Below are positions 1-64,000 of a stretch of DNA of 64,000 bases, piece by piece. Source of the DNA: Gammaproteobacteria bacterium (GTDB lineage Bacteria > Pseudomonadota > Gammaproteobacteria > Poriferisulfidales > GCA-002705445); assembly GCA_045561235.1 (NCBI GenBank), contig JBJKYB010000002.1:18962-82961 (forward strand), written 5' to 3'. Each line of letters opens with the position of its first letter. Positions within the stretch are counted from its first letter, which is position 1. The notes under the pieces were generated by a model. That model was not told where the DNA came from. It did not search any database and worked only from the letters and a program-made list of their open reading frames with translations. Made by a program: the position numbers and the translations under genes.

Positions 1-172
1 GAAAATGTGATTTGCCTAAACTTCTATCGCCCCAGATAAATATTTGATTATTTGAATTCGTAAATATTTTTTTTATATGATCTACTATTTGCATATTCTC
101 TAAATTCTCACCATAGAATTTATCGAATGTCTGTTTAATATTCTTTTGATATGGAAGTATTAGTTGATTCAT
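1..172 (-). CDS. hda: Hda/DnaA-family AAA+ protein, N-terminal fragment (runs off window start)
   Basis: Minus-strand frame open from ATG at 170-172 to position 1: MNQLILPYQKNIKQTFDKFYGENLENMQIVDHIKKIFTNSNNQIFIWGDRSLGKSHF. This aligns with the E. coli Hda N-terminus (QLSLPLYLP...TF..F.....IYLW..G.GRSH Walker A). Its ATG overlaps the pgsA TGA stop as ATGA. It is not in the ORF track because it is truncated. Confidence 0.55.
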   Translation of the reverse strand, partial: MNQLILPYQKNIKQTFDKFYGENLENMQIVDHIKKIFTNSNNQIFIWGDRSLGKSHF

Positions 173-726
173 ATATTAGATGTCAATTTTATATTCTTAA
201 TTAAAATAACGTTTTTATAATTGTAAATATACTCAAGCGCACTAGCTATTGTTGTTAAAATAACTACGTTTATAATGTCCTGAATATAGGCAATATCTAA
301 ATAACTGTTTAAAAAAAGCATACAGCAAATTACTAAAAGTATTTGCATAAAAGTATTAACTTTACTTAGAAAGATTGGGCACATTTCCTGATAATTTTTA
401 TGTTTATTTTTTATTATAATACCAGTTAAAATTATGAAATCTCTTACTATAGATAATATTAAAAGATAATATGGTAATATATTTATGCTGCATAAAATCA
501 AGAATGCAGTATTTATCATGACCTTATCGGCTATTGCGTCTAAGTATGCCCCAATTAAGGACTCGCAATTAAAATATCTTGCTAATGCTCCATCTACGCA
601 ATCTGTGAGACCCATTATAATGAAAATATACATAGCAATGTCGTATTGCTGGTTCAATACATAAAAAGAAAATATAGGTATAAATAAAATCCTTAATCCG
701 CTTATAATATTTGGTATATTATTCAT
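169..726 (-). CDS. pgsA: CDP-diacylglycerol--glycerol-3-phosphate 3-phosphatidyltransferase (CDP-alcohol phosphatidyltransferase family)
   Basis: 185 aa multi-TM protein with the CDP-OH_P_transf motif DCVDGALAR...G..LDAIADK; size matches PgsA. Confidence 0.7.
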   Translation of the reverse strand: MNNIPNIISGLRILFIPIFSFYVLNQQYDIAMYIFIIMGLTDCVDGALARYFNCESLIGAYLDAIADKVMINTAFLILCSINILPYYLLILSIVRDFIILTGIIIKNKHKNYQEMCPIFLSKVNTFMQILLVICCMLFLNSYLDIAYIQDIINVVILTTIASALEYIYNYKNVILIKNIKLTSNI

Positions 727-777
727 AAATGTATTTTGACATAATTATAAGATAAATTAACTGATATTGAGATCATA

Positions 778-1833
778 ATGCCAAAAAAAAATAATATTAA
801 AAATCAAAAAGTTACCTATAAAAACTCAGGCGTATCCATTGAAAATGCTGATAAATTAATTAATAAAATTAAACCTATAGCAAAAAAAACGTTTAATAAA
901 AATGTTATTGGAAATATTGGTGGGTTTGGAGCTTTATATGATATATCGCGCTTAAATTATAAAAAACCAGTTTTAGTATCTGGAACTGACGGTGTAGGCA
1001 CAAAATTAAAACTTGCTGTAAAGCTTGAAAAACTAAATTCAATTGGTATAGACCTTGTTGCTATGTGTGTCAATGACATAATTTCTCAAGGAGCTAAACC
1101 TTTATTCTTTCTTGACTACTACTCAACAAGTAATCTAGAAGTTGAAAAAAGTTTCCAAATAATTAAAGGTATAGCCAAAGGATGTGAGATAAGTGGCACA
1201 TCTCTTATAGGTGGTGAAACTGCAGAAATGCCAAAAGTTTATAAAAAAGGCGATTTTGACATTGCCGGCTTTTGTGTAGGAGTAATTGAAAAAAAGGATT
1301 TATTACCAAAAAAAAATATTAACGCAGGTGACTGTGTTATTGGTATTAAATCAAGTGGATTTCATTCGAATGGCTATTCATTATTAAATAATTTAATTTC
1401 TAAAAATAAAATTAATATTAATGAAACTGTAGGAAAAAAAAATATTGGTACTGAATTAATTAAGCCAACTAAAATTTATACTGATATTCTTAATATTAAA
1501 TCATTTAAAAAAATTAAAGCAATAGCTAATATAACAGGTGGTGGATTAACAGAAAATATACCAAGAGTTCTTCCAGAAAATAAAAGTGCTCGACTAGATT
1601 TTAATAAAATTACAATGAATAAAATTTTTCAATATATTCAAAAAAAGGGAAATGTCGATAATACAGAGATGCTTAGAGTTTTTAATTGTGGTGTTGGAAT
1701 GATATTAATTGTAAAACGTAACGATGCTGATTTAATTATAAACGAATTAAAAAAAATTAAATTAAATTCTAGTATTATTGGAGATATAATCAATAAAAGT
1801 GGAAAATCTATTGTAACTTATCTGAATATTTAA
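778..1833 (+). CDS. purM: phosphoribosylformylglycinamidine cyclo-ligase (AIR synthetase)
   Basis: 351 aa, near-colinear with E. coli PurM (GGFGAL...VSGTDGVGTKL...GIDLVAMCVNDI...GGETAEMP...NCGVGM). Confidence 0.95.
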   Translation: MPKKNNIKNQKVTYKNSGVSIENADKLINKIKPIAKKTFNKNVIGNIGGFGALYDISRLNYKKPVLVSGTDGVGTKLKLAVKLEKLNSIGIDLVAMCVNDIISQGAKPLFFLDYYSTSNLEVEKSFQIIKGIAKGCEISGTSLIGGETAEMPKVYKKGDFDIAGFCVGVIEKKDLLPKKNINAGDCVIGIKSSGFHSNGYSLLNNLISKNKININETVGKKNIGTELIKPTKIYTDILNIKSFKKIKAIANITGGGLTENIPRVLPENKSARLDFNKITMNKIFQYIQKKGNVDNTEMLRVFNCGVGMILIVKRNDADLIINELKKIKLNSSIIGDIINKSGKSIVTYLNI

Positions 1834-1835
1834 TC

Positions 1836-2471
1836 ATGATTACTATAAGTATATTATTTTCTGGCAGAGGTACAAATGCTAATTCAATAATTGATTATGT
1901 TTTAAATAATAAATTAAATCTAAAAATTAAAATTATTGTATGTAATAATAAAAATGCTATAGGAATTAAAATGCTTAATGATTATAATTTTCAAAAAAAA
2001 ATTCTAGATATGAGTTCTTATGCCGATAAAAATAAATACAATATTGAATTACATAATATCCTAGACCCAAAAAAAAATGAATACCTTATATTATGTGGAT
2101 ATATGAGTAAAATACCTAATCATTTAATAAAAGCTTATAATGGTAATATCATTAATATTCATCCTTCACTATTACCAAAATATAAAGGGCTAAATACACA
2201 TGAAAAGGTTATAAATAATGGAGATGAAATTCATGGTTGCTCTACTCATTTTGTAACATGTAATATTGATGAAGGCCCAATAATAGCCCAATATCGTCTA
2301 CCAGTTGACAAAAATGACACCGCATTATCAATTTCAAAGAAACTATTGCCCTTAGAGCATAAACTGTATTATGAAACACTAAAAATGATTGAAGAAAAAA
2401 GAATTTATCTACGTGACAATAAAGTTATATTTGATGGCGAATTTTTAAATGAACCAATAATGCTCAATTAG
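1836..2471 (+). CDS. purN: phosphoribosylglycinamide formyltransferase
   Basis: 211 aa immediately downstream of purM; GAR transformylase motifs (NIHPSLLP, HGCSTHFV..DEGPII). Confidence 0.9.
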   Translation: MITISILFSGRGTNANSIIDYVLNNKLNLKIKIIVCNNKNAIGIKMLNDYNFQKKILDMSSYADKNKYNIELHNILDPKKNEYLILCGYMSKIPNHLIKAYNGNIINIHPSLLPKYKGLNTHEKVINNGDEIHGCSTHFVTCNIDEGPIIAQYRLPVDKNDTALSISKKLLPLEHKLYYETLKMIEEKRIYLRDNKVIFDGEFLNEPIMLN

Positions 2472-3283
2472 AGCTTTTTATGCTCTAGACACGGAAAGTT
2501 CTTTCTTAGCGTTGACTGAGACTTTAAATCAATAGCTGAGACTATAATTCCGGAGCTACCGTCTATAATACTTAAAGTTTCCCCCCAGGGATTAATAATC
2601 GTTGAATGTCCGTATGTTTCTCTGCCGCTGACATGATAACCGCCCTGTGCACTTGCAGCAAAATAAACTAAATTTTCAATTGCTCTAGATTTTATTAGGT
2701 ACTCCCAATGCGCTTTACCTGTAAAAGCAGTGAAAGCAGCAGGCATACATACGAGATCTACTCCTTGATTTGATAAATGCCTAAATAATTCAGGAAATCT
2801 TAAATCGTAACATATTGCTAAACCAATTTTACAAAAAGGAGTATCAACAGCAACTATAGAGTCACCATTAAGATATATATCAGATTCATTATATTTTTCA
2901 TCTGATTCAACCAAATTTACATCAAATAAATGAATCTTATTATATGACGAGATTATATTTCCATTATTATCAAAAATGATACAGGTTGAATAAACTTTTT
3001 CTTTATTATGAGATTTTATTGGTATTGTTCCAGCAATTATCCATATATCGTTTTTTTCTGCAGTATTACTTATAAACTCTTGAATTTTTCCACTACCAAA
3101 ATCTTCTTTAATATCTAAATAATCTGAATCCTTAGCTGCCATCATTGCAAAATTTTCTGGTAAAACAACTATATCTGCCCCAGATTCTTTTGATTCTTCA
3201 ATATATTTTCCAACCTCAAGTAAATTTGCATCTATATTTGGTCCAGATGCAATCTGAACGCATGATACTTTAAAATTGTTCAT
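2468..3283 (-). CDS. carbon-nitrogen hydrolase family protein (Nit-like amidohydrolase)
   Basis: 271 aa with the CN-hydrolase catalytic triad context (VVLPENF .. K .. LAICYDLRFPE, cysteine nucleophile). It is co-oriented with the YhdP-like gene and overlaps it, as in many beta/gamma proteobacteria. Confidence 0.75.
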   Translation of the reverse strand: MNNFKVSCVQIASGPNIDANLLEVGKYIEESKESGADIVVLPENFAMMAAKDSDYLDIKEDFGSGKIQEFISNTAEKNDIWIIAGTIPIKSHNKEKVYSTCIIFDNNGNIISSYNKIHLFDVNLVESDEKYNESDIYLNGDSIVAVDTPFCKIGLAICYDLRFPELFRHLSNQGVDLVCMPAAFTAFTGKAHWEYLIKSRAIENLVYFAASAQGGYHVSGRETYGHSTIINPWGETLSIIDGSSGIIVSAIDLKSQSTLRKNFPCLEHKKL

Positions 3284-6200
3284 TCAAATAATTCCTCAAC
3301 ACTGTCTAAAGGATCGGTTTTTTTATCCATAATTTTGATTTTAGGATTATCCCAAGATCCTGTAACTTTATATTTAATTTTAATTAAATCATTAATATCT
3401 TTTCCAAAAGCTTTTGCTAGTTTATCAGCAGCAAAAGTAGCAGCAGCAGTTATTGGTCCTCCTAATAAAGCAATAGCTGGAAGTGTCTCGCCAAACTCGG
3501 GGCTTGCAACCACATGCATATCATATGTTTCATTTACAATATCTGTTGTTCCTATGGCAAGCATTTCAGCAGATGGTCCCTTAATAAAAAGATTTGTTGT
3601 AAATATGCTTCCATTATCAATTCTAAAATCACCATCTAAAGTATTAAAATAAAATCCATTTTTTGTAACGTCATCAAAATCTAAAGATAATCTTTTCGCA
3701 AGAAGATCAATATTAAATAATCCAAAAATCCTAGTTACTCTATTACCGACTTTCTTTATTCTTCCATCTTTCATATTTGTAGAAAACTTTCCATAGATAT
3801 TTTTTAACTTAAAATCAAACAAACTACCACGCCAGGAAATATCGAAAATACTATCAATAGAAGAATCTCTTATGCTATGACTAAAATTCCAATAGTTAAG
3901 CAAATTTTGTAAATTTTCACTTTTCAAATTTATTAAAAAGGAACTTATGTTATTATTTTCAATATTGCCAGAAGCTTTAATATTGACTTTATCTGAAGAT
4001 ACAATGATTTTCTCAAAAGAAAACGAATTGTCTGAGGAAGAACCAATAATAGAGAGATCATCTAATATAACTTTATTTAAAGAAAGCTTTTTTATCTTTA
4101 TATTTACTTTATTTAAATATGAAAAAAGATTTATATCATTACTATTTGTATTAATATCTTTCCAATCATTAATATTTATTTTACTTATAGAGCCATGCAA
4201 ATTAAATTTTTGGATTGGCATATTTCGTTTATTACCAGAAAAATCAATATATCCAACAAAGGAATTAAGAGATTTAATTTCAGAGAGCATACCATTATAG
4301 CTTATAGATATATCTCTAAAAGTTTCCTGATCAAATATTGTAGATATTTTTGTACTAACCTTATTATTCTCTGATTTTCTAAAAGGTTCAGGTAAATTTA
4401 CTGACGTACCTTCAAGATTTGAAAATGCAACTATGCCTATATTTTTACTTGGACTAGAAAATCCAGGAAAAGATATTTCATACCTCCATAGTGCGTTTCC
4501 AGTCAATAATTTTTTTGCATTTAGATTTTTTATATAGTCTTTAAAATTAATTTTCTGTTTTCCAAAAATAATAAAGTTTTTATTTGAATCAGTTTTTAAT
4601 TTAAAATTTATTTTTTGACTATTATAAAACCCTTTCAGGCTTTCATTTCTTTCTGTATAGAAATTGTTATCTTTAAATTTTATTTTACCATTTAAATTTG
4701 AAATTTTATTTGATTTGTTATAATCATAATTAATGTCTATTAAATTAATATTGCTCTCATAAAAATTTTTATTACCATTAAAAGCTAGTATTATATCAAA
4801 ATCAGTTAATGCTTTTCCTGAAATTTTTTCAATAATTTTGTTATTAATATCAGATAATTTTGCTTTATTTGAATAAGTAATTAGATCTTTCAAAGGACCA
4901 TCTAAATTTACATTTATTAAAAGTTCTGCATTTTCAACATCTTTTATGTGTAAGCTTGGATTACGTACATTTGTTTCTAATACCTTAAAATTTTCCGAAA
5001 TAAAAAAAGCACTTCTCTTATTGAAATATGCTTTTCCATTAATATTCTTAAATGGAATCCAATTTGTTTTATAGTCCATATGCAAATTTTCAATTGGGAA
5101 AACAGCAAAAGATATTCCTGAATAATCATCGTAAAATGGGTAACTTGAAAGACTCCCATTTATAGCGATATAACCATTTTTTGTTTTTCCTTCCTTAAAA
5201 GCATTACTGAAGTAATTTGCCGTTTTCGCTTTCACAAAATTTTTAGGCAAATAGTCTGTTATGTAACTCATATCAATATATTTTAACGAGGAGAAAAAAT
5301 TTATAGAATTATTTTCAGAACTTACATTACCGGAAACTATAAAATCAATTTGCTTATTTACAAGCTTAATTTTTTCAAATACAACATCTAAATTATTATA
5401 ATTTTTTAGTGATATTTTGCCATTTATTAAATCAAACTGTAAAGTATTGTTTAGAATATCATCATTAGAAATTTTAATGTTTTTTGAACTTACATCAACA
5501 TATGCCTGAGAATTATCAAACATTACAAAACCTGAAAAATTTTCAACGTAATTTTCTTTATAAAAAAAATTAGAGTTTAAAAAATCACCTTCAAAATAGA
5601 TTTCATTCAAATTTTTTGCTATTGATAATTTAAATTTAGCCTTAGAAATAATTCCATTAAAATTAAAACTGTTACCATCAAAAAAACTGTAATCATTAAA
5701 AAAATTATTTGTATTAATGTTCAATTTATGTACGTACGTGAATATAGTACGATTTAAAAAATCATAAGAACCCGATATATTACTAAATTTGTATAAATTA
5801 TTATTATTTGATAAAGAAGAAAATTCTATAATCTCAAAATTTAGTTTTTTCTTAATATTCCCAGAAAATGCTAACTTTAAACTTATATCCTTTACAATAT
5901 TTTCATTTATAATAAAGTTTGATTTTTTTATAGTCTTAATCGAGAAATTGCTTTCTTCAAAATCTCCCTGTCGATATTTTCCATTAGATTTTATTAAAAG
6001 TTTTGAATCTTTAATTTTAATATTATATTTTTTTAATAATTTTTTAAACTCATAATTAAACTCTCCTTTAGCTTCAATTTTATAATCTATATTTTTAAGC
6101 ATATTATTATCAAATAATATATTTTTTACTTTTATGTTAATTTTCTTATTATTGTCAAACTCAGATGAAAAATTAATATTATTTTTTTGAATAAAAATAT

Positions 6201-6669
6201 TTGTATTTTTAAAATTATATTTTTTTTCTTGGTACAATAAATTGAATTTTGAATTTGCAATAATTATATTATCTACCATAAATTTCATATTATTTTTATT
6301 AGTATTTAATATTGCTAAAAGACTTATTAACTCGCCTGTATAATTTATTTTCTCTACATAAACTGATTTTAAAATTGGTTTAAAAAAAATAACTGACTTA
6401 TATATGTTTACTAAAATCTCAATATTTTCTGGATACTTTAATTTTTGCCCCTTATCTTTATTTGAAATTTCAACTTTTATAGACGGATACAATCCTTTCC
6501 AGTTTGTTTTTACATTTTTAACTGTAACATGTGAAATATTTTGTTCATTTATATAATCTTGAAGGAAATTTATATTGTTGTTGAGGTAAATTACAAATAG
6601 TCTCGATACTGTTAAACTTATTAACAAATAAGCTATTAAAAAAAGTATTGAATACCTTAAAATCTTCAT
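3280..6669 (-). CDS. YhdP/AsmA-like family large envelope protein (DUF3971-type)
   Basis: 1129 aa with a single N-terminal TM anchor (MKILRYSILFLIAYLLISL). The long beta-rich body and conserved C-terminal segment (GPSAEMLAIGTTDIVNETYDMHVVASPEFGETLPAIALLGGP...KYKVTGSWDNPKI) are typical of the YhdP family. There is a 4-bp ATGA overlap with the nit-like gene. Confidence 0.55.
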   Translation of the reverse strand: MKILRYSILFLIAYLLISLTVSRLFVIYLNNNINFLQDYINEQNISHVTVKNVKTNWKGLYPSIKVEISNKDKGQKLKYPENIEILVNIYKSVIFFKPILKSVYVEKINYTGELISLLAILNTNKNNMKFMVDNIIIANSKFNLLYQEKKYNFKNTNIFIQKNNINFSSEFDNNKKINIKVKNILFDNNMLKNIDYKIEAKGEFNYEFKKLLKKYNIKIKDSKLLIKSNGKYRQGDFEESNFSIKTIKKSNFIINENIVKDISLKLAFSGNIKKKLNFEIIEFSSLSNNNNLYKFSNISGSYDFLNRTIFTYVHKLNINTNNFFNDYSFFDGNSFNFNGIISKAKFKLSIAKNLNEIYFEGDFLNSNFFYKENYVENFSGFVMFDNSQAYVDVSSKNIKISNDDILNNTLQFDLINGKISLKNYNNLDVVFEKIKLVNKQIDFIVSGNVSSENNSINFFSSLKYIDMSYITDYLPKNFVKAKTANYFSNAFKEGKTKNGYIAINGSLSSYPFYDDYSGISFAVFPIENLHMDYKTNWIPFKNINGKAYFNKRSAFFISENFKVLETNVRNPSLHIKDVENAELLINVNLDGPLKDLITYSNKAKLSDINNKIIEKISGKALTDFDIILAFNGNKNFYESNINLIDINYDYNKSNKISNLNGKIKFKDNNFYTERNESLKGFYNSQKINFKLKTDSNKNFIIFGKQKINFKDYIKNLNAKKLLTGNALWRYEISFPGFSSPSKNIGIVAFSNLEGTSVNLPEPFRKSENNKVSTKISTIFDQETFRDISISYNGMLSEIKSLNSFVGYIDFSGNKRNMPIQKFNLHGSISKININDWKDINTNSNDINLFSYLNKVNIKIKKLSLNKVILDDLSIIGSSSDNSFSFEKIIVSSDKVNIKASGNIENNNISSFLINLKSENLQNLLNYWNFSHSIRDSSIDSIFDISWRGSLFDFKLKNIYGKFSTNMKDGRIKKVGNRVTRIFGLFNIDLLAKRLSLDFDDVTKNGFYFNTLDGDFRIDNGSIFTTNLFIKGPSAEMLAIGTTDIVNETYDMHVVASPEFGETLPAIALLGGPITAAATFAADKLAKAFGKDINDLIKIKYKVTGSWDNPKIKIMDKKTDPLDSVEELFE

Positions 6670-6670
6670 G

Positions 6671-7132
6671 TTACGACCTGTGGTATGGATGATTATTCAT
6701 TATACATATTGATCTATATATTTGCTCCATAAGTATAACCTTAGCTAGTACATGTGGAAACGTTAAATTGGACAACGAAATCACCTGATCTGCTTTTTCT
6801 AGAATAGCCTTAGAAAGCCCATTAGGACCGCCAATAAAAAAATATAAATTTGAAAAACTTTCTTCCCAATGCTTAATTTTTTCTGAGAATTCTATGGAAT
6901 TGCATAATTTTCCAGATTCGTCTAAAGCGATCATTATTGAATTTGGCTTTATCAAAGAAATAGCTTTATTGTATTCCTTTTTATAATTATTTTTATTTGT
7001 TTTCTCAGTCCTGAAATTTATATTTATTAATTCAATTTCAAAAAAGTTCTTAATTAGTTTTTCATATTTCTCTACAAAAAGAGTTTCATATTTTTCCTTC
7101 TTATTACAAATTGTAATAATAAAAATTTTCAT
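6671..7132 (-). CDS. rlmH: 23S rRNA (pseudouridine1915-N3)-methyltransferase, SPOUT family
   Basis: 153 aa; RlmH motifs (LDE.G...S.EF...I..W...G...FFIGGP.GL, C-terminal HPYHR) in the conserved nadD-rsfS-rlmH context. Confidence 0.85.
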   Translation of the reverse strand: MKIFIITICNKKEKYETLFVEKYEKLIKNFFEIELININFRTEKTNKNNYKKEYNKAISLIKPNSIMIALDESGKLCNSIEFSEKIKHWEESFSNLYFFIGGPNGLSKAILEKADQVISLSNLTFPHVLAKVILMEQIYRSICIMNNHPYHRS

Positions 7133-7138
7133 GGATTT

Positions 7139-7519
7139 TTAAGCTGAAGTAATTTCAGACTTACAATTTTTTTCGTCAGACCATAGTTTTTCTAAACCAT
7201 AAAATTCTCTAGTCTCTTGCAGCATTATATTTATTACAATATCATATAAGTCTATTAGAACCCATTCACTATCTATTTCGATACCTTTAATATTTTTACC
7301 GTAACCATTTTTTTTAAGATTTTCGGTAATTTCATTTGATATTGCTTTAATATGTATCGAAGATGTCCCAGTGCCGATTAGAAGTAAGTCAGTGAAATTT
7401 GATTTTTTTTTCATATCTATACAAACTAAATCTAGGATTTTCAAATCTTCAAGTGAATCCATAACTATACTTTTAATTGCACTATATTGTGAATTACTCA
7501 TATTTTTTATAAAGCTCAT
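7139..7519 (-). CDS. rsfS: ribosomal silencing factor RsfS (Iojap family)
   Basis: About 120 aa Iojap-like protein between nadD and rlmH. The annotated start overlaps nadD by 26 bp; the true start may be the internal Met at about 7501. Confidence 0.75.
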   Translation of the reverse strand: MSFIKNMSNSQYSAIKSIVMDSLEDLKILDLVCIDMKKKSNFTDLLLIGTGTSSIHIKAISNEITENLKKNGYGKNIKGIEIDSEWVLIDLYDIVINIMLQETREFYGLEKLWSDEKNCKSEITSA

Positions 7520-8132
7520 TCCTTTTTATATATGACATAATTGATCCAGGAATTTTTTTAATTGGATCTTCGCCTTTGCCTATTATATCTCTAATTAAAC
7601 TTGAGGATACATCTATTGGAGCAATATCATGAAAGAAAATTCCATGCTTTTTATTTTTTATAAAATCAAACTTATTTTTTGAAATTCTATTTTGAATGTA
7701 AATGTCCATACTATTTAATTTATTTAAGTTATATCCAGGCCTGTTCATAACTAAAATATTAACTTTATTTAAAATTTCTTTATAATTATACCAAGATTCT
7801 ATTTTTAGAAACACATCCAATCCTATTATTAAACAAAATTTATCTTTTTTATGTCTTTCTTTGAGAATATTAATTGTATCATATGTATATGACACACCTT
7901 TTCTTCTAATTTCTAGGTCTTCTGCAACAAAATTGTTAGAGTTCGATGCAGCTATTATAGATACCATATTCATTCTGTGTTTAGGATTTGCATAAAACAC
8001 TTTTCCAACTGCTGATTTATATGTTGGAATTAGCTTAATTTCAGATAAATTGAATTGCTCGGAAACCTCAATTAAAGGGTTAATATGTCCAAAATGTATT
8101 GGATCAAAACTTCCACCTAGTACACCTATCAT
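7494..8132 (-). CDS. nadD: nicotinate-nucleotide adenylyltransferase
   Basis: 212 aa; N-terminal (G)GSFDPIH.GH nucleotidyltransferase motif with NadD length and context. Confidence 0.9.
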   Translation of the reverse strand: MIGVLGGSFDPIHFGHINPLIEVSEQFNLSEIKLIPTYKSAVGKVFYANPKHRMNMVSIIAASNSNNFVAEDLEIRRKGVSYTYDTINILKERHKKDKFCLIIGLDVFLKIESWYNYKEILNKVNILVMNRPGYNLNKLNSMDIYIQNRISKNKFDFIKNKKHGIFFHDIAPIDVSSSLIRDIIGKGEDPIKKIPGSIMSYIKRNELYKKYE

Positions 8133-8217
8133 ATAAACTAATTTAAATAATTATTTTTTATTAGTGTACATTATGATAAAACAAAATAAAATAAACAATT
8201 CGAAGAAATAAAAATTT

Positions 8218-9630
8218 ATGAAAGATCATTTAATATTTTTAACTGGAAAGCTAGCGAAGATATCACTTGAGAAAGTTCTATCAGATATTAGCTCCAAAAA
8301 TAAATTCACTTATGAAGTTATGGATATAGGTGTTAATGTTGCTGCTTTGGCAACAATAAATATTATTATTAAAAAAATAAATTTATCAGATGTCACAAAA
8401 GCAACAAAAATTATTATCCCGGGTAGATGCAGAGGTGAAATAAAAGATCTAGAAGCTCATTTTAAGAAAAAATTCATTAGAGGTCCAGAAGAACTAAAAG
8501 ACATTCCAAGCTTTTTAGGTTTACAAGGAAAAGATCTTGATCTAAGTAAATATGATACAAAAATAATTGGAGAAATTACCGAGGCTCCAAATATGTCTAT
8601 TGATGAGATTATTATTCAGGCAAATATTTATAAAGCTGATGGCGCAGATATTATCGATATTGGGTGTTTACCAAGTACAAAGTTTCCACATTTGACCGAA
8701 ACAGTTCAGGAATTAAAAAAACAAAAATTTATGGTTAGTATAGACTCTCTTGATGAAAAAAATTTAATCACAGGAGCTAAAGCTGGTGCAGATTTTTTAC
8801 TAAGCCTTCAAGAAAAATCTATCTGGATAATGGATGAAGTAAATTCTTTACCTGTGATTATTCCAGACTTTCCAAAAGAAGAAAAAAGATTTTACAAGTT
8901 AATTGAAAAATTATTAAAAAATGATAAAGAATTTATTGCTGATTCAATCCTAGAGCCAATAAATTTTGGTTTTACTGATTCCATAGTAAGGTATCATAGA
9001 TTTAGAAAAGAATTTCCGAATGTAGAAATAATGATGGGTATTGGAAATTTAACTGAGCTAACACATGCAGATACAGCTGGAATGAATGCTCTCCTTTTTG
9101 GTATTGCTTCAGAGCTGGAAATTAATTATGCATTATGCACACAGGTAAGTGAACATTGTAATAGGGCCATAATAGAAGGAAATTTTGCTAGAAGAATTAT
9201 GCGTTCCACGAAAACTTATAGTATGCCTCCAAAGGATATTTCTAATAAACTGCTTAGCCTACATGAAAGAAAGCCATTTCCATATTCAACTGAAGAACTT
9301 AAAGAAATGTGGAGTAATGTAAAAGATAAAAATTATAGGATTTATGTAAATCAGGATGGTATACATGTTTTTAATAACAAAAATTTCTATACAGAAAAGG
9401 ATGCTGCAGAGTTTTATCAATATCTTGATATAAAAAATGATGACGGACATGCATATTACCTAGGTATGGAATTAGCAAGAGCTGAAATAGCATTTCAGCT
9501 TGGCAAAAGATACGATCAAGACGAAATACTAAAATGGGGCTGTTCTGTAGAAATATCAGATGATGATATAATGAAATTTAAAACTGCAGGCCACACTATG
9601 AGAAAATTAAAAAAAGAAAAAATGGATTAA
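8218..9630 (+). CDS. dihydropteroate-synthase-like pterin-binding protein, probably tetrahydromethanopterin biosynthesis (MJ0301-type)
   Basis: 470 aa. The central region carries the pterin-binding/DHPS signature (GADIIDIG..PST...) flanked by extra N- and C-terminal domains, as in archaeal/methylotroph H4MPT-linked DHPS-like proteins. It is adjacent to an MfnB-like gene. Confidence 0.55.
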   Translation: MKDHLIFLTGKLAKISLEKVLSDISSKNKFTYEVMDIGVNVAALATINIIIKKINLSDVTKATKIIIPGRCRGEIKDLEAHFKKKFIRGPEELKDIPSFLGLQGKDLDLSKYDTKIIGEITEAPNMSIDEIIIQANIYKADGADIIDIGCLPSTKFPHLTETVQELKKQKFMVSIDSLDEKNLITGAKAGADFLLSLQEKSIWIMDEVNSLPVIIPDFPKEEKRFYKLIEKLLKNDKEFIADSILEPINFGFTDSIVRYHRFRKEFPNVEIMMGIGNLTELTHADTAGMNALLFGIASELEINYALCTQVSEHCNRAIIEGNFARRIMRSTKTYSMPPKDISNKLLSLHERKPFPYSTEELKEMWSNVKDKNYRIYVNQDGIHVFNNKNFYTEKDAAEFYQYLDIKNDDGHAYYLGMELARAEIAFQLGKRYDQDEILKWGCSVEISDDDIMKFKTAGHTMRKLKKEKMD

Positions 9631-9633
9631 ATC

Positions 9634-10203
9634 ATGACCTATGTCAGAGAGACTATAGTTACCACTAAAAATATTGATAACTCTATAAAAGTATCACCAC
9701 TTGGAATTTATATTGAAAATAGTATATTGAAAATAAAACCTTTCAAACCATCAATTTCTCTTGAAAATATCTTAAGAAATAAATCAGGTGTGATAAACTA
9801 TATAGATGATGTAAGAATATTTGCATCATGTATTACAAAAAAAAGTATTAATATTGACTTTGAAAAAGTTAACTTTATTGATTGCTCAAGAATTAATGGT
9901 GCTATATCTCATACAGAATTTGTAGTCGAACATATTGAAGATGATGATAAAAGGCCAACTATAACATGCAAACCTGTTAATGAAGAGGTTCATAAAATAT
10001 TTTATGGGCTAAATAGAGCAAAATCAGCAGTTTTAGAGCTTTGTATTCTCGCATCTAGATTAGGCATAATTGAGGATAAAAAAATTCAAGATGAAATTGA
10101 ATATTTAAAGATCGCAATAGACAAAACAGCTGGTAAAAATGAGCTCGAAGCTTGGACTTGGTTAAATAATTATATAAATACATACAGAGAAAAAATAAAA
10201 TAA
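9634..10203 (+). CDS. hypothetical protein, possibly DUF447-like small protein associated with H4MPT/MFR cofactor gene clusters
   Basis: 189 aa, starting 4 bp after the DHPS-like gene and sharing an ATGA-type junction with the MfnB-like gene. I recognise no strong motif; the assignment is by context and size only. Confidence 0.3.
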   Translation: MTYVRETIVTTKNIDNSIKVSPLGIYIENSILKIKPFKPSISLENILRNKSGVINYIDDVRIFASCITKKSINIDFEKVNFIDCSRINGAISHTEFVVEHIEDDDKRPTITCKPVNEEVHKIFYGLNRAKSAVLELCILASRLGIIEDKKIQDEIEYLKIAIDKTAGKNELEAWTWLNNYINTYREKIK

Positions 10204-10895
10204 TGTTAAAAATACTTGCTAGTATTCAAAATATATCAGAAGCGAAAATTTTAATAAATTCAGATATTGATATTATAGATCTTAAGGATCCATCAAAAGG
10301 CGCTTTGGGTAAATTAAATATTAATGATATTATTAATATAATAAATTTTATTGATAAAAAAAAACTTACAAGTTCTACTATTGGTGATTTACCAAATGAC
10401 AAGAAATTAATTTCTAAAAGTGTAGATGAGTTAAGTATTCTTAATATTGATTTTATTAAAATTGGAGTCTATGAAAGAAGTTATATTAATACAATAGCTG
10501 AAGTTAATTCATGTAAGAAACTTATAGCAGTTTTTTTTGCAGATCTATTCTTGCCTAAAGAAAAAGATTTATTATTCTTAAAAGAATCTGGCTTTTCTGG
10601 TGTAATGATAGATACTTCTAATAAGAAATTAGGAAATCTCTTCGATCATGCGTCTTTCTCTGAAATAAATAGTTTCATATCAAATGCAAAAAAACTTAAT
10701 TTATTGACTGGAATTGCAGGCTCAATTAACGAATCGCATATAAATCAAATTTCAAAAATTAATCCAAACTATATGGGTTTTAGAGGAGCTCTTTGTGAAA
10801 ATAAATTAATTAGAAATTCAACTATATCTGCCAAGAATGTTAAAAATATTATTCATCAAGTTAAAATTTCAAGAGAAATTTCTATGAGCGCTTGA
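10203..10895 (+). CDS. mfnB: MfnB-like (5-formylfuran-3-yl)methyl phosphate synthase family protein (methanofuran/methylofuran biosynthesis)
   Basis: 230 aa. The N-terminus MLKILASIQNISEAKILINSDIDIIDLKDPSKGALGK matches the MJ1099/MfnB family signature (...ADIIDVKNP.EGSLGA). The size also fits. Confidence 0.6.
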   Translation: MLKILASIQNISEAKILINSDIDIIDLKDPSKGALGKLNINDIINIINFIDKKKLTSSTIGDLPNDKKLISKSVDELSILNIDFIKIGVYERSYINTIAEVNSCKKLIAVFFADLFLPKEKDLLFLKESGFSGVMIDTSNKKLGNLFDHASFSEINSFISNAKKLNLLTGIAGSINESHINQISKINPNYMGFRGALCENKLIRNSTISAKNVKNIIHQVKISREISMSA

Positions 10896-12366
10896 ATGAA
10901 TTAAAATTAAAATAAATAGTGCTATATAAAAATACCGTAAAAAGAAAAAAATAAATAATGTCGTATCCATATTTGGACAGAGGCGTTTGACCATTCCTAG
11001 CATATATTTCTTTATTTATATAACCCCTTTCGTTGTATTTTATAAAATCTGCTATTGTTCCATCTGGTGTTATAATGGCAGATATTCCAGTATTTGTTGA
11101 CCTAATAGAATACCTTTGATTTTCCAAAGACCTCATAACTAAGGCATCTAAATGCTGATAAGGAGCAAGCGAATTATCACCAAACCAACCATCGTTTGAG
11201 ACATTTAAAATGAAATCTGTATCTTTATCAATAATAAGTGACTCAAATGAAAATATGCTTTCGTAACAAATTAATGAGTGTGCAGTATAGTTACTAATTT
11301 TTAATGAACTCCTTGTATCACCATTTTTAATGTCATAGATATTTAAACCTAAAGATTCATAAATTCCTCCTAGTGCATTTTTAAAAGGCAGGAATTCACC
11401 AAATGGAACCAAATGCTTTTTATTATAGATGTTGTTAGCTTGAGCAGATACGTTAATAATAGAATTATAGATAAAATCACCATCTTTATAAAATGTTCCT
11501 GTTACTAAAGAAGAAGACTTTGGAATATCCTCAAGTATTTCTTTATAAAAACTATCTTTTAAATCATTATAAATAATTGGTAAAGGTGCTTCTGGCCAAA
11601 GAATAATATTGGGAGAAAATGGTGAAGAGGATAAAGTTAACTCTTTTAGGATTTTCATTCTGTTGATAATTTCTTCGTTACTATAAGAGAGTTTATTTTT
11701 TATATTTGGCTGAATTATAGATATTTTTATTATATCATCAGATTCAGTCGTCCAATTTTTTTTATATATACCAGATAAGCCTATTAAGATAAATGTTGCT
11801 AATGATACAAAAAAAACAGTATCTTTATTTTTAAAAATATTTATAAATATTATTGAGATAATAAAAATAATAAAAGTTAATCCGTGAACACCAAAAACAG
11901 GAAAGAAATTTTCTAAAGGTGTATTAATTGCAGCTTGCCCAAAATTTAACCAAGAATATCCAGTAAATAAGTTTGATCTAAAAATTTCAAAAATAGTAAT
12001 AAGTATTGCCATAACTATTAAGGAATAATTTTTTTTAATATTTATTTTTTTATTCAATAAAGAAGTTATTGCCACTGGCACTATAAAAAAAAATGATAAA
12101 TAAAACGTAAATGTAATTACTAGTAAAATTGTTAAGAAATAATTTACATCCGCATAGTATGTGATTACGTTGTTTAGCCAATAGGTTCCAACAGAAAAAT
12201 AACCTAGAGAAAAAAATAAAGATTTTAATATTGTGGATTTTATTTCCTCAAGATCTATTAACAATAAAAATAAAACAATACTAAAAATTGAAAATATACT
12301 TATATTATAAGGTGAGAAAGATAATGTATATAAACCTCCCAATATAAAGCATGTAAAATATTTCAT
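10882..12366 (-). CDS. lnt: apolipoprotein N-acyltransferase
   Basis: 494 aa with N-terminal multi-TM region plus C-terminal CN-hydrolase domain (WPE..P, VPFGEFLPF), in the conserved ybeZ-ybeY-corC-lnt context. Confidence 0.9.
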   Translation of the reverse strand: MKYFTCFILGGLYTLSFSPYNISIFSIFSIVLFLLLIDLEEIKSTILKSLFFSLGYFSVGTYWLNNVITYYADVNYFLTILLVITFTFYLSFFFIVPVAITSLLNKKINIKKNYSLIVMAILITIFEIFRSNLFTGYSWLNFGQAAINTPLENFFPVFGVHGLTFIIFIISIIFINIFKNKDTVFFVSLATFILIGLSGIYKKNWTTESDDIIKISIIQPNIKNKLSYSNEEIINRMKILKELTLSSSPFSPNIILWPEAPLPIIYNDLKDSFYKEILEDIPKSSSLVTGTFYKDGDFIYNSIINVSAQANNIYNKKHLVPFGEFLPFKNALGGIYESLGLNIYDIKNGDTRSSLKISNYTAHSLICYESIFSFESLIIDKDTDFILNVSNDGWFGDNSLAPYQHLDALVMRSLENQRYSIRSTNTGISAIITPDGTIADFIKYNERGYINKEIYARNGQTPLSKYGYDIIYFFLFTVFLYSTIYFNFNSFKRS

Positions 12367-12378
12367 TAGTTAAACCTG

Positions 12379-13185
12379 TTATTCTTTGATTTCAACTTGA
12401 ATACTATGAATTCTTCTTTGGTCTGAGATCTTTATTTGAAACTTGAAATTATCAAATGATATTTCATCATGTGTTTTCGGCAAACCTTTAAAATTATTAA
12501 TTAGAAGTCCGCTAATTGTATCAAATTTTTCATTTTTGTAATTACTGTTGAAAAATTCATTAAATTCTGTAATTGGTGTTGATCCAGACACCATATATAT
12601 AGATTTTTTAATCTTTTTTATATTATTATTCGACTTTAAAGTATCATGTTCGTCTATAATATCACCAACAATTTGTTCTAAAACATCTTCTATAGTAATT
12701 AATCCAGAAACACCACCGTATTCATCCACAACAACGGCCAAATGGTTTCTACCAGATTTAAATTCACTCAATAAAACATTTAATTTTTTTGTTTCTGGAA
12801 TAATAACGCTTGGTCTTATTATATCTTCAATATTAAAATTATTATTATCTTTTTTTAAATATTTTAATAAATCCTTTGCTAATAATATACCAACTATCTC
12901 GTCTTTATTTTCTAATATAACAGGGAATCTTGAATGAGATGAATTGATTATTAAGGGAAGTATTTCTTCTATGGTTGAATTTTTTTTAATTATAACCATA
13001 TTTGATCTTGGAATCATAATATCTTTTACTCGCGTCTCCTGTACTTTAAAAACTCCAAGTAACATTGAGAGAAGCTCCATATTGATATACTTTTTTTTAT
13101 GATACCTACGTAATTGGGAAATAATTTTCTTTTTATTTAAATTACTTTCGTAAAATTCTGTAATCAATTTTTTTATTAATTTCAT
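12379..13185 (-). CDS. corC: CBS-domain Mg2+/Co2+ efflux-associated protein (CorC/YbeX)
   Basis: 268 aa with tandem CBS pair plus CorC_HlyC C-terminal domain; position after ybeY as in E. coli. Confidence 0.85.
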   Translation of the reverse strand: MKLIKKLITEFYESNLNKKKIISQLRRYHKKKYINMELLSMLLGVFKVQETRVKDIMIPRSNMVIIKKNSTIEEILPLIINSSHSRFPVILENKDEIVGILLAKDLLKYLKKDNNNFNIEDIIRPSVIIPETKKLNVLLSEFKSGRNHLAVVVDEYGGVSGLITIEDVLEQIVGDIIDEHDTLKSNNNIKKIKKSIYMVSGSTPITEFNEFFNSNYKNEKFDTISGLLINNFKGLPKTHDEISFDNFKFQIKISDQRRIHSIQVEIKE

Positions 13186-13188
13186 AAT

Positions 13189-13632
13189 TTATATTTCATA
13201 AGGTTTAAAAATATTAAATTTTTTTAAAAAACTAATCTCCATATCTTCCATCTTTTTTCTTTCTACAATATTATTATGATCATAACCAAGTAAATGAAGT
13301 AAGCTGTGAATTGTTAGGTGTGCCCATCTATCTAATTTTCTTTTATTATACAAAGAAGAGTCATTATTTATTTTATTTGCACACATTACAACATCTCCTA
13401 ATATAATTTTATTATCTAAATTGAAATCTTCCGCAGGAAAAGCTAAAGTATCTGAAACTTTATCTATTTTTTTATATAACTTGTTAAAGCCTTTCATCTC
13501 ATCTGGAGTAATTATTTTGATATTTATTTCCGCATTATCTTTATAATTAACTACGTTTATCCAATCGCTGAAGTATTTTTGCTCAGGAACAAACTCATTT
13601 TTAATATTGTTAATAAGGTGACATTCAATCAT
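13189..13632 (-). CDS. ybeY: rRNA maturation endoribonuclease YbeY
   Basis: 147 aa; zinc-binding H..H....H motif (HSLLHLLGYDH). Confidence 0.9.
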   Translation of the reverse strand: MIECHLINNIKNEFVPEQKYFSDWINVVNYKDNAEINIKIITPDEMKGFNKLYKKIDKVSDTLAFPAEDFNLDNKIILGDVVMCANKINNDSSLYNKRKLDRWAHLTIHSLLHLLGYDHNNIVERKKMEDMEISFLKKFNIFKPYEI

Positions 13633-14585
13633 GAGGATTTTTTTTCATAAGCATTTATTATTTTTTTTACAATTGGGTGCCTCATTACGTCTTCTTCAGT
13701 AAATTTACATATGCTAATCCCAGGAATTTCCTTCAAAAGAGGCAAGACATGAACAAGGCCTGAAAAAGCATTAGGAAGATCAATTTGAGTAATATCACCT
13801 GTAATAACTGCTTTAGATTCTCTGCCCAAACGTGTTAAAAACATCTTCATCTGTTCTTTTGTGCTATTTTGAGCTTCATCTAAAATAATAAAGGAATTAT
13901 TAAGAGTTCTTCCTCTCATATAGGCTAGTGGAGCAACTTCTATAACATTTTGTTCAATAAATTTATTAAGTAGACTTGATCCCATTATTGAATTTAAAGC
14001 ATCATACATTGGTCTTAAGTAAGGATCGATTTTTTGTGATAAATCACCCGGTAAAAAACCTAAATTTTCACCAGCCTCAACCGCAGGGCGTACCAAAATA
14101 ATTTTCTTTATAAGACCAAGCTCATAACAGTGTAATGCAGCACCTATAGCTAAAAATGTTTTACCAGAGCCAGCGGAACCTACAGAAAAGACTACATCAT
14201 TTTTTAATATTGAATTATAAAAATTCAATTGATTAGGCTTTTCAATATTGATTTTATAATTTTTGAATTGAAAACAAGTTGAATTACTATTTTTTATGCC
14301 ATTTAGAGGTATTTTGCTTTTTAAGACATCTGGTTCCTGCAAAAAATTTCTAAGTTCAGTAATAGATATATTATCTTTTTCTGTTTTCAGATATAAATCC
14401 TTGATAAAATTAGATGCAAGACTAATGTTCTTTTTTACACCAATTAAGTTAAATAAATTCCCTCTTTGATTAATTTCAACATCAAATCTCAATTCGATTT
14501 CTTTTAAGTTCGTATTGAGTGGACCACATAAATTTAATAATCTGTTATTATCGACTGGCTCTAGTATGATCTGTATTTTTTCCAT
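13629..14585 (-). CDS. ybeZ: PhoH-like ATPase (YbeZ)
   Basis: 318 aa; Walker A GSAGSGKT and Walker B ILDEAQN; conserved miaB-ybeZ-ybeY context. Confidence 0.9.
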   Translation of the reverse strand: MEKIQIILEPVDNNRLLNLCGPLNTNLKEIELRFDVEINQRGNLFNLIGVKKNISLASNFIKDLYLKTEKDNISITELRNFLQEPDVLKSKIPLNGIKNSNSTCFQFKNYKINIEKPNQLNFYNSILKNDVVFSVGSAGSGKTFLAIGAALHCYELGLIKKIILVRPAVEAGENLGFLPGDLSQKIDPYLRPMYDALNSIMGSSLLNKFIEQNVIEVAPLAYMRGRTLNNSFIILDEAQNSTKEQMKMFLTRLGRESKAVITGDITQIDLPNAFSGLVHVLPLLKEIPGISICKFTEEDVMRHPIVKKIINAYEKKSS

Positions 14586-14592
14586 ATATTAG

Positions 14593-15921
14593 CTATATAT
14601 TTATAATTTCCCCTTTAAGAGATCTATTACTTAATTCAGTAATTTTAACATCAATAATTTTACCAATTAAATTTTTGTTTCCTGGAACTGAGATTAATTT
14701 ATTATTTCTTGTTCTTCCTAACACCATATTATTATATTTTGAAGATATCGATTCAACTAAAATCTCCTCTTTACAGCCAACTATTAATTTTGATTTATTT
14801 TTTGATAACTTGTTTATAGTTTGCTTCAGAAAATTAAGTCTTTCTTTTTTCTCTTCCATACTAACATCATCCTTTAGCATAGAAGCTGGAGTTCCTGGTC
14901 TTTTGCTATATATAAAACTATATGATTGATCAAATTTTAAATCTTTTATCACATCAATAGTTTTTAAGAAGTCTTCTTCAGTTTCTCCAGGAAATCCAAC
15001 AATAAAATCGGAAGAAAAAGTAATGTCTGGTCGAGCTTCTAAAAGTTTTCTTATCACTGACTTATACTCTAATACTGTATAGCCTCTTTTCATAGCTGAT
15101 AATATTCTATCAGAACCGCTCTGAATTGGTAAGTGTAAGTGACTTACTAATTGTGGTATTTTTTTATATGCTTGATATATTTGCTCATCAAAATTATTTG
15201 GATGCGAAGTAGTATACCTTATTCTTTTAATTTTTTTATTTCTGGCAATATAAAATAGTAATAATCCAAAATTAACAATATTTCCATCTTCATCTTTATA
15301 AAAATATGCATTTACATTTTGACCAAGCAAAGTTATTTCTTTAGTACCATTATCGGTAAGGCTATCAATTTCTCTTAAAATATCTTTTAATGGCCTGCTA
15401 ACTTCAGTCCCTCTTGTATAGGGCACAACACAATAAGAACAATATTTACTGCATCCCTCCATTATTGTGACAAACTCAGAAAACTTTGATTCTGTGGAAG
15501 TTGGAAGATTATCAAATTTTTCAATTAAAGGAAAATCAACATCAACTATTGTGTTCTTTGAGCTCAATGATTCTTTATAAATTTTTGGAAGTCGATGAAT
15601 AGTTTGTGGGCCAATAACCATATCTACATAGGGAGCTCTTTTTGAAATATTGTCACTTTCCTGCGATGCAACGCAGCCCGTGACACCAATAACAAGCCCT
15701 GGTTTATTATTTTTTAATTTTCTCCATTTTCCTAATAAAGAAAATACTTTTTCCTGAGCTTTTTCTCTGATTGAACATGTGTTTACAATTAAGATGTCAG
15801 CGTCCTCTTTAACACGTGTGAATTCAAACTTCATTTCGTTAGAAAGTAAATCTTTCATTTTATCACTGTCATATTCATTCATTTGACAGCCCTGCGTTTC
15901 GATATAATATTTTTTTTTCAT
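14593..15921 (-). CDS. miaB: tRNA-i6A37 methylthiotransferase (radical SAM)
   Basis: 442 aa; MTTase N-domain cysteines, radical SAM CxxxCxxC (CSKYCSYC) and TRAM domain. Confidence 0.95.
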   Translation of the reverse strand: MKKKYYIETQGCQMNEYDSDKMKDLLSNEMKFEFTRVKEDADILIVNTCSIREKAQEKVFSLLGKWRKLKNNKPGLVIGVTGCVASQESDNISKRAPYVDMVIGPQTIHRLPKIYKESLSSKNTIVDVDFPLIEKFDNLPTSTESKFSEFVTIMEGCSKYCSYCVVPYTRGTEVSRPLKDILREIDSLTDNGTKEITLLGQNVNAYFYKDEDGNIVNFGLLLFYIARNKKIKRIRYTTSHPNNFDEQIYQAYKKIPQLVSHLHLPIQSGSDRILSAMKRGYTVLEYKSVIRKLLEARPDITFSSDFIVGFPGETEEDFLKTIDVIKDLKFDQSYSFIYSKRPGTPASMLKDDVSMEEKKERLNFLKQTINKLSKNKSKLIVGCKEEILVESISSKYNNMVLGRTRNNKLISVPGNKNLIGKIIDVKITELSNRSLKGEIINI

Positions 15922-16949
15922 TAATTTTTATTTTGTTCTAGACCTGCACCAATTTTAATTAGATAAAACAATAAAGGCAAGTAAGCTACTATAGTAATAA
16001 CAATATGATAACTCATGTAGGTATTAGATAACAATGCCAATGGAAAAACCCAAACCATATTTATTATAATCATCCACTTTATTGTAAATAAATGAGAATT
16101 TTTTTTTATCGTAATTATATGAAACGCATGAGTCAAATGAGGATGTGCAATATTCCTTTTTGTTACTATTCTAACTAACAATGTATAACTTGCATCTGCA
16201 ATAAAAATTGAAAGTAAAATCAACCATGTATAAATACTCAAAATTGATTCTGAAGCACTAAAAAAAATATAAAAAGCTATTATGCATCCAAGTGAAACAC
16301 TTCCAGTATCTCCCATGAAGATTTTTGCAGGATACCAATTTCTTATCAAGAAACCAAGGTTCGCAGCACCAAGCCCAGCCAAGTACATATAAGTAAAGCT
16401 GTTGGGATTATTATTATATGCTAATAATGATGCTGCCAATGATATGAAAATACATTCAAGAGATGCATAACCATCAATACCGTCCATAAAGTTATATAAA
16501 TTCATCAACCACATTGATAAAATTACTGAAAGAATAATAATTAGTAATGCTGATTGTCTTGTGTATGAATCAACATCAAAAAACATATCATTATTTACTT
16601 GAAAATAATAAATGATAAGTGATGCCGTAAAAAATTGAGTAAAAAGTCTTAACAATATATTTACATTTTTGAAATCATCAATTAAGCAGATTGTGATTAT
16701 TGGAGATATAACAATTATTAAAATTAAAAAAATATCAGAATCAATAGTAACAAATATGCTTAAAAGATAAATAAAAATCAAGTACGAAAATAAAATTGCC
16801 AGCCCCCCTGATGTTGGTACTGGTTTTTTATGGCTACTCCTAACATTCGGCTTATCTATAAATATAGAATATTTTAAAAATAATTTCTCCAAAAATAATG
16901 TAAAAGCAAAAGATATTAAGATGGTTATTAATAATAAAGTTAGTAGCAT
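15921..16949 (-). CDS. glycosyltransferase family 4 polyprenyl-phosphate sugar-1-phosphate transferase (WecA/MraY-like)
   Basis: 342 aa polytopic membrane protein with the signature NLYNFMDGIDG and DDxxN motifs of the MraY/WecA superfamily. Confidence 0.75.
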   Translation of the reverse strand: MLLTLLLITILISFAFTLFLEKLFLKYSIFIDKPNVRSSHKKPVPTSGGLAILFSYLIFIYLLSIFVTIDSDIFLILIIVISPIITICLIDDFKNVNILLRLFTQFFTASLIIYYFQVNNDMFFDVDSYTRQSALLIIILSVILSMWLMNLYNFMDGIDGYASLECIFISLAASLLAYNNNPNSFTYMYLAGLGAANLGFLIRNWYPAKIFMGDTGSVSLGCIIAFYIFFSASESILSIYTWLILLSIFIADASYTLLVRIVTKRNIAHPHLTHAFHIITIKKNSHLFTIKWMIIINMVWVFPLALLSNTYMSYHIVITIVAYLPLLFYLIKIGAGLEQNKN

Positions 16950-16974
16950 TTAAAATTTAAATTTTAATACATTA

Positions 16975-17415
16975 TTAAAATGGAATATCATCTTCAAAAT
17001 CATCTGAGTTTGAACTTTGTGAAGTATTATTTTTATCCTGGTTCATATCATCTGAAAATTGATTATTTCCTTGGTTAGATGATCCAGAACCACTTATAAA
17101 ATTAAAAGATTCACCTATTATATCTGTTGAAAATCTTTCAATACCATCTTTTTCATATTTACTTGTTTGCAATCTACCCTCTATATAGAGTTGTTGTCCT
17201 TTCTTTAAATACTGATCTATAACCTCTGCACTTCTACCAAAAAATACTACCCTGTGCCATTCGGTTTTTTCTTTTTTCTCCCCAGACCCTTTGTCGGTCC
17301 AATTCATGGATGTAGCTATACTTAATCTACAAGAAGTTACGCCTGAAGGAGATGATCTTAATTCTGGGTCGGCACCCAAATTTCCTAAAATTATAACTTT
17401 ATTTACGCCAGCCAT
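16975..17415 (-). CDS. ssb: single-stranded DNA-binding protein
   Basis: 146 aa; OB-fold N-terminus (MAGVNKVIILGNLGADPELR), Gly/Asn/Gln-rich linker and acidic C-terminal tail DDIPF. It is divergent from uvrA as in E. coli. Confidence 0.95.
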   Translation of the reverse strand: MAGVNKVIILGNLGADPELRSSPSGVTSCRLSIATSMNWTDKGSGEKKEKTEWHRVVFFGRSAEVIDQYLKKGQQLYIEGRLQTSKYEKDGIERFSTDIIGESFNFISGSGSSNQGNNQFSDDMNQDKNNTSQSSNSDDFEDDIPF

Positions 17416-17529
17416 TCAAAATCTCCTATAATTTATTATACATTATTCATATATTTGAAATTAATACTATACCTTTTAATTTAGTAGATATATTCTAGTT
17501 AGTTGGTCTTACAATAATATCATATGTAA

Positions 17530-20340
17530 ATGCAGAATATAGTAATTAAGGGCGCAAGAAGCCATAATTTAAAAAATATTGATATAACCATACCAAGAGA
17601 CAAGTTAATAGTAATAACTGGTTTGTCAGGTTCTGGTAAATCTACATTAGCATTCGACACTATCTTTGCTGAGGGCCAAAGAAGGTATGTTGAATCATTG
17701 TCTGCATATGCAAGACAATTTCTCACTAGAATGGAAAGACCTGAAGTTGATCATATAGAAGGCTTGTCTCCTGCAATATCGATAGAGCAAAAAACGACTT
17801 CGCATAATCCTAGATCAACTGTCGGAACAATTACGGAAATTCATGATTATTTAAGATTACTTTTTGCAAGAGCTGGGGAACCTAGATGTCCAATACATGG
17901 GGATAGTTTAGAAGGCAAATCAGCTTCAGAAATTGTAGAGGACATCTACGAAAAATATGATGATAATGAGTCATTAATAATACTTACACCCTTGGTTAAC
18001 AATAGAAAAGGAGAACACAAAAATATCATAGAAGATGTTAAAGCGAGAGGATTTGTAAGACTCAGAATAAATAATGTTATTTATAATATTTCAGAGCTTC
18101 CGAAAATAGATCCAAAAAAAAATAATACAATAGAACTAGTTTTGGATCGCTTAAAATGTAATAAAACATCAAAAATAAGATTAACAGAATCAATAGAAAC
18201 AGCTTTAAATTTTAAAAATGATACAGTTATCATTCACTCGCATGACCAAAAAAAAGATAAAAGCTATTCATCAAAATTTGCATGTCCAAAATGTGGGTAT
18301 AGTATAAAAGAATTAGAGCCAAGGCTTTTTTCATTTAATAGCCCAGTAGGTGCTTGTAAAGCATGTGATGGACTTGGTGTTAATCAATTTTTTGATGAAA
18401 ATAAGATCGTAAATAAAGATCTTAGTTTAGCCTCAGGATCTATAAAAGGCTGGGATAAAAGAAATGAGTTCTACTATCAAATTATTAAGTCCCTTTCTGA
18501 GCATTACAAATTTAATACAGATATACCATTTTCATCCTTAAGTAAAAAAATACAAAAAATTATTTTATATGGTACTGGAAACGAAGAAATAAAATTTATT
18601 TATTATAATAATAATGGAAAAAAAATTACTAAAATGCAAAGTTTTGAAGGTATTATTAGTAATTTTGAAAGAAGGTATAATAATACAGAATCGAATTTTG
18701 TAAGAGAAGAATTAAATAAATATCTTTCGAAGCAGGTTTGTGACGAATGTAACGGCACCAGATTGTGTGAAGACGCAAGAAACGTTTTTATTAATGATAA
18801 AAATATTACTGGTATCTCTTCTATGCCTATTGATGAATGTTTGAAGTTTTTTAAAAATATTTCTTTATCTGGTAAAAGAAAGAAAATTGCTGATAAACTT
18901 ATTACTGAAATATCCTCAAGATTAAGTTTTTTAAATAATGTGGGTTTAAATTATTTAAGCCTTGAAAGAAGCGCAGAAACTCTATCAGGAGGAGAAAACC
19001 AAAGAATTAGATTAGCTAGTCAAATTGGAGCAGGATTAGTTGGTGTTACTTACATTTTAGATGAGCCTTCTATTGGACTTCATCAGCGTGATAATGACAA
19101 ATTAATTGAAACTTTATATAAATTAAGAGATTTGGGAAATACTGTTATTGTTGTAGAACATGATGAATGTACCATTAGAGCAGCAGATTATGTGATAGAT
19201 ATAGGTCCAAGGGCAGGCGCGTACGGAGGTGAGATTATTGCAGAGGGTTCTCCTAAAGAAGTAGAAAAAAATAAAAATTCGATAACTGGATTATATTTGT
19301 CTGGTGAGAAAAAAATTTCAACTCCAGTTAAAAGGCTAAAGCCAAATTCTAAAAATTTAAGAATATCCAATGCATCCTCAAATAATTTAAAAAATATAAA
19401 TGTTGATATACCAATAGGACTATTAACATGTGTAACAGGTGTATCAGGATCAGGAAAATCAACTCTAATTAATGAAACACTCTTTAAATATCTAAGTAAT
19501 AAAATTAATAAAAATACTAATTATTATGGTGATGTTGAAACCATAGAAGGATGGGAGCAATTTGATAAGATAATTGAAATTAATCAAAGTCCCATAGGAA
19601 GAACACCAAGATCAAATCCAGCAACATATACTGGTCTTTTTACTTTAATCAGAGATTTATTTGCAGCGACACAAGAATCTAGGTCCAGAGGATATAGCCC
19701 CGGAAGATTTAGCTTTAATGTTAAAGGAGGAAGATGCGAATCATGTCATGGAGATGGCGTTATAAAAGTTGAAATGCACTTTTTGCCAGATATATATGTT
19801 CAATGCGATATTTGTAAAGGCAAAAGATACAATAATGCAACCTTGGAAATATTATATAAAAATAAAAATATTTCAGAAGTATTAGATATGACGGTGGAAG
19901 AGGCGTATCAATTTTTTGATAGCGTCCCTACTATAAAGAGAAAATTAAAAACGCTAATTGATGTTGGTCTTTCATACATAAAAGTTGGGCAAAATGCTAC
20001 AACACTTTCAGGTGGTGAAGCACAAAGAGTAAAACTTGCCAAAGAACTTTCAAAAAAAGATACAGGTAAAACTATATATATATTTGATGAACCAACTACA
20101 GGTCTTCATCTTCATGATGTTGATCAACTATTAAAAATTATTTATAAATTGAGAGATAAAGGAAATACGATAATTATTATTGAACACAATCTAGATGTAA
20201 TAAAAACAGCTGACTGGATAATTGACATGGGTCCAGAAGGCGGGATAAGAGGTGGCGATATTATTGCTCAAGGAACGCCAGAAACAATTTCAAAAAACAA
20301 AAATTCGTTTACAGGAAAATACTTAAAAAGTATATTATGA
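17530..20340 (+). CDS. uvrA: excinuclease ABC subunit A
   Basis: 936 aa; two ABC ATPase modules ([18 protein letters not shown]), zinc-finger cysteines and LSGGE signatures. Confidence 0.97.
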
Positions 20341-20715
20341 TTCTTCTATAACTTCCTCTTTTTTGTCTACTAATTGAACAATAGCCATTGGGGCTTTATC
20401 ACCTGCTCTGTAACCGCATTTTAATACTCTAAGGTAGCCACCTGGTCTTTCTTTAAATCTTGGACCTAATTCATTAAAAAGCTTGGCCACAGCTTCTTTT
20501 GATCTTATGCGAGAAAAAACTATTCTTCTTTTTGCAACTGTATCAACTTTAGAGATAGTGATTAAGCGCTCGACAAAACCTCTTAGCTCTTTAGCTTTTG
20601 GTACTGTTGTTTTTATTTCCTCGTGCTCAATCAAAGAGGCCATCATATTTTTAAACATGGCAGCTCTATGTGATGAAGTTCTATTAAATTTTCTTCCAGA
20701 ATATTTATGTCTCAA
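20335..20715 (-). CDS. rplQ: 50S ribosomal protein L17
   Basis: 126 aa; [17 protein letters not shown]... is classic L17. It is the last gene of the alpha operon. Confidence 0.95.
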
Positions 20716-20724
20716 TTTTATCTC

Positions 20725-21726
20725 CTAAAACTTCTTCATCTGGTTGTCTTGGTCATTTAGGTTGCTTGGTGGCCAATTATCTAATTTCATTCCTAGACTC
20801 AAACCATATGTGCCTAGAATATCTTTAATTTCTGTGAGAGATTTTTTACCAAGATTTGGCGTTTTGAGTAATTCATTCTCACTACGTTGTATTAAATCTC
20901 CAATGTAATATACGTTTTCAGCTTTTAAACAATTTGCTGATCTTACTGTTAACTCTAAGTCATCTACGGGCCTTAATAGATTTGGATCAATTTCAGCCTC
21001 TACTTCTTTTTGTTCTGTTTCTTCAATTGCTTTAAGATCAACAAATACTGAAACCTGATCATGAAGAATTGTCGCAGCTTCTCTTATACATGCTTCTGGA
21101 TCAATGGTACCATCTGTTTCTAACTCAATAATCAACTTATCTAAATCTGTTCTTTGCTCTACCCTTGCAGAATCTACTTTATAAGAAACTTTTTTTATTG
21201 GGCTATAGCTTGCATCAACTAATAAAGAGCCCATTTTTCTATTTGTGTCATTTAACCTTTGTCCTGCAGATGAATAGCCAATACCTTCACTTACTTCAAT
21301 TTCCATGTTTAATTTTGATCCTTGTGTTGTAATATTTGCTATAACATGATCAGGATTTACTATTTCTATGTCACTTTTTAATTCAATATCTCCCGCAGTA
21401 ACTGGACCAATACCGCTCTTGGATAAGCTCAAAGTTGCAGATGAGTTTCCGTTCATCTTAAATGAAATATCTTTTAAATTTAACATTATATCTATAACAT
21501 CCTCTTGAATTCCTTCAATCGTACTGTATTCATGCTGCACCCCATCAATTGAAACTTCAGTTACAGATGATCCTACTATTGAAGATAGCATTATTCTTCT
21601 TAGTGCACTTCCCAAAGTATGTCCAAAGCCTCTCTCTAAGGGCTCAAGCGTTACCTTAGTTGTATTTAAAGCTACATCCTCAATATTAACTATTCTTGGT
21701 TTTAATAAATTATTATAATTTGACAC
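20725..21726 (-). CDS. rpoA: DNA-directed RNA polymerase subunit alpha
   Basis: 333 aa; alpha NTD/CTD conserved throughout. Confidence 0.97.
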
Positions 21727-21741
21727 AATATAATACCTCTT

Positions 21742-22365
21742 CTATTTAGAATATAATTCAACTACTAACGATTCATTTATATCTGAAGGTAAATCCATTC
21801 TTTCAGGTATAGACTTAAAAATTCCTTCCATTTTTTTACTATCTACAGTGATCCACGGTGAAATTGCGCCTAACTGATCACTCATTGCCAGTGCATCTTT
21901 GATTCTTATTTGATTCTTTGACTTTTCTTTAATAGATATCACATCATCAACTGATACCTGATAGGATGCAATATTAACTGTCATACCGTTTACTAAAACT
22001 GATTTATGACTAACAAGCTGTCTTGATTCTGCCCTTGTTACACCGAATCCCATTCTATAAACAACATTATCTAATCTTCTTTCTAAAATTTTTAGAAGAT
22101 TTTCTCCTGTTGAGCCATTTTGTCTAGCAGCTCTTTTATAATATAATCTGAATTGCTTCTCAAGCACACCATAAATTCTTTTAAGTTTTTGTTTTTCTCT
22201 TAATTGAAGACCATAATCAGAAAGTCTAGGTTTTTTATCAGCATGGTGTCCAGGCTGAGAATCAATTTTACATTTTGAATCAAGCGCCCTACTTTTACTT
22301 TTAAGCAAAAGGTCAACTCCTTCTCTTCTCATCAATTTACATTTTGGTCCGATATATCTTGCCAC
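21742..22365 (-). CDS. rpsD: 30S ribosomal protein S4
   Basis: 207 aa; [15 protein letters not shown]. Confidence 0.95.
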
Positions 22366-22368
22366 TTC

Positions 22369-22758
22369 TTACACTCTCCTTTTTTTTGGTGGTCTGCACC
22401 CATTATGGGGTATTGGAGTAACATCATTTATATCTGTAATTTTGTAGCCAATGTTATTTAAAGCTCTAACTGCCGACTCTCTTCCAGGCCCCGGTCCTTT
22501 CACTAAAACCACTAAATTTTTTAAACCATATTCTTTAGCTAAATTTCCAGCTTTCTCAGCAGCAACTTGAGCTGCAAATGGAGTACTTTTTCGAGAACCT
22601 CTAAATCCTGATCCACCAGCAGTTGCCCAACATAAGGTATTTCCTTGTCTATCTGTAATAGTAACTATTGTATTATTAAAAGTTGAATTAATTACAGCTA
22701 TTCCGTCAGATACAACTTTTTTAGTTTTCTTTTTAGTTTTTAAATTTGCCTTTGCCAT
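22369..22758 (-). CDS. rpsK: 30S ribosomal protein S11
   Basis: 129 aa; S11 signature. Confidence 0.95.
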
Positions 22759-22771
22759 AAATAAATCCTAT

Positions 22772-23128
22772 TTATTTTCGTATTGCTTTTCTAGGGCCTT
22801 TCCTAGTTCTTGAATTATTTTTTGTTTTCTGTCCTCTTAACGGGAGTCCTTTTCTATGTCTAATTCCTCTGTAAGTCCCGAGATCCATAAGTCTTTTTAT
22901 GTTTAAAGTTACCTCTCTTCTAAGGTCACCTTCAATATTATATTTCGCAACCTGCGTTCTTAATGTTTCTAATTCTGCTTCTGTTAATTCTTTAATTTTT
23001 GCAGACGGTTTAATATTAGAAACTTTGCAAATGTCTTTAGCTCTTGTTGCACCAATACCATAAATCCCCTGCAAAGCAATTACAGTATGCTTATTATCTG
23101 ATACATTTATACCTGCTATTCTAGCCAT
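22772..23128 (-). CDS. rpsM: 30S ribosomal protein S13
   Basis: 118 aa; MARIAGINV. Confidence 0.95.
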
Positions 23129-23186
23129 AAAATTTCTCGAAAAATGTTCTGTATTCTAACAATATGGTTAATTTCTTCAATCATTA

Positions 23187-23300
23187 TTATCCCTGCCTTT
23201 GTTTATGTCTTGGATTTATACATATAACTCTGATCACCCTATTTCTTCTTATGATCTTGCAATTACGACATATTTTTTTAACTGATGCCCTTACTTTCAT
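23187..23300 (-). CDS. rpmJ: 50S ribosomal protein L36
   Basis: Small ORF absent from the track, translated by hand on the minus strand: [37 protein letters not shown]. Its ATG overlaps the secY TGA (ATGA). Coordinates are +/-1. Confidence 0.85.
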
Positions 23301-24571
23301 CTTTTATAACCTTGTAAATTTGATTTTTTCATTAAACTTCCATATTGATAATTCATCATATGTGACTGTAACTGGCCTATGAAATCCATAATAACTACTA
23401 CAATAATTAGCAAGGAAGTACCACCAAAATAAAATGGAACATTAAGACCGATTATTAAAAATTCTGGAAGTAAACATACTAAAGTTATGTAGATTGCCCC
23501 AACAGCTGTCAATCTAGTCAAAACATTATCTATATACCTAGAAGTTTGTTCTCCAGGGCGCACGCCAGGAATAGATGCTCCTGATTTTTTTAGATTATCA
23601 GAAGTTTCTCTTGAATCATAAACTAAAGCTGTATAAAAAAAGCAAAAGAAAATTATTGCGGCAGCATAAAATGTCACATATAAAGGCTGTCCAGGTGCTA
23701 AAGTTGAAGAAATGTCCTTTAACCAACTCATACTATCTGCCGAACCTGCCCACTGACCAAGTGTTGATGGAAATAATATTATACTTGAGGCAAAAATTGG
23801 GGGAATTACACCAGCCATATTCAATTTTAGTGGTAAATAGCTTGACTGAGCTTGAACCATTTTTCTTCCCTGTTGCCTTCTTGCATAATTTACAGTTATT
23901 TTTCTTTGTCCGCGCTCTATAAAAACTACGAAAGCAGTTACTGCAATAGCTAAAACTAAGATCATAACAACTAATGCAGAATTTAATTCCCCAGTACTTG
24001 CTAATTCTAAGGTTCCGCCGACAGCAGTCGGTAATCCTGAAACGATACTAATAAAAATGATTATTGATATTCCGTTTCCTATTCCTTTTTCTGATATTTG
24101 TTCGCCAAGCCACATCAAAAACATTGTTCCAGTTACAAGAGTAACTATTGTTGAAAAAACAAAGCCTGACCCACTATATAAGGCTATTCCTTGTGATTGC
24201 AATGCAACAGCAACTCCACCTGCTTGTAGTGTCGATAAACCTAGAGTTCCAAAGCGCGTATATTGCGTTATCTTTTTTCTACCAGACTCCCCTTGTTTCT
24301 TAATTTCTTTTAAAGCTGGCATGGTTGCAGACATTAATTGCATAATAATTGAAGCCGATATATACGGCATAATTCCAAGAGCAAGGATACTAAAACGTTC
24401 AAGTGCTCCCCCAGAAAACATATTAAACATATCTATAATTGTTCCACTTTGTTGTTCGAAAAACGAAGCCAAGGCTGCAGGATTTATTCCAGGAACAGGT
24501 ATATACGTTCCGATTCTATACACTAGAATTGCACCAAAAACAAAAAATAGTCTTTTTCTTAGTTCTTCCAT
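23297..24571 (-). CDS. secY: preprotein translocase subunit SecY
   Basis: 424 aa, 10 TM, SecY signature. Confidence 0.97.
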
Positions 24572-24578
24572 AATAATA

Positions 24579-25004
24579 TTATTTTATTTTACCACCTAAA
24601 TCTTCAATAACTTTTCTAGCCCCTTTTGTTACGCTAATCCCATTTAAGTTAATTTTATTTTTTAATTGCCCAGAAAGAAAAACCTTTACATCTTTTGCTT
24701 TTTGCGAAATTATTCTTTTTTCTTTCAAAGTCTCAATTGTAATATTTTCATTCCCTTCAAATTCTAATTCACCTAGTCTTACTCTAGCAGTGCTATTCTT
24801 TCTTGACGTAAAACCAACTTTAGGTAATCTTCTTTGTAAAGGCATTTGACCACCCTCAAATCCAGTTTTATGATATCCTCCAGCTCGTGACTTCTGCCCT
24901 TTATGCCCTCTGCCAGAGGTTTTGCCATTCCCTGAACCAATACCTCGTCCAACCCTTTTTGGGTTTTTCTTTTTTACTTCGGGCGCTATTGTGTTAAGTT
25001 CCAT
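24579..25004 (-). CDS. rplO: 50S ribosomal protein L15
   Basis: 141 aa; Gly/Arg-rich L15 N-terminus. Confidence 0.95.
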
Positions 25005-25006
25005 GA

Positions 25007-25183
25007 TTATTTCTCAATTTTTAATAAATAATTAATTTTGTTAATCATTCCCCAATTTTCAGGAGTATCATTTACTTCAATTGTTTTATGTATTTTTTTA
25101 ATACCAAGCCCTCTAGCACATGCTTGATGAGCCTTTAACCTTCCGGACAAGCTTTTAATTAAAGTGACTTTAATCTTTGGCAT
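25007..25183 (-). CDS. rpmD: 50S ribosomal protein L30
   Basis: 58 aa ORF missing from the track, translated by hand: [58 protein letters not shown]. It overlaps the rpsE 3' end by 14 bp. Confidence 0.8.
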
Positions 25184-25697
25184 TTTCTACACCCAATATA
25201 TGCTCTAGTTTTTTACCACGTTTGTTTGAGACATACTGTGGAGACTGAACAGATCTTAATCCATTTATAGTTGCTTTTACTATATTAATTGGATTTGTAG
25301 TTCCAATACATTTTGCCAAGACATTATTGATACCTACAACTTCAAATACTGCTCTCATTGCTCCACCAGCAATTATTCCTGTACCTTCTGATGCAGGTTG
25401 CATGTAGACTCTAGCGGCACCGTGAGTTCCAACTAACGGGTAATGTAAAGTGCTATTAATTATTGAAACTTTTGTCATATCTTTTCTTGCCTTTTCCATT
25501 GCTTTTTGAATTGCTAGCGGCACTTCTTTAGCTTTACCGTAGCCATATCCTATTCTACCATTCCCATCGCCGACAACAGTTAGAGCAGTAAAGCCAAACT
25601 GCCTACCACCTTTAACAACTTTCGCAACTCTGTTAACTTTTACAAGTTTTTCTAATAATTCTTCACTACCTTGGTATTTATCTATATTTGTCGACAT
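25170..25697 (-). CDS. rpsE: 30S ribosomal protein S5
   Basis: 175 aa; S5 dsRBD and C-terminal domain. Confidence 0.95.
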
Positions 25698-25708
25698 TTT
25701 TCTCTCTA

Positions 25709-26059
25709 TTAAAATTTTAATCCACTATTTCTTGCAGACTCAGCAAGCGCTTTTATTCTTCCGTGATAATTGAAGCCACTTCTATCAAATGCAACTTCGG
25801 TTACATTTTTTTCAATTGCTCTCTCTGCTATTATCTTTCCTATGATTTTTGCAGTTTCAATATTTCCTGTATGAACCTTATCTTTAACAATACTTTTTTC
25901 TAATGTGCTAGCAGACGCTATAATATCTCCTTTAGGAGAAAATAGTTGTGCATAAGTATGCATAGTTGTTTTAAACACTGAAAGTCTGTGTTTCTCTCCA
26001 GGTCTAATCTTTGCCCTAATTTTTCTTGCAGACTTAAGCCTTGCTAATTTATTTTTCAT
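25709..26059 (-). CDS. rplR: 50S ribosomal protein L18
   Basis: 116 aa; ...FDRSGF.YHGR..AL....R..GL.F. Confidence 0.95.
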
Positions 26060-26061
26060 CT

Positions 26062-26586
26062 TTATTTCTTTTTCGCCTCTTTTCTAATTATATTTTCATC
26101 GCTATATTTCACACCCTTCCCTTTATATGGCTCTGGTGGCCTAAAAGCTCTGATTTCTGAAGATACTTGGCCAACTCTTTGCTTATTAATACCTTTTACT
26201 ATAATTTCTGTCGGCGAAGGTGTAGTAATATCAATTTCGCTTTCATACTCATAAATAACAGGATGAGAAAATCCTAAAGCTAAATGCAACTGTTTATTTT
26301 TAACTTCGGCTTTATATCCAACACCAACTAAATTTAGCTTTCTTTCATAACCCTCACTGACGCCTACAATATTATTATTTATAAGTGACCTCATCGTCCC
26401 AGCCATAGCGCTATTTTTTTCATTTATTTCAAACGTAATAGAACTATCGTTTTTATTTATTTTTACACTTTCATGCAAATCCATTGTCATTTCGCCCTTT
26501 GGGCCTTTGAATGAAATCAAACGATCTTTAATAGTGACATCTACACCATTTGGAATTTCAACAGGTTGTTTCGCTATTCTTGACAA
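26062..26586 (-). CDS. rplF: 50S ribosomal protein L6
   Basis: 174 aa; MSRIAKQPVEIP. Confidence 0.95.
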   Translation of the reverse strand: MSRIAKQPVEIPNGVDVTIKDRLISFKGPKGEMTMDLHESVKINKNDSSITFEINEKNSAMAGTMRSLINNNIVGVSEGYERKLNLVGVGYKAEVKNKQLHLALGFSHPVIYEYESEIDITTPSPTEIIVKGINKQRVGQVSSEIRAFRPPEPYKGKGVKYSDENIIRKEAKKK

Positions 26587-26590
26587 TTTA

Positions 26591-26989
26591 TTACTCCACA
26601 GTACATATTATTTCACCACCAAAATTTAGCTTTCTTGCAGTATCAGCTGTCATTACTCCTTTAGAAGTTGAAACTATTGCTACACCAAGACCATTCAATA
26701 CTTTTGGAAGATCACTTTTGCTTTTATATATTCTTAAACTTGGTTTACTTATTCTTTTAATATTGTTAATAACTGGTTTTCCTTGAAAATATTTTAATTT
26801 TATTTTTAATCTTTTTTTATTATTTTCTATTTCTTTTACCTCATAATCTAATATATATCCCTCATCTTTTAATACCGAAAGAATCGATTCCTTTGTTTTT
26901 GACATATTTGTACAAACAAATGTCTTTTTAACCATTTGCCCGTTTCTTATAATTGTAAGCATTGCTGCTATTGGATCACTCATGCTCAT
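26591..26989 (-). CDS. rpsH: 30S ribosomal protein S8
   Basis: 132 aa; [17 protein letters not shown]. Confidence 0.95.
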
Positions 26990-27002
26990 AAAATTTTCTC
27001 CG

Positions 27003-27308
27003 CTACCAGCTAGCCTTAACTAGACCTGGAATATCTCCTCTCATTGCTGCCTCTCTAACTTTAATTCTTCCTAAACCAAATTTTCTATAAAACCCTTTGG
27101 GCCTTCCCGTTATAGCACACCTATTTGTTACTCTACTTGCACTTGAATCACGTGGTAGTTTTTGAAGTTTCTCTGATGCCGCTAGCTTCTCTTCTATTGA
27201 TGCACCTTGACTATTTAAAATATCTTTTAAAGCTTTTCTTTTTTTAAATAATTTTTTACTTAATTTTATTCTTTTCTTTTCTCTCTCTACCATTGATGCT
27301 TTTGCCAT
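27003..27308 (-). CDS. rpsN: 30S ribosomal protein S14
   Basis: 101 aa long-form S14. Confidence 0.95.
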
Positions 27309-27310
27309 AT

Positions 27311-27853
27311 CTATCTCCTAAAAGGGAAGTTAAATTCTTCAAGTAGTAATTTAGCCTCTTCATCATTTTTTGCAGAAGTTGTGATGGCTATATCTAGGCC
27401 TCTGATACTATCTATCTTCTCATAATCAATCTCAGGAAATATAATTTGCTCTTTAATTCCTAGTGTATAATTTCCTCTTCCGTCAAATGCCTTTTTGGAG
27501 AAACCTCTGAAATCTCTGATCCTAGGTATTGCAACAGTTATTAAGCGGTCTAGAAACTCATACATTCTATCTTTTCTTAAAGTAACTTTGCAGCCAATTG
27601 GCATTCCTTCTCTTAAACTAAAAGCAGCTATAGATTTTTTAGCCTTTGTTACTATTGGCTTTTGTCCAGTTATTTTTTCTATATCTCCAGCTGCCTGCTC
27701 AACAACCTTCTTGTCTTTAACAGCTTCGCCAAGTCCAACGTTAATTGTTATTTTTTTTATTGACGGAATTTCCATTGAGGATTTATATTTCATTTTTTCT
27801 TGCAATGAAATTTTTATTTCTTCGTCATATATTTTTTTTAGTCTACTACTCAT
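27311..27853 (-). CDS. rplE: 50S ribosomal protein L5
   Basis: 180 aa. Confidence 0.95.
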
Positions 27854-28167
27854 AAGTCAATTTGTTCTCCAGTAGATTTAAACACTCTTACTTTTTTATC
27901 GTTTTTCAACTTAAGAACTCCTACTCTATCTGGTTTTTTTGTTTTTGAATTATAGATCATTACGTTCGATGCATGAATTGGCATCTCTTTTTCAACAACG
28001 CCTCCAGTCTCATTTTTATTTGGATTTGGTTTAACATGCTTCTTAGCTAAATTAATTCCGTCAACTAGAATACGTTCTTCACTTACAATTTGTGACACTA
28101 CTCCTAACTTTCCTTTATCTTTGCCAGAAATTATATAAACTTGATCTCCCTTTTTTAATCTATTCAT
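27850..28167 (-). CDS. rplX: 50S ribosomal protein L24
   Basis: 105 aa; KKGDQV.II.GKDKGK. Confidence 0.95.
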
Positions 28168-28178
28168 AATTTCCTTTC

Positions 28179-28547
28179 CTATAAAACTTCCGGAGCTAAT
28201 GAAATAATTTTCATAAATTTTTCGTTTCTCAATTCTCTAGTTACTGGACCAAATATTCTTGTTCCAATTGGCTGTAATTGTGCATTTAACAATACTGCTG
28301 CATTGGTATCAAATTTTATCAAAGAGCCATCATTTCTTCTTACTCCCTTTGCAGTTCTAACGACAACTGCATTTAAAACTTCACCTTTTTTTACTTTTCC
28401 TCTTGGTATAGCACTTTGGACACTGATTTTTATTACATCACCAATTTTTGCATATCTTCTTTTAGATCCACCAAGCACTTTTATGCACTGGATCTTTTTT
28501 GCTCCACTATTATCTGCTGCCGTCAGTACTGTTTGAACTTGAATCAT
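28179..28547 (-). CDS. rplN: 50S ribosomal protein L14
   Basis: The track ORF (to 28586) is extended at the N-terminus. The true start is the MIQVQT... Met at about 28547 (122 aa), which abuts rpsQ. Confidence 0.93.
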
Positions 28548-28810
28548 TAATTCTCCTTGCTTCCTAAAATATCGATAAGTTTCCATGATTTATCCTTAGA
28601 AATAGGTCTAACCTCTGCGATAGTTACTATATCTCCCATCTTACATTTATTATCTTCATCATGAATCTTATATTTAATTGATTTTTTGACATATTTCCCA
28701 TATTTTGGGTGCTTGACTTTTCTTTCAAAAAGAACAACTGCAGTTTTATCCATTTTGTCACTCACCACTGTTCCAGTAAGTGTTTTAATTTTATTATTAT
28801 GTTCCATCAC
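28547..28810 (-). CDS. rpsQ: 30S ribosomal protein S17
   Basis: 87 aa. Confidence 0.95.
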
Positions 28811-28997
28811 TCAACCTTTTCTCATTAATAATAGTTTTTATCAAGGCAATATTTTTTTTTGACTGTCTTACCATTCTATGTGTAGGTAACTGACCAGTAG
28901 TTAATTGCATTTTAAGCTTGAAGTATTCCAAGCTAGTTTCATCTAATAGCTTGATTAATTCTTCAACTGACTTTTCTCTTATTTCTTTTGCAATCAT
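28797..28997 (-). CDS. rpmC: 50S ribosomal protein L29
   Basis: 66 aa. Confidence 0.93.
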
Positions 28998-29006
28998 TAT
29001 GTTTAC

Positions 29007-29420
29007 CTACATTATTGTTCTAATAACAAACTGTGTTTGAAATGGAAGTTTCGCAGCTGCTAGTTTAAATGCTTGCCTTGCAACATTTTCTTCAACACCT
29101 TCCATTTCATAAAGTACTTTTCCAGGTTGAATTTTTGCAACCCAATACTCTACGTTTCCTTTACCTTTGCCTTGTCTAACCTCAAGAGGTTTCTTGGTTA
29201 TAGGTACATCTGGAAATACTCTAATCCAAACTTTTCCACCTCTTTTTATATGTCTTGTCATTGCTCTTCTCGCTGACTCTATTTGCCTAGCAGTCAATCT
29301 TCCTCTACTAGTTGCTTTTAATCCAAACTCACCAAAACTTACTTTTGACCCTCTCAAAGCTAAGCCTCTATTTTTACCTTTTTGTTGCTTACGGTATTTT
29401 GTTTTTTTTGGTTGAAGCAT
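29007..29420 (-). CDS. rplP: 50S ribosomal protein L16
   Basis: 137 aa; [15 protein letters not shown]. Confidence 0.95.
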
Positions 29421-29424
29421 TTAC

Positions 29425-30087
29425 TTATTTTCCTTTATCTTGAGTTGATTCATCCTCTGTTTCGCCACTATAAATCCATGTCTTAATACCTATAATTCCA
29501 TATGTTGTCATCGCTTCAGCAAAACCATAATCAATTTTTGCTTTTAGGGTGTGTAGCGGAACTCTCCCTTCTCTATACCATTCTGATCTTGCAATTTCAG
29601 CTCCATTTAATCTTCCTGCAATGTTAACTTTAATTCCTAAAACTCCAAGCCTCATAGAATTTTGTACTGCTCTTTTCATTGCCCTTCTATACATTATTCT
29701 TCTTTCAAGCTGCGATGCTATTCCTTCAGCGACGAGTTGGGCATCAACTTCTGGCTTTCTGATTTCTTCAATATTTATTTTCACGTTGTTTAAATTTAAA
29801 TCCATCATAGATGCTACTTTTTTTCTTAATACTTCAACGTCTTCACCTTTTTTACCTATTACTATCCCAGGCCTTGCTGTGTGTATAGTTATTTCTGCTG
29901 CTTTTGTAGGTCTTTCAATCGTTATTTTGCTGACAGATGCCTGAGAAAGTTTCTTCTTTAAAAAATCTTTAACCATTAAATCTTTCAATAAAAAATCAGG
30001 ATATTCTTTACCTTCAGCATACCATTTAGATGTATGCTCAGTTGAAACTCCTAATCTAAAACCTATTGGATGTACTTTTTGTCCCAT
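29425..30087 (-). CDS. rpsC: 30S ribosomal protein S3
   Basis: 220 aa; [13 protein letters not shown]. Confidence 0.95.
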
Positions 30088-30092
30088 AATAT

Positions 30093-30425
30093 TTACTCGT
30101 CTGATAAACCTATTGTAATATGACTTGATCTCTTCAAAATTCTATTTGCGCTACCTTTGGCTCTAGCCCTAAATCTTTTAAGCGTTGGCCCAACATTTAC
30201 AAAAACAGTTTTGACCGTTAATGTATCTATATCTGCACCATTATTATGTTCAGCATTTGCTATTGCAGATTCTAAAACTTTTTTTACAATTCCAGAACTT
30301 TTCTGTTTGCTATAATTTAATATATCTAAAGCATCTGATACTTTTTTTCCTCTTATTGTATCGACTATTAGTCTACATTTTTGAGGAGACACTCTTATGT
30401 ATTTTAAATTTGCTTTAACTTCCAT
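30093..30425 (-). CDS. rplV: 50S ribosomal protein L22
   Basis: 110 aa. Confidence 0.95.
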
Positions 30426-30697
30426 TATTTTGCCTTCCTATCTCCAGAATGTCCTTTAAATGTTCTTGTTATTGAAAACTCACCTAATTTATGGCCTACC
30501 ATATTTTCTGATATTAATACTGGTATATGTTGTCTACCATTGTGCACAGCTATGGTCAAACCAACCATTTCAGGAACTACCATTGATCTCCTAGACCAAG
30601 TTTTTATTGGCTTTTTATTATTATTTTTTACAGCATCATCAACTTTTTTCATTAAATGATGATCTATAAATGGTCCTTTTTTTAGTGATCGTGACAT
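30425..30697 (-). CDS. rpsS: 30S ribosomal protein S19
   Basis: 90 aa; [10 protein letters not shown]. Confidence 0.95.
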
Positions 30698-30710
30698 TAT
30701 ATTTCTTTAC

Positions 30711-31532
30711 CTATTTTTTCTTTTTAATAATTAAATGATCTGTTCTTTTGTTAGATCTTGTTTTAAAACCTTTTGTCGGCGTTCCCCATGGTGATACTGG
30801 ATGTCTCCCCCCAGAGGTCTTGCCCTCTCCGCCACCATGCGGATGATCAACCGGATTCATAGCAACTCCTCTAACTGTTGGCCTTACACCTCTCCATCTT
30901 TTGGCCCCGGCTTTACCAAGTTTCGCTAAATTATGTTCTGGATTTGAAACTTCACCGATTGTGGCCACACATTCCTGAGGAATCTTTCTCATTTGGCCAG
31001 AACGAAGCCTAATTAATGCATATGGTCCATCCTTTGCAACTAGTTGCACAGATGCACCAGCACTTCTTGCAATTTGCGCGCCTTTGTTTGGTTTCATTTC
31101 TACGCAATGAATACTAGTACCTAGTGGAATTTGACTTAATGGCATGCAGTTACCAATTTTAATAGGGACATTTTTTCCAGATTGAATTTCATCTCCAACT
31201 TTTAACTTATTAGGTGCGATTATATATCTTCTCTCTCCATCGCTGTATAAAACCAACATTATATGCGCTGACCTATTTGGGTCATATTCTAGTCTTTCAA
31301 TCTTGCCTAAAACATCATGTTTATTTCTCTTGAAATCAATAACCCTATATTTTTGCTTGTGTCCACCACCAACATGTCTAGTTGTGATTTTACCACTATT
31401 ATTTCTTCCGCCTGTTTTAGACTTCTTCTCAAGAAGTTTAGAATATGGCTTACCTTTATGCAGACCTTCTGTCTTAACACTAACTGTAAATCTTTTTCCT
31501 GGGGAAGTAGGTTTTTGTAATATTGTAGCCAT
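30711..31532 (-). CDS. rplB: 50S ribosomal protein L2
   Basis: 273 aa. Confidence 0.97.
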
Positions 31533-31534
31533 AT

Positions 31535-31831
31535 TTAGCTAGCTCCTCCTAAATCAATATCCTGTCCTTCTCTCAATGTGACGTAAGCTTTTTTATAATT
31601 TTTTCTTCTACCAAGTGTTCTTCCAAAAACCTTTTTCTTGCCTTTGACAGTTAGTATATTTACTTTAATAACCTCTACATCAAACAATTTTTCAATTGCT
31701 TCCTTGACATCATTCTTTGAAGCATTTGAAGCTACCTTAAAGGTTTGTTGTTTTACATTATCGGCTATCATCACAGATTTTTCTGAAACGTGAGGCATTA
31801 ATATAACTTTTGATAATCTATTAGTGTCCAT
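31535..31831 (-). CDS. rplW: 50S ribosomal protein L23
   Basis: The track ORF is extended at the N-terminus into rplD. The likely start is [11 protein letters not shown] (about 98 aa), immediately after the rplD stop. Confidence 0.9.
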
Positions 31832-31832
31832 A

Positions 31833-32441
31833 CTATGCTCCAAATCTTTTTTCAAAACTCTTAAGAGCTTCTTTAACAATAAGAATTTTTTTGTAAGATA
31901 ACATAAGAGGAGGATCTAAATAATCAACTGTAGCTATACCTACATCCTTAATATTTCTTGCTGATAAAAAAAGTTTTTCGTCAATCTCATTTGTAATTAT
32001 TAAAACGGAAGAAAGATCATACTGTTGAAGAATTTTGTTCATTTCTTTAGTTTTGATATCTTTTAAGTCAATTTTTTCTATTGCGACCACTCTATTTGTT
32101 CTAAGAAGTTCGGACATTATAGATTTCATTGCAACGTTATACATTTTTTTATTAATTTTTTCTGAGAAATTTCTTTTTCCAGAAGCAAATGTTACACCAC
32201 CACCTCTCCATATTGGGCCACGTGTTGTTCCTGCCCTAGCTCTACCAGTTCCTTTTTGTCTCCATGGTTTTTTACCGCCACCTCTTACCTCTGATCTATT
32301 CTTCTGAGAGCTATAGTTCTCTCTGCCATTTGAAAAATATGAGGTTATTACTTGATGAATTAAAGTTTTTTTATACTCAACGTCGAAGCAATTATCTGGT
32401 AATTGTACTATTACATTATTTGGTAAAATATTTATTTCCAT
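31833..32441 (-). CDS. rplD: 50S ribosomal protein L4
   Basis: 202 aa. Confidence 0.95.
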   Translation of the reverse strand: MEINILPNNVIVQLPDNCFDVEYKKTLIHQVITSYFSNGRENYSSQKNRSEVRGGGKKPWRQKGTGRARAGTTRGPIWRGGGVTFASGKRNFSEKINKKMYNVAMKSIMSELLRTNRVVAIEKIDLKDIKTKEMNKILQQYDLSSVLIITNEIDEKLFLSARNIKDVGIATVDYLDPPLMLSYKKILIVKEALKSFEKRFGA

Positions 32442-33088
32442 TAGTCTTTACCTTTTTTTCTTTTTGCTGATTGGGTTACTTCTACTATTCTGCCTTTAAA
32501 TCCTGGAACAGCGCCCTTAACTAAAATTATTTTTTTATCTGCATCAATTTTTACTATTTGAAGATTTTTTCTAGTAACCATTACATCTCCCATTTGACCA
32601 GCCATTTTTTTTCCTTTGAAAACTCTGCCTGGAAACTGACACTGCCCAGTAGAGCCTGGAGTTCGGTGAGAAATTGAATTACCATGTGTTGCGTCCTTAC
32701 CCTTAAAATTATGTCGTTTTATTGTCCCAGCAAAACCTTTACCTTTAGACCTTGAGCGAACATTAACATAAGCGCCTTCTTCAAAATGTGTTGCTTCAAA
32801 TTTTTGACCAACTTCAACTTCTGAAGTGTCGTCAACTCTAAATTCTTTAGTATTTCTTTGGGGTGGAAGATTATTTTTTTTAAAATGCCCTAATTGGGGT
32901 TTGTTTGTTTTTGATTCTTTTTGTTCTAAAGAAGAGATTTGAAGAGCGTTATAACCATGCGTATCCACATTCTTTATCATTGAAACCAAATTTGTTTCAA
33001 TTTTTAAGACTGTTACAGGAATAGATTGGCCATTCTCATTGAATACCCTAGTCATGCCGATTTTTTTGCCTAATAAGCCTATACTCAT
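32441..33088 (-). CDS. rplC: 50S ribosomal protein L3
   Basis: 215 aa; MSIGLLGKKIGMTR. Confidence 0.95.
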   Translation of the reverse strand: MSIGLLGKKIGMTRVFNENGQSIPVTVLKIETNLVSMIKNVDTHGYNALQISSLEQKESKTNKPQLGHFKKNNLPPQRNTKEFRVDDTSEVEVGQKFEATHFEEGAYVNVRSRSKGKGFAGTIKRHNFKGKDATHGNSISHRTPGSTGQCQFPGRVFKGKKMAGQMGDVMVTRKNLQIVKIDADKKIILVKGAVPGFKGRIVEVTQSAKRKKGKD

Positions 33089-33105
33089 TTAATTCTCTTC
33101 TAAAT

Positions 33106-33173
33106 GTAAAAATAAAAAAGCCTAGGCAATAAAAGCTATAACCTAGACTATCTAAGTAAGTTTGCTGATTATA
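33106..33173 (-). promoter_or_regulatory. structured rpsJ-rplC spacer: TATAAT box followed by hairpin plus T-tract (terminator/attenuator-like)
   Basis: Minus strand: TATAAT at 33168-33173, then AGUCUAGG...CCUAGGCU imperfect hairpin (33119-33149), then UUUUUUAUUUUU (33106-33118), then a purine-rich SD before the rplC ATG. Confidence 0.4.
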
Positions 33174-33197
33174 CACGAATAATTAGGGGATAAAAGC

Positions 33198-33530
33198 TTA
33201 ATTTAGCTTGATTTGAACGTCAACACCAGCAGCCAAATCTAACTTCATAAGCGCATCTACAGTCTTATCCGTAGGGTCTAAAATATCCATAATTCTCTTA
33301 TGAGTTCTGATTTCATACTGATCTCTAGCATCTTTATCTACATGCGGGGATACTAGAATTGTAAATCTCTCCATTTTAGTAGGTAAAGGTATTGGCCCTT
33401 TAACTCTTGCGCCTGTTCTTTTAGCGGTTTCTACTATTTCTACTGCAGATTGATCAATGAGCTTATGGTCAAAAGCTTTAAGCTTTATTCTAATATTTTG
33501 ATTTGCTGCACTGTCAGATTTCTTAACCAA
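33198..33530 (-). CDS. rpsJ: 30S ribosomal protein S10
   Basis: 110 aa; ...[16 protein letters not shown].. It starts 4 bp after the fusA stop and is separated from rplC by a 109-bp structured spacer. Confidence 0.95.
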
Positions 33531-33534
33531 TTTC

Positions 33535-35631
33535 TTATCCTGAATGTTTATTAATTATTTCGTCTGCAATATTTCTAGGTGCTTCCATATATTTAGAAAA
33601 CTCCATTGAATAAGTAGCTCTACCCTGGGTTGCTGATCTTAAATCAGTCGCATATCCAAACATCTCTTTAAGGGGAATTTCCCCTCTAATTACTTTACCA
33701 GCGGGGCTATCCTCCATTGCACCTATTATACCCCTTCTTCTATTTAAGTCACCAACAACATCACCCATGTAGTCTTCTGGGGTCACAACTTCAACCTTCA
33801 TAACTGGCTCTAGTAATGCAGGGCTAGCTTTCTTTGCGCCTTCTTTAAAACCCATTGAGCCTGCAATTTTAAAAGCCATTTCTGAAGAATCTACATCATG
33901 AAAAGTTCCGTCATATAATGTGACTTTAACATCTTCTACAGGGTAGCCTGCAATAACTCCATTTAACATTTGTTCTTGTATTCCCTTGTCAACAGCAGGA
34001 ATATATTCTCTTGGAATTGCTCCACCAACAATTTCATTTACAAACTCATATCCTTTTCCGGCTTCCTGAGGTTCAATTTTTAGATATACATGTCCATATT
34101 GACCTCTCCCACCACTTTGCCTAACAAATTTACTTTCTTGATCAACAGGCTTTCTAATACATTCTCTATAAGCTACTTGAGGAGCGCCTACGTTTGCTTC
34201 AACACTAAATTCTCTTTTCATTCTGTCAACAATAATTTCTAAATGTAATTCACCCATACCTGAGATAATTGTTTGTCCAGATTCTTCGTCTGTTTTTACT
34301 CTAAAAGAGGGGTCTTCTTGGGCTAATTTTTGAAGAGCTATGCCCATTTTTTCTTGGTCAGCTTTTGTTTTAGGTTCCACAGCAACAGCTATTACTGGTT
34401 CTGGAAATTCCATTCTTTCCAATGTAACTAACTTTGATGGATCACAAAGAGTATCGCCAGTGGTTACATCTTTTAGACCAACTGCAGCAGCAATATCGCC
34501 AGCTCTAACTTCTTTAATTTCCTCTCTAGAATTTGAGTGCATTTGAAGTATTCTTCCAACTCTTTCTTTTTTTCCTTTCGTAGAATTTGTTACTGCAGAT
34601 CCTGCAGATAAAACTCCTGAATAAACTCTAAAAAAAGTTAAAGTTCCAACAAAAGGATCTGTTGCGATCTTAAAAGCTAACGCAGAAAATCCTTCATCAT
34701 CAGAAGCTTTTTTTTCTATTTCTTCTTCGCTTTCATTTATGCCTTTAATCGCAGGAATATCAATTGGAGACGGAAGATATCTTATTACACCATCTAACAT
34801 TGCCTGAACTCCCTTATTTTTAAATGCAGACCCACATAATGCGGGAACAATCTCATTAGATAATGTTCTAATTCTTAAACCTTCATGAATTTCATTGGGA
34901 GTCAAGTCTCCATCATTAAGATATTTGTCCATTAATTTCTCATTTGCTTCTGCGGCTGCTTCAACCATTTCCTCTCTGTATTTATCACAAGTTTCTTTAA
35001 GTTCTTCAGGAATATCCTTTTCTTCATAAGTTGTTCCCATATCATTTTCATTCCAATAGATAGCTTTCATTTTAATAAGGTCTACAACTCCTTTAAAATT
35101 GTCTTCAGCGCCTATTGGAATTTGAATTGGTATAGCGTTTGAACCAAGTCTTTCTTTAATTTGATTAACTACTCTTAAAAAATCAGCTCCAGACCTATCC
35201 ATTTTGTTAACAAAAGCCATTCGTGGAACATTATACTTAGAAGCTTGCCTCCAAACCGTTTCTGATTGTGGCTCGACACCACCAACTGCACAAAAAACTG
35301 CGCAGGCACCATCTAAAACTTTTAAAGATCTTTCAACTTCGATCGTAAAATCAACATGCCCAGGGGTATCAATAATATTGATTCTGTGTTGGTCAAATGT
35401 TTTATCCATTCCTTGCCAAAAACAAGTTGTTGCAGCAGATGTAATTGTGATTCCTCTCTCCTGCTCTTGCTCCATCCAGTCCATTGTTGCTGCGCCATCG
35501 TGGACTTCGCCGATTTTATGGGAAAGGCCTGTATAAAATAACACACGTTCAGATGTGGTTGTTTTACCTGCATCAATATGTGCCATGATTCCTATATTAC
35601 GATATCTTTCTAAGGGAGTTTCTCTAGACAT
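33535..35631 (-). CDS. fusA: elongation factor G
   Basis: 698 aa; GTPase motifs [21 protein letters not shown]. Confidence 0.97.
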
Positions 35632-35644
35632 TATTTTTCCTTAA

Positions 35645-36118
35645 CTACCACCTAAAATGAGAAAATGCTTTATTTGCTTCAGCCATCTTCAATGTATCTT
35701 CTCTTTTCTTCATTGCTGCACCTTTATTTTCAGACGCATCATAAATTTCTGCTGCAAGCTTTCTCATCATAGATTTTTCGTTTCTTTTTCTTGCCGAATC
35801 GATCAACCATCTCATAGCAAGTGTATTTTGTCTTGAAGACTTGACCTCAACGGGTACTTGGTATGTTGCTCCACCAACTCTTCTTGATTTCACTTCTACT
35901 TGTGGACGAACATTCTCTAGAGCTTTATTTAAAATTTGCAAACCATCTTTTGAATTAGTTTTTTTTGCTAGCTCATCTAGCGCTTCATAGATTATGTTTT
36001 CAGCTACAGACTTTTTACCATGCATCATTAAAGCATTAATAAATTTCGCTAACTGGATATCTCCATATTTTGGGTCAGGCAATATCTCTCTTTTTGGCAC
36101 TTCTCTTCTTCTAGACAT
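35645..36118 (-). CDS. rpsG: 30S ribosomal protein S7
   Basis: 157 aa. Confidence 0.95.
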
Positions 36119-36123
36119 AATTC

Positions 36124-36507
36124 TTATTTACTTTTTTGTTTACTTTTTTTTGAACCATATTTTGATCTACCTTGTTTTCTATTCTCTACACCTTGTGTGT
36201 CTAAGCTTCCACGCACAATGTGGTATCTTACTCCGGGCAAATCTTTAACACGCCCTCCTCTAAGTAATACTACAGAGTGTTCCTGGAGATTATGACCTTC
36301 TCCACCAATATAGCTTGTTACCTCAAAACCATTAGTTAATTTTACCCTAGCAACTTTTCTTAAAGCTGAATTCGGTTTCTTAGGAGTGGTGGTATAAACT
36401 CTTGTGCAAACTCCACGTTTTTGAGGACATGACTCTAGTGCAGGCACAGTACTTTTTGCCTTTTTAGTTTTCCTTGGTTTCCTAACTAATTGGTTAATTG
36501 TTGTCAT
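36124..36507 (-). CDS. rpsL: 30S ribosomal protein S12
   Basis: 127 aa; [12 protein letters not shown]. Confidence 0.95.
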
Positions 36508-36540
36508 AATATATATATTCTAAAATTCATTTGCTTGCGG

Positions 36541-36569
36541 ATTGTAGGAATAGCTGGGCCTACTGTCAA
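36541..36569 (-). promoter_or_regulatory. sigma70-type promoter for rpsL-rpsG-fusA-rpsJ (str) operon
   Basis: Minus strand reads TTGACA-17 nt-TACAAT (-35 at 36564-36569, -10 at 36541-36546), beginning 4 nt after the rpoC stop and about 30 nt upstream of the rpsL ATG. Confidence 0.45.
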
Positions 36570-36572
36570 GGA

Positions 36573-39500
36573 TTATTCTATATTTGCACCTTTTTCATCT
36601 GAAACTACTTCTGACATTTCCTTTTGCATAATGTCTTCTTTTGATTCTGAAGCAACATCATCTAATGAAATATCATTTGAAATAGTTCCTCTCGATAATT
36701 TTCTTTCTTTGTGAAAATCTAACCCTGTACCGGCTGGTATAAGTCTTCCAACTACAACATTTTCTTTTAAACCTTTCAAACTATCACTTGCCCCTTTTAC
36801 AGCTGCTTCAGTTAATACTCGCGTTGTCTCTTGAAAAGATGCAGCAGATATAAATGATTCAGTAACTAACGATGCCTTTGTAATACCTAACAAAACAGGC
36901 TCGAATATAATTGGCTTTTTATTTTCTCCAAGTAGTTTTTTATTTTCCTCTAAGACATTTGATCTCTCTGCTTGTTCTCCAGATAGATAATCTGAATCAC
37001 CTGGTTTAAGGATTTCAACTTTTCTTAACATTTGCCTAACAATAACTTCAATATGTTTATCATTAATTTTTACGCCTTGTAACCTATATACATTTTGAAC
37101 TTCGGTTACTAAATAGTCGGCAAGTGCAGGAATACCAAGTAATCTTAGTATGTCGTGAGGTGTTAATTCTCCATCAACAACCACTTCGCCTTTCTCTATA
37201 CTTTCGCCTTCATAAATATTAATATTTCGATATTTCGGAATTAGTGTCTCAGTACTGTCACCATCTCCATTTGTAATTACTAACCTTAATTTTCCTTTTG
37301 TCTCTTTACCAAAGCTAACAACACCTGAAGATTCAGCTAATATTGCAGGTTCTTTTGGTTTTCTAGCTTCAAATAAATCTGCAACTCTTGGGAGTCCGCC
37401 AGTTATATCTTTTGTTTTAGTTACAGCTTGAGGAATTCTTGCAATAATGTCACCAGCTTCAACTTTATCTCCATCAGAAAGAGTAATAATAGCTCCATCA
37501 GGTAAATTATAATCTACATTTCCTTTTGAGTTTGAAAGCTGAATTATTGGCTTAATATCTTTTGCGCCTGTTCTATTTTTAGAATCTATTACAATTGTTG
37601 ATGTAAGACCGGTAATTTCGTCAGTTTTTTTGTTAACTGTAACTCCATCCTCAAAGTCAATAAGTTTTGCCTTACCCGCTTGTTCTGTGACTATTGGCCT
37701 TGTGTGTGGGTCCCAAGTTGCAATGGTTTGCCCAGGCTCAACCTTATCCCCCTCGCTTACACTTAATGTTGAACCATATGGAACTTTATAAAATTCTTTT
37801 TGCCTGCCATCTTCATCAACTACAGCAAGTTCAGCGGATCTTGTAATTGTTACATTTGTGCCGTCTTTTTTCTTAATAGTTTTAATCTTTTTGAATTTTA
37901 TTATTCCATTCGATTTAACCATAATGCTGTTCGTAGCAACTGAACCACTTGCCGCTCCACCAATATGAAAAGTTCTCATTGTTAATTGTGTTCCAGGCTC
38001 TCCAATTGATTGAGCTGCCATAACTCCTACTGATTCTCCAATATTTACAAGATGGCCTCTAGCGAGATCCCTACCGTAACACATTGAACAAACCCCATGC
38101 TTAAGTTCACAGGTAATTGCTGTTCTAACTTTTATCTCATCTATACCATTTACATCTAATTCTTGTGCAATCTTCTCATCAATAAGTGTTCCTGCTTTTA
38201 AAACATAATCTTTGTTAATTGGCGAGACTACATCATCAACAATCACTCTTCCCAACACTCTTTCAGAAAGCTGGACAGTTATATCTCCACCTTCAATAAT
38301 AGGTTTAATTAAAACACCTTCCTTTGTTCCGCAATCAACTTCTGAAACCACGAGATCTTGAGCGACATCTACTAACCTTCTAGTTAAGTATCCTGAATTA
38401 GCAGTTTTTAGAGCTGTATCTGCCAAACCCTTTCTTGCGCCATGTGTAGATATAAAATACTGTAATACATTTAATCCTTCTCGAAAGTTTGCTGTGATTG
38501 GGGTTTCTATTATTGAACCGTCAGGCTTTGCCATTAAACCTCTCATTCCAGCCAACTGTCTAATTTGAGCTGCAGAGCCTCTAGCACCAGAATCTGCCAT
38601 CATAAATATTGAGTTAAATGATGGTTGCTCAATCTCTTTACCATCAGAATTATTTTTTACATCCTTACCTAATTTATTCATCATAGCTTTGGCTACTTGA
38701 TCATTTGTTTTTGACCAAATATCTACAACTTTATTATATCTTTCGCCTCGAGTTACTAGTCCTGATTGATATTGCATTTCAATTTCTTTGACTTCAGATT
38801 CAGCCTCAGATAAGATTTTGCTTTTTGATTCAGGGATTATCATGTCATCTAAACAAAAAGAGACTCCTGATTTTGTAGCATACTCATATCCCATGTACAT
38901 CAATTGGTCTGCAAATATAACTGTCGCTTTTAAACCAAGGACTCTATAACAAGTATCAATAGCACTTGATATTGATTTTTTATCCATTGTTTTATTAACT
39001 AACTCAAAAGGTAATCCTTTCGGAAGAATTTTTGAAAATAATGCTCTACCAACAGTCGTTTCAATTCTTTTATTTACAATTTTATCTAAATTAGATTCAA
39101 CTAAATCCATCCTTACAGTGACTCTTGCATGAATATGCACATTTCCTGAATAATATGCTCGGGATACTTCATCAATATTTGAAAAAATCATACCCTCGCC
39201 TTGCACATTTATATCTTCCCTAGTTAAATAATATATTCCTAAAACTATATCTTGCGATGGGACAATAATTGGCTCACCATTAGCCGGGGATAAAATATTA
39301 TTTGTAGACATCATCAAGGATCTTGCTTCTAACTGAGCTTCTACAGACAAAGGCACATGAACCGCCATTTGATCTCCATCAAAGTCAGCATTAAATGCAG
39401 CACATACAAGAGGATGCAATTGTATAGCTTTTCCCTCAATTAGTATTGGCTCAAACGCTTGAATACCAAGTCTATGAAGAGTTGGCGCTCTATTCAACAA

Positions 39501-40763
39501 AACAGGATGCTCTCTAATAACCTCATCAAGAATATCCCAAACTTCAGCCCCCTCTTTTTCAACCAATTTCTTTGCAGCTTTTATAGTAGTTGCTAAACCT
39601 CTTGTATGAAGTTTACTAAATATAAATGGTTTAAATAATTCAAGTGCCATTTTTTTTGGTATTCCACATTGATGTAACATAAGGGTTGGGCCTGTTACAA
39701 TAACTGATCTTCCAGAGTAATCGACACGCTTTCCAAGTAAGTTTTGTCTAAATCTACCTTGTTTTCCTTTAATCAGTTCAGCTAAAGATTTTAAAGGTCT
39801 TTTATTGCTCCCTGTAATCGCTCTACCCCTTCTACCATTATCTAACAAAGCATCAACTGCTTCTTGAAGCATTCTTTTTTCATTTCTCACTATAATATCT
39901 GGAGCATTTAACTCTAATAATCTTCTTAGTCTATTATTTCTATTAATTACTCTTCTATATAAATCATTTAAATCTGACGTTGCAAATCTTCCGCCATCTA
40001 GAGGGACAAGAGGTCTTAAATCAGGTGGAAGAACAGGAAGTGCTCTCAAAATCATCCACTGAGGTTTGTTACCAGAACTAATAAAATACTCAACTAATTT
40101 TAATCTTTTTGTAAGTCTTTTTATTTTTGCTTCAGATTTTGTTGATGATAATTCTTCTCTTAATTTTTCTGTTTCTTGAGTTAAATCAAGATCGTCTAAC
40201 ATATCTAAAATTGCTTCTGCTCCCATTTTTGCTACGAACTCGTCACCATATTGTTCAATGGCTTCGTAATAGGTCTCATCAGAAAGTAACTGGCATTTTT
40301 CTAACTCAGTAAATCCTGGATCAATTACTACAAAAGCTTCGAAATATAAAATTCTCTCAATATCTCTTAATGTCATATCAAGCAGCAAACCAATTCTCGA
40401 TGGAAGTGATTTTAAAAACCATATGTGCGCTACAGGACATGCAAGCTCTATATGACCCATTCTCTCTCTTCTTACTTTTGTTAATGTAACCTCGACGCCA
40501 CATTTTTCACAAACAACACCTCTATGTTTTAGTCTTTTATATTTACCACATAAACATTCATAATCTTTAATAGGACCAAAAGTTTTTGCACAAAACAAAC
40601 CATCTCTTTCAGGTTTGAAAGTTCTATAATTAATAGTTTCAGGCTTCTTAACTTCTCCAAAGGACCATGACCTTATCATCTCTGGAGATGCTAGCCCCAC
40701 TTTAATTGCATCAAAGTCGTCGGTGTCTGTCTGTTGCTTAAAAAAACTTATTAAATCTTTCAT
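36573..40763 (-). CDS. rpoC: DNA-directed RNA polymerase subunit beta'
   Basis: 1396 aa; zinc finger CxxC..C..C and the catalytic NADFDGD motif. Confidence 0.98.
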
Positions 40764-43700
40764 TCGATTTCATCCTTTTCAAGTTCAATATTTATTCCCA
40801 ATGATTTAATTTCTTTCATCAATACATTAAAAGATTCTGGCATTCCAGCGTCAATGCTTTGTGAGTCATCTACAATATTTTTGTACATTTTATTTCTTCC
40901 GCTCACATCATCTGATTTAACTGTCAACATTTCTTGGAGAGTATATCCAGCTCCATACGCTTCTAGTGCCCAAACTTCCATTTCTCCAAATCTTTGTCCT
41001 CCAAATTGTGCTTTACCACCTAAAGGTTGTTGCGTTACCAAACTATATGGACCAGTGGATCTAGCATGCATCTTATCGTCAACGAGGTGATTTAACTTTA
41101 AAACATTCATATATCCTACTGTGGTTTCTCTATCAAAATATTCACCAGTTCTTCCATCTATTAATCTAGCTTGTCCTGATTCAGGCAAATCAGCTAGCTT
41201 TAGCATTTCTTTAATTTCACTTTCATGAGCTCCATCAAAAACTGGAGTTGCCATAGGAACTCCATTTCTCAAATTATTAGCAAGGTTTTTGATTTCATCG
41301 TCAGTAAAATTTTTTAGATTAGTTTTTTCACTAGCACCAACACTATAAACGGTCTCTAAAAAGGTCCTGATAGTTTTAACAGGTGTATCCGTATCAAGCA
41401 TTTTACCTATTTTAATTCCTAAGCCTTTCGCTGCCCATCCTAAATGTGTTTCTAAGACTTGACCAACATTCATTCTCGAAGGAACTCCCAAAGGATTTAA
41501 AACAACATCAACTGGAGTGCCATCCTCCATATGTGGCATATCTTCGACTGGTACTATCATGGATATAACGCCTTTATTTCCATGCCTACCAGCCATTTTG
41601 TCTCCAGGCTGAAGTCTTCTTTTGACAGCTAAATAAACTTTTATTATCTTTAAAACTCCAGGAAGTAGGTCCCCTCCAGCTGTAATCTTGGCTTCTTGCC
41701 TTTCTAACATCTCTTTTAAATTACTTTTTTGTTTATCTAATTGTTTCGATAATTTTTCTAACTTTATATTTATTTTTTCATCTCTTATTCTTATTTCTAA
41801 CCAATTACTTTTTTCAAGATTATTTAAATAATCTTCGGTAACTTTATCGCCCTTTTTAAGATTATTTGGACCGCCTTCAGAAACTTTATTTAAAATTAAA
41901 TTTTTTACTCTAAATAAAATATCGTCTTCATAAATTCTTAGCTGATCCGCAATATCTTTTTTTGCTAATTCAATTTGTTCTTCTTCAATATCAAGTGATC
42001 GCTGGTCTTTGTCAATACCATCGCGTGTATAAACTCTTACATCAATCACTGTTCCCTCAATGCCAGATGGTACTCTCAAAGAAGTATCTTTAACATCTGA
42101 AGCTTTTTCTCCAAATATTGCTCTTAATAATTTTTCTTCAGGAGAAAGTTGAGTTTCACCTTTCGGTGTAACTTTTCCAACAAGAATATCGTTTGGACTT
42201 ATTTCTGCTCCAACATAAACAATCCCAGATTCATCAAGTTTTCCTAACAAGCCTTCACTAACATTTGGAATATCAGCTGTGATTTCTTCTGCTCCGAGCT
42301 TTGTATCTCTAGTAATGCAAGTTAGCTCTTCTATATGTATTGTGGTGAATCTGTCTTCTTCTACAACTCTATCAGAAATTAATATAGAGTCCTCAAAATT
42401 GTAACCATTCCATGGCATGAATGCTATCAGCATATTTTGGCCAAGCGCAAGTTCACCCAGGTCTGTGGACGGGCCATCTGCCAAAACATCATTTTTTGCA
42501 ATTACATCACCTACTTTCACTAAAGGTCTTTGGTTGATACATGTATTTTGGTTTGATCTTGTATATTTTGTTAAGTTATAAATATCTACTCCAGCCTCAT
42601 CGGATGTAGTTTCAGTATCATTGACTCTTACAACTATTCTTCCAGCGTCAACACTATCAACTGTACCGCCCCTATTTGCAATTAATGCTGCATGAGAATC
42701 TTTTGCCACAGCTCTTTCCATACCAGTTCCTACTAAGGGCTTTTCAGCTATCAAGGTTGGCACTGCTTGTCTTTGCATATTTGACCCCATTAATGCCCTA
42801 TTAGCATCATCGTGTTCTAAAAATGGAATTATTGATGATGCAACTGAAACAATTTGCATTGGGGACACGTCTATATAATCAATTTTTTCAGGAGTAGACA
42901 TCATAAACTCGTTTAAATGCCTGCATGATACAAAATCATCTATAAACTTTCCTTTTTTATCCAGTTCTGCATTTGCTTGTGCAATAACGTATCTTGATTC
43001 GTCTATTGCAGATAAATACTCGATATCAGATGTAACTTTAGAGTTTACTACTTTTCTGTAAGGTGTTTCTAAAAAACCATATTTGTTTGTTCTTGAAAAC
43101 ACCGCCAAAGAGTTTATTAAGCCAATATTTGGACCTTCAGGAGTTTCTATAGGGCATACTCTTCCGTAGTGTGTTGGGTGAACATCCCTCACCTCAAATC
43201 CTGCTCTTTCTCTTGTCAAGCCTCCTGGGCCTAAGGCTGATATTCTTCGTTTATGAGTTATTTCAGATAAAGGATTATTTTGATCCATAAACTGCGACAA
43301 TTGGCTTGAGCCAAAGAATTCTTTGATTGCTGCCATAACAGGTTTTGCATTAATTAATTCCTGCGGCATTAAGCCTTCAGATTCAGCAATAGTAAGCCTT
43401 TCCTTTACTGCCCTCTCAACTCTTACTAAACCTACTCTATAAACATTTTCTATCATTTCGCCAACAGAGCGAACTCTTCTATTTCCTAAATGATCAATAT
43501 CATCAACAACTCCATTACCATTTCTAATATTAACAAGCTCTTTTATAACGTCTACAATATCATTTTTATTAAGTATACCTTCTGAACTATTTTCTTTGTC
43601 TAGACGGGCATTAAATTTCATTCTTCCTACCTCGGATAAATCATATCTGTCTTCAACGAAGAAAAGATTTGTAAAAAGATTTTGGGCAGCATCTTTAGTA

Positions 43701-44836
43701 GGTGGTTCGCCAGGCCTCATCATTTTATATATTTCTACCTGTGCTTCTAATTGATTTGTAGATGGATCGATCAATAGAGTATTGGATATATAAGGGCCAT
43801 TATCAATTTCATTTGTGAACAAAATTTGAAAACTTTCTAAATTAAGTTTTCTGATTTGATCAATATTTTCACTATCAATAGTAGTATTGAGAGGAACAAC
43901 TATTTCTCCAGTTTCATTATCTAAAATATCATGCCCAATAATTTTTCCATATAAATACTCCTCACTTATCGGAAGATATTCAATTTTAGCATCTTGTAAC
44001 ATTTTTACGTGTCGAGCATTAAAAATTTTTCCTTGTTGAATGATAACTTTATTTTTAATTTTTAGCTCATCAGTTGCAACTGTTCCTTTTAATCTCTCAG
44101 GAATTAATTTAAGCATGAATGAGTCTTTTTCAACTTTAATATCATCTTTTTCAAAGAACAAATCTATAATTTCTGTGGTTTCGTAACCTAAGGCTCTTAA
44201 AAGTATGGTTGCAGGAAGTTTTCTCTTTCTATCTATCCTAGCAAATAATGCATCTTTTGGGTCAAATTCAAAATCTAGCCATGAACCTCTGTATGGAATT
44301 ATCCTTGCAGAATATAATAATTTACCCGAAGAGTGCGTTTTACCTTTGTCGTGATCAAAGAAAACACCAGGAGATCTATGAAGCTGAGAAACTACTACCC
44401 TTTCAGTTCCATTAATTACAAAAGAACCTTTGTTCGTCATTAAAGGTATATCGCCCATAAAAACCTCTTGTTCTTTTATATCTTTCACTTTTTCAGGGTT
44501 ATCTCTTTCACAAATAACCAAACGCATTAAAACTTTTAGTGGTGCAGCATAAGTCAATCCTCTTAACTGACATTCTTGAACATTAAAAACTGGAGTACCC
44601 ACTGAATAATCTATATATTCTAATCTAACATGACCTGAGTGACTTACTATTGGGAAAACAGAGTGAAAAGCCTTATGTAAACCTGATAAGGATCTTACTT
44701 CATTATCTTCGCTTATGCTTAAAAACTCAGAGTATGAATCGGTCTGTATATCAAGCATTGGCGGTATATCAATAACTTGTTTTCTTTTACCAAAATTTTT
44801 TCTGATTCTCTTTTTTTCTGTATATGTGTATTCCAT
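40760..44836 (-). CDS. rpoB: DNA-directed RNA polymerase subunit beta
   Basis: 1358 aa; conserved rif cluster and catalytic regions; 4-bp overlap with rpoC. Confidence 0.98.
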
Positions 44837-44860
44837 TTTTACCCTTAAGTATTAATATTA

Positions 44861-44900
44861 AAAAAAAACAAAAAACTACCAGTAACAAAAAGTTACTAGT
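44861..44900 (-). promoter_or_regulatory. rplL-rpoB intergenic attenuator (hairpin plus U-run)
   Basis: Minus-strand ACUAGUAAC-UUUUU-GUUACUGGU hairpin (8 of 9 positions paired) followed by AGUUUUUUGUUUUUUUUU, 25-40 nt upstream of the rpoB ATG. It is the analogue of the E. coli rplJL-rpoBC attenuator. Confidence 0.55.
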
Positions 44901-44929
44901 ATTTAATAAATAAATTTTATAAAAAAATT

Positions 44930-45316
44930 TTAACTGAGCTCAACTGTTGCTCCAGCTTCCTCTAATTGTTTTTTAGCATCGTCTGCTTCCTTTTTGGAAA
45001 CACCTTCTTTTACAGTTACAGGAGCTCCCTCAACCATATCTTTAGCATCCTTTAATCCTAGTCCAGTAACAGCCCTAACAACTTTAATTACCGCGACTTT
45101 ATTGGAACCAAAGCTACTCATTTTAATGGTAAACTCAGATTGTTCTTCTGCTGCATCTGCAGGAGCCGCTCCAGCTGGAGCAGCAGCAGGTGCTGCAGCT
45201 GCCACAGAAGCCGCCGAAACTCCAAACTTTTCTTCCATAGCTTCTACTAGCTCAACAACATCCATAACACTCATATTAGAAATTGATTCTAATATATCTT
45301 CTTTTGATACTGCCAT
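44930..45316 (-). CDS. rplL: 50S ribosomal protein L7/L12
   Basis: 128 aa with Ala-rich hinge; the antisense ORF 44994..45329 is an artefact of this GC/Ala-rich stretch. Confidence 0.95.
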
Positions 45317-45352
45317 TTTTATCTCCTAAGTAAATACTTAAATAAATTTTTG

Positions 45353-45880
45353 TTAACTTTGTTCTAGCTTAATTTTATATGCTGAAAGTGTTCGTACTAA
45401 TTTAACATTTGGTGCAGCTAAAGTTTGTGTAAGTTTTTCTATTGGTAATTTCATAACAGCCATTAACATACTTATAGCCTGTTCTTTATTTGGTAGAGCA
45501 GCTATTTGACTTAATTTTTCAACATCAACTAACTCACCGTTTACTGCAACTACAACAGGTTTTAAAAGCTCATTATCTTTTTTAAAATCATTTACTAATT
45601 TAGCAGCTGAGCCCAGATCCTCTTTTGAAAATGCAAAGATTAATGGTCCTTTTAAAGAAGAATCCATGCATTCAAAATTTGTATCCTTTATTGCTATTCT
45701 AGCTAAACTATTCTTAACGACTTTAACATAAACTCCAAGATCTCTAGCATTATCCCTTAAGACCGAAAGCTCACTAACTGTTAATCCTCTATATTCTGCT
45801 GCTACAGCAGATTGAGCGGACGACGCAATTTCAGAAATTTCTTTAACAACGTCTTTTTTTTCACCAATGTTTAACGCCAC
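45353..45880 (-). CDS. rplJ: 50S ribosomal protein L10
   Basis: 175 aa; the first codon reads GTG at 45878-45880. Confidence 0.93.
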   Translation of the reverse strand: MALNIGEKKDVVKEISEIASSAQSAVAAEYRGLTVSELSVLRDNARDLGVYVKVVKNSLARIAIKDTNFECMDSSLKGPLIFAFSKEDLGSAAKLVNDFKKDNELLKPVVVAVNGELVDVEKLSQIAALPNKEQAISMLMAVMKLPIEKLTQTLAAPNVKLVRTLSAYKIKLEQS

Positions 45881-45994
45881 TTTATTACTCCAACTTGTGT
45901 ATACCTTTCAGTATATTTATCTACGTAGGCAATTAAGTATTTTCATACACCTACGGTCTTTGATAGTTGTTTTACTAAAACAACTTCACAAAGC
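45881..45994 (-). promoter_or_regulatory. rplJ 5' leader with stable stem-loops (candidate L10(L12)4 autoregulatory leader and/or internal promoter)
   Basis: 114-bp rplA-rplJ spacer. The minus strand contains a perfect 8-bp hairpin GUUGUUUU-AGU-AAAACAAC and a second 6-bp stem CGUAGG...CCUACG. It is the only long spacer inside the rplKAJL block. Confidence 0.4.
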
Positions 45995-46690
45995 CTATGT
46001 AAATGAAGCCTGATCTAACTCTAGACTTGGCCCCATAGAAGAAGATATTGATATCTTCTTTAAATATTTTCCCTTTGCAGAAGAAGGCTTCGCCTTAACT
46101 ATTTCTGCAATTAAAGCTCTCAAATTTTCAACTAACATTTCCTCTGTGAATTCTACCTTGCCTATGGAGCAATGTACAATACCACCTTTATCTGTTCTAA
46201 ACTGAACTTGTCCAGATTTTGCATTTTTAACAGCTTTTTCAACATCTTTAGAAACTGTTCCCACTTTAGGATTTGGCATAAGGCCTTTTGGCCCCAATAT
46301 CTGCCCTAATGGGCTAACTATTCTCATTGTGTCTGGAGTTGCTATAACTACATCATAATCAAAATCGCCTTTTTTTGCTAAATCGACTAATTCTTCCATG
46401 CCTACCATGTCTGCCCCAGCGGCCTTTGCTTTTTTTGCATCATCCCCATCACAAAAAACAGCAACCTTAACAGATTTTCCAGTACCATTTGGCAATACTA
46501 AAGAACCTCTGATATTCTGGTCCGATTTTTTTGTATCTATACCTAAATTTATACTAACATCTAAAGATTCTACAAATTTGACAGAGGATTTACCTTTAAG
46601 TATTTTTATAGCATCCAAATCCTGATAAACTTTATCTAAATCTAAATCTTTGTAGCATTCTTTCATTCTTTTTGTTTTTAACTGATTCAT
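45995..46690 (-). CDS. rplA: 50S ribosomal protein L1
   Basis: 231 aa. Confidence 0.95.
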
Positions 46691-46708
46691 ACAAATAAGT
46701 CTCGTTAA

Positions 46709-47149
46709 TTATTTTTCAACAGTGATACCCATACTTCTTGCGCTTCCAGATATAATTTTTACAGCTGCTTCCAGCGTATTTGCATTTAGATCTTCCATTT
46801 TTGCTTTAGCAATATCTTCAACCTGTTGCAAAGTTACTGAACCAACTTTTACAGAATTAGGTGTTCCGCTTCCTTTTTCAATCCCAGCGGCCTTACGCAA
46901 TAAAATTGCAGCAGGAGTAGTTTTTATAACAAAATCAAAACTTTTATCATTATAGACGGATATAATTACAGGGACTTTTAGACCTTTTTCAATTTTTTCT
47001 GTCTTACCATTAAATGATTTACAAAATTCTTGTATGTTTAAGCCGTGCTGGCCTAGCGCAGGTCCAACAGGCGGACTTGGATTAGCTTCGCCAGCTGGGA
47101 TTTGCAGTTTAATATATGCTTCTATTTCTTTTTTTCCTTTCTTTGCCAT
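46709..47149 (-). CDS. rplK: 50S ribosomal protein L11
   Basis: 146 aa. Confidence 0.95.
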
Positions 47150-47153
47150 TTTA

Positions 47154-47702
47154 CTATCCTTTTTCTACCTGTCCGAATTCTAACTCAACTGGAGTAGATC
47201 TGCCAAATATTTGAACCGCTACCTGCATTCTACTTTTTTCGTAATCAACTTCTTCAACAACACCATTGAAATCATTAAACGGTCCATCTATAACTCTTAC
47301 TACTTCACCAGGTTCAAATAATACTTTATGCTTGGGTTTTTCTACACCTTCTTGAATTCTATTCATAATATTGTGAGCTTCTCCGTCGGTAATTGGAGCA
47401 GGTTTATCAGATGATCCTCCAATGAATCCCATAACTTTTGGCGACTTTTTAACTAAATGCCATGTTTCATCGTTCATTTCCATTTGAACCAAAACATAAC
47501 CTGGGAAAAATTTTCTTTCACTCTTATGTTTTTGTCCATCCTTCATTTCAACAACTTCTTCTGTTGGAACTAAAATCTTCCCAAACTTATCACTCATTCC
47601 GTGCATCTCAATTCTTTCTAATAAAGATTTTTTTACTTGATTCTCATATCCAGAGTAAGCATGTATTACAAACCATTTTAACGACATATTCTCAACCACC
47701 AT
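47154..47702 (-). CDS. nusG: transcription termination/antitermination factor NusG
   Basis: 182 aa; NGN plus KOW (WFV.H..SG.E..V); the start could be the internal Met at about 47687. Confidence 0.93.
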
Positions 47703-47716
47703 GAACTAACATTATT

Positions 47717-48088
47717 TTATGCTAGTAATAATTTAATCCCCGCTCCAAGCAGCTTATCTAGTAACCATAAAAGTACAGACATAATAATAACGACAATAAA
47801 GACTATGATTGTTGTTTGTATTACTTCTGTTTTAGTTGACCAAATAACTTTCTTTAATTCAACTCTTGCATCATGTGTAAAGATTCTTAATGCTTTAACT
47901 TTTTCAGTATTAAAAAGTATTAAAATATCTAAAAGTACTACACCAATTAAACCTAAAACCCTATATATAAACGGATATTGATCAAAATAATAGAATGCAA
48001 ATAAGGCTGATGCAAATATTACTATAGATAATATCCATTTTACTAAATCATTTTTATTTGTGTCTATATCCAATTTGTTAGTAACCAT
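47717..48088 (-). CDS. secE: preprotein translocase subunit SecE
   Basis: The track ORF (to 48127) reads through tRNA-Trp (MGVRVPPGLPE is the tRNA in reverse). The real start is MVTNKLDID at about 48088 (123 aa). It has a single C-terminal TM with SecE signature. Confidence 0.85.
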   Translation of the reverse strand: MVTNKLDIDTNKNDLVKWILSIVIFASALFAFYYFDQYPFIYRVLGLIGVVLLDILILFNTEKVKALRIFTHDARVELKKVIWSTKTEVIQTTIIVFIVVIIMSVLLWLLDKLLGAGIKLLLA

Positions 48089-48097
48089 AATCTTTTC

Positions 48098-48173
48098 TGG
48101 CAGGCCAGGAGGGACTCGAACCCCCAACCTCCGGTTTTGGAGACCGATGCTCTACCAATTGAGCCACTGGCCT
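48098..48173 (-). tRNA. trpT: tRNA-Trp (anticodon CCA)
   Basis: Hand-folded cloverleaf: AGGCCAG acceptor, anticodon loop CUCCAAA, TPsiC arm GGGGTTCGAGTCCCTC, 3' CCA encoded. It lies 9 nt upstream of secE. Confidence 0.9.
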
Positions 48174-48175
48174 AT

Positions 48176-48216
48176 ATTTAAAAAACCAAAAAAGCGGGTA
48201 GAAAATCAACCCGCTT
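48176..48216 (-). terminator. rho-independent terminator downstream of tuf
   Basis: Minus-strand transcript forms AGCGGGU-UGAUUUUCU-ACCCGCU (7-bp GC-rich stem) followed by UUUUUUGGUUUUUU. Confidence 0.6.
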
Positions 48217-48239
48217 AATTTCTTTATTGTCAAAAAATA

Positions 48240-49430
48240 TTATTCAATAATTTTTGAAACAACTCCAGCACCAACTGTCCTTCCACCTTCACGTATTGCG
48301 AATTTTAGTCCTTGCTCCATTGCCACTGGCGCAATTAACTCAACAGTCATACTAACATTATCTCCAGGCATTACCATTTCTGTTCCAGAGGGAAGTGTTG
48401 CTGCACCTGTGACATCAGTTGTTCTAAAATAAAATTGAGGTCTATATCCATTAAAAAATGGAGTATGTCTTCCACCTTCATCCTTCGATAAAATATAAAC
48501 TTCACACTCATATTTTGTATGAGGTTTAATAGATCCTGGTTTACATAAAACTTGTCCTCTTTCTACTTCTTCTCTTTTTGTTCCTCTAAGAAGCACACCA
48601 ACATTGTCTCCGGCTTCACCTTGGTCAAGAAGCTTTCTAAACATCTCAACTCCAGTACATACAGATTTTTGTGTATCTTTAATTCCGCATATTTCAATTT
48701 CATCGTTTACGTTAATTATGCCTCTTTCGACTCTTCCTGTAACAACCGTACCCCTTCCTGAAATAGAAAAAACATCTTCAACTGGCATTAAGAAGTCACC
48801 GTCAGTAGCTCTCTCTGGCTGTGGAAAAAAGTCATCCATAGCTGCAACTATTTTTTCGATTGATGGTGCGCCAATATCAGATGTATCTCCTTCAAGTGCT
48901 TTCAATGCAGAACCACTTACAAAAGGAATATTATCACCATCGAACTCATAAGATGTTAATAATTCTCTAATTTCCATTTCTACTAACTCAGTTAATTCAG
49001 CGTCATCAACTTGATCAGCTTTGTTTAAATAAACAACAATATTTGGGACCCCAACTTGACGAGCTAAAAGAATATGCTCTTTTGTTTGAGGCATTGCTCC
49101 ATCCGCAGCACTTACCACTAAGATTGCTCCATCCATTTGCGCAGCACCCGTAATCATATTTTTTACGTAGTCAGCGTGTCCTGGGCAATCAACATGTGCG
49201 TAATGACGATTATCAGATTCGTATTCAACATGAGCAGTCGCTATAGTAATACCTCTTTCTCTTTCTTCAGGAGCATTATCAATATCACCATAATCCTTAA
49301 ATTCACCACCCATTTTTTCTGCCATAACTTTTGTAATAGCAGCAGTTAATGTAGTCTTTCCATGGTCAACATGACCAATTGTTCCCACATTCATATGTGG
49401 TTTATTTCTTTCAAATTTTGCTTTTGACAT
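48240..49430 (-). CDS. tuf: elongation factor Tu
   Basis: 396 aa; [21 protein letters not shown]; the only tuf copy in the window. Confidence 0.98.
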
Positions 49431-49467
49431 CTCTATCGCCCTCCGCGGCCTATAGTATTTTTATTCA

Positions 49468-49543
<76 letters not shown>

Positions 49544-49595
49544 GTGATTGTATACTGTTTTTAACAGGATTGCTCTAAATTTTTGCTAATTTTAT

Positions 49596-49669
<74 letters not shown>

Positions 49670-49780
49670 ATTAAAAAATTAGCTTAAAAATCACACAAAA
49701 CCCTAATAAAACAGCAAATTAAACCCAAATATCTCATAATTTTAATATTTTAACAGACATATTAAAATTATAGTAATTAA

Positions 49781-49865
49781 TGGTGGAGGGGGGAGGATTC
49801 GAACCTCCGAAGGCATAGCCAGCAGATTTACAGTCTGCCCTCGTTGACCGCTTGAGTACCCCTCC
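49781..49865 (-). tRNA. tyrU: tRNA-Tyr (anticodon GUA)
   Basis: 85 nt with long variable arm, anticodon loop CUGUAAA, 3' CCA encoded. The ORF 49742..49942 is an artefact overlapping it. Confidence 0.9.
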
Positions 49866-50007
49866 GTCAAGGCAAGAATTTTGAAGTACAGGTTGATAGT
49901 AGTCAACAAAAATATTGCTAAAACTTTTAAAATATCAATCAATTGTGTTTAAGCACTCTTGAAAAGCTAGTTTTGGAATTATGTATTAATATGCTAGGAT
50001 AATTTGT

Positions 50008-50406
50008 ATGAGCGATAATATGTTTACTAATGCTTCAAAATATTTCGATGTAGTTGAGAAAATAATACTGGTTATATTGTTATTTGCGACACTTACAGCA
50101 ATAGGTCAGGAAATCTCAAAAGTTATAGCTCTAGGCAAAGTAAATCTTGCTGACATTCTATTATTGTTTATTTTTCTTGAAGTCATTGGGATGATTAAAG
50201 AATATTACGTAACAAATAGAATAGCAATTTCACATCCAATCTTTATTGCAATTACAGCTTTAGCACGATTAATTATTTTACAACGAAAAGATTTTGATCC
50301 AGTAATCTTAATATATGAATCAGGTGCTATTTTAATACTTGCTTTAGCAATACTCGCTTTAAGGGCTAGAAAAAACGCTTTCTTTAGACCAGATAGACCA
50401 GATTAA
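50008..50406 (+). CDS. psiE: PsiE-family inner-membrane protein (phosphate-starvation-inducible protein E-like)
   Basis: 132 aa, 4 TM. Colinear similarity to E. coli PsiE (ADVLF../ADILLLF..; [34 protein letters not shown] vs HPIFIAITALARLIILQRKDFDPVILIYESGAILIL). Confidence 0.7.
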   Translation: MSDNMFTNASKYFDVVEKIILVILLFATLTAIGQEISKVIALGKVNLADILLLFIFLEVIGMIKEYYVTNRIAISHPIFIAITALARLIILQRKDFDPVILIYESGAILILALAILALRARKNAFFRPDRPD

Positions 50407-50445
50407 AAAGATATTGATTTTTTTCTAAAAAAAATAATTTAAAAG

Positions 50446-50919
50446 TTAATAATATCTATTTGGTAATGAGGAGTGGTGCATAACGATTTTCAAATCACCA
50501 TTTGACAGTCTTTTATAGACCCAGCTTTTATCTACTTTTACAATATCGCCGTTCTTGTTACTTAAAGTCACCCATCCCATCCATATTGCAATATCATTTT
50601 CTATAAAGATATCTGAAGTTTTGGAGTCAAATTTACTCCACGAGTTAATTCCAAAGCCATTATCCATTGGATATTTTGAATTATTTCCAACGAAATAAGA
50701 TAGAGCTCCCTCCAAACTCGAGCGAAATGTTTGACTACTCCCACTCATGGTCGGTTTAAATAAAATTGGACCGAGTTCAAAAGCATATAATTCCTGTAAA
50801 ATTTTCTTTGCAATTATAGTAGCTTCTTCAATACCTTTTTCATCATAAGTCTTAGAAATTAAAATTAAGCCATCGCCCCAAGCATTGCGTGCTTTATTCA
50901 TATCTTTTTTATTAATCAT
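50446..50919 (-). CDS. hypothetical protein, possibly NTF2-like (SnoaL/DUF4440-type) fold
   Basis: 157 aa soluble protein ending in a ...HHSS-like motif; no catalytic motif recognised. It is co-oriented 96 bp downstream of fprA. Confidence 0.3.
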   Translation of the reverse strand: MINKKDMNKARNAWGDGLILISKTYDEKGIEEATIIAKKILQELYAFELGPILFKPTMSGSSQTFRSSLEGALSYFVGNNSKYPMDNGFGINSWSKFDSKTSDIFIENDIAIWMGWVTLSNKNGDIVKVDKSWVYKRLSNGDLKIVMHHSSLPNRYY

Positions 50920-51015
50920 TATGCAATTACTCTTCTATTATTTTGTAGCTTTGCTTAGCTATATTAAATCTGTGAGACATTTTCATAAAAAGTTTTTGCA
51001 TGTTTTGAGATATTT

Positions 51016-52437
51016 TTAAGTTAGTAGACCAAGCATTTCTTCAGTATATGTAAACTTCTCTCTTGGCTTACCTTTTGGTTTTCCATTTTCAACTTCATGT
51101 TTATCAATAACTTCCCATTCAATAAAATTGATGTATCTTACTTTTTTTGCATTAAGAATTTCGTGTATTTTTTTACTACCAAGCTTTTCTTTTTTATCAT
51201 CTAATTTTTCTAAATCTGTCATAAGTTCTTCAATAGTTTCATTCGCGCAGGCTTTGTTCGTTCCAATAATTCCACTTGGGCCCCTTTTGATCCATCCAGC
51301 TGTATAAAGTTGTGGAACGACAACCTTAGTTTCATGATCTTCGGTAACCCTTCCTTTTTCATTTGGAATAACGCCCCAAGCATCATGAAAAGGTACTCCT
51401 TCTAAAGCTACTCCTCTATAACCAATACTTCTAAATAAAACGCCCGCCTTTAGTTCTTCAAATTCGCCAGTACCTCTTGCCGACTGTTTAAATGGCTCGC
51501 CTGATAGAGCGTTCTTTTCAAAAACAACTGTTTCTAACTTTTTTTTACCTTTTAACTCTACAGGACTTCTCAAAAATTGTATGTGACATTTACGAGGTTT
51601 CACATATGGTTTTGTCCATGGAAAACTTCTTGCCTTATGAGGACTTTTAGGCTCAGCATAACTTGCAAACAATTCGTATATTTTTTTTGCTGATCTACCT
51701 TTTCTATCAGCTAGTTCCTCTTCACTAGATTTATTTAAAATTGCTTCATCAGGATCAACAAAAGTATCACATTCTTGTAACTCACCAAATTCTTTCAGTT
51801 CTTTCGAAGTCATTGCCCCTTGTGCGGGACCTCTTCTTCCAACAATAAATATATTCTTTACTTTACTTGTTTCTAAAACATCAAGCGCATGTTGTGAAAT
51901 GTCAGTATATTTTAATTCATCAACTGTCTTTGAAAGTATTCTGGCAACATCAGCAGCAACATTACCTTGACCAATAATTACAGCATTTTCATGAGATAGA
52001 TCGAATTCCCTATCTCTATATTCTGGATGTCCGTTATACCATGCAACAAATTCCGTAGCTGTATGACTTCCTTTTAAATCCTCACCAGGTATGCCAAGTT
52101 TTCTATCAGTTTCCGCGCCCATAGTTATAATGACAGCATGGTGAGTTTCTTTTAGAGCATCTACAGTTATATCTTTACCAACACTTACATTTCCAAAGTA
52201 ATTAAATTCTTCGGGTTCTGCCATTACTGCAAATTTCTCAATACTTTTTTTAATTAAAGCATGATCAGGTGCAACTCCGGTTCTCACTAGCCCATAGGGC
52301 GCGCATAACTTTTCAAGTAAATTGACTTCTACTTTTAATTCCGAATTAATTAAAGCATCTGCCGCATAAAATCCGCTTGGGCCAGCACCAACAATTGCAA
52401 CTTTCAAGGGATTATCTGAACTTCCTAATTTGCTCAT
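51016..52437 (-). CDS. fprA: FprA/adrenodoxin-reductase-type NADPH:ferredoxin oxidoreductase (glutamate synthase small-subunit-like FAD/NAD(P) fold)
   Basis: 473 aa. The N-terminal FAD dinucleotide motif VAIVGAGPSGFYAA and a second NADP Rossmann motif (VIIGQGNVAADVARIL) give the architecture of Mycobacterium FprA / adrenodoxin reductase. It starts 21 bp after fdxA. Confidence 0.8.
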   Translation of the reverse strand: MSKLGSSDNPLKVAIVGAGPSGFYAADALINSELKVEVNLLEKLCAPYGLVRTGVAPDHALIKKSIEKFAVMAEPEEFNYFGNVSVGKDITVDALKETHHAVIITMGAETDRKLGIPGEDLKGSHTATEFVAWYNGHPEYRDREFDLSHENAVIIGQGNVAADVARILSKTVDELKYTDISQHALDVLETSKVKNIFIVGRRGPAQGAMTSKELKEFGELQECDTFVDPDEAILNKSSEEELADRKGRSAKKIYELFASYAEPKSPHKARSFPWTKPYVKPRKCHIQFLRSPVELKGKKKLETVVFEKNALSGEPFKQSARGTGEFEELKAGVLFRSIGYRGVALEGVPFHDAWGVIPNEKGRVTEDHETKVVVPQLYTAGWIKRGPSGIIGTNKACANETIEELMTDLEKLDDKKEKLGSKKIHEILNAKKVRYINFIEWEVIDKHEVENGKPKGKPREKFTYTEEMLGLLT

Positions 52438-52458
52438 TTTTTCACTCTTTATAAAAAA

Positions 52459-52764
52459 TTATAAACCTAATGCTTCTCTTTTGTCTTCTGCACCTTCAAG
52501 AGGTTCAAGAGTTTCAGTAATGTTTGGAGTTTCTTGCGATCTTTCTTCATTTATATCTACCCAATGTTCTTGACCATCAGGAAGATCATCCTCTTCAAAG
52601 ATTGCTTCTACTGGACATTCCGGAACACACGCGCTGCAATCAATACATACATCTGGATTTATATATAACATTTCGTCATCAACGTGAAATGCTTCAACAG
52701 GACAAACCGAAACACAATCGGTAAATCTACATCCTCTACAATTATCTGTCACTACTGTTGTCAT
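52459..52764 (-). CDS. fdxA: 7Fe ferredoxin ([3Fe-4S][4Fe-4S], Azotobacter FdI type)
   Basis: 101 aa; MTTVVTDNCRGCRFTDCVSVCPVEAFH...CIDCSACVPECPVEAIF, near-colinear with A. vinelandii FdI. Confidence 0.93.
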   Translation of the reverse strand: MTTVVTDNCRGCRFTDCVSVCPVEAFHVDDEMLYINPDVCIDCSACVPECPVEAIFEEDDLPDGQEHWVDINEERSQETPNITETLEPLEGAEDKREALGL

Positions 52765-52802
52765 AAAATAAATACTCCTAAAAACTTTACTTAATTATAT
52801 AC

Positions 52803-53609
52803 CTACGCAGAATAAACTAAAAGTTCTCCGCGATTCATTTCAATAGCATCTCCACTCCACCTATGGAATGAACCATTGATAATTTTATCCTCAATATTAA
52901 TTTTTGTATTTTCTTTTAAATACTTAAAGAAAATTTTTAAATATGTTGGGTTATATAAACAATCATATGAAAAAGTTGGTAATATTTCTAAATTGTCTAT
53001 ACATATAATAGAACCCCTTTTCATTCCTGCTCCAGTTCTGATACCCATTTCACCAAATATTAAAATGGTACCTGATACCATATTAACGCCCGCAAAATCT
53101 CCACAATTTCCACCAACTACCATAGTAGCGCCTGCCATAGCATGACCTAATTCATTTTTGACATTACCCTCAATAATAATTTCTCCCCCGGAAACACCTT
53201 TTGACGCACCTCTATATGCACTTGCAACGCAATGTCCAGCGTTTCCAGAAATATGAATTCTTCCCCCTGACATTTCTGGTGCAATCCAATCACCAGCATT
53301 ACCATTTACGTTTATAGATCCACCAGACATTGCTGAGCCTAAATGGGCACCCACATCTCCTTCGATATGCATCTCCCCTTCAGACATATTTGCTCCCAAA
53401 TATTTTATTCGGTTCATGTCTCCTTCGACTTGCAATAAATCTAATTTACTCTTTGAGACAGAAAAGAAATCAGCTATATTCACTTCTCTATTACCATGAA
53501 AAATTTTAGTTTTTTCAATTTCTTTTGCCTTTAAATTATTAATAACTCCAGGAGTTATACTCTCAGCTTCTAAAGGAACATCTGGTTTTGTGTGTAATTT
53601 TAATTTCAT
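52803..53609 (-). CDS. fhcC: formylmethanofuran dehydrogenase subunit C-like protein (FwdC/FhcC; GltB C-terminal GXGXG beta-helix domain)
   Basis: 268 aa of repeated G.GNAG.....M.GG.I.I.G motifs, typical of FwdC and glutamate synthase alpha-subunit domain 4. Confidence 0.85.
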   Translation of the reverse strand: MKLKLHTKPDVPLEAESITPGVINNLKAKEIEKTKIFHGNREVNIADFFSVSKSKLDLLQVEGDMNRIKYLGANMSEGEMHIEGDVGAHLGSAMSGGSINVNGNAGDWIAPEMSGGRIHISGNAGHCVASAYRGASKGVSGGEIIIEGNVKNELGHAMAGATMVVGGNCGDFAGVNMVSGTILIFGEMGIRTGAGMKRGSIICIDNLEILPTFSYDCLYNPTYLKIFFKYLKENTKINIEDKIINGSFHRWSGDAIEMNRGELLVYSA

Positions 53610-53623
53610 CGTACTAGTTTGAT

Positions 53624-54538
53624 TTAATCTACTAAATCCTTTAAATAAAATTTATATTTACCAAGTTTTCCGCCAAAATTTCCAGCAGTTATTTGAATAA
53701 CTCCTTCTTTGGCTGCAGCATGCATTCCTACTTTCATAGCTTTTGCAACTGCATTCTCATCTGCACCGTCTACGACAATTTCGTAACAAGTATGAACGCT
53801 TTCAGGCACAGCCGAATCTTTAACTACTCCTTTTAAAGTAGGACAATAAATATGGTTTGTCGAGGCAACTAGATCTTTGTATTTTGACCCAACTTTACTA
53901 CCACTTCTAACTACTCCTTTAGGAAATGGCATTATAACATTTTCAACTCTCTTCATAACTTTTACAGCATCGTAACAAGCATCTAGACATTCTTTTACAT
54001 TATCACCAAGAATATAAAAATTTCCACCGCCAACAGATTCTCTTACACCAAAGTTTTCGTGTATTATAAATTCTCCGTCAAAAACTGGAATTCTCCAGTA
54101 TCTTTTATTTTGAATTTTTTTCCCTATTTGATGACCATCACCAAAGTATCTTAATGCTCCACCAACATTTACAGTGTCTTCTGAATCGTAACCACTAAAA
54201 CATGCCGTTGTTGGACATGTCATTACACATTGTCCTATTCTTTCAATTAATCTTTTACCAAGACTCGCTTTATCCATTGTAAAAACTAAAATACTATAAC
54301 CTGGTCTGCCATCAGGGGTTTCCTCGGGAGTAAGCTTCATATCGATACCTGCTTCGCATTTGCAACCTATTACAGAAGTTGCCATTCCAGTCATGGCTCT
54401 TGCAGCACCTTCAGCCCAATAATCATTTTCTGCAGTGATAATTACTTTTGCCGACCACATTGAAAAAGCTTCTGCATATGTATCAACAATTTCTGTATTA
54501 TTAATTTTCATAAATGCTGTTCTTTTTCCTTGTTTCAA
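53624..54538 (-). CDS. fhcD: formylmethanofuran--tetrahydromethanopterin N-formyltransferase (Ftr/FhcD)
   Basis: The N-terminus ...MKINNTEIVDTYAEAFSMWSAKVIITAENDYWAEGAARAMTGMATSVIGCKCEAGID is colinear with archaeal Ftr (MEINGVEIEDTFAEAF...). The likely true start is the Met at about 54511 (295 aa), which avoids a 38-bp overlap with fhcA. Confidence 0.85.
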   Translation of the reverse strand: MKQGKRTAFMKINNTEIVDTYAEAFSMWSAKVIITAENDYWAEGAARAMTGMATSVIGCKCEAGIDMKLTPEETPDGRPGYSILVFTMDKASLGKRLIERIGQCVMTCPTTACFSGYDSEDTVNVGGALRYFGDGHQIGKKIQNKRYWRIPVFDGEFIIHENFGVRESVGGGNFYILGDNVKECLDACYDAVKVMKRVENVIMPFPKGVVRSGSKVGSKYKDLVASTNHIYCPTLKGVVKDSAVPESVHTCYEIVVDGADENAVAKAMKVGMHAAAKEGVIQITAGNFGGKLGKYKFYLKDLVD

Positions 54539-56168
54539 TTACTTTACCTGTGCCATGTAAATATTCATCCTGAACTGCATAATTACTATAGGAAACAGAA
54601 TAAAAATCATCAAAGAAAGGTTTTATAACTTTTTCTATTTCTCTATCAAAATCAGGTGCCACTCGTAAAACTTTTTTGTCAGTATAGTCACTGACAAATT
54701 CATGATCAGCGATCAACAATTGCCCAGCCTTCATAACGTATCTTGGAGCATTAAACATTTCTTCTTTATCCTCAAGCATGTCATATATTGTTATGTCTGC
54801 GTCCGCACCAACACCTAGATGACCTTTATCTTTTAATCCTAAACACTTTGCAGGGCCTGCCCTTGTAATGATACAAATTTCATTTAATGTATATTCCCTT
54901 TTCAACTCTCCCAAAATCGTACTATTCATTGCTTTTTGATTAACACTTTTCATTGCTACTTTTCTAAATTCATAATCCATTAATAATTTAATTACCAATG
55001 GATAATTTGCAAAAGAACCGCCATTTGGATGATCGGTAGACAAAACTATTCTCCAAGGATCTTTTGATAACAAGAATATTTCTAAACCAATAGCCCATTG
55101 AAGTGCATGAGTGTAAATCATACCCTGGTAATCGAAAGGTAAAATTCCACAGCCACTCTCACATTCAGTATCAGCATTCACCCATTTTTCTTTTTTATAA
55201 CCTCTGAGTAAATATGTTAAAGGCGCGTCAGCAGTCATAAACATTGCTTTACCAAACATTACTTGCCCAACATCGCAGGTTATATTTTGGTGGTCGTTTA
55301 CATAATCAGTAATTTCTTTTGAGGCTGATTTTGGTGGCTTGCCAAGTTCACCCGCGTAACTATTGAATTGAATATGAGCAACATGCAGTCTTCTATCCCC
55401 AGCAGTCTTCATACTTTCTAAGGTTGTATCAAAGTTTCCACTATGACCAAGATTATTACAATGAATATGCGGAGGATGAGGTAATCCTAGCTCATGTACA
55501 GCATCAATAAATGCTTCGATCACTTTTCTTGGTGCAATATCTGTCGCCTTACTATCTTCGTCGATATCTTTTACATTCAGATTTTTGTGACCTTTCCAGG
55601 GTTCATCTCCTCCTGGATTTACTAATTTCACAGTGTACGCTTTTGTTGCATTTAACCACCATGCAACTGCCTCTTTGAACTCAGCAAAACGCCCCTCTGC
55701 AATTAAACTTTGTAAAAAAAGATTATTTCCAAGTAAAACATAAAAACCGTTGTCAATGATTGGCGTGTCGTACATTTCTTCCAGCGCATGCCTTGCAGTC
55801 AATGGCGGGACAGCTGCTTCCATTGCAGTTGTGTATCCTAAAGTTGCATATCTATATCCAGTTGCGAAAGTTGAAGGAACAATTCCTCCAGTACCAGATT
55901 GTGTGTATGGGGTTTTAAAGTGCGGATCTAATCTATGATCCTCGGGCATTAATTTTCTTGCTAGATTAACTTTTGGTCCAGTAATATGACAATGAATATC
56001 TACACCGCCAGGCATAACTGCCATTCCTTTTGCATCGATAACCTTTGCCGCTTTGGAAACCTTTGAGACAATTTTTCCATCCTTTACGAGGATGTCACAA
56101 ACTTTTCCTTCGATTTCATTTGTAGGATCAAAAACTATGCCGTTTATGATACGAAATTCATTACTCAT
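54501..56168 (-). CDS. fhcA: formylmethanofuran dehydrogenase subunit A-like metal-dependent amidohydrolase (FwdA/FhcA)
   Basis: 555 aa amidohydrolase-superfamily protein (GGVDIHCH metal-binding motif near the N-terminus) with FwdA length and operon context. Confidence 0.85.
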   Translation of the reverse strand: MSNEFRIINGIVFDPTNEIEGKVCDILVKDGKIVSKVSKAAKVIDAKGMAVMPGGVDIHCHITGPKVNLARKLMPEDHRLDPHFKTPYTQSGTGGIVPSTFATGYRYATLGYTTAMEAAVPPLTARHALEEMYDTPIIDNGFYVLLGNNLFLQSLIAEGRFAEFKEAVAWWLNATKAYTVKLVNPGGDEPWKGHKNLNVKDIDEDSKATDIAPRKVIEAFIDAVHELGLPHPPHIHCNNLGHSGNFDTTLESMKTAGDRRLHVAHIQFNSYAGELGKPPKSASKEITDYVNDHQNITCDVGQVMFGKAMFMTADAPLTYLLRGYKKEKWVNADTECESGCGILPFDYQGMIYTHALQWAIGLEIFLLSKDPWRIVLSTDHPNGGSFANYPLVIKLLMDYEFRKVAMKSVNQKAMNSTILGELKREYTLNEICIITRAGPAKCLGLKDKGHLGVGADADITIYDMLEDKEEMFNAPRYVMKAGQLLIADHEFVSDYTDKKVLRVAPDFDREIEKVIKPFFDDFYSVSYSNYAVQDEYLHGTGKVIETRKKNSIYEN

Positions 56169-56220
56169 AATTAATTCAAACCTTTTTTAATTTTTATATT
56201 TATTAATTAGCTCAATGTAC

Positions 56221-57591
56221 TTACATATATTTTTTAGTTGCATAAGGTCTATTTGCTTTTTTAGACAACTCATTAACTTTTTTTCTAAGTTTTGTTAGCA
56301 CCTCTAGATCACTAGGAAATGGTGAATCAAATGCAGGTCTTAAACTAATTGGAACATCATCCATTCTATAAACTGTTCCACCGGTGTTAATTCCATAAGT
56401 ACTGGTTTGAATTGAAATATGCGCAGCTTCACTTGTCGGTGTGTTTTTTGTATCTATTGATATTAATTTACATTTGTCACTTGTAATATGATCAATTGCA
56501 GGCTTTGGAAAATTCGCAACTGGATCACTTGCAATTATTAAAGCTGCATCAGCTTCTTTTCTTGTTAAAGTATCAACAGTTGTAAATTCACCAGGATTAA
56601 ACCTTGGGTGCCCTCTGCTAAAATTAACTCCAAACGGATACCCAGTTTGCCAAGAAACAACGTTATCGGCACCTGTTACGTTACCATGTCCTCTTGCAGG
56701 TTTTGCTACAAAATGCGTAAATTCATTTAGATCTGTTGCTAAGGCCATTAATGCTCCAGAGTTAAAGTGTCTTCCTCTAGTCATTGTTAATCCCATTCCA
56801 AAAAATATAACTCCATAAGTACAGTTTTTCATTTTATTAAAAAGATCTTCAGCAACTTCTTTTTCGATACCACAAATTTCTTTACAATTATCTGGAATAG
56901 GAACACCTTTACATGCAGCCCTGAGTATCCATAAAAACTCAAAATCTTTTCCAGGTTTTACTTGTAAAAATATATCAGCTACTCCTGCTGTTTTTGTATG
57001 TCTCACATCACAAATTACAACTGTACGATCATCTTTTCCATTTGGAGTAAACATACCTTCTGGTGTAACAGCATATCTTGCGAAATGTCTTGGGTGCGCT
57101 TCAGCTGGATTACCACCCCAATACATTACAAAGTCAGCTCTATTTTTTACTTCTCCTAAAGTCATGCTGGGTTCACCAACACCTTGGAAAGCCATGCCGG
57201 ATGGACCGTGACATACAGAAGTTGTTGTATCAATAGTTCCACCACAATCGTCCATGATTGGAGCACATTGTCTTTGAGCTTCACATATTGTGTCACTCAT
57301 ACCATATAATATTGGAAACTTTGCATCCATTAACACTTTAGCCGCTTCATCAATTGCATCATCTAAAGGAACTTCTTTTCCATCTATTCTTGCTATTGGC
57401 TTATCTTCTATAACATGATTTAAAAACCAAGCCTTTCCAAGTATGCAAGCATCTTTAGCTTTTGTGATAACTTTTTTGTCCATATCAACAGTCAAAGTAA
57501 TATCATCACAACAGCATCCACAAAAAGTACAAGTTGCGTTCTCTACAATTTTCTCATTTACAATTTTATTATCTTTACTTACTGCACTCAT
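56221..57591 (-). CDS. fhcB: formylmethanofuran dehydrogenase subunit B-like molybdopterin-oxidoreductase-fold protein (FwdB/FhcB)
   Basis: 456 aa. An N-terminal Cys cluster (CTFCGCCCDD...C) resembles the MopB [4Fe-4S] motif. The internal TTTSVCHGPSG resembles the Cys/SeCys active-site motif (VUHGPS of FDH-H). Confidence 0.8.
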   Translation of the reverse strand: MSAVSKDNKIVNEKIVENATCTFCGCCCDDITLTVDMDKKVITKAKDACILGKAWFLNHVIEDKPIARIDGKEVPLDDAIDEAAKVLMDAKFPILYGMSDTICEAQRQCAPIMDDCGGTIDTTTSVCHGPSGMAFQGVGEPSMTLGEVKNRADFVMYWGGNPAEAHPRHFARYAVTPEGMFTPNGKDDRTVVICDVRHTKTAGVADIFLQVKPGKDFEFLWILRAACKGVPIPDNCKEICGIEKEVAEDLFNKMKNCTYGVIFFGMGLTMTRGRHFNSGALMALATDLNEFTHFVAKPARGHGNVTGADNVVSWQTGYPFGVNFSRGHPRFNPGEFTTVDTLTRKEADAALIIASDPVANFPKPAIDHITSDKCKLISIDTKNTPTSEAAHISIQTSTYGINTGGTVYRMDDVPISLRPAFDSPFPSDLEVLTKLRKKVNELSKKANRPYATKKYM

Positions 57592-57620
57592 AATATCTCC
57601 TTGATTGTCTCCTTAACTCA

Positions 57621-58013
57621 TTAAGCAACTTCAGTTTTAGGCGGTAAAGCAGTTTTCTTTTTTACGCCTTTTTTGACAAACTCTATATCTATTGTCATTC
57701 CTTTTGAGGCCGGCATGCCCGATGCACATGTTTCACCATCAAACAAACAACTTGATGGCGGGCCATATGGAATGAATGCATAACCTACAGGAATTTTTCC
57801 TTCTCTTAGAACTTTTAGTTGAACTTCAGTTTCACCGATGTGGTTACTAATTTTGACTATGTCAGCTGTTTCTAGTCCTAGCTCAGCTGCATCTTCGAAA
57901 CTAATTTCAAGCGTAGTTGTGACTCTAATGTACTCTTCCTTAAGCTTACCCTTATTCAGCCCTACTCCTTGTTTGGCGGAGCGGCCTGGTATAAGTATTA
58001 GTTGTCCTTTCAT
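57621..58013 (-). CDS. formylmethanofuran dehydrogenase subunit D-like protein (molybdopterin dinucleotide-binding / MopB C-terminal beta-barrel domain)
   Basis: 130 aa; colinear with archaeal FwdD (G.......G....V.I......G...V...V.......F.P.GP........D..T...GMP.SKG......E). It is the first gene of the operon, 29 bp upstream of fhcB. Confidence 0.65.
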   Translation of the reverse strand: MKGQLILIPGRSAKQGVGLNKGKLKEEYIRVTTTLEISFEDAAELGLETADIVKISNHIGETEVQLKVLREGKIPVGYAFIPYGPPSSCLFDGETCASGMPASKGMTIDIEFVKKGVKKKTALPPKTEVA

Positions 58014-58155
58014 TGCATCATTAAGTTTTTCCTAAGCCTCTTTTAAATACTCAAATATTGTTTACTACCTATATTAACGTATGCTTATTAAGATAACCTA
58101 TTATGGGTAATAAAACAACTATTTTATATTACTATAGTAGTATTTAAGCAGTATT

Positions 58156-58231
58156 TGGAGCCGCCTGTCAGAATCGAACTGACTACCTGCTGATTACAAA
58201 ACAACTGCTCTACCAAATGAGCTAAGGCGGC
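58156..58231 (-). tRNA. tRNA-Thr (anticodon UGU)
   Basis: 76 nt hand-folded cloverleaf with perfect 7-bp acceptor stem (GCCGCCT/AGGCGGC), D-arm GCTC-ATTTGGTA-GAGC, anticodon loop UUUGUAA, T-arm GTCAG-TTCGATT-CTGAC, CCA encoded. Confidence 0.85.
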
Positions 58232-58236
58232 AATTT

Positions 58237-58974
58237 TTACGCTTCAAATACTAAAATTCCTTCAAAAAGAAGAGATTCTACATGTATTATTGGGTAGTTA
58301 CAATTATCCAAAACGCTTTTAGAATTTCCTCCAGTTACATAAATTTCTGGAGTGACACCCCTTCCTTTAATCATCTTATCCAAAGTATTATTTATTGAAT
58401 GATATGCAGAAATTGTAGAACCATTTTCAATGCTAGATCTTGTGTTAGATGAAAAAATTCCTTCAATTAATTCTTCATTTGAAAAATCAAAATCTAGCAT
58501 TTCAAAAAATACGCTATCAATGAGTTTTTTACTAGGGAGAATAATACCTCCTATATGATTTTTGTTGAAGTCCAAATAGTCAATTGTTGTTGCTGTTCCT
58601 GCATCAATAACAATAATATCTTTATTTGTTTTTACAGATGCTCCTACTAAGTTTAAAGCTCTATCTACTCCTAAATTATTTAAATTATTTTTATATGCTA
58701 AGGAAATATATTGATTACAATCTTCCGAATTAATAAATTTAATAATTTCATTAATATCACTGGGCAGCTCGTTCATAATAAGTTGTAAATCAGCTTCCTT
58801 AAGAACATTACAACAAACTATTTTCTCGCAATTAAATTTTTTAACAATGGTGGCTAAATTATTCAGCTCAGATATATTTTCATAATTATTTTTTTGAACC
58901 GAAATAATGTTATTTTCTTTAATAAGAGCTAATTTGTAATTAGTATGTCCAAAATCAATTGCGCAAAAATTCAT
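58237..58974 (-). CDS. coaX: type III pantothenate kinase (Bvg accessory factor family)
   Basis: 245 aa; N-terminal AIDFGHTNYKLAL and internal VIDAGTATTID motifs of CoaX; downstream of birA as in many beta-proteobacteria. Confidence 0.85.
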   Translation of the reverse strand: MNFCAIDFGHTNYKLALIKENNIISVQKNNYENISELNNLATIVKKFNCEKIVCCNVLKEADLQLIMNELPSDINEIIKFINSEDCNQYISLAYKNNLNNLGVDRALNLVGASVKTNKDIIVIDAGTATTIDYLDFNKNHIGGIILPSKKLIDSVFFEMLDFDFSNEELIEGIFSSNTRSSIENGSTISAYHSINNTLDKMIKGRGVTPEIYVTGGNSKSVLDNCNYPIIHVESLLFEGILVFEA

Positions 58975-59857
58975 CTTTAATTATTTCAACCTCGTTAATA
59001 TTATATAAATGTATTTTATCATCGTGAGAGCAACATAATTGGCCTAAATTGTTTATGCCCATCAATTTTGTTTTTATTTTCTTATTGCCGACTTTTATAG
59101 TTTTCAGTCTATTATAATTATAATCTATATTATTCCAATCTTCAGAAAGTTTTTGGTAGTCACAATGTTGAAATTCAGATAAAGATTCTATTACCGCATT
59201 TAAAAGAATTGCTGATATTTTATTTCTATTACAGTGATCTATATTTTTCAAAGATAAAAGATCTGCAATATTTTGATTTATATTTTTTTTATTATCTTTG
59301 GAAACTTTAATATTTATACCAACACCAACAACTAAAAATATTGTTGAGTCCTTTTTATAAACAATGTCTATCAATATTCCCCCTAATTTTGATCCTTCAA
59401 AAACGAGATCATTAGGCCATTTGCATTTAATTCCTAAAAAGCCATTGTTGGATAAATTTTCCACCAATTTAATAGCTATATGATAATTCAACATATAAGG
59501 AATTTTTAAGGCTTTATCGTAATTCCATGCAACAGAAAAACAAACATTACTTTGTGCAGCAATCCATGATTTGTTTGATAGCCCTCTACCCTTGTATTGG
59601 TTTTCTGCAAAGCATGCATGTCCATTAGGGTAAATACAGTTTTTTTGCATCAAGACATTATTCGTAGAATCAACTTCTTCATATACCTGAATAACAGGAA
59701 CAAGCATTTTTGATTCTAATGAGAGAGAATCACGTATATAATATGGATTGAGTAAATCATCAGTATTTTTCATGGAAAAACCTACAGCTAAAAATTTTAT
59801 TACCAATATAATTGATAATGATAATAACACTAATAAATTTGGTGGGCGAGTAAACAC
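58955..59857 (-). CDS. birA: biotin--[acetyl-CoA-carboxylase] ligase (group I, no HTH)
   Basis: BirA signature KGRGLSNKSW (GRGRxGRxW-like) and biotin-protein-ligase catalytic domain. The first 28 codons of the track ORF are hydrophobic junk, so the probable start is MKNTDDLLNPYY at about 59773 (272 aa). Confidence 0.8.
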   Translation of the reverse strand: MFTRPPNLLVLLSLSIILVIKFLAVGFSMKNTDDLLNPYYIRDSLSLESKMLVPVIQVYEEVDSTNNVLMQKNCIYPNGHACFAENQYKGRGLSNKSWIAAQSNVCFSVAWNYDKALKIPYMLNYHIAIKLVENLSNNGFLGIKCKWPNDLVFEGSKLGGILIDIVYKKDSTIFLVVGVGINIKVSKDNKKNINQNIADLLSLKNIDHCNRNKISAILLNAVIESLSEFQHCDYQKLSEDWNNIDYNYNRLKTIKVGNKKIKTKLMGINNLGQLCCSHDDKIHLYNINEVEIIKDEFLRN

Positions 59858-61424
59858 TCGATTTCCACCTGAGCCAAATGGGTATCTTCATATAGGTCAT
59901 GCTAAATCAATTTGTTTAAATTTTGAAATTGCCAAAAGCTACGGTGGTAAATGTAATTTAAGATTTGATGATACAAATCCAGAAAAAGAAAATATAGAAT
60001 ATATTGATTCAATAAAAAATGATATTAAATGGCTCGGATATAAATGGGACTCGATACATTATGCCTCAGACTATTTTGAACAACTCTATACATTCGCACA
60101 AATGCTAATTAAGAATAACTATGCTTATGTTGATTCTTCTTCCCCAGAAATAATAAAAAAAGAAAGAGGAACACTTACAGAGCCAGGAATAAAAAGTAAA
60201 GATAGAGAAAGATTGCCTGATGAAAGTTTAAAAATATTTGAACAAATGAAACAAGGAAAATTCGATGATGGTGAATATGTTTTAAGGCTAAAAATAGACA
60301 TGTCCTCACCAAATATCAATATGAGAGATCCAGTGATATATAGAATAAAAAAAGTCGAGCACCACAGGACAAAAGATGAATGGTGTATTTATCCAATGTA
60401 CGATTTCACACATTGTATTTCCGATGCAATTGAAAATATCACACATTCTCTATGCACTTTAGAATTCGAAGATCACAGAGATCTATATGAATGGGTGATT
60501 GAGAAAATTAATCATGAAAATAAGCCGCAACAAATTGAATTTGCTAGATTAGCTTTAGAACATAATCTCATGAGTAAAAGAAAATTAAATGAACTTGTCG
60601 AAAAAAAATATGTCGAAGGTTGGGATGATCCGAGAATGCCAACGTTATCAGGTATGAAACGAAGAGGTTATACACCTAATGCAATTAAAGATTTCTGTAA
60701 TCGAATAGGAATTACAAAAAAAAATAGCGCAATTGAAATGGGTGTTTTAGAAAATACTATTAGAGAAGAGCTAAATCTTACTGCGAAAAGAGTTATGGGT
60801 GTTTTAGATCCTATAAAAGTAACATTAGTCAATTATCCAAAAGATGAAAGAGAAATAATAAAAGCAGCATACAATCCAAATGATATTAACTCTGGAGAAA
60901 GAAATATTAGTATCTCAAGAAATATCTTTATTGATAAAAACGATTTTATGGAATTCCCAGAAAAAAAATATTTTAGACTTGCGCCCGGAAAAGAAGTAAG
61001 ACTAAGACATGCATTTAATATCACATGTGAAAAATTAATTAAGGATAATAACGGCGAGATACTCGAATTAGAATGCACTTACGATCCAATTAGTAGAGAC
61101 ATGAGCAAAGGAAATAAAGTAAAAGGGATGATACATTGGGTTGATGCCAATAATTGTATAGATGCGCAGATTAATGTGTATGATAGACTTTTTTTAGATT
61201 CTGATCCAACGAGTGTAGACGATTTTAACGAGAATTCTTTAATGGTTAAAAAAGGTTCAAAATTAGAGAAGAATATTGACTTAAATAATAATGATGAAAG
61301 ATATCAATTTGAGAGGGTTGGATACTTTATAAAAGATAGTAAATCTTCAAACGATAAGATTAGTTATAATAAGATTGTCTCTTTGAAAGATTCTTGGAAA
61401 AAAATAAACAAAAAAGGAATTTAA
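59748..61424 (+). CDS. glnS: glutaminyl-tRNA synthetase
   Basis: 558 aa; TRFPPEPNGYLHIGHAKS (HIGH), VMSKR (KMSKS) and GlnRS-specific anticodon-binding beta-barrels. The start could be 59748 or the Met at 59772. Confidence 0.95.
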   Translation: MSKSSVFFMEKPTAKNFITNIIDNDNNTNKFGGRVNTRFPPEPNGYLHIGHAKSICLNFEIAKSYGGKCNLRFDDTNPEKENIEYIDSIKNDIKWLGYKWDSIHYASDYFEQLYTFAQMLIKNNYAYVDSSSPEIIKKERGTLTEPGIKSKDRERLPDESLKIFEQMKQGKFDDGEYVLRLKIDMSSPNINMRDPVIYRIKKVEHHRTKDEWCIYPMYDFTHCISDAIENITHSLCTLEFEDHRDLYEWVIEKINHENKPQQIEFARLALEHNLMSKRKLNELVEKKYVEGWDDPRMPTLSGMKRRGYTPNAIKDFCNRIGITKKNSAIEMGVLENTIREELNLTAKRVMGVLDPIKVTLVNYPKDEREIIKAAYNPNDINSGERNISISRNIFIDKNDFMEFPEKKYFRLAPGKEVRLRHAFNITCEKLIKDNNGEILELECTYDPISRDMSKGNKVKGMIHWVDANNCIDAQINVYDRLFLDSDPTSVDDFNENSLMVKKGSKLEKNIDLNNNDERYQFERVGYFIKDSKSSNDKISYNKIVSLKDSWKKINKKGI

Positions 61425-61790
61425 ATGAAAATAATTAGATGGGTTTTAGGAAGAATTATTTTAATTTTGGACTTCGCGACTAGGCCAAAAAAAATGAATA
61501 GAGATGCCGATGAACAAAAAAAATTAGACACACTTCTAAAGAATCATAGTATGTATCAATTTCATACCTGCCCTTTTTGTGTGAAAGTAAGAAGATATTT
61601 AAGAAAAAATTCATTAAATATTGAAATTAGAGATGCTAGAAATGATTTAAAGTATCGTGAGGAATTGAAGGAGTTCGGCGGAAAGATTCAAGTACCATGC
61701 TTACGCATAGAAAAATCTCAGGATGATATCAAATGGCTTTATGAGTCTGATGATATTATTAGCTATTTTGATAAGATGCTTCAATCTTAA
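61425..61790 (+). CDS. glutaredoxin-family thiol-disulfide oxidoreductase with N-terminal extension
   Basis: CPFC active site (YQFHTCPFCVKVRRYL) and C-terminal GG..VP motif of the glutaredoxin fold; it starts 1 nt after the glnS stop; the true start may be the Met at about 61548. Confidence 0.55.
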   Translation: MKIIRWVLGRIILILDFATRPKKMNRDADEQKKLDTLLKNHSMYQFHTCPFCVKVRRYLRKNSLNIEIRDARNDLKYREELKEFGGKIQVPCLRIEKSQDDIKWLYESDDIISYFDKMLQS

Positions 61791-61853
61791 GAACTAGACA
61801 TATAAATTAAAGATATGTAATCTAATTGAAATCTTAAACATACAGGAGCTATT

Positions 61854-62135
61854 ATGACGCAGGCAACAGCAAGACATATATTAGTTGAGACAGAAGAACA
61901 ATGCCTTAGCTTAAAAAAAGAAATTGAAGATGGGCTTGATTTTGCAGAAGCTGCAAAAATAAACTCCTCTTGCCCATCAGGCGGGAATGGTGGTGATCTT
62001 GGTTCATTTAGTCCAGGGCAAATGGTAAAAGAGTTTAATGATGTAGTTTTTACTGGAGAACTTAATAAAGTTCATGGGCCTGTTCAAACTCAATTTGGCT
62101 ATCATTTGATTGAAATAACAAGCAGAGAAGATTAG
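61854..62135 (+). CDS. ppiC: parvulin-type peptidyl-prolyl cis-trans isomerase C
   Basis: 93 aa, near-colinear with E. coli PpiC (HILV...CPSG..GGDLG.F..GQMV..F...VF......GP..TQFGYH.I). Confidence 0.93.
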   Translation: MTQATARHILVETEEQCLSLKKEIEDGLDFAEAAKINSSCPSGGNGGDLGSFSPGQMVKEFNDVVFTGELNKVHGPVQTQFGYHLIEITSRED

Positions 62136-62137
62136 TT

Positions 62138-62860
62138 TTAATATTTTTTATAAATACCTGTAAAAATATCAATATCTGATTCCACAAATATCTCATTTTC
62201 ATCAAATAAAAATATTTTTATGCCATCCTTTATAATTTTTTCTCTAGATAAAATATTATTCTGAAAGGTGTAATTTATTTCACTAAATCCATTTAGGTAA
62301 TGCCATGCATAACCTTGTAAAATATATGCATTATCGTTTTGCTTCTTAAATACAAGTTCAATATTTTTTTGTGGGTCAACCTTATTTTTTCTCCAATCCA
62401 CAGAGTCAATATGTCTGTATCTTATAAATTTTTTATTTATTTTTTTTTCCACTGAAATAAAGTCAGAAAAAATGAAACCTTCAATGTCTCCATGAGATAC
62501 TAAGTACCATTTTCCAAATCTATAATTATTTACAATCTCAACTTTATCGGAGTTCAAAAGCCTCAATCGAACACTAACGTTGGGCTTAAGAAAAAAAACT
62601 TTTTTTATTAAAACTTTATCATTTTTTTTAATTTTCTTTAATACTTCGCTATTTTTTGAGCTTATTAATGGGATATCTCTTAAATTTATATTATTTTTAT
62701 TAACGATACCGTGCGAATTAACTTCTTGATGATATGTAATCATATCTTTTGGTATATTTTCAAAGCAACTTTCATATATATTTTTACAGTTATATAAGTT
62801 TGCATGCGAGGTTAAGGTTACTAAGAACAATGTCAGAACCATTATGAGCAATCTAATCAT
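62138..62860 (-). CDS. hypothetical secreted protein (signal peptide; possible bacterial SH3-like domain)
   Basis: 240 aa; the N-terminal MIRLLIMVLTLFLVTLTSHA looks like a Sec signal; the rest is Lys/Asn-rich with no motif recognised. Confidence 0.3.
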   Translation of the reverse strand: MIRLLIMVLTLFLVTLTSHANLYNCKNIYESCFENIPKDMITYHQEVNSHGIVNKNNINLRDIPLISSKNSEVLKKIKKNDKVLIKKVFFLKPNVSVRLRLLNSDKVEIVNNYRFGKWYLVSHGDIEGFIFSDFISVEKKINKKFIRYRHIDSVDWRKNKVDPQKNIELVFKKQNDNAYILQGYAWHYLNGFSEINYTFQNNILSREKIIKDGIKIFLFDENEIFVESDIDIFTGIYKKY

Positions 62861-63626
62861 ATTCGATATCTTTCCATTGTCTAGTATATTTAAAAACTTC
62901 AGATTCTTTATTTAGTTTAAGATTAAAGTGATTTTCAACTGAACTTATAACGTCCTTATGATCAAATCTTAAAAAAGGATTAATTTTTAACTCATTTTCT
63001 AATACTGATGGAACAGAATACCCACCTTCTTTTAAAATTTTTTTAACCTCTTTCTCTCTTGCAATTAGATCTTGATTATTAGGATCTAACAGTTTAGCAA
63101 AACCAATATTATCCAAAGTGTATTCATGGGCACAATAAATTAAGGTTTCTTTTGGTAGTTTTTTTATTTTTGTTAGAGCTTTATGCATATCCTCATGCGT
63201 ACCTTCAAATAATCTGCCACACCCACATGAAAACAAGGTATCCCCACAAAAAAGTTTTTTATCAAAGTAATAAGCAATATGGCTATTTGTATGTCCTCTA
63301 ACGTCTAGCACTCTAAACTCCTCATTAAGTGAGTCTAATTTTATTATATCTTCACCCTTAACGATGTTATTCGTAGGGATTCTAGAATCCAAAGGGCCAA
63401 AAATATTTACCTTGGGAAATACATTTTTTAAATTAGATATTCCACCAATATGATCATTATGATGATGAGTAATTAAGATGTCTGTTAATTCTAAATTATT
63501 ATCCATCAGGGATTTTATTACTGGAGCGCTATCACCTGGATCAACAACAACTGCGCTTTTATTATTATCTTCGAACATCAGCCAAAAATAATTATCTGTA
63601 AATGCTGGAATTTGAATAATATTCAT
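62853..63626 (-). CDS. gloB: hydroxyacylglutathione hydrolase (glyoxalase II, metallo-beta-lactamase fold)
   Basis: 257 aa; THHHNDH.GG metal-binding motif and GloB-length C-terminal domain. Confidence 0.88.
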   Translation of the reverse strand: MNIIQIPAFTDNYFWLMFEDNNKSAVVVDPGDSAPVIKSLMDNNLELTDILITHHHNDHIGGISNLKNVFPKVNIFGPLDSRIPTNNIVKGEDIIKLDSLNEEFRVLDVRGHTNSHIAYYFDKKLFCGDTLFSCGCGRLFEGTHEDMHKALTKIKKLPKETLIYCAHEYTLDNIGFAKLLDPNNQDLIAREKEVKKILKEGGYSVPSVLENELKINPFLRFDHKDVISSVENHFNLKLNKESEVFKYTRQWKDIEYD

Positions 63627-63698
63627 AATTTTTATTTTACTTTGATATTAATTCTTATTATAAAGGGCGAATCTTAAAAAACTATATAAATATAAATA

Positions 63699-64000
63699 CT
63701 AATACTTTTTATAAAGGGATTTTAAATTTGAATCAATTTTTTCATATAATTGATTAATGCTTAACATTAATTTCTTGTTATCTTTTTCTCCAACAGGATC
63801 AGCTAACCCCCAATGAATCATATCCATTTTGTTTGGCCAAATTGGACATACTTCTTTTGCTGCGCTATCGCAAACTGTTATCAAGATATCAATTTTAGGA
63901 TATTCTTTTTCTAAAAAAACATCCCAGCTTTTAGAATGCAATTTTTCAACTGGATAACCAAGTTCCTTACAAAAGGTAAGCACGCCCTGGTTTATTTTTC
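63699..64000 (-). CDS. arsC: LMW-phosphatase-family arsenate reductase / protein-tyrosine phosphatase, C-terminal part (N-terminus lies beyond window end)
   Basis: ...VCDSAAKEVCPIWPNKMDMIHWGLADP matches thioredoxin-coupled ArsC/LMW-PTP C-terminal motifs; the frame is still open at position 64000. Confidence 0.6.
   Translation of the reverse strand, partial: KINQGVLTFCKELGYPVEKLHSKSWDVFLEKEYPKIDILITVCDSAAKEVCPIWPNKMDMIHWGLADPVGEKDNKKLMLSINQLYEKIDSNLKSLYKKY

What the first reader, a model, noticed from the sequence alone, without database searches (positions are those of the whole stretch)
57621..58013. Stand-alone FwdD-like gene leading the operon
This 130-aa protein has the glycine/proline pattern of the FwdD / molybdopterin-dinucleotide-binding beta-barrel that caps the pterin cofactor in Fwd and FDH enzymes. 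Bacterial fhc clusters are normally described as four genes (fhcCDAB) without a D subunit. If a D subunit is present, the B subunit is likely a complete MopB enzyme split into two polypeptides as in archaea.
Basis: partly seen in the sequence, partly recalled or inferred. Interest (0 to 1): 0.6.

Follow-up and report, generated by a model that had tools for sequence, protein, structure and literature searches.

The report
Real FwdD subunit in gammaproteobacterial operon
The small gene is a genuine FwdD "cap" subunit, and it marks a seven-gene operon in uncultured marine and soil Gammaproteobacteria that looks like an intact, archaeal-type formylmethanofuran dehydrogenase wired to NADP+, not the hydrolase (Fhc) that textbooks assign to bacteria.

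Summary
ORF 57621-58013 (-) encodes a 130-aa stand-alone Molydop_binding barrel. Its best sequence and fold matches are archaeal FwdD/FmdD chains, and it evolves under strong purifying selection (dN/dS 0.03-0.05).

The adjacent B subunit keeps all four [4Fe-4S] cysteines and the catalytic Cys-His and Arg that M. extorquens FhcB has lost. It is 44% identical to M. wolfeii FwdB. The cluster is therefore Fwd-type, not Fhc-type.

D leads a seven-gene unit: D-B-A-Ftr-C, then a 7Fe ferredoxin and an FprA-type NADPH:ferredoxin reductase. This order is colinear in 56 of 59 species-level genomes of uncultured Gammaproteobacteria with enough sequence (GC 29-67%).

About 26 of these genomes carry a second, D-less set directly downstream. 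Its B subunit lacks the catalytic Cys and Arg, and in the one checked its A subunit is closest to M. extorquens FhcA. This is a natural control: D travels only with the intact B.

The most likely function is oxidation of formyl-MFR to CO2 with electrons passing through ferredoxin and FprA to NADP+. This step is inferred, not shown.

A 2016 review states that fwdD is absent from Proteobacteria, and I found no paper describing this system. I rate it a new variant of a known kind, of moderate to high interest.

The parts
57621..58013 (-). fwdD-like gene: a 130-aa stand-alone MopB domain IV (Molydop_binding barrel). Residues 114-130 form a Lys-rich tail specific to this clade.
56221..57591 (-). 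fwdB-like gene: 456 aa, MopB domains I-III with the N-terminal [4Fe-4S] motif (C21, C24, C28, C49), catalytic C127-H128 and R300.
   Evidence: TIGR03129 scores 490 bits against a cut-off of 328. 5t5i_B scores 375 bits, against 44.6 bits for FhcB 6s6y_B.
54501..56168 (-). fwdA-like amidohydrolase subunit (555 aa), the site that converts formyl-MFR.
   Evidence: TIGR03121 scores 685 bits. Archaeal FwdA chains score 462-468 bits, against 339 bits for FhcA 6s6y_A.
53624..54538 (-). ftr/fhcD: formylmethanofuran:H4MPT formyltransferase. The true start is probably the ATG at 54511.
   Evidence: Pfam FTR and FTR_C match, and TIGR03119 scores 412 bits. PDB 6s6y_D scores 296 bits and 1ftr 287 bits.
52803..53609 (-). 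fwdC/fhcC: beta-helix (GXGXG) scaffold subunit, 268 aa.
   Evidence: TIGR03122 scores 251 bits. PDB FwdC and FhcC chains match.
52459..52764 (-). 7Fe ([3Fe-4S][4Fe-4S]) ferredoxin of the Azotobacter FdI/FdxA type, 101 aa. It is the proposed electron acceptor of FwdB.
   Evidence: PDB A. vinelandii FdI matches at E=2e-29. Pfam Fer4 and DUF3470 match. Colinear in 56 of 59 genomes.
51016..52437 (-). FprA/adrenodoxin-reductase-type NADPH:ferredoxin oxidoreductase, 473 aa.
   Evidence: PDB 1lqt FprA scores 334 bits and 1cjc AdR 302 bits. Colinear in 56 of 59 genomes.
58156..58231 (-). tRNA-Thr(tgt) just upstream. It bounds the 142-nt leader and promoter region of the operon.
8218..10895 (+). Three cofactor-related genes elsewhere in the window: a DHPS-like protein (DUF6513 plus a pterin-binding domain), a DUF447 protein, and MfnB (4-HFC-P synthase, methanofuran biosynthesis).

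Best explanation
The 130-aa protein is the FwdD-type domain-IV cap of a catalytically intact bacterial formylmethanofuran dehydrogenase that uses molybdo- or tungsto-pterin. It would pair with the B subunit next door to enclose the bis-MGD cofactor, as FwdB and FwdD do in methanogens.

The operon (D-B-A-Ftr-C-Fdx-Fpr) would encode a formyltransferase/dehydrogenase unit working as follows:
- Ftr moves the formyl group from H4MPT to methanofuran.
- FwdA hydrolyses formyl-MFR.
- The formate produced is oxidised to CO2 at the Cys-ligated Mo/W centre of FwdBD.
- Electrons leave through the [4Fe-4S] cluster of FwdB to the co-encoded 7Fe ferredoxin, and then through the FprA-type flavoprotein to NADP+.

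This unit would do in one step what Fhc plus a separate formate dehydrogenase do in model methylotrophs.

What is shown: the identity of D, the retention of all diagnostic residues in B, the conservation of the seven-gene unit, and the contrast with the D-less paralogous set.

What is inferred: cofactor loading, the choice of metal, the direction of the reaction, and the ferredoxin/FprA/NADP+ route.
For: D is FwdD-like by sequence and by fold and is under strong purifying selection.

B keeps every feature that Hemmann et al. 2019 list as lost in FhcB: the N-terminal Fe-S cysteines, Cys118/His119/Arg288, and a D partner. All 82 D-linked B genes examined keep them; in four the contig ends before the Arg.

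D-linked B (B1) is 42-45% identical to M. wolfeii FwdB and 64-79% identical among eight compared representatives. The co-resident D-less B (B2) has Cys replaced by M/S/T/A/K/L and Arg replaced by G/A/S. B2 is only 22-28% identical to B1 and diverges much faster in the same pairs of genomes: L026 vs L060 gives B1 79% and B2 38%.

The window's A subunit is closer to archaeal FwdA (468 bits) than to FhcA (339 bits). The one D-less A2 checked (L084) is closest to FhcA (435 bits).

The order D-B-A-Ftr-C-Fdx-Fpr is colinear in 56 of 59 species genomes with enough sequence, across GC 29-67%. Starting instead from B1 proteins, D lies directly upstream in 3 of 3 cases.

In larger genomes the unit sits back to back with fae-mch-mtdB and H4MPT biosynthesis genes. 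The window itself carries mfnB and H4MPT-related genes.

Fpr belongs to the FprA/AdR family and Fdx is a 7Fe FdI-type ferredoxin. From my own knowledge, M. tuberculosis FprA reduces 7Fe ferredoxins.

Thermodynamics: the CO2/formyl-MFR couple is about -530 mV (PMC11656701) and NADP+ is -320 mV, so oxidation coupled to NADP+ runs downhill. An archaeal precedent exists for coupling formyl-MFR oxidation to a higher-potential acceptor, the F420-reducing Fmd 8RJA.
Against: There is no biochemical, expression or proteomic evidence.

I could not check whether these genomes encode Moco/bis-MGD biosynthesis or Mo/W uptake.

The score against NCBIfam's FwdD model is well below its curated cut-off (55.7 vs 175 bits), so D is not a close orthologue of the methanogen proteins.

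Pfam's Molybdopterin model hits B only weakly (20 bits, below the gathering score of 24). No Pfam family is on record for the other B homologues either.

The archaeal electron-transfer subunits FwdF and FwdG are absent.

Two genomes (L067, L083) lack Fpr after Fdx.

Synteny of Fdx and Fpr shows linkage, not direct electron transfer.
Confidence: 0.7

Rival explanations
1. The cluster is a functional Fhc-type hydrolase. B and D would be inert scaffolds retained from an ancestor, and formate would be the product, as in Methylorubrum extorquens.
For: The gene order B-A-Ftr-C is that of fhcBADC, and Ftr is embedded in the cluster as in Fhc. Ftr and C score about equally against the Fhc and archaeal chains.
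Against: All catalytic and Fe-S residues of B are invariant in 82 genes spanning D identities of 43-97%. B1 evolves much more slowly than the true scaffold-like B2 in the same genomes. D has dN/dS of 0.03-0.05. Many genomes already carry a separate Fhc-type set right next to this one, which would make a second hydrolase redundant. A dedicated ferredoxin and reductase would have no role.
Confidence: 0.08
2. The complex runs in the methanogen direction. It would reduce and fix CO2 to formyl-MFR for C1 assimilation, with NADPH feeding electrons through FprA and ferredoxin.
For: Fwd enzymes are reversible. FprA/AdR enzymes normally pass electrons from NADPH to ferredoxin. Several hosts appear to be sulfur-oxidising autotrophs or mixotrophs (DsrC lies nearby in L001-L003). 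A carbonic-anhydrase-like gene follows Fpr in the window and in three relatives.
Against: NADPH (-320 mV) cannot drive a couple at about -530 mV without bifurcation or energy input, and no bifurcating module (Hdr, Nfn or Etf) is in the cluster. The cluster is adjacent to fae, mtdB and mch, the formaldehyde-oxidation module.
Confidence: 0.07
3. FwdBD is active, but the ferredoxin and FprA are not its dedicated partners. Reduced ferredoxin would be the end product and would feed other low-potential reactions, or the two genes would simply be housekeeping neighbours.
For: FdxA-type 7Fe ferredoxins are common housekeeping proteins. The Fdx scores 117 bits on the FdxA_Protbact model, just under its cut-off of 135. 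Two genomes lack Fpr after Fdx.
Against: Colinearity in 56 of 59 genomes across GC 29-67%, with intergenic gaps of 38 and 21 nt in the window, is far more than expected for unrelated neighbours. In genomes with both sets, Fdx-Fpr sits between the Fwd-type and Fhc-type sets and always follows the Fwd-type C gene.
Confidence: 0.15

Closest known systems
Archaeal tungsten/molybdenum formylmethanofuran dehydrogenase FwdABCD(FG)/FmdABCD (e.g. M. wolfeii 5T5I; Ca. Ethanoperedens F420-reducing Fmd 8RJA)
   Same: It has a stand-alone D subunit acting as MopB domain IV. B has the N-terminal [4Fe-4S] motif and the Cys-His...Arg active-site residues. The A amidohydrolase and the C beta-helix are present. 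B is 44% identical to M. wolfeii FwdB, and A scores 462-468 bits against archaeal FwdA. Like 8RJA, it may couple formyl-MFR oxidation to an acceptor of higher potential than ferredoxin.
   Different: The host is bacterial (Gammaproteobacteria, probably aerobic or microaerobic). There is no FwdF/FwdG polyferredoxin; a 7Fe FdxA-type ferredoxin and an FprA-type NADPH reductase take their place. The formyltransferase gene is embedded between A and C. D scores below NCBIfam's FwdD cut-off. The ligand is Cys, with no selenocysteine, in all 82 genes.
Formyltransferase/hydrolase complex FhcABCD of Methylorubrum extorquens (6S6Y)
   Same: The gene order B-A-Ftr(FhcD)-C is shared, and so is the pathway context (fae, mtdB, mch, MFR/H4MPT biosynthesis). 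The Ftr and C subunits are about as similar to FhcD and FhcC as to the archaeal proteins.
   Different: FhcB lacks the Fe-S domain, Cys118/His119/Arg288 and any D partner. Here all of these are present. Window B scores only 44.6 bits against FhcB. A true Fhc-like, D-less set exists as a separate paralogue in about 26 of the same genomes.
fwdD-containing H4MPT/MFR gene sets of NC10 (Methylomirabilis), Firmicutes and Synergistetes
   Same: These are bacteria reported to retain an fwdD homologue (Chistoserdova 2016).
   Different: I did not examine them here. That review explicitly excludes Proteobacteria. Whether those sets carry the Fdx-FprA pair is unknown.
M. tuberculosis FprA with a 7Fe ferredoxin; adrenodoxin reductase with adrenodoxin
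   Same: The last two genes of the operon are homologues of this redox pair.
   Different: The known pairs deliver NADPH electrons to P450s and similar acceptors. Here the proposed flow is the reverse, from a low-potential dehydrogenase to NADP+.

Membership tests
FwdD/FmdD (stand-alone domain-IV subunit of formylmethanofuran dehydrogenase) | A small protein consisting only of the Molydop_binding (MopB domain IV) barrel | tested here: met
   PF01568 scores 40.6 bits against a gathering score of 26.8 and covers residues 5-90 of 130. The AF2 model is a beta-barrel.
FwdD/FmdD (stand-alone domain-IV subunit of formylmethanofuran dehydrogenase) | The closest solved relatives by sequence and by fold are FwdD/FmdD chains | tested here: met
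   The top five phmmer hits and the top seven Foldseek hits, at TM about 0.70, are all FwdD/FmdD.
FwdD/FmdD (stand-alone domain-IV subunit of formylmethanofuran dehydrogenase) | Encoded next to an FwdB that keeps the Fe-S cysteines and the catalytic Cys/Sec, His and Arg, together with FwdA and FwdC | tested here: met
   D lies upstream of B1 in 82 of 83 D-selected loci (L051 is disrupted by IS elements) and in all 3 B-selected loci.
FwdD/FmdD (stand-alone domain-IV subunit of formylmethanofuran dehydrogenase) | Reaches the curated cut-off of NCBIfam NF042908 (tungsten-dependent FwdD, an exception-type model) | tested here: not met
   55.7 bits against a cut-off of 175. The model is narrow and built on methanogen proteins, so D is a divergent bacterial branch rather than a close orthologue.
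FwdD/FmdD (stand-alone domain-IV subunit of formylmethanofuran dehydrogenase) | Physically caps the bis-MGD cofactor bound to FwdB | not testable with these tools
   This needs a structure, a multimer model, or cofactor analysis.
Fhc (formyltransferase/hydrolase complex) | The B subunit lacks the catalytic Cys118/His119/Arg288 | tested here: not met
   Window B has C127, H128 and R300 at these positions.
Fhc (formyltransferase/hydrolase complex) | The B subunit lacks the N-terminal [4Fe-4S] domain | tested here: not met
   C21, C24, C28 and C49 align with the FwdB cluster cysteines.
Fhc (formyltransferase/hydrolase complex) | No FwdD-like fourth domain | tested here: not met
   D is present and conserved.
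Fhc (formyltransferase/hydrolase complex) | The formyltransferase (FhcD) is encoded within the cluster, in the order B-A-D-C | tested here: met
Archaeal Fwd/Fmd holo-complex | FwdF/FwdG-type poly- or di-ferredoxin subunits are encoded with the enzyme | tested here: not met
   The only Fe-S protein in the unit is a 101-aa 7Fe FdI-type ferredoxin. None of the annotated loci has a polyferredoxin.
FprA/adrenodoxin-reductase family (last gene of the operon) | Full-length similarity to FprA/AdR | tested here: met
   1lqt scores 334 bits over residues 10-469, and 1cjc scores 302 bits.

The most novel reading that the evidence does not exclude
A widespread, so far undescribed enzyme system in uncultured Gammaproteobacteria, including abundant low-GC marine SUP05/ARCTIC96BD-19-like plankton and USC-gamma-type soil bacteria. 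It would be an NADP+-reducing formyltransferase/formylmethanofuran dehydrogenase that oxidises formyl-H4MPT directly to CO2 without free formate. In evolutionary terms it would represent the missing intermediate between archaeal Fwd and bacterial Fhc: Ftr is already recruited, but the dehydrogenase module is not yet lost. In streamlined genomes it may be the only terminal step of C1 oxidation.
Probability: 0.45. Interest if true: 0.8.

Novelty: new variant of a known kind. Interest (0 to 1): 0.62.

Why it matters
The accepted picture is that bacteria using H4MPT and methanofuran end the pathway with Fhc, a hydrolase whose B subunit is a dead MopB scaffold without a D cap, and that fwdD is absent from Proteobacteria.

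This window and at least 147 species-level genomes show a second bacterial solution that keeps the whole dehydrogenase module and adds its own ferredoxin and NADPH reductase. If it is active, three things follow:
- The carbon and electron bookkeeping of C1 oxidation changes in abundant marine and soil bacteria. There would be no formate pool, NADPH would be made directly, and the pathway would depend on Mo or W.
- It would provide a formylmethanofuran dehydrogenase from hosts that are probably aerobic or microaerobic, of interest for CO2-capture enzymology.
- It gives a natural pair of paralogues, intact and degenerate, side by side in one genome, for studying how Fhc evolved from Fwd.

It also exposes an annotation problem: pipelines give both kinds of B the same name, 'formylmethanofuran dehydrogenase subunit B'.

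Tried and rejected
- The promoter and terminator scan of 50300-58400 found no more sites than in shuffled sequence (31 against 30.5 expected), so it is uninformative in this AT-rich DNA.
- The Rfam scan of the whole window found only five tRNAs. There is no Moco or other riboswitch in the leader of D.
- NCBIfam's FwdD model matched but scored below its cut-off. I treat this as divergence, not as evidence against the fold.
- L051 looked like a D gene without an operon. The downstream region turned out to be filled with two IS copies, so this is a disrupted cluster and not a free-standing D.
- The first residue map of B2 from pairwise tblastn was out of register around the active site. I redid it with a MAFFT alignment that included M. 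wolfeii FwdB.
- Searching homologues of B2 to tie it to cultured methylotrophs returned only uncultured Gammaproteobacteria among the best 120 hits. The link of the D-less set to Fhc therefore rests on PDB scores: its A subunit hits FhcA best, while B2 itself still scores higher on FwdB (127 bits) than on FhcB (87 bits), though that is nearer to FhcB than B1's 44.6 bits.
- Six literature searches for fwdD or formylmethanofuran dehydrogenase together with methanotrophs, SUP05, Thioglobus or Gammaproteobacteria found no description of this system.
- I considered that D might be a shadow or chance ORF. I rejected this on the dN/dS values and the invariant motifs.

Full report
**1. Observation**

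The minus-strand ORF 57621..58013 is real: ATG start, 130 aa. It lies 29 nt upstream of the next gene and 142 nt downstream of a tRNA-Thr gene.
- It passes Pfam's Molydop_binding model (PF01568, 40.6 bits, gathering score 26.8).
- It matches NCBIfam's FwdD model over almost its full length (E=5e-15), but below that narrow model's curated cut-off (55.7 vs 175 bits).
- Its five best PDB sequence matches are all FwdD/FmdD chains: 2ki8, 8rja_D, 9sfi_S, 5t5i_D and 7bkb_J.
- An AlphaFold2 model built on 17 homologues (pLDDT 75.6) finds the same FwdD/FmdD chains as its top seven Foldseek hits (TM about 0.70). Domain IV of formate dehydrogenases and nitrate reductases follows.
- dN/dS against six relatives is 0.026-0.051.
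- A 17-sequence alignment has 33 invariant columns. By my count on the alignment, 21 of them are identical in A. fulgidus FwdD.

**2. The operon**

D is followed on the same strand, with gaps of -38 to +52 nt, by six genes:
- B, 456 aa, TIGR03129 at 490 bits.
- A, 555 aa, TIGR03121 at 685 bits.
- Ftr/FhcD, 304 aa.
- C, 268 aa.
- A 101-aa ferredoxin with the cysteine pattern of Azotobacter 7Fe ferredoxin I. It matches that protein at E=2e-29.
- A 473-aa flavoprotein that matches M. tuberculosis FprA (334 bits) and adrenodoxin reductase (302 bits) over its full length.

**3. B is an intact FwdB, not an FhcB**

Hemmann et al. 2019 (PMC6926001) list what M. extorquens FhcB has lost relative to FwdB:
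- the catalytic Cys118 (Ser62 in FhcB), His119 and Arg288;
- the N-terminal [4Fe-4S] domain;
- the FwdD fourth domain.

Window B scores 375 bits against M. wolfeii FwdB but only 44.6 bits against FhcB. It has C21/C24/C28/C49, C127-H128 ('SVCHGPS') and R300 ('PARGH') at the corresponding positions. Window A is also closer to archaeal FwdA (462-468 bits) than to FhcA (339 bits). Ftr and C do not discriminate. The cluster therefore fails the features that define Fhc. It shares with Fhc only the embedded formyltransferase and the B-A-Ftr-C order.

**4. Relatives**

The D protein has 112 homologues in the protein collection. Nearly all are 109-143 aa; a few are truncated entries. Where a source gives a name it is 'formylmethanofuran dehydrogenase subunit D', 'molybdopterin dinucleotide-binding protein' or 'hypothetical protein'.

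A scan of one genome per species found 147 genomes. The best 80 are all metagenome-assembled or single-cell genomes, and nearly all are labelled Gammaproteobacteria. They include marine SAGs and MAGs labelled 'Thiothrix sp.' (the window's nearest relatives, 83-97% identical), USCg_Taylor, Ca. Oxydemutatoraceae and Thiotrichaceae UBA973/UBA4486.

By tblastn, the order D-B-A-Ftr-C-Fdx-Fpr is colinear in 56 of the 59 genomes with at least 6.9 kb downstream of D, across GC contents of 29-67%. The three exceptions are one cluster broken by IS elements (L051) and two that lack Fpr (L067, L083).

All 82 D-linked B genes keep the seven diagnostic residues. Four are cut by a contig end before the Arg. 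Starting instead from three B proteins, D lies directly upstream in all three, so the association is not an artefact of searching with D.

**5. A natural control**

In about 26 of the loci a second set (B2-A2-Ftr2...) starts 150-300 nt after Fpr and has no D gene.

In a MAFFT alignment with M. wolfeii FwdB, the B1 sequences are invariant at 'DTTTSVCHGPSG' and 'RGHGNVT'. The B2 sequences have M/S/T/A/K/L in place of the Cys and G/A/S in place of the Arg.

B2 is 22-28% identical to B1 and diverges much faster between the same genomes:
- L026 vs L060: B1 79%, B2 38%.
- L060 vs L069: B1 91%, B2 64%.

In the one D-less set checked (L084), A2 is closest to M. extorquens FhcA (435 bits). Its B2 scores 87 bits against FhcB, against 44.6 bits for B1, although B2 still scores higher on FwdB (127 bits).

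So these genomes carry an Fwd-lineage set (with D, Fdx and Fpr) and an Fhc-lineage set (without them) side by side. D travels only with the intact B.

**6. Pathway context**

In the larger genomes the unit is divergently adjacent to fae, mch, mtdB (Mpt_N) and H4MPT-biosynthesis ATP-grasp, CitG and GHMP-kinase genes.

In the window's low-GC clade (window GC 31.5%) the unit sits instead between coaX/birA/tRNA-Thr and the tuf/ribosomal-protein region. The window does, however, carry MfnB (methanofuran biosynthesis), a DHPS-like pterin protein and a DUF447 protein at 8218-10895.

**7. Mechanism**

Shown: D is an FwdD-type barrel under selection. B has every sequence hallmark of an active FwdB. The seven genes form a conserved unit.

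Inferred:
- D caps a bis-MGD cofactor on B.
- Ftr, A and BD convert formyl-H4MPT through formyl-MFR and tunnelled formate to CO2.
- Electrons pass from the FwdB cluster to the 7Fe ferredoxin, then to FprA and NADP+.

This direction is thermodynamically downhill: about -530 mV for CO2/formyl-MFR (PMC11656701) against -320 mV for NADP+. It resembles the F420-reducing Fmd of Ca. Ethanoperedens (8RJA). The FprA/7Fe-ferredoxin pair is a known redox couple (my own knowledge). The metal (Mo or W) is undetermined.

Confidence:
- D is a functional cap of an active dehydrogenase: about 0.8-0.85.
- The NADP+ route: about 0.55.
- The combined statement: 0.7.

**8. Rivals**

- An Fhc-like hydrolase with inert B and D. 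The invariant catalytic residues, the slow evolution of B1, the strong constraint on D and the co-resident true Fhc-like set argue against it.
- CO2 reduction driven by NADPH. This is thermodynamically implausible without bifurcation, and the cluster adjoins the formaldehyde-oxidation genes.
- An active FwdBD with Fdx and Fpr as unrelated neighbours. Colinearity in 56 of 59 genomes argues against it.

**9. Comparison with what is known, and novelty**

Wells et al. 2023 (PMC10100899) counted 149 bacterial FwdB homologues and inferred transfer from Archaea, but did not describe their gene context or function.

Six literature searches found no description of a proteobacterial fwdD or of the Fdx-FprA association. 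Annotation pipelines do already label the gene 'subunit D', so the gene's identity is not new. The system-level reading is new. I rate it a new variant of a known kind.

**10. Limits**

There are no expression or biochemical data. I could not inspect the genomes for Moco biosynthesis, Mo/W uptake, formate dehydrogenase, or an Fhc set elsewhere in the window's own genome. The taxonomic labels are those of the public records.

Noticed in passing
window 50446-50919 (-): A 157-aa ORF lies 96 nt after Fpr. It matches NCBIfam 'metal-independent carbonic anhydrase' (NF047901, E=3.5e-50, 170 bits, below the cut-off of 350) and has no Pfam hit. The same gene follows Fpr in L004, L009 and L011. Other close relatives (L001-L003) have a SulP-family transporter at that place. 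A link to the CO2 or bicarbonate produced by the operon is possible but untested.
   Followed up: partly
window 57621-57671 (-), residues 114-130 of D: In the low-GC marine clade, D ends in a Lys-rich tail of about 17 residues (KKGVKKKTALPPKTEVA) with pLDDT below 50 over residues 120-129. The other gammaproteobacterial D proteins stop at about residue 113.
   Followed up: no
window 54501-54538 (-): The listed Ftr ORF starts at a TTG and overlaps the A gene by 38 nt. The Pfam FTR domain begins at residue 10 and relatives are called at 295-296 aa, so the ATG at 54511 is the more likely start. That still leaves an overlap of about 11 nt, which suggests translational coupling.
   Followed up: partly
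window 8218-10895 (+): Three consecutive genes for methanofuran and H4MPT cofactor metabolism: a DHPS-like protein with DUF6513 and a pterin-binding domain, a DUF447 protein, and MfnB (4-HFC-P synthase). They show that this streamlined genome invests in these archaeal-type cofactors.
   Followed up: partly
L084 17147-20336, L086 17272-20336, L087 15884-19350, L088 15842-19350 and about 22 other loci: A second, D-less B-A-Ftr set lies directly downstream of Fpr. Its B has lost the catalytic Cys and Arg but, unlike M. extorquens FhcB, still has the four N-terminal Fe-S cysteines. This may be an intermediate stage of FhcB degeneration.
   Followed up: partly
L051 8500-14200: The D gene is intact next to mtdB and the GHMP kinase gene. 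The rest of the cluster is displaced by two copies of an IS element and another transposase.
   Followed up: yes
L080 1169-2416 (minus strand of the locus): A third B-like ORF lies upstream of the cluster on the opposite strand. It is 31% identical to B2, and its fourth Fe-S Cys and catalytic residues are replaced.
   Followed up: no
window ~20700-49900 (-): Judging by ORF sizes and synteny with L089 and L003, a large block follows the operon on the same strand: ribosomal-protein, rpoBC, tuf, secE and nusG genes plus four tRNAs. In this clade the C1 operon is embedded among core housekeeping genes rather than in an H4MPT island.
   Followed up: partly
(protein collection): Public annotation gives the same name, 'formylmethanofuran dehydrogenase subunit B', to both the intact (B1) and the degenerate (B2) proteins. 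Pathway reconstructions from MAGs therefore cannot currently tell a dehydrogenase from a hydrolase.
   Followed up: partly
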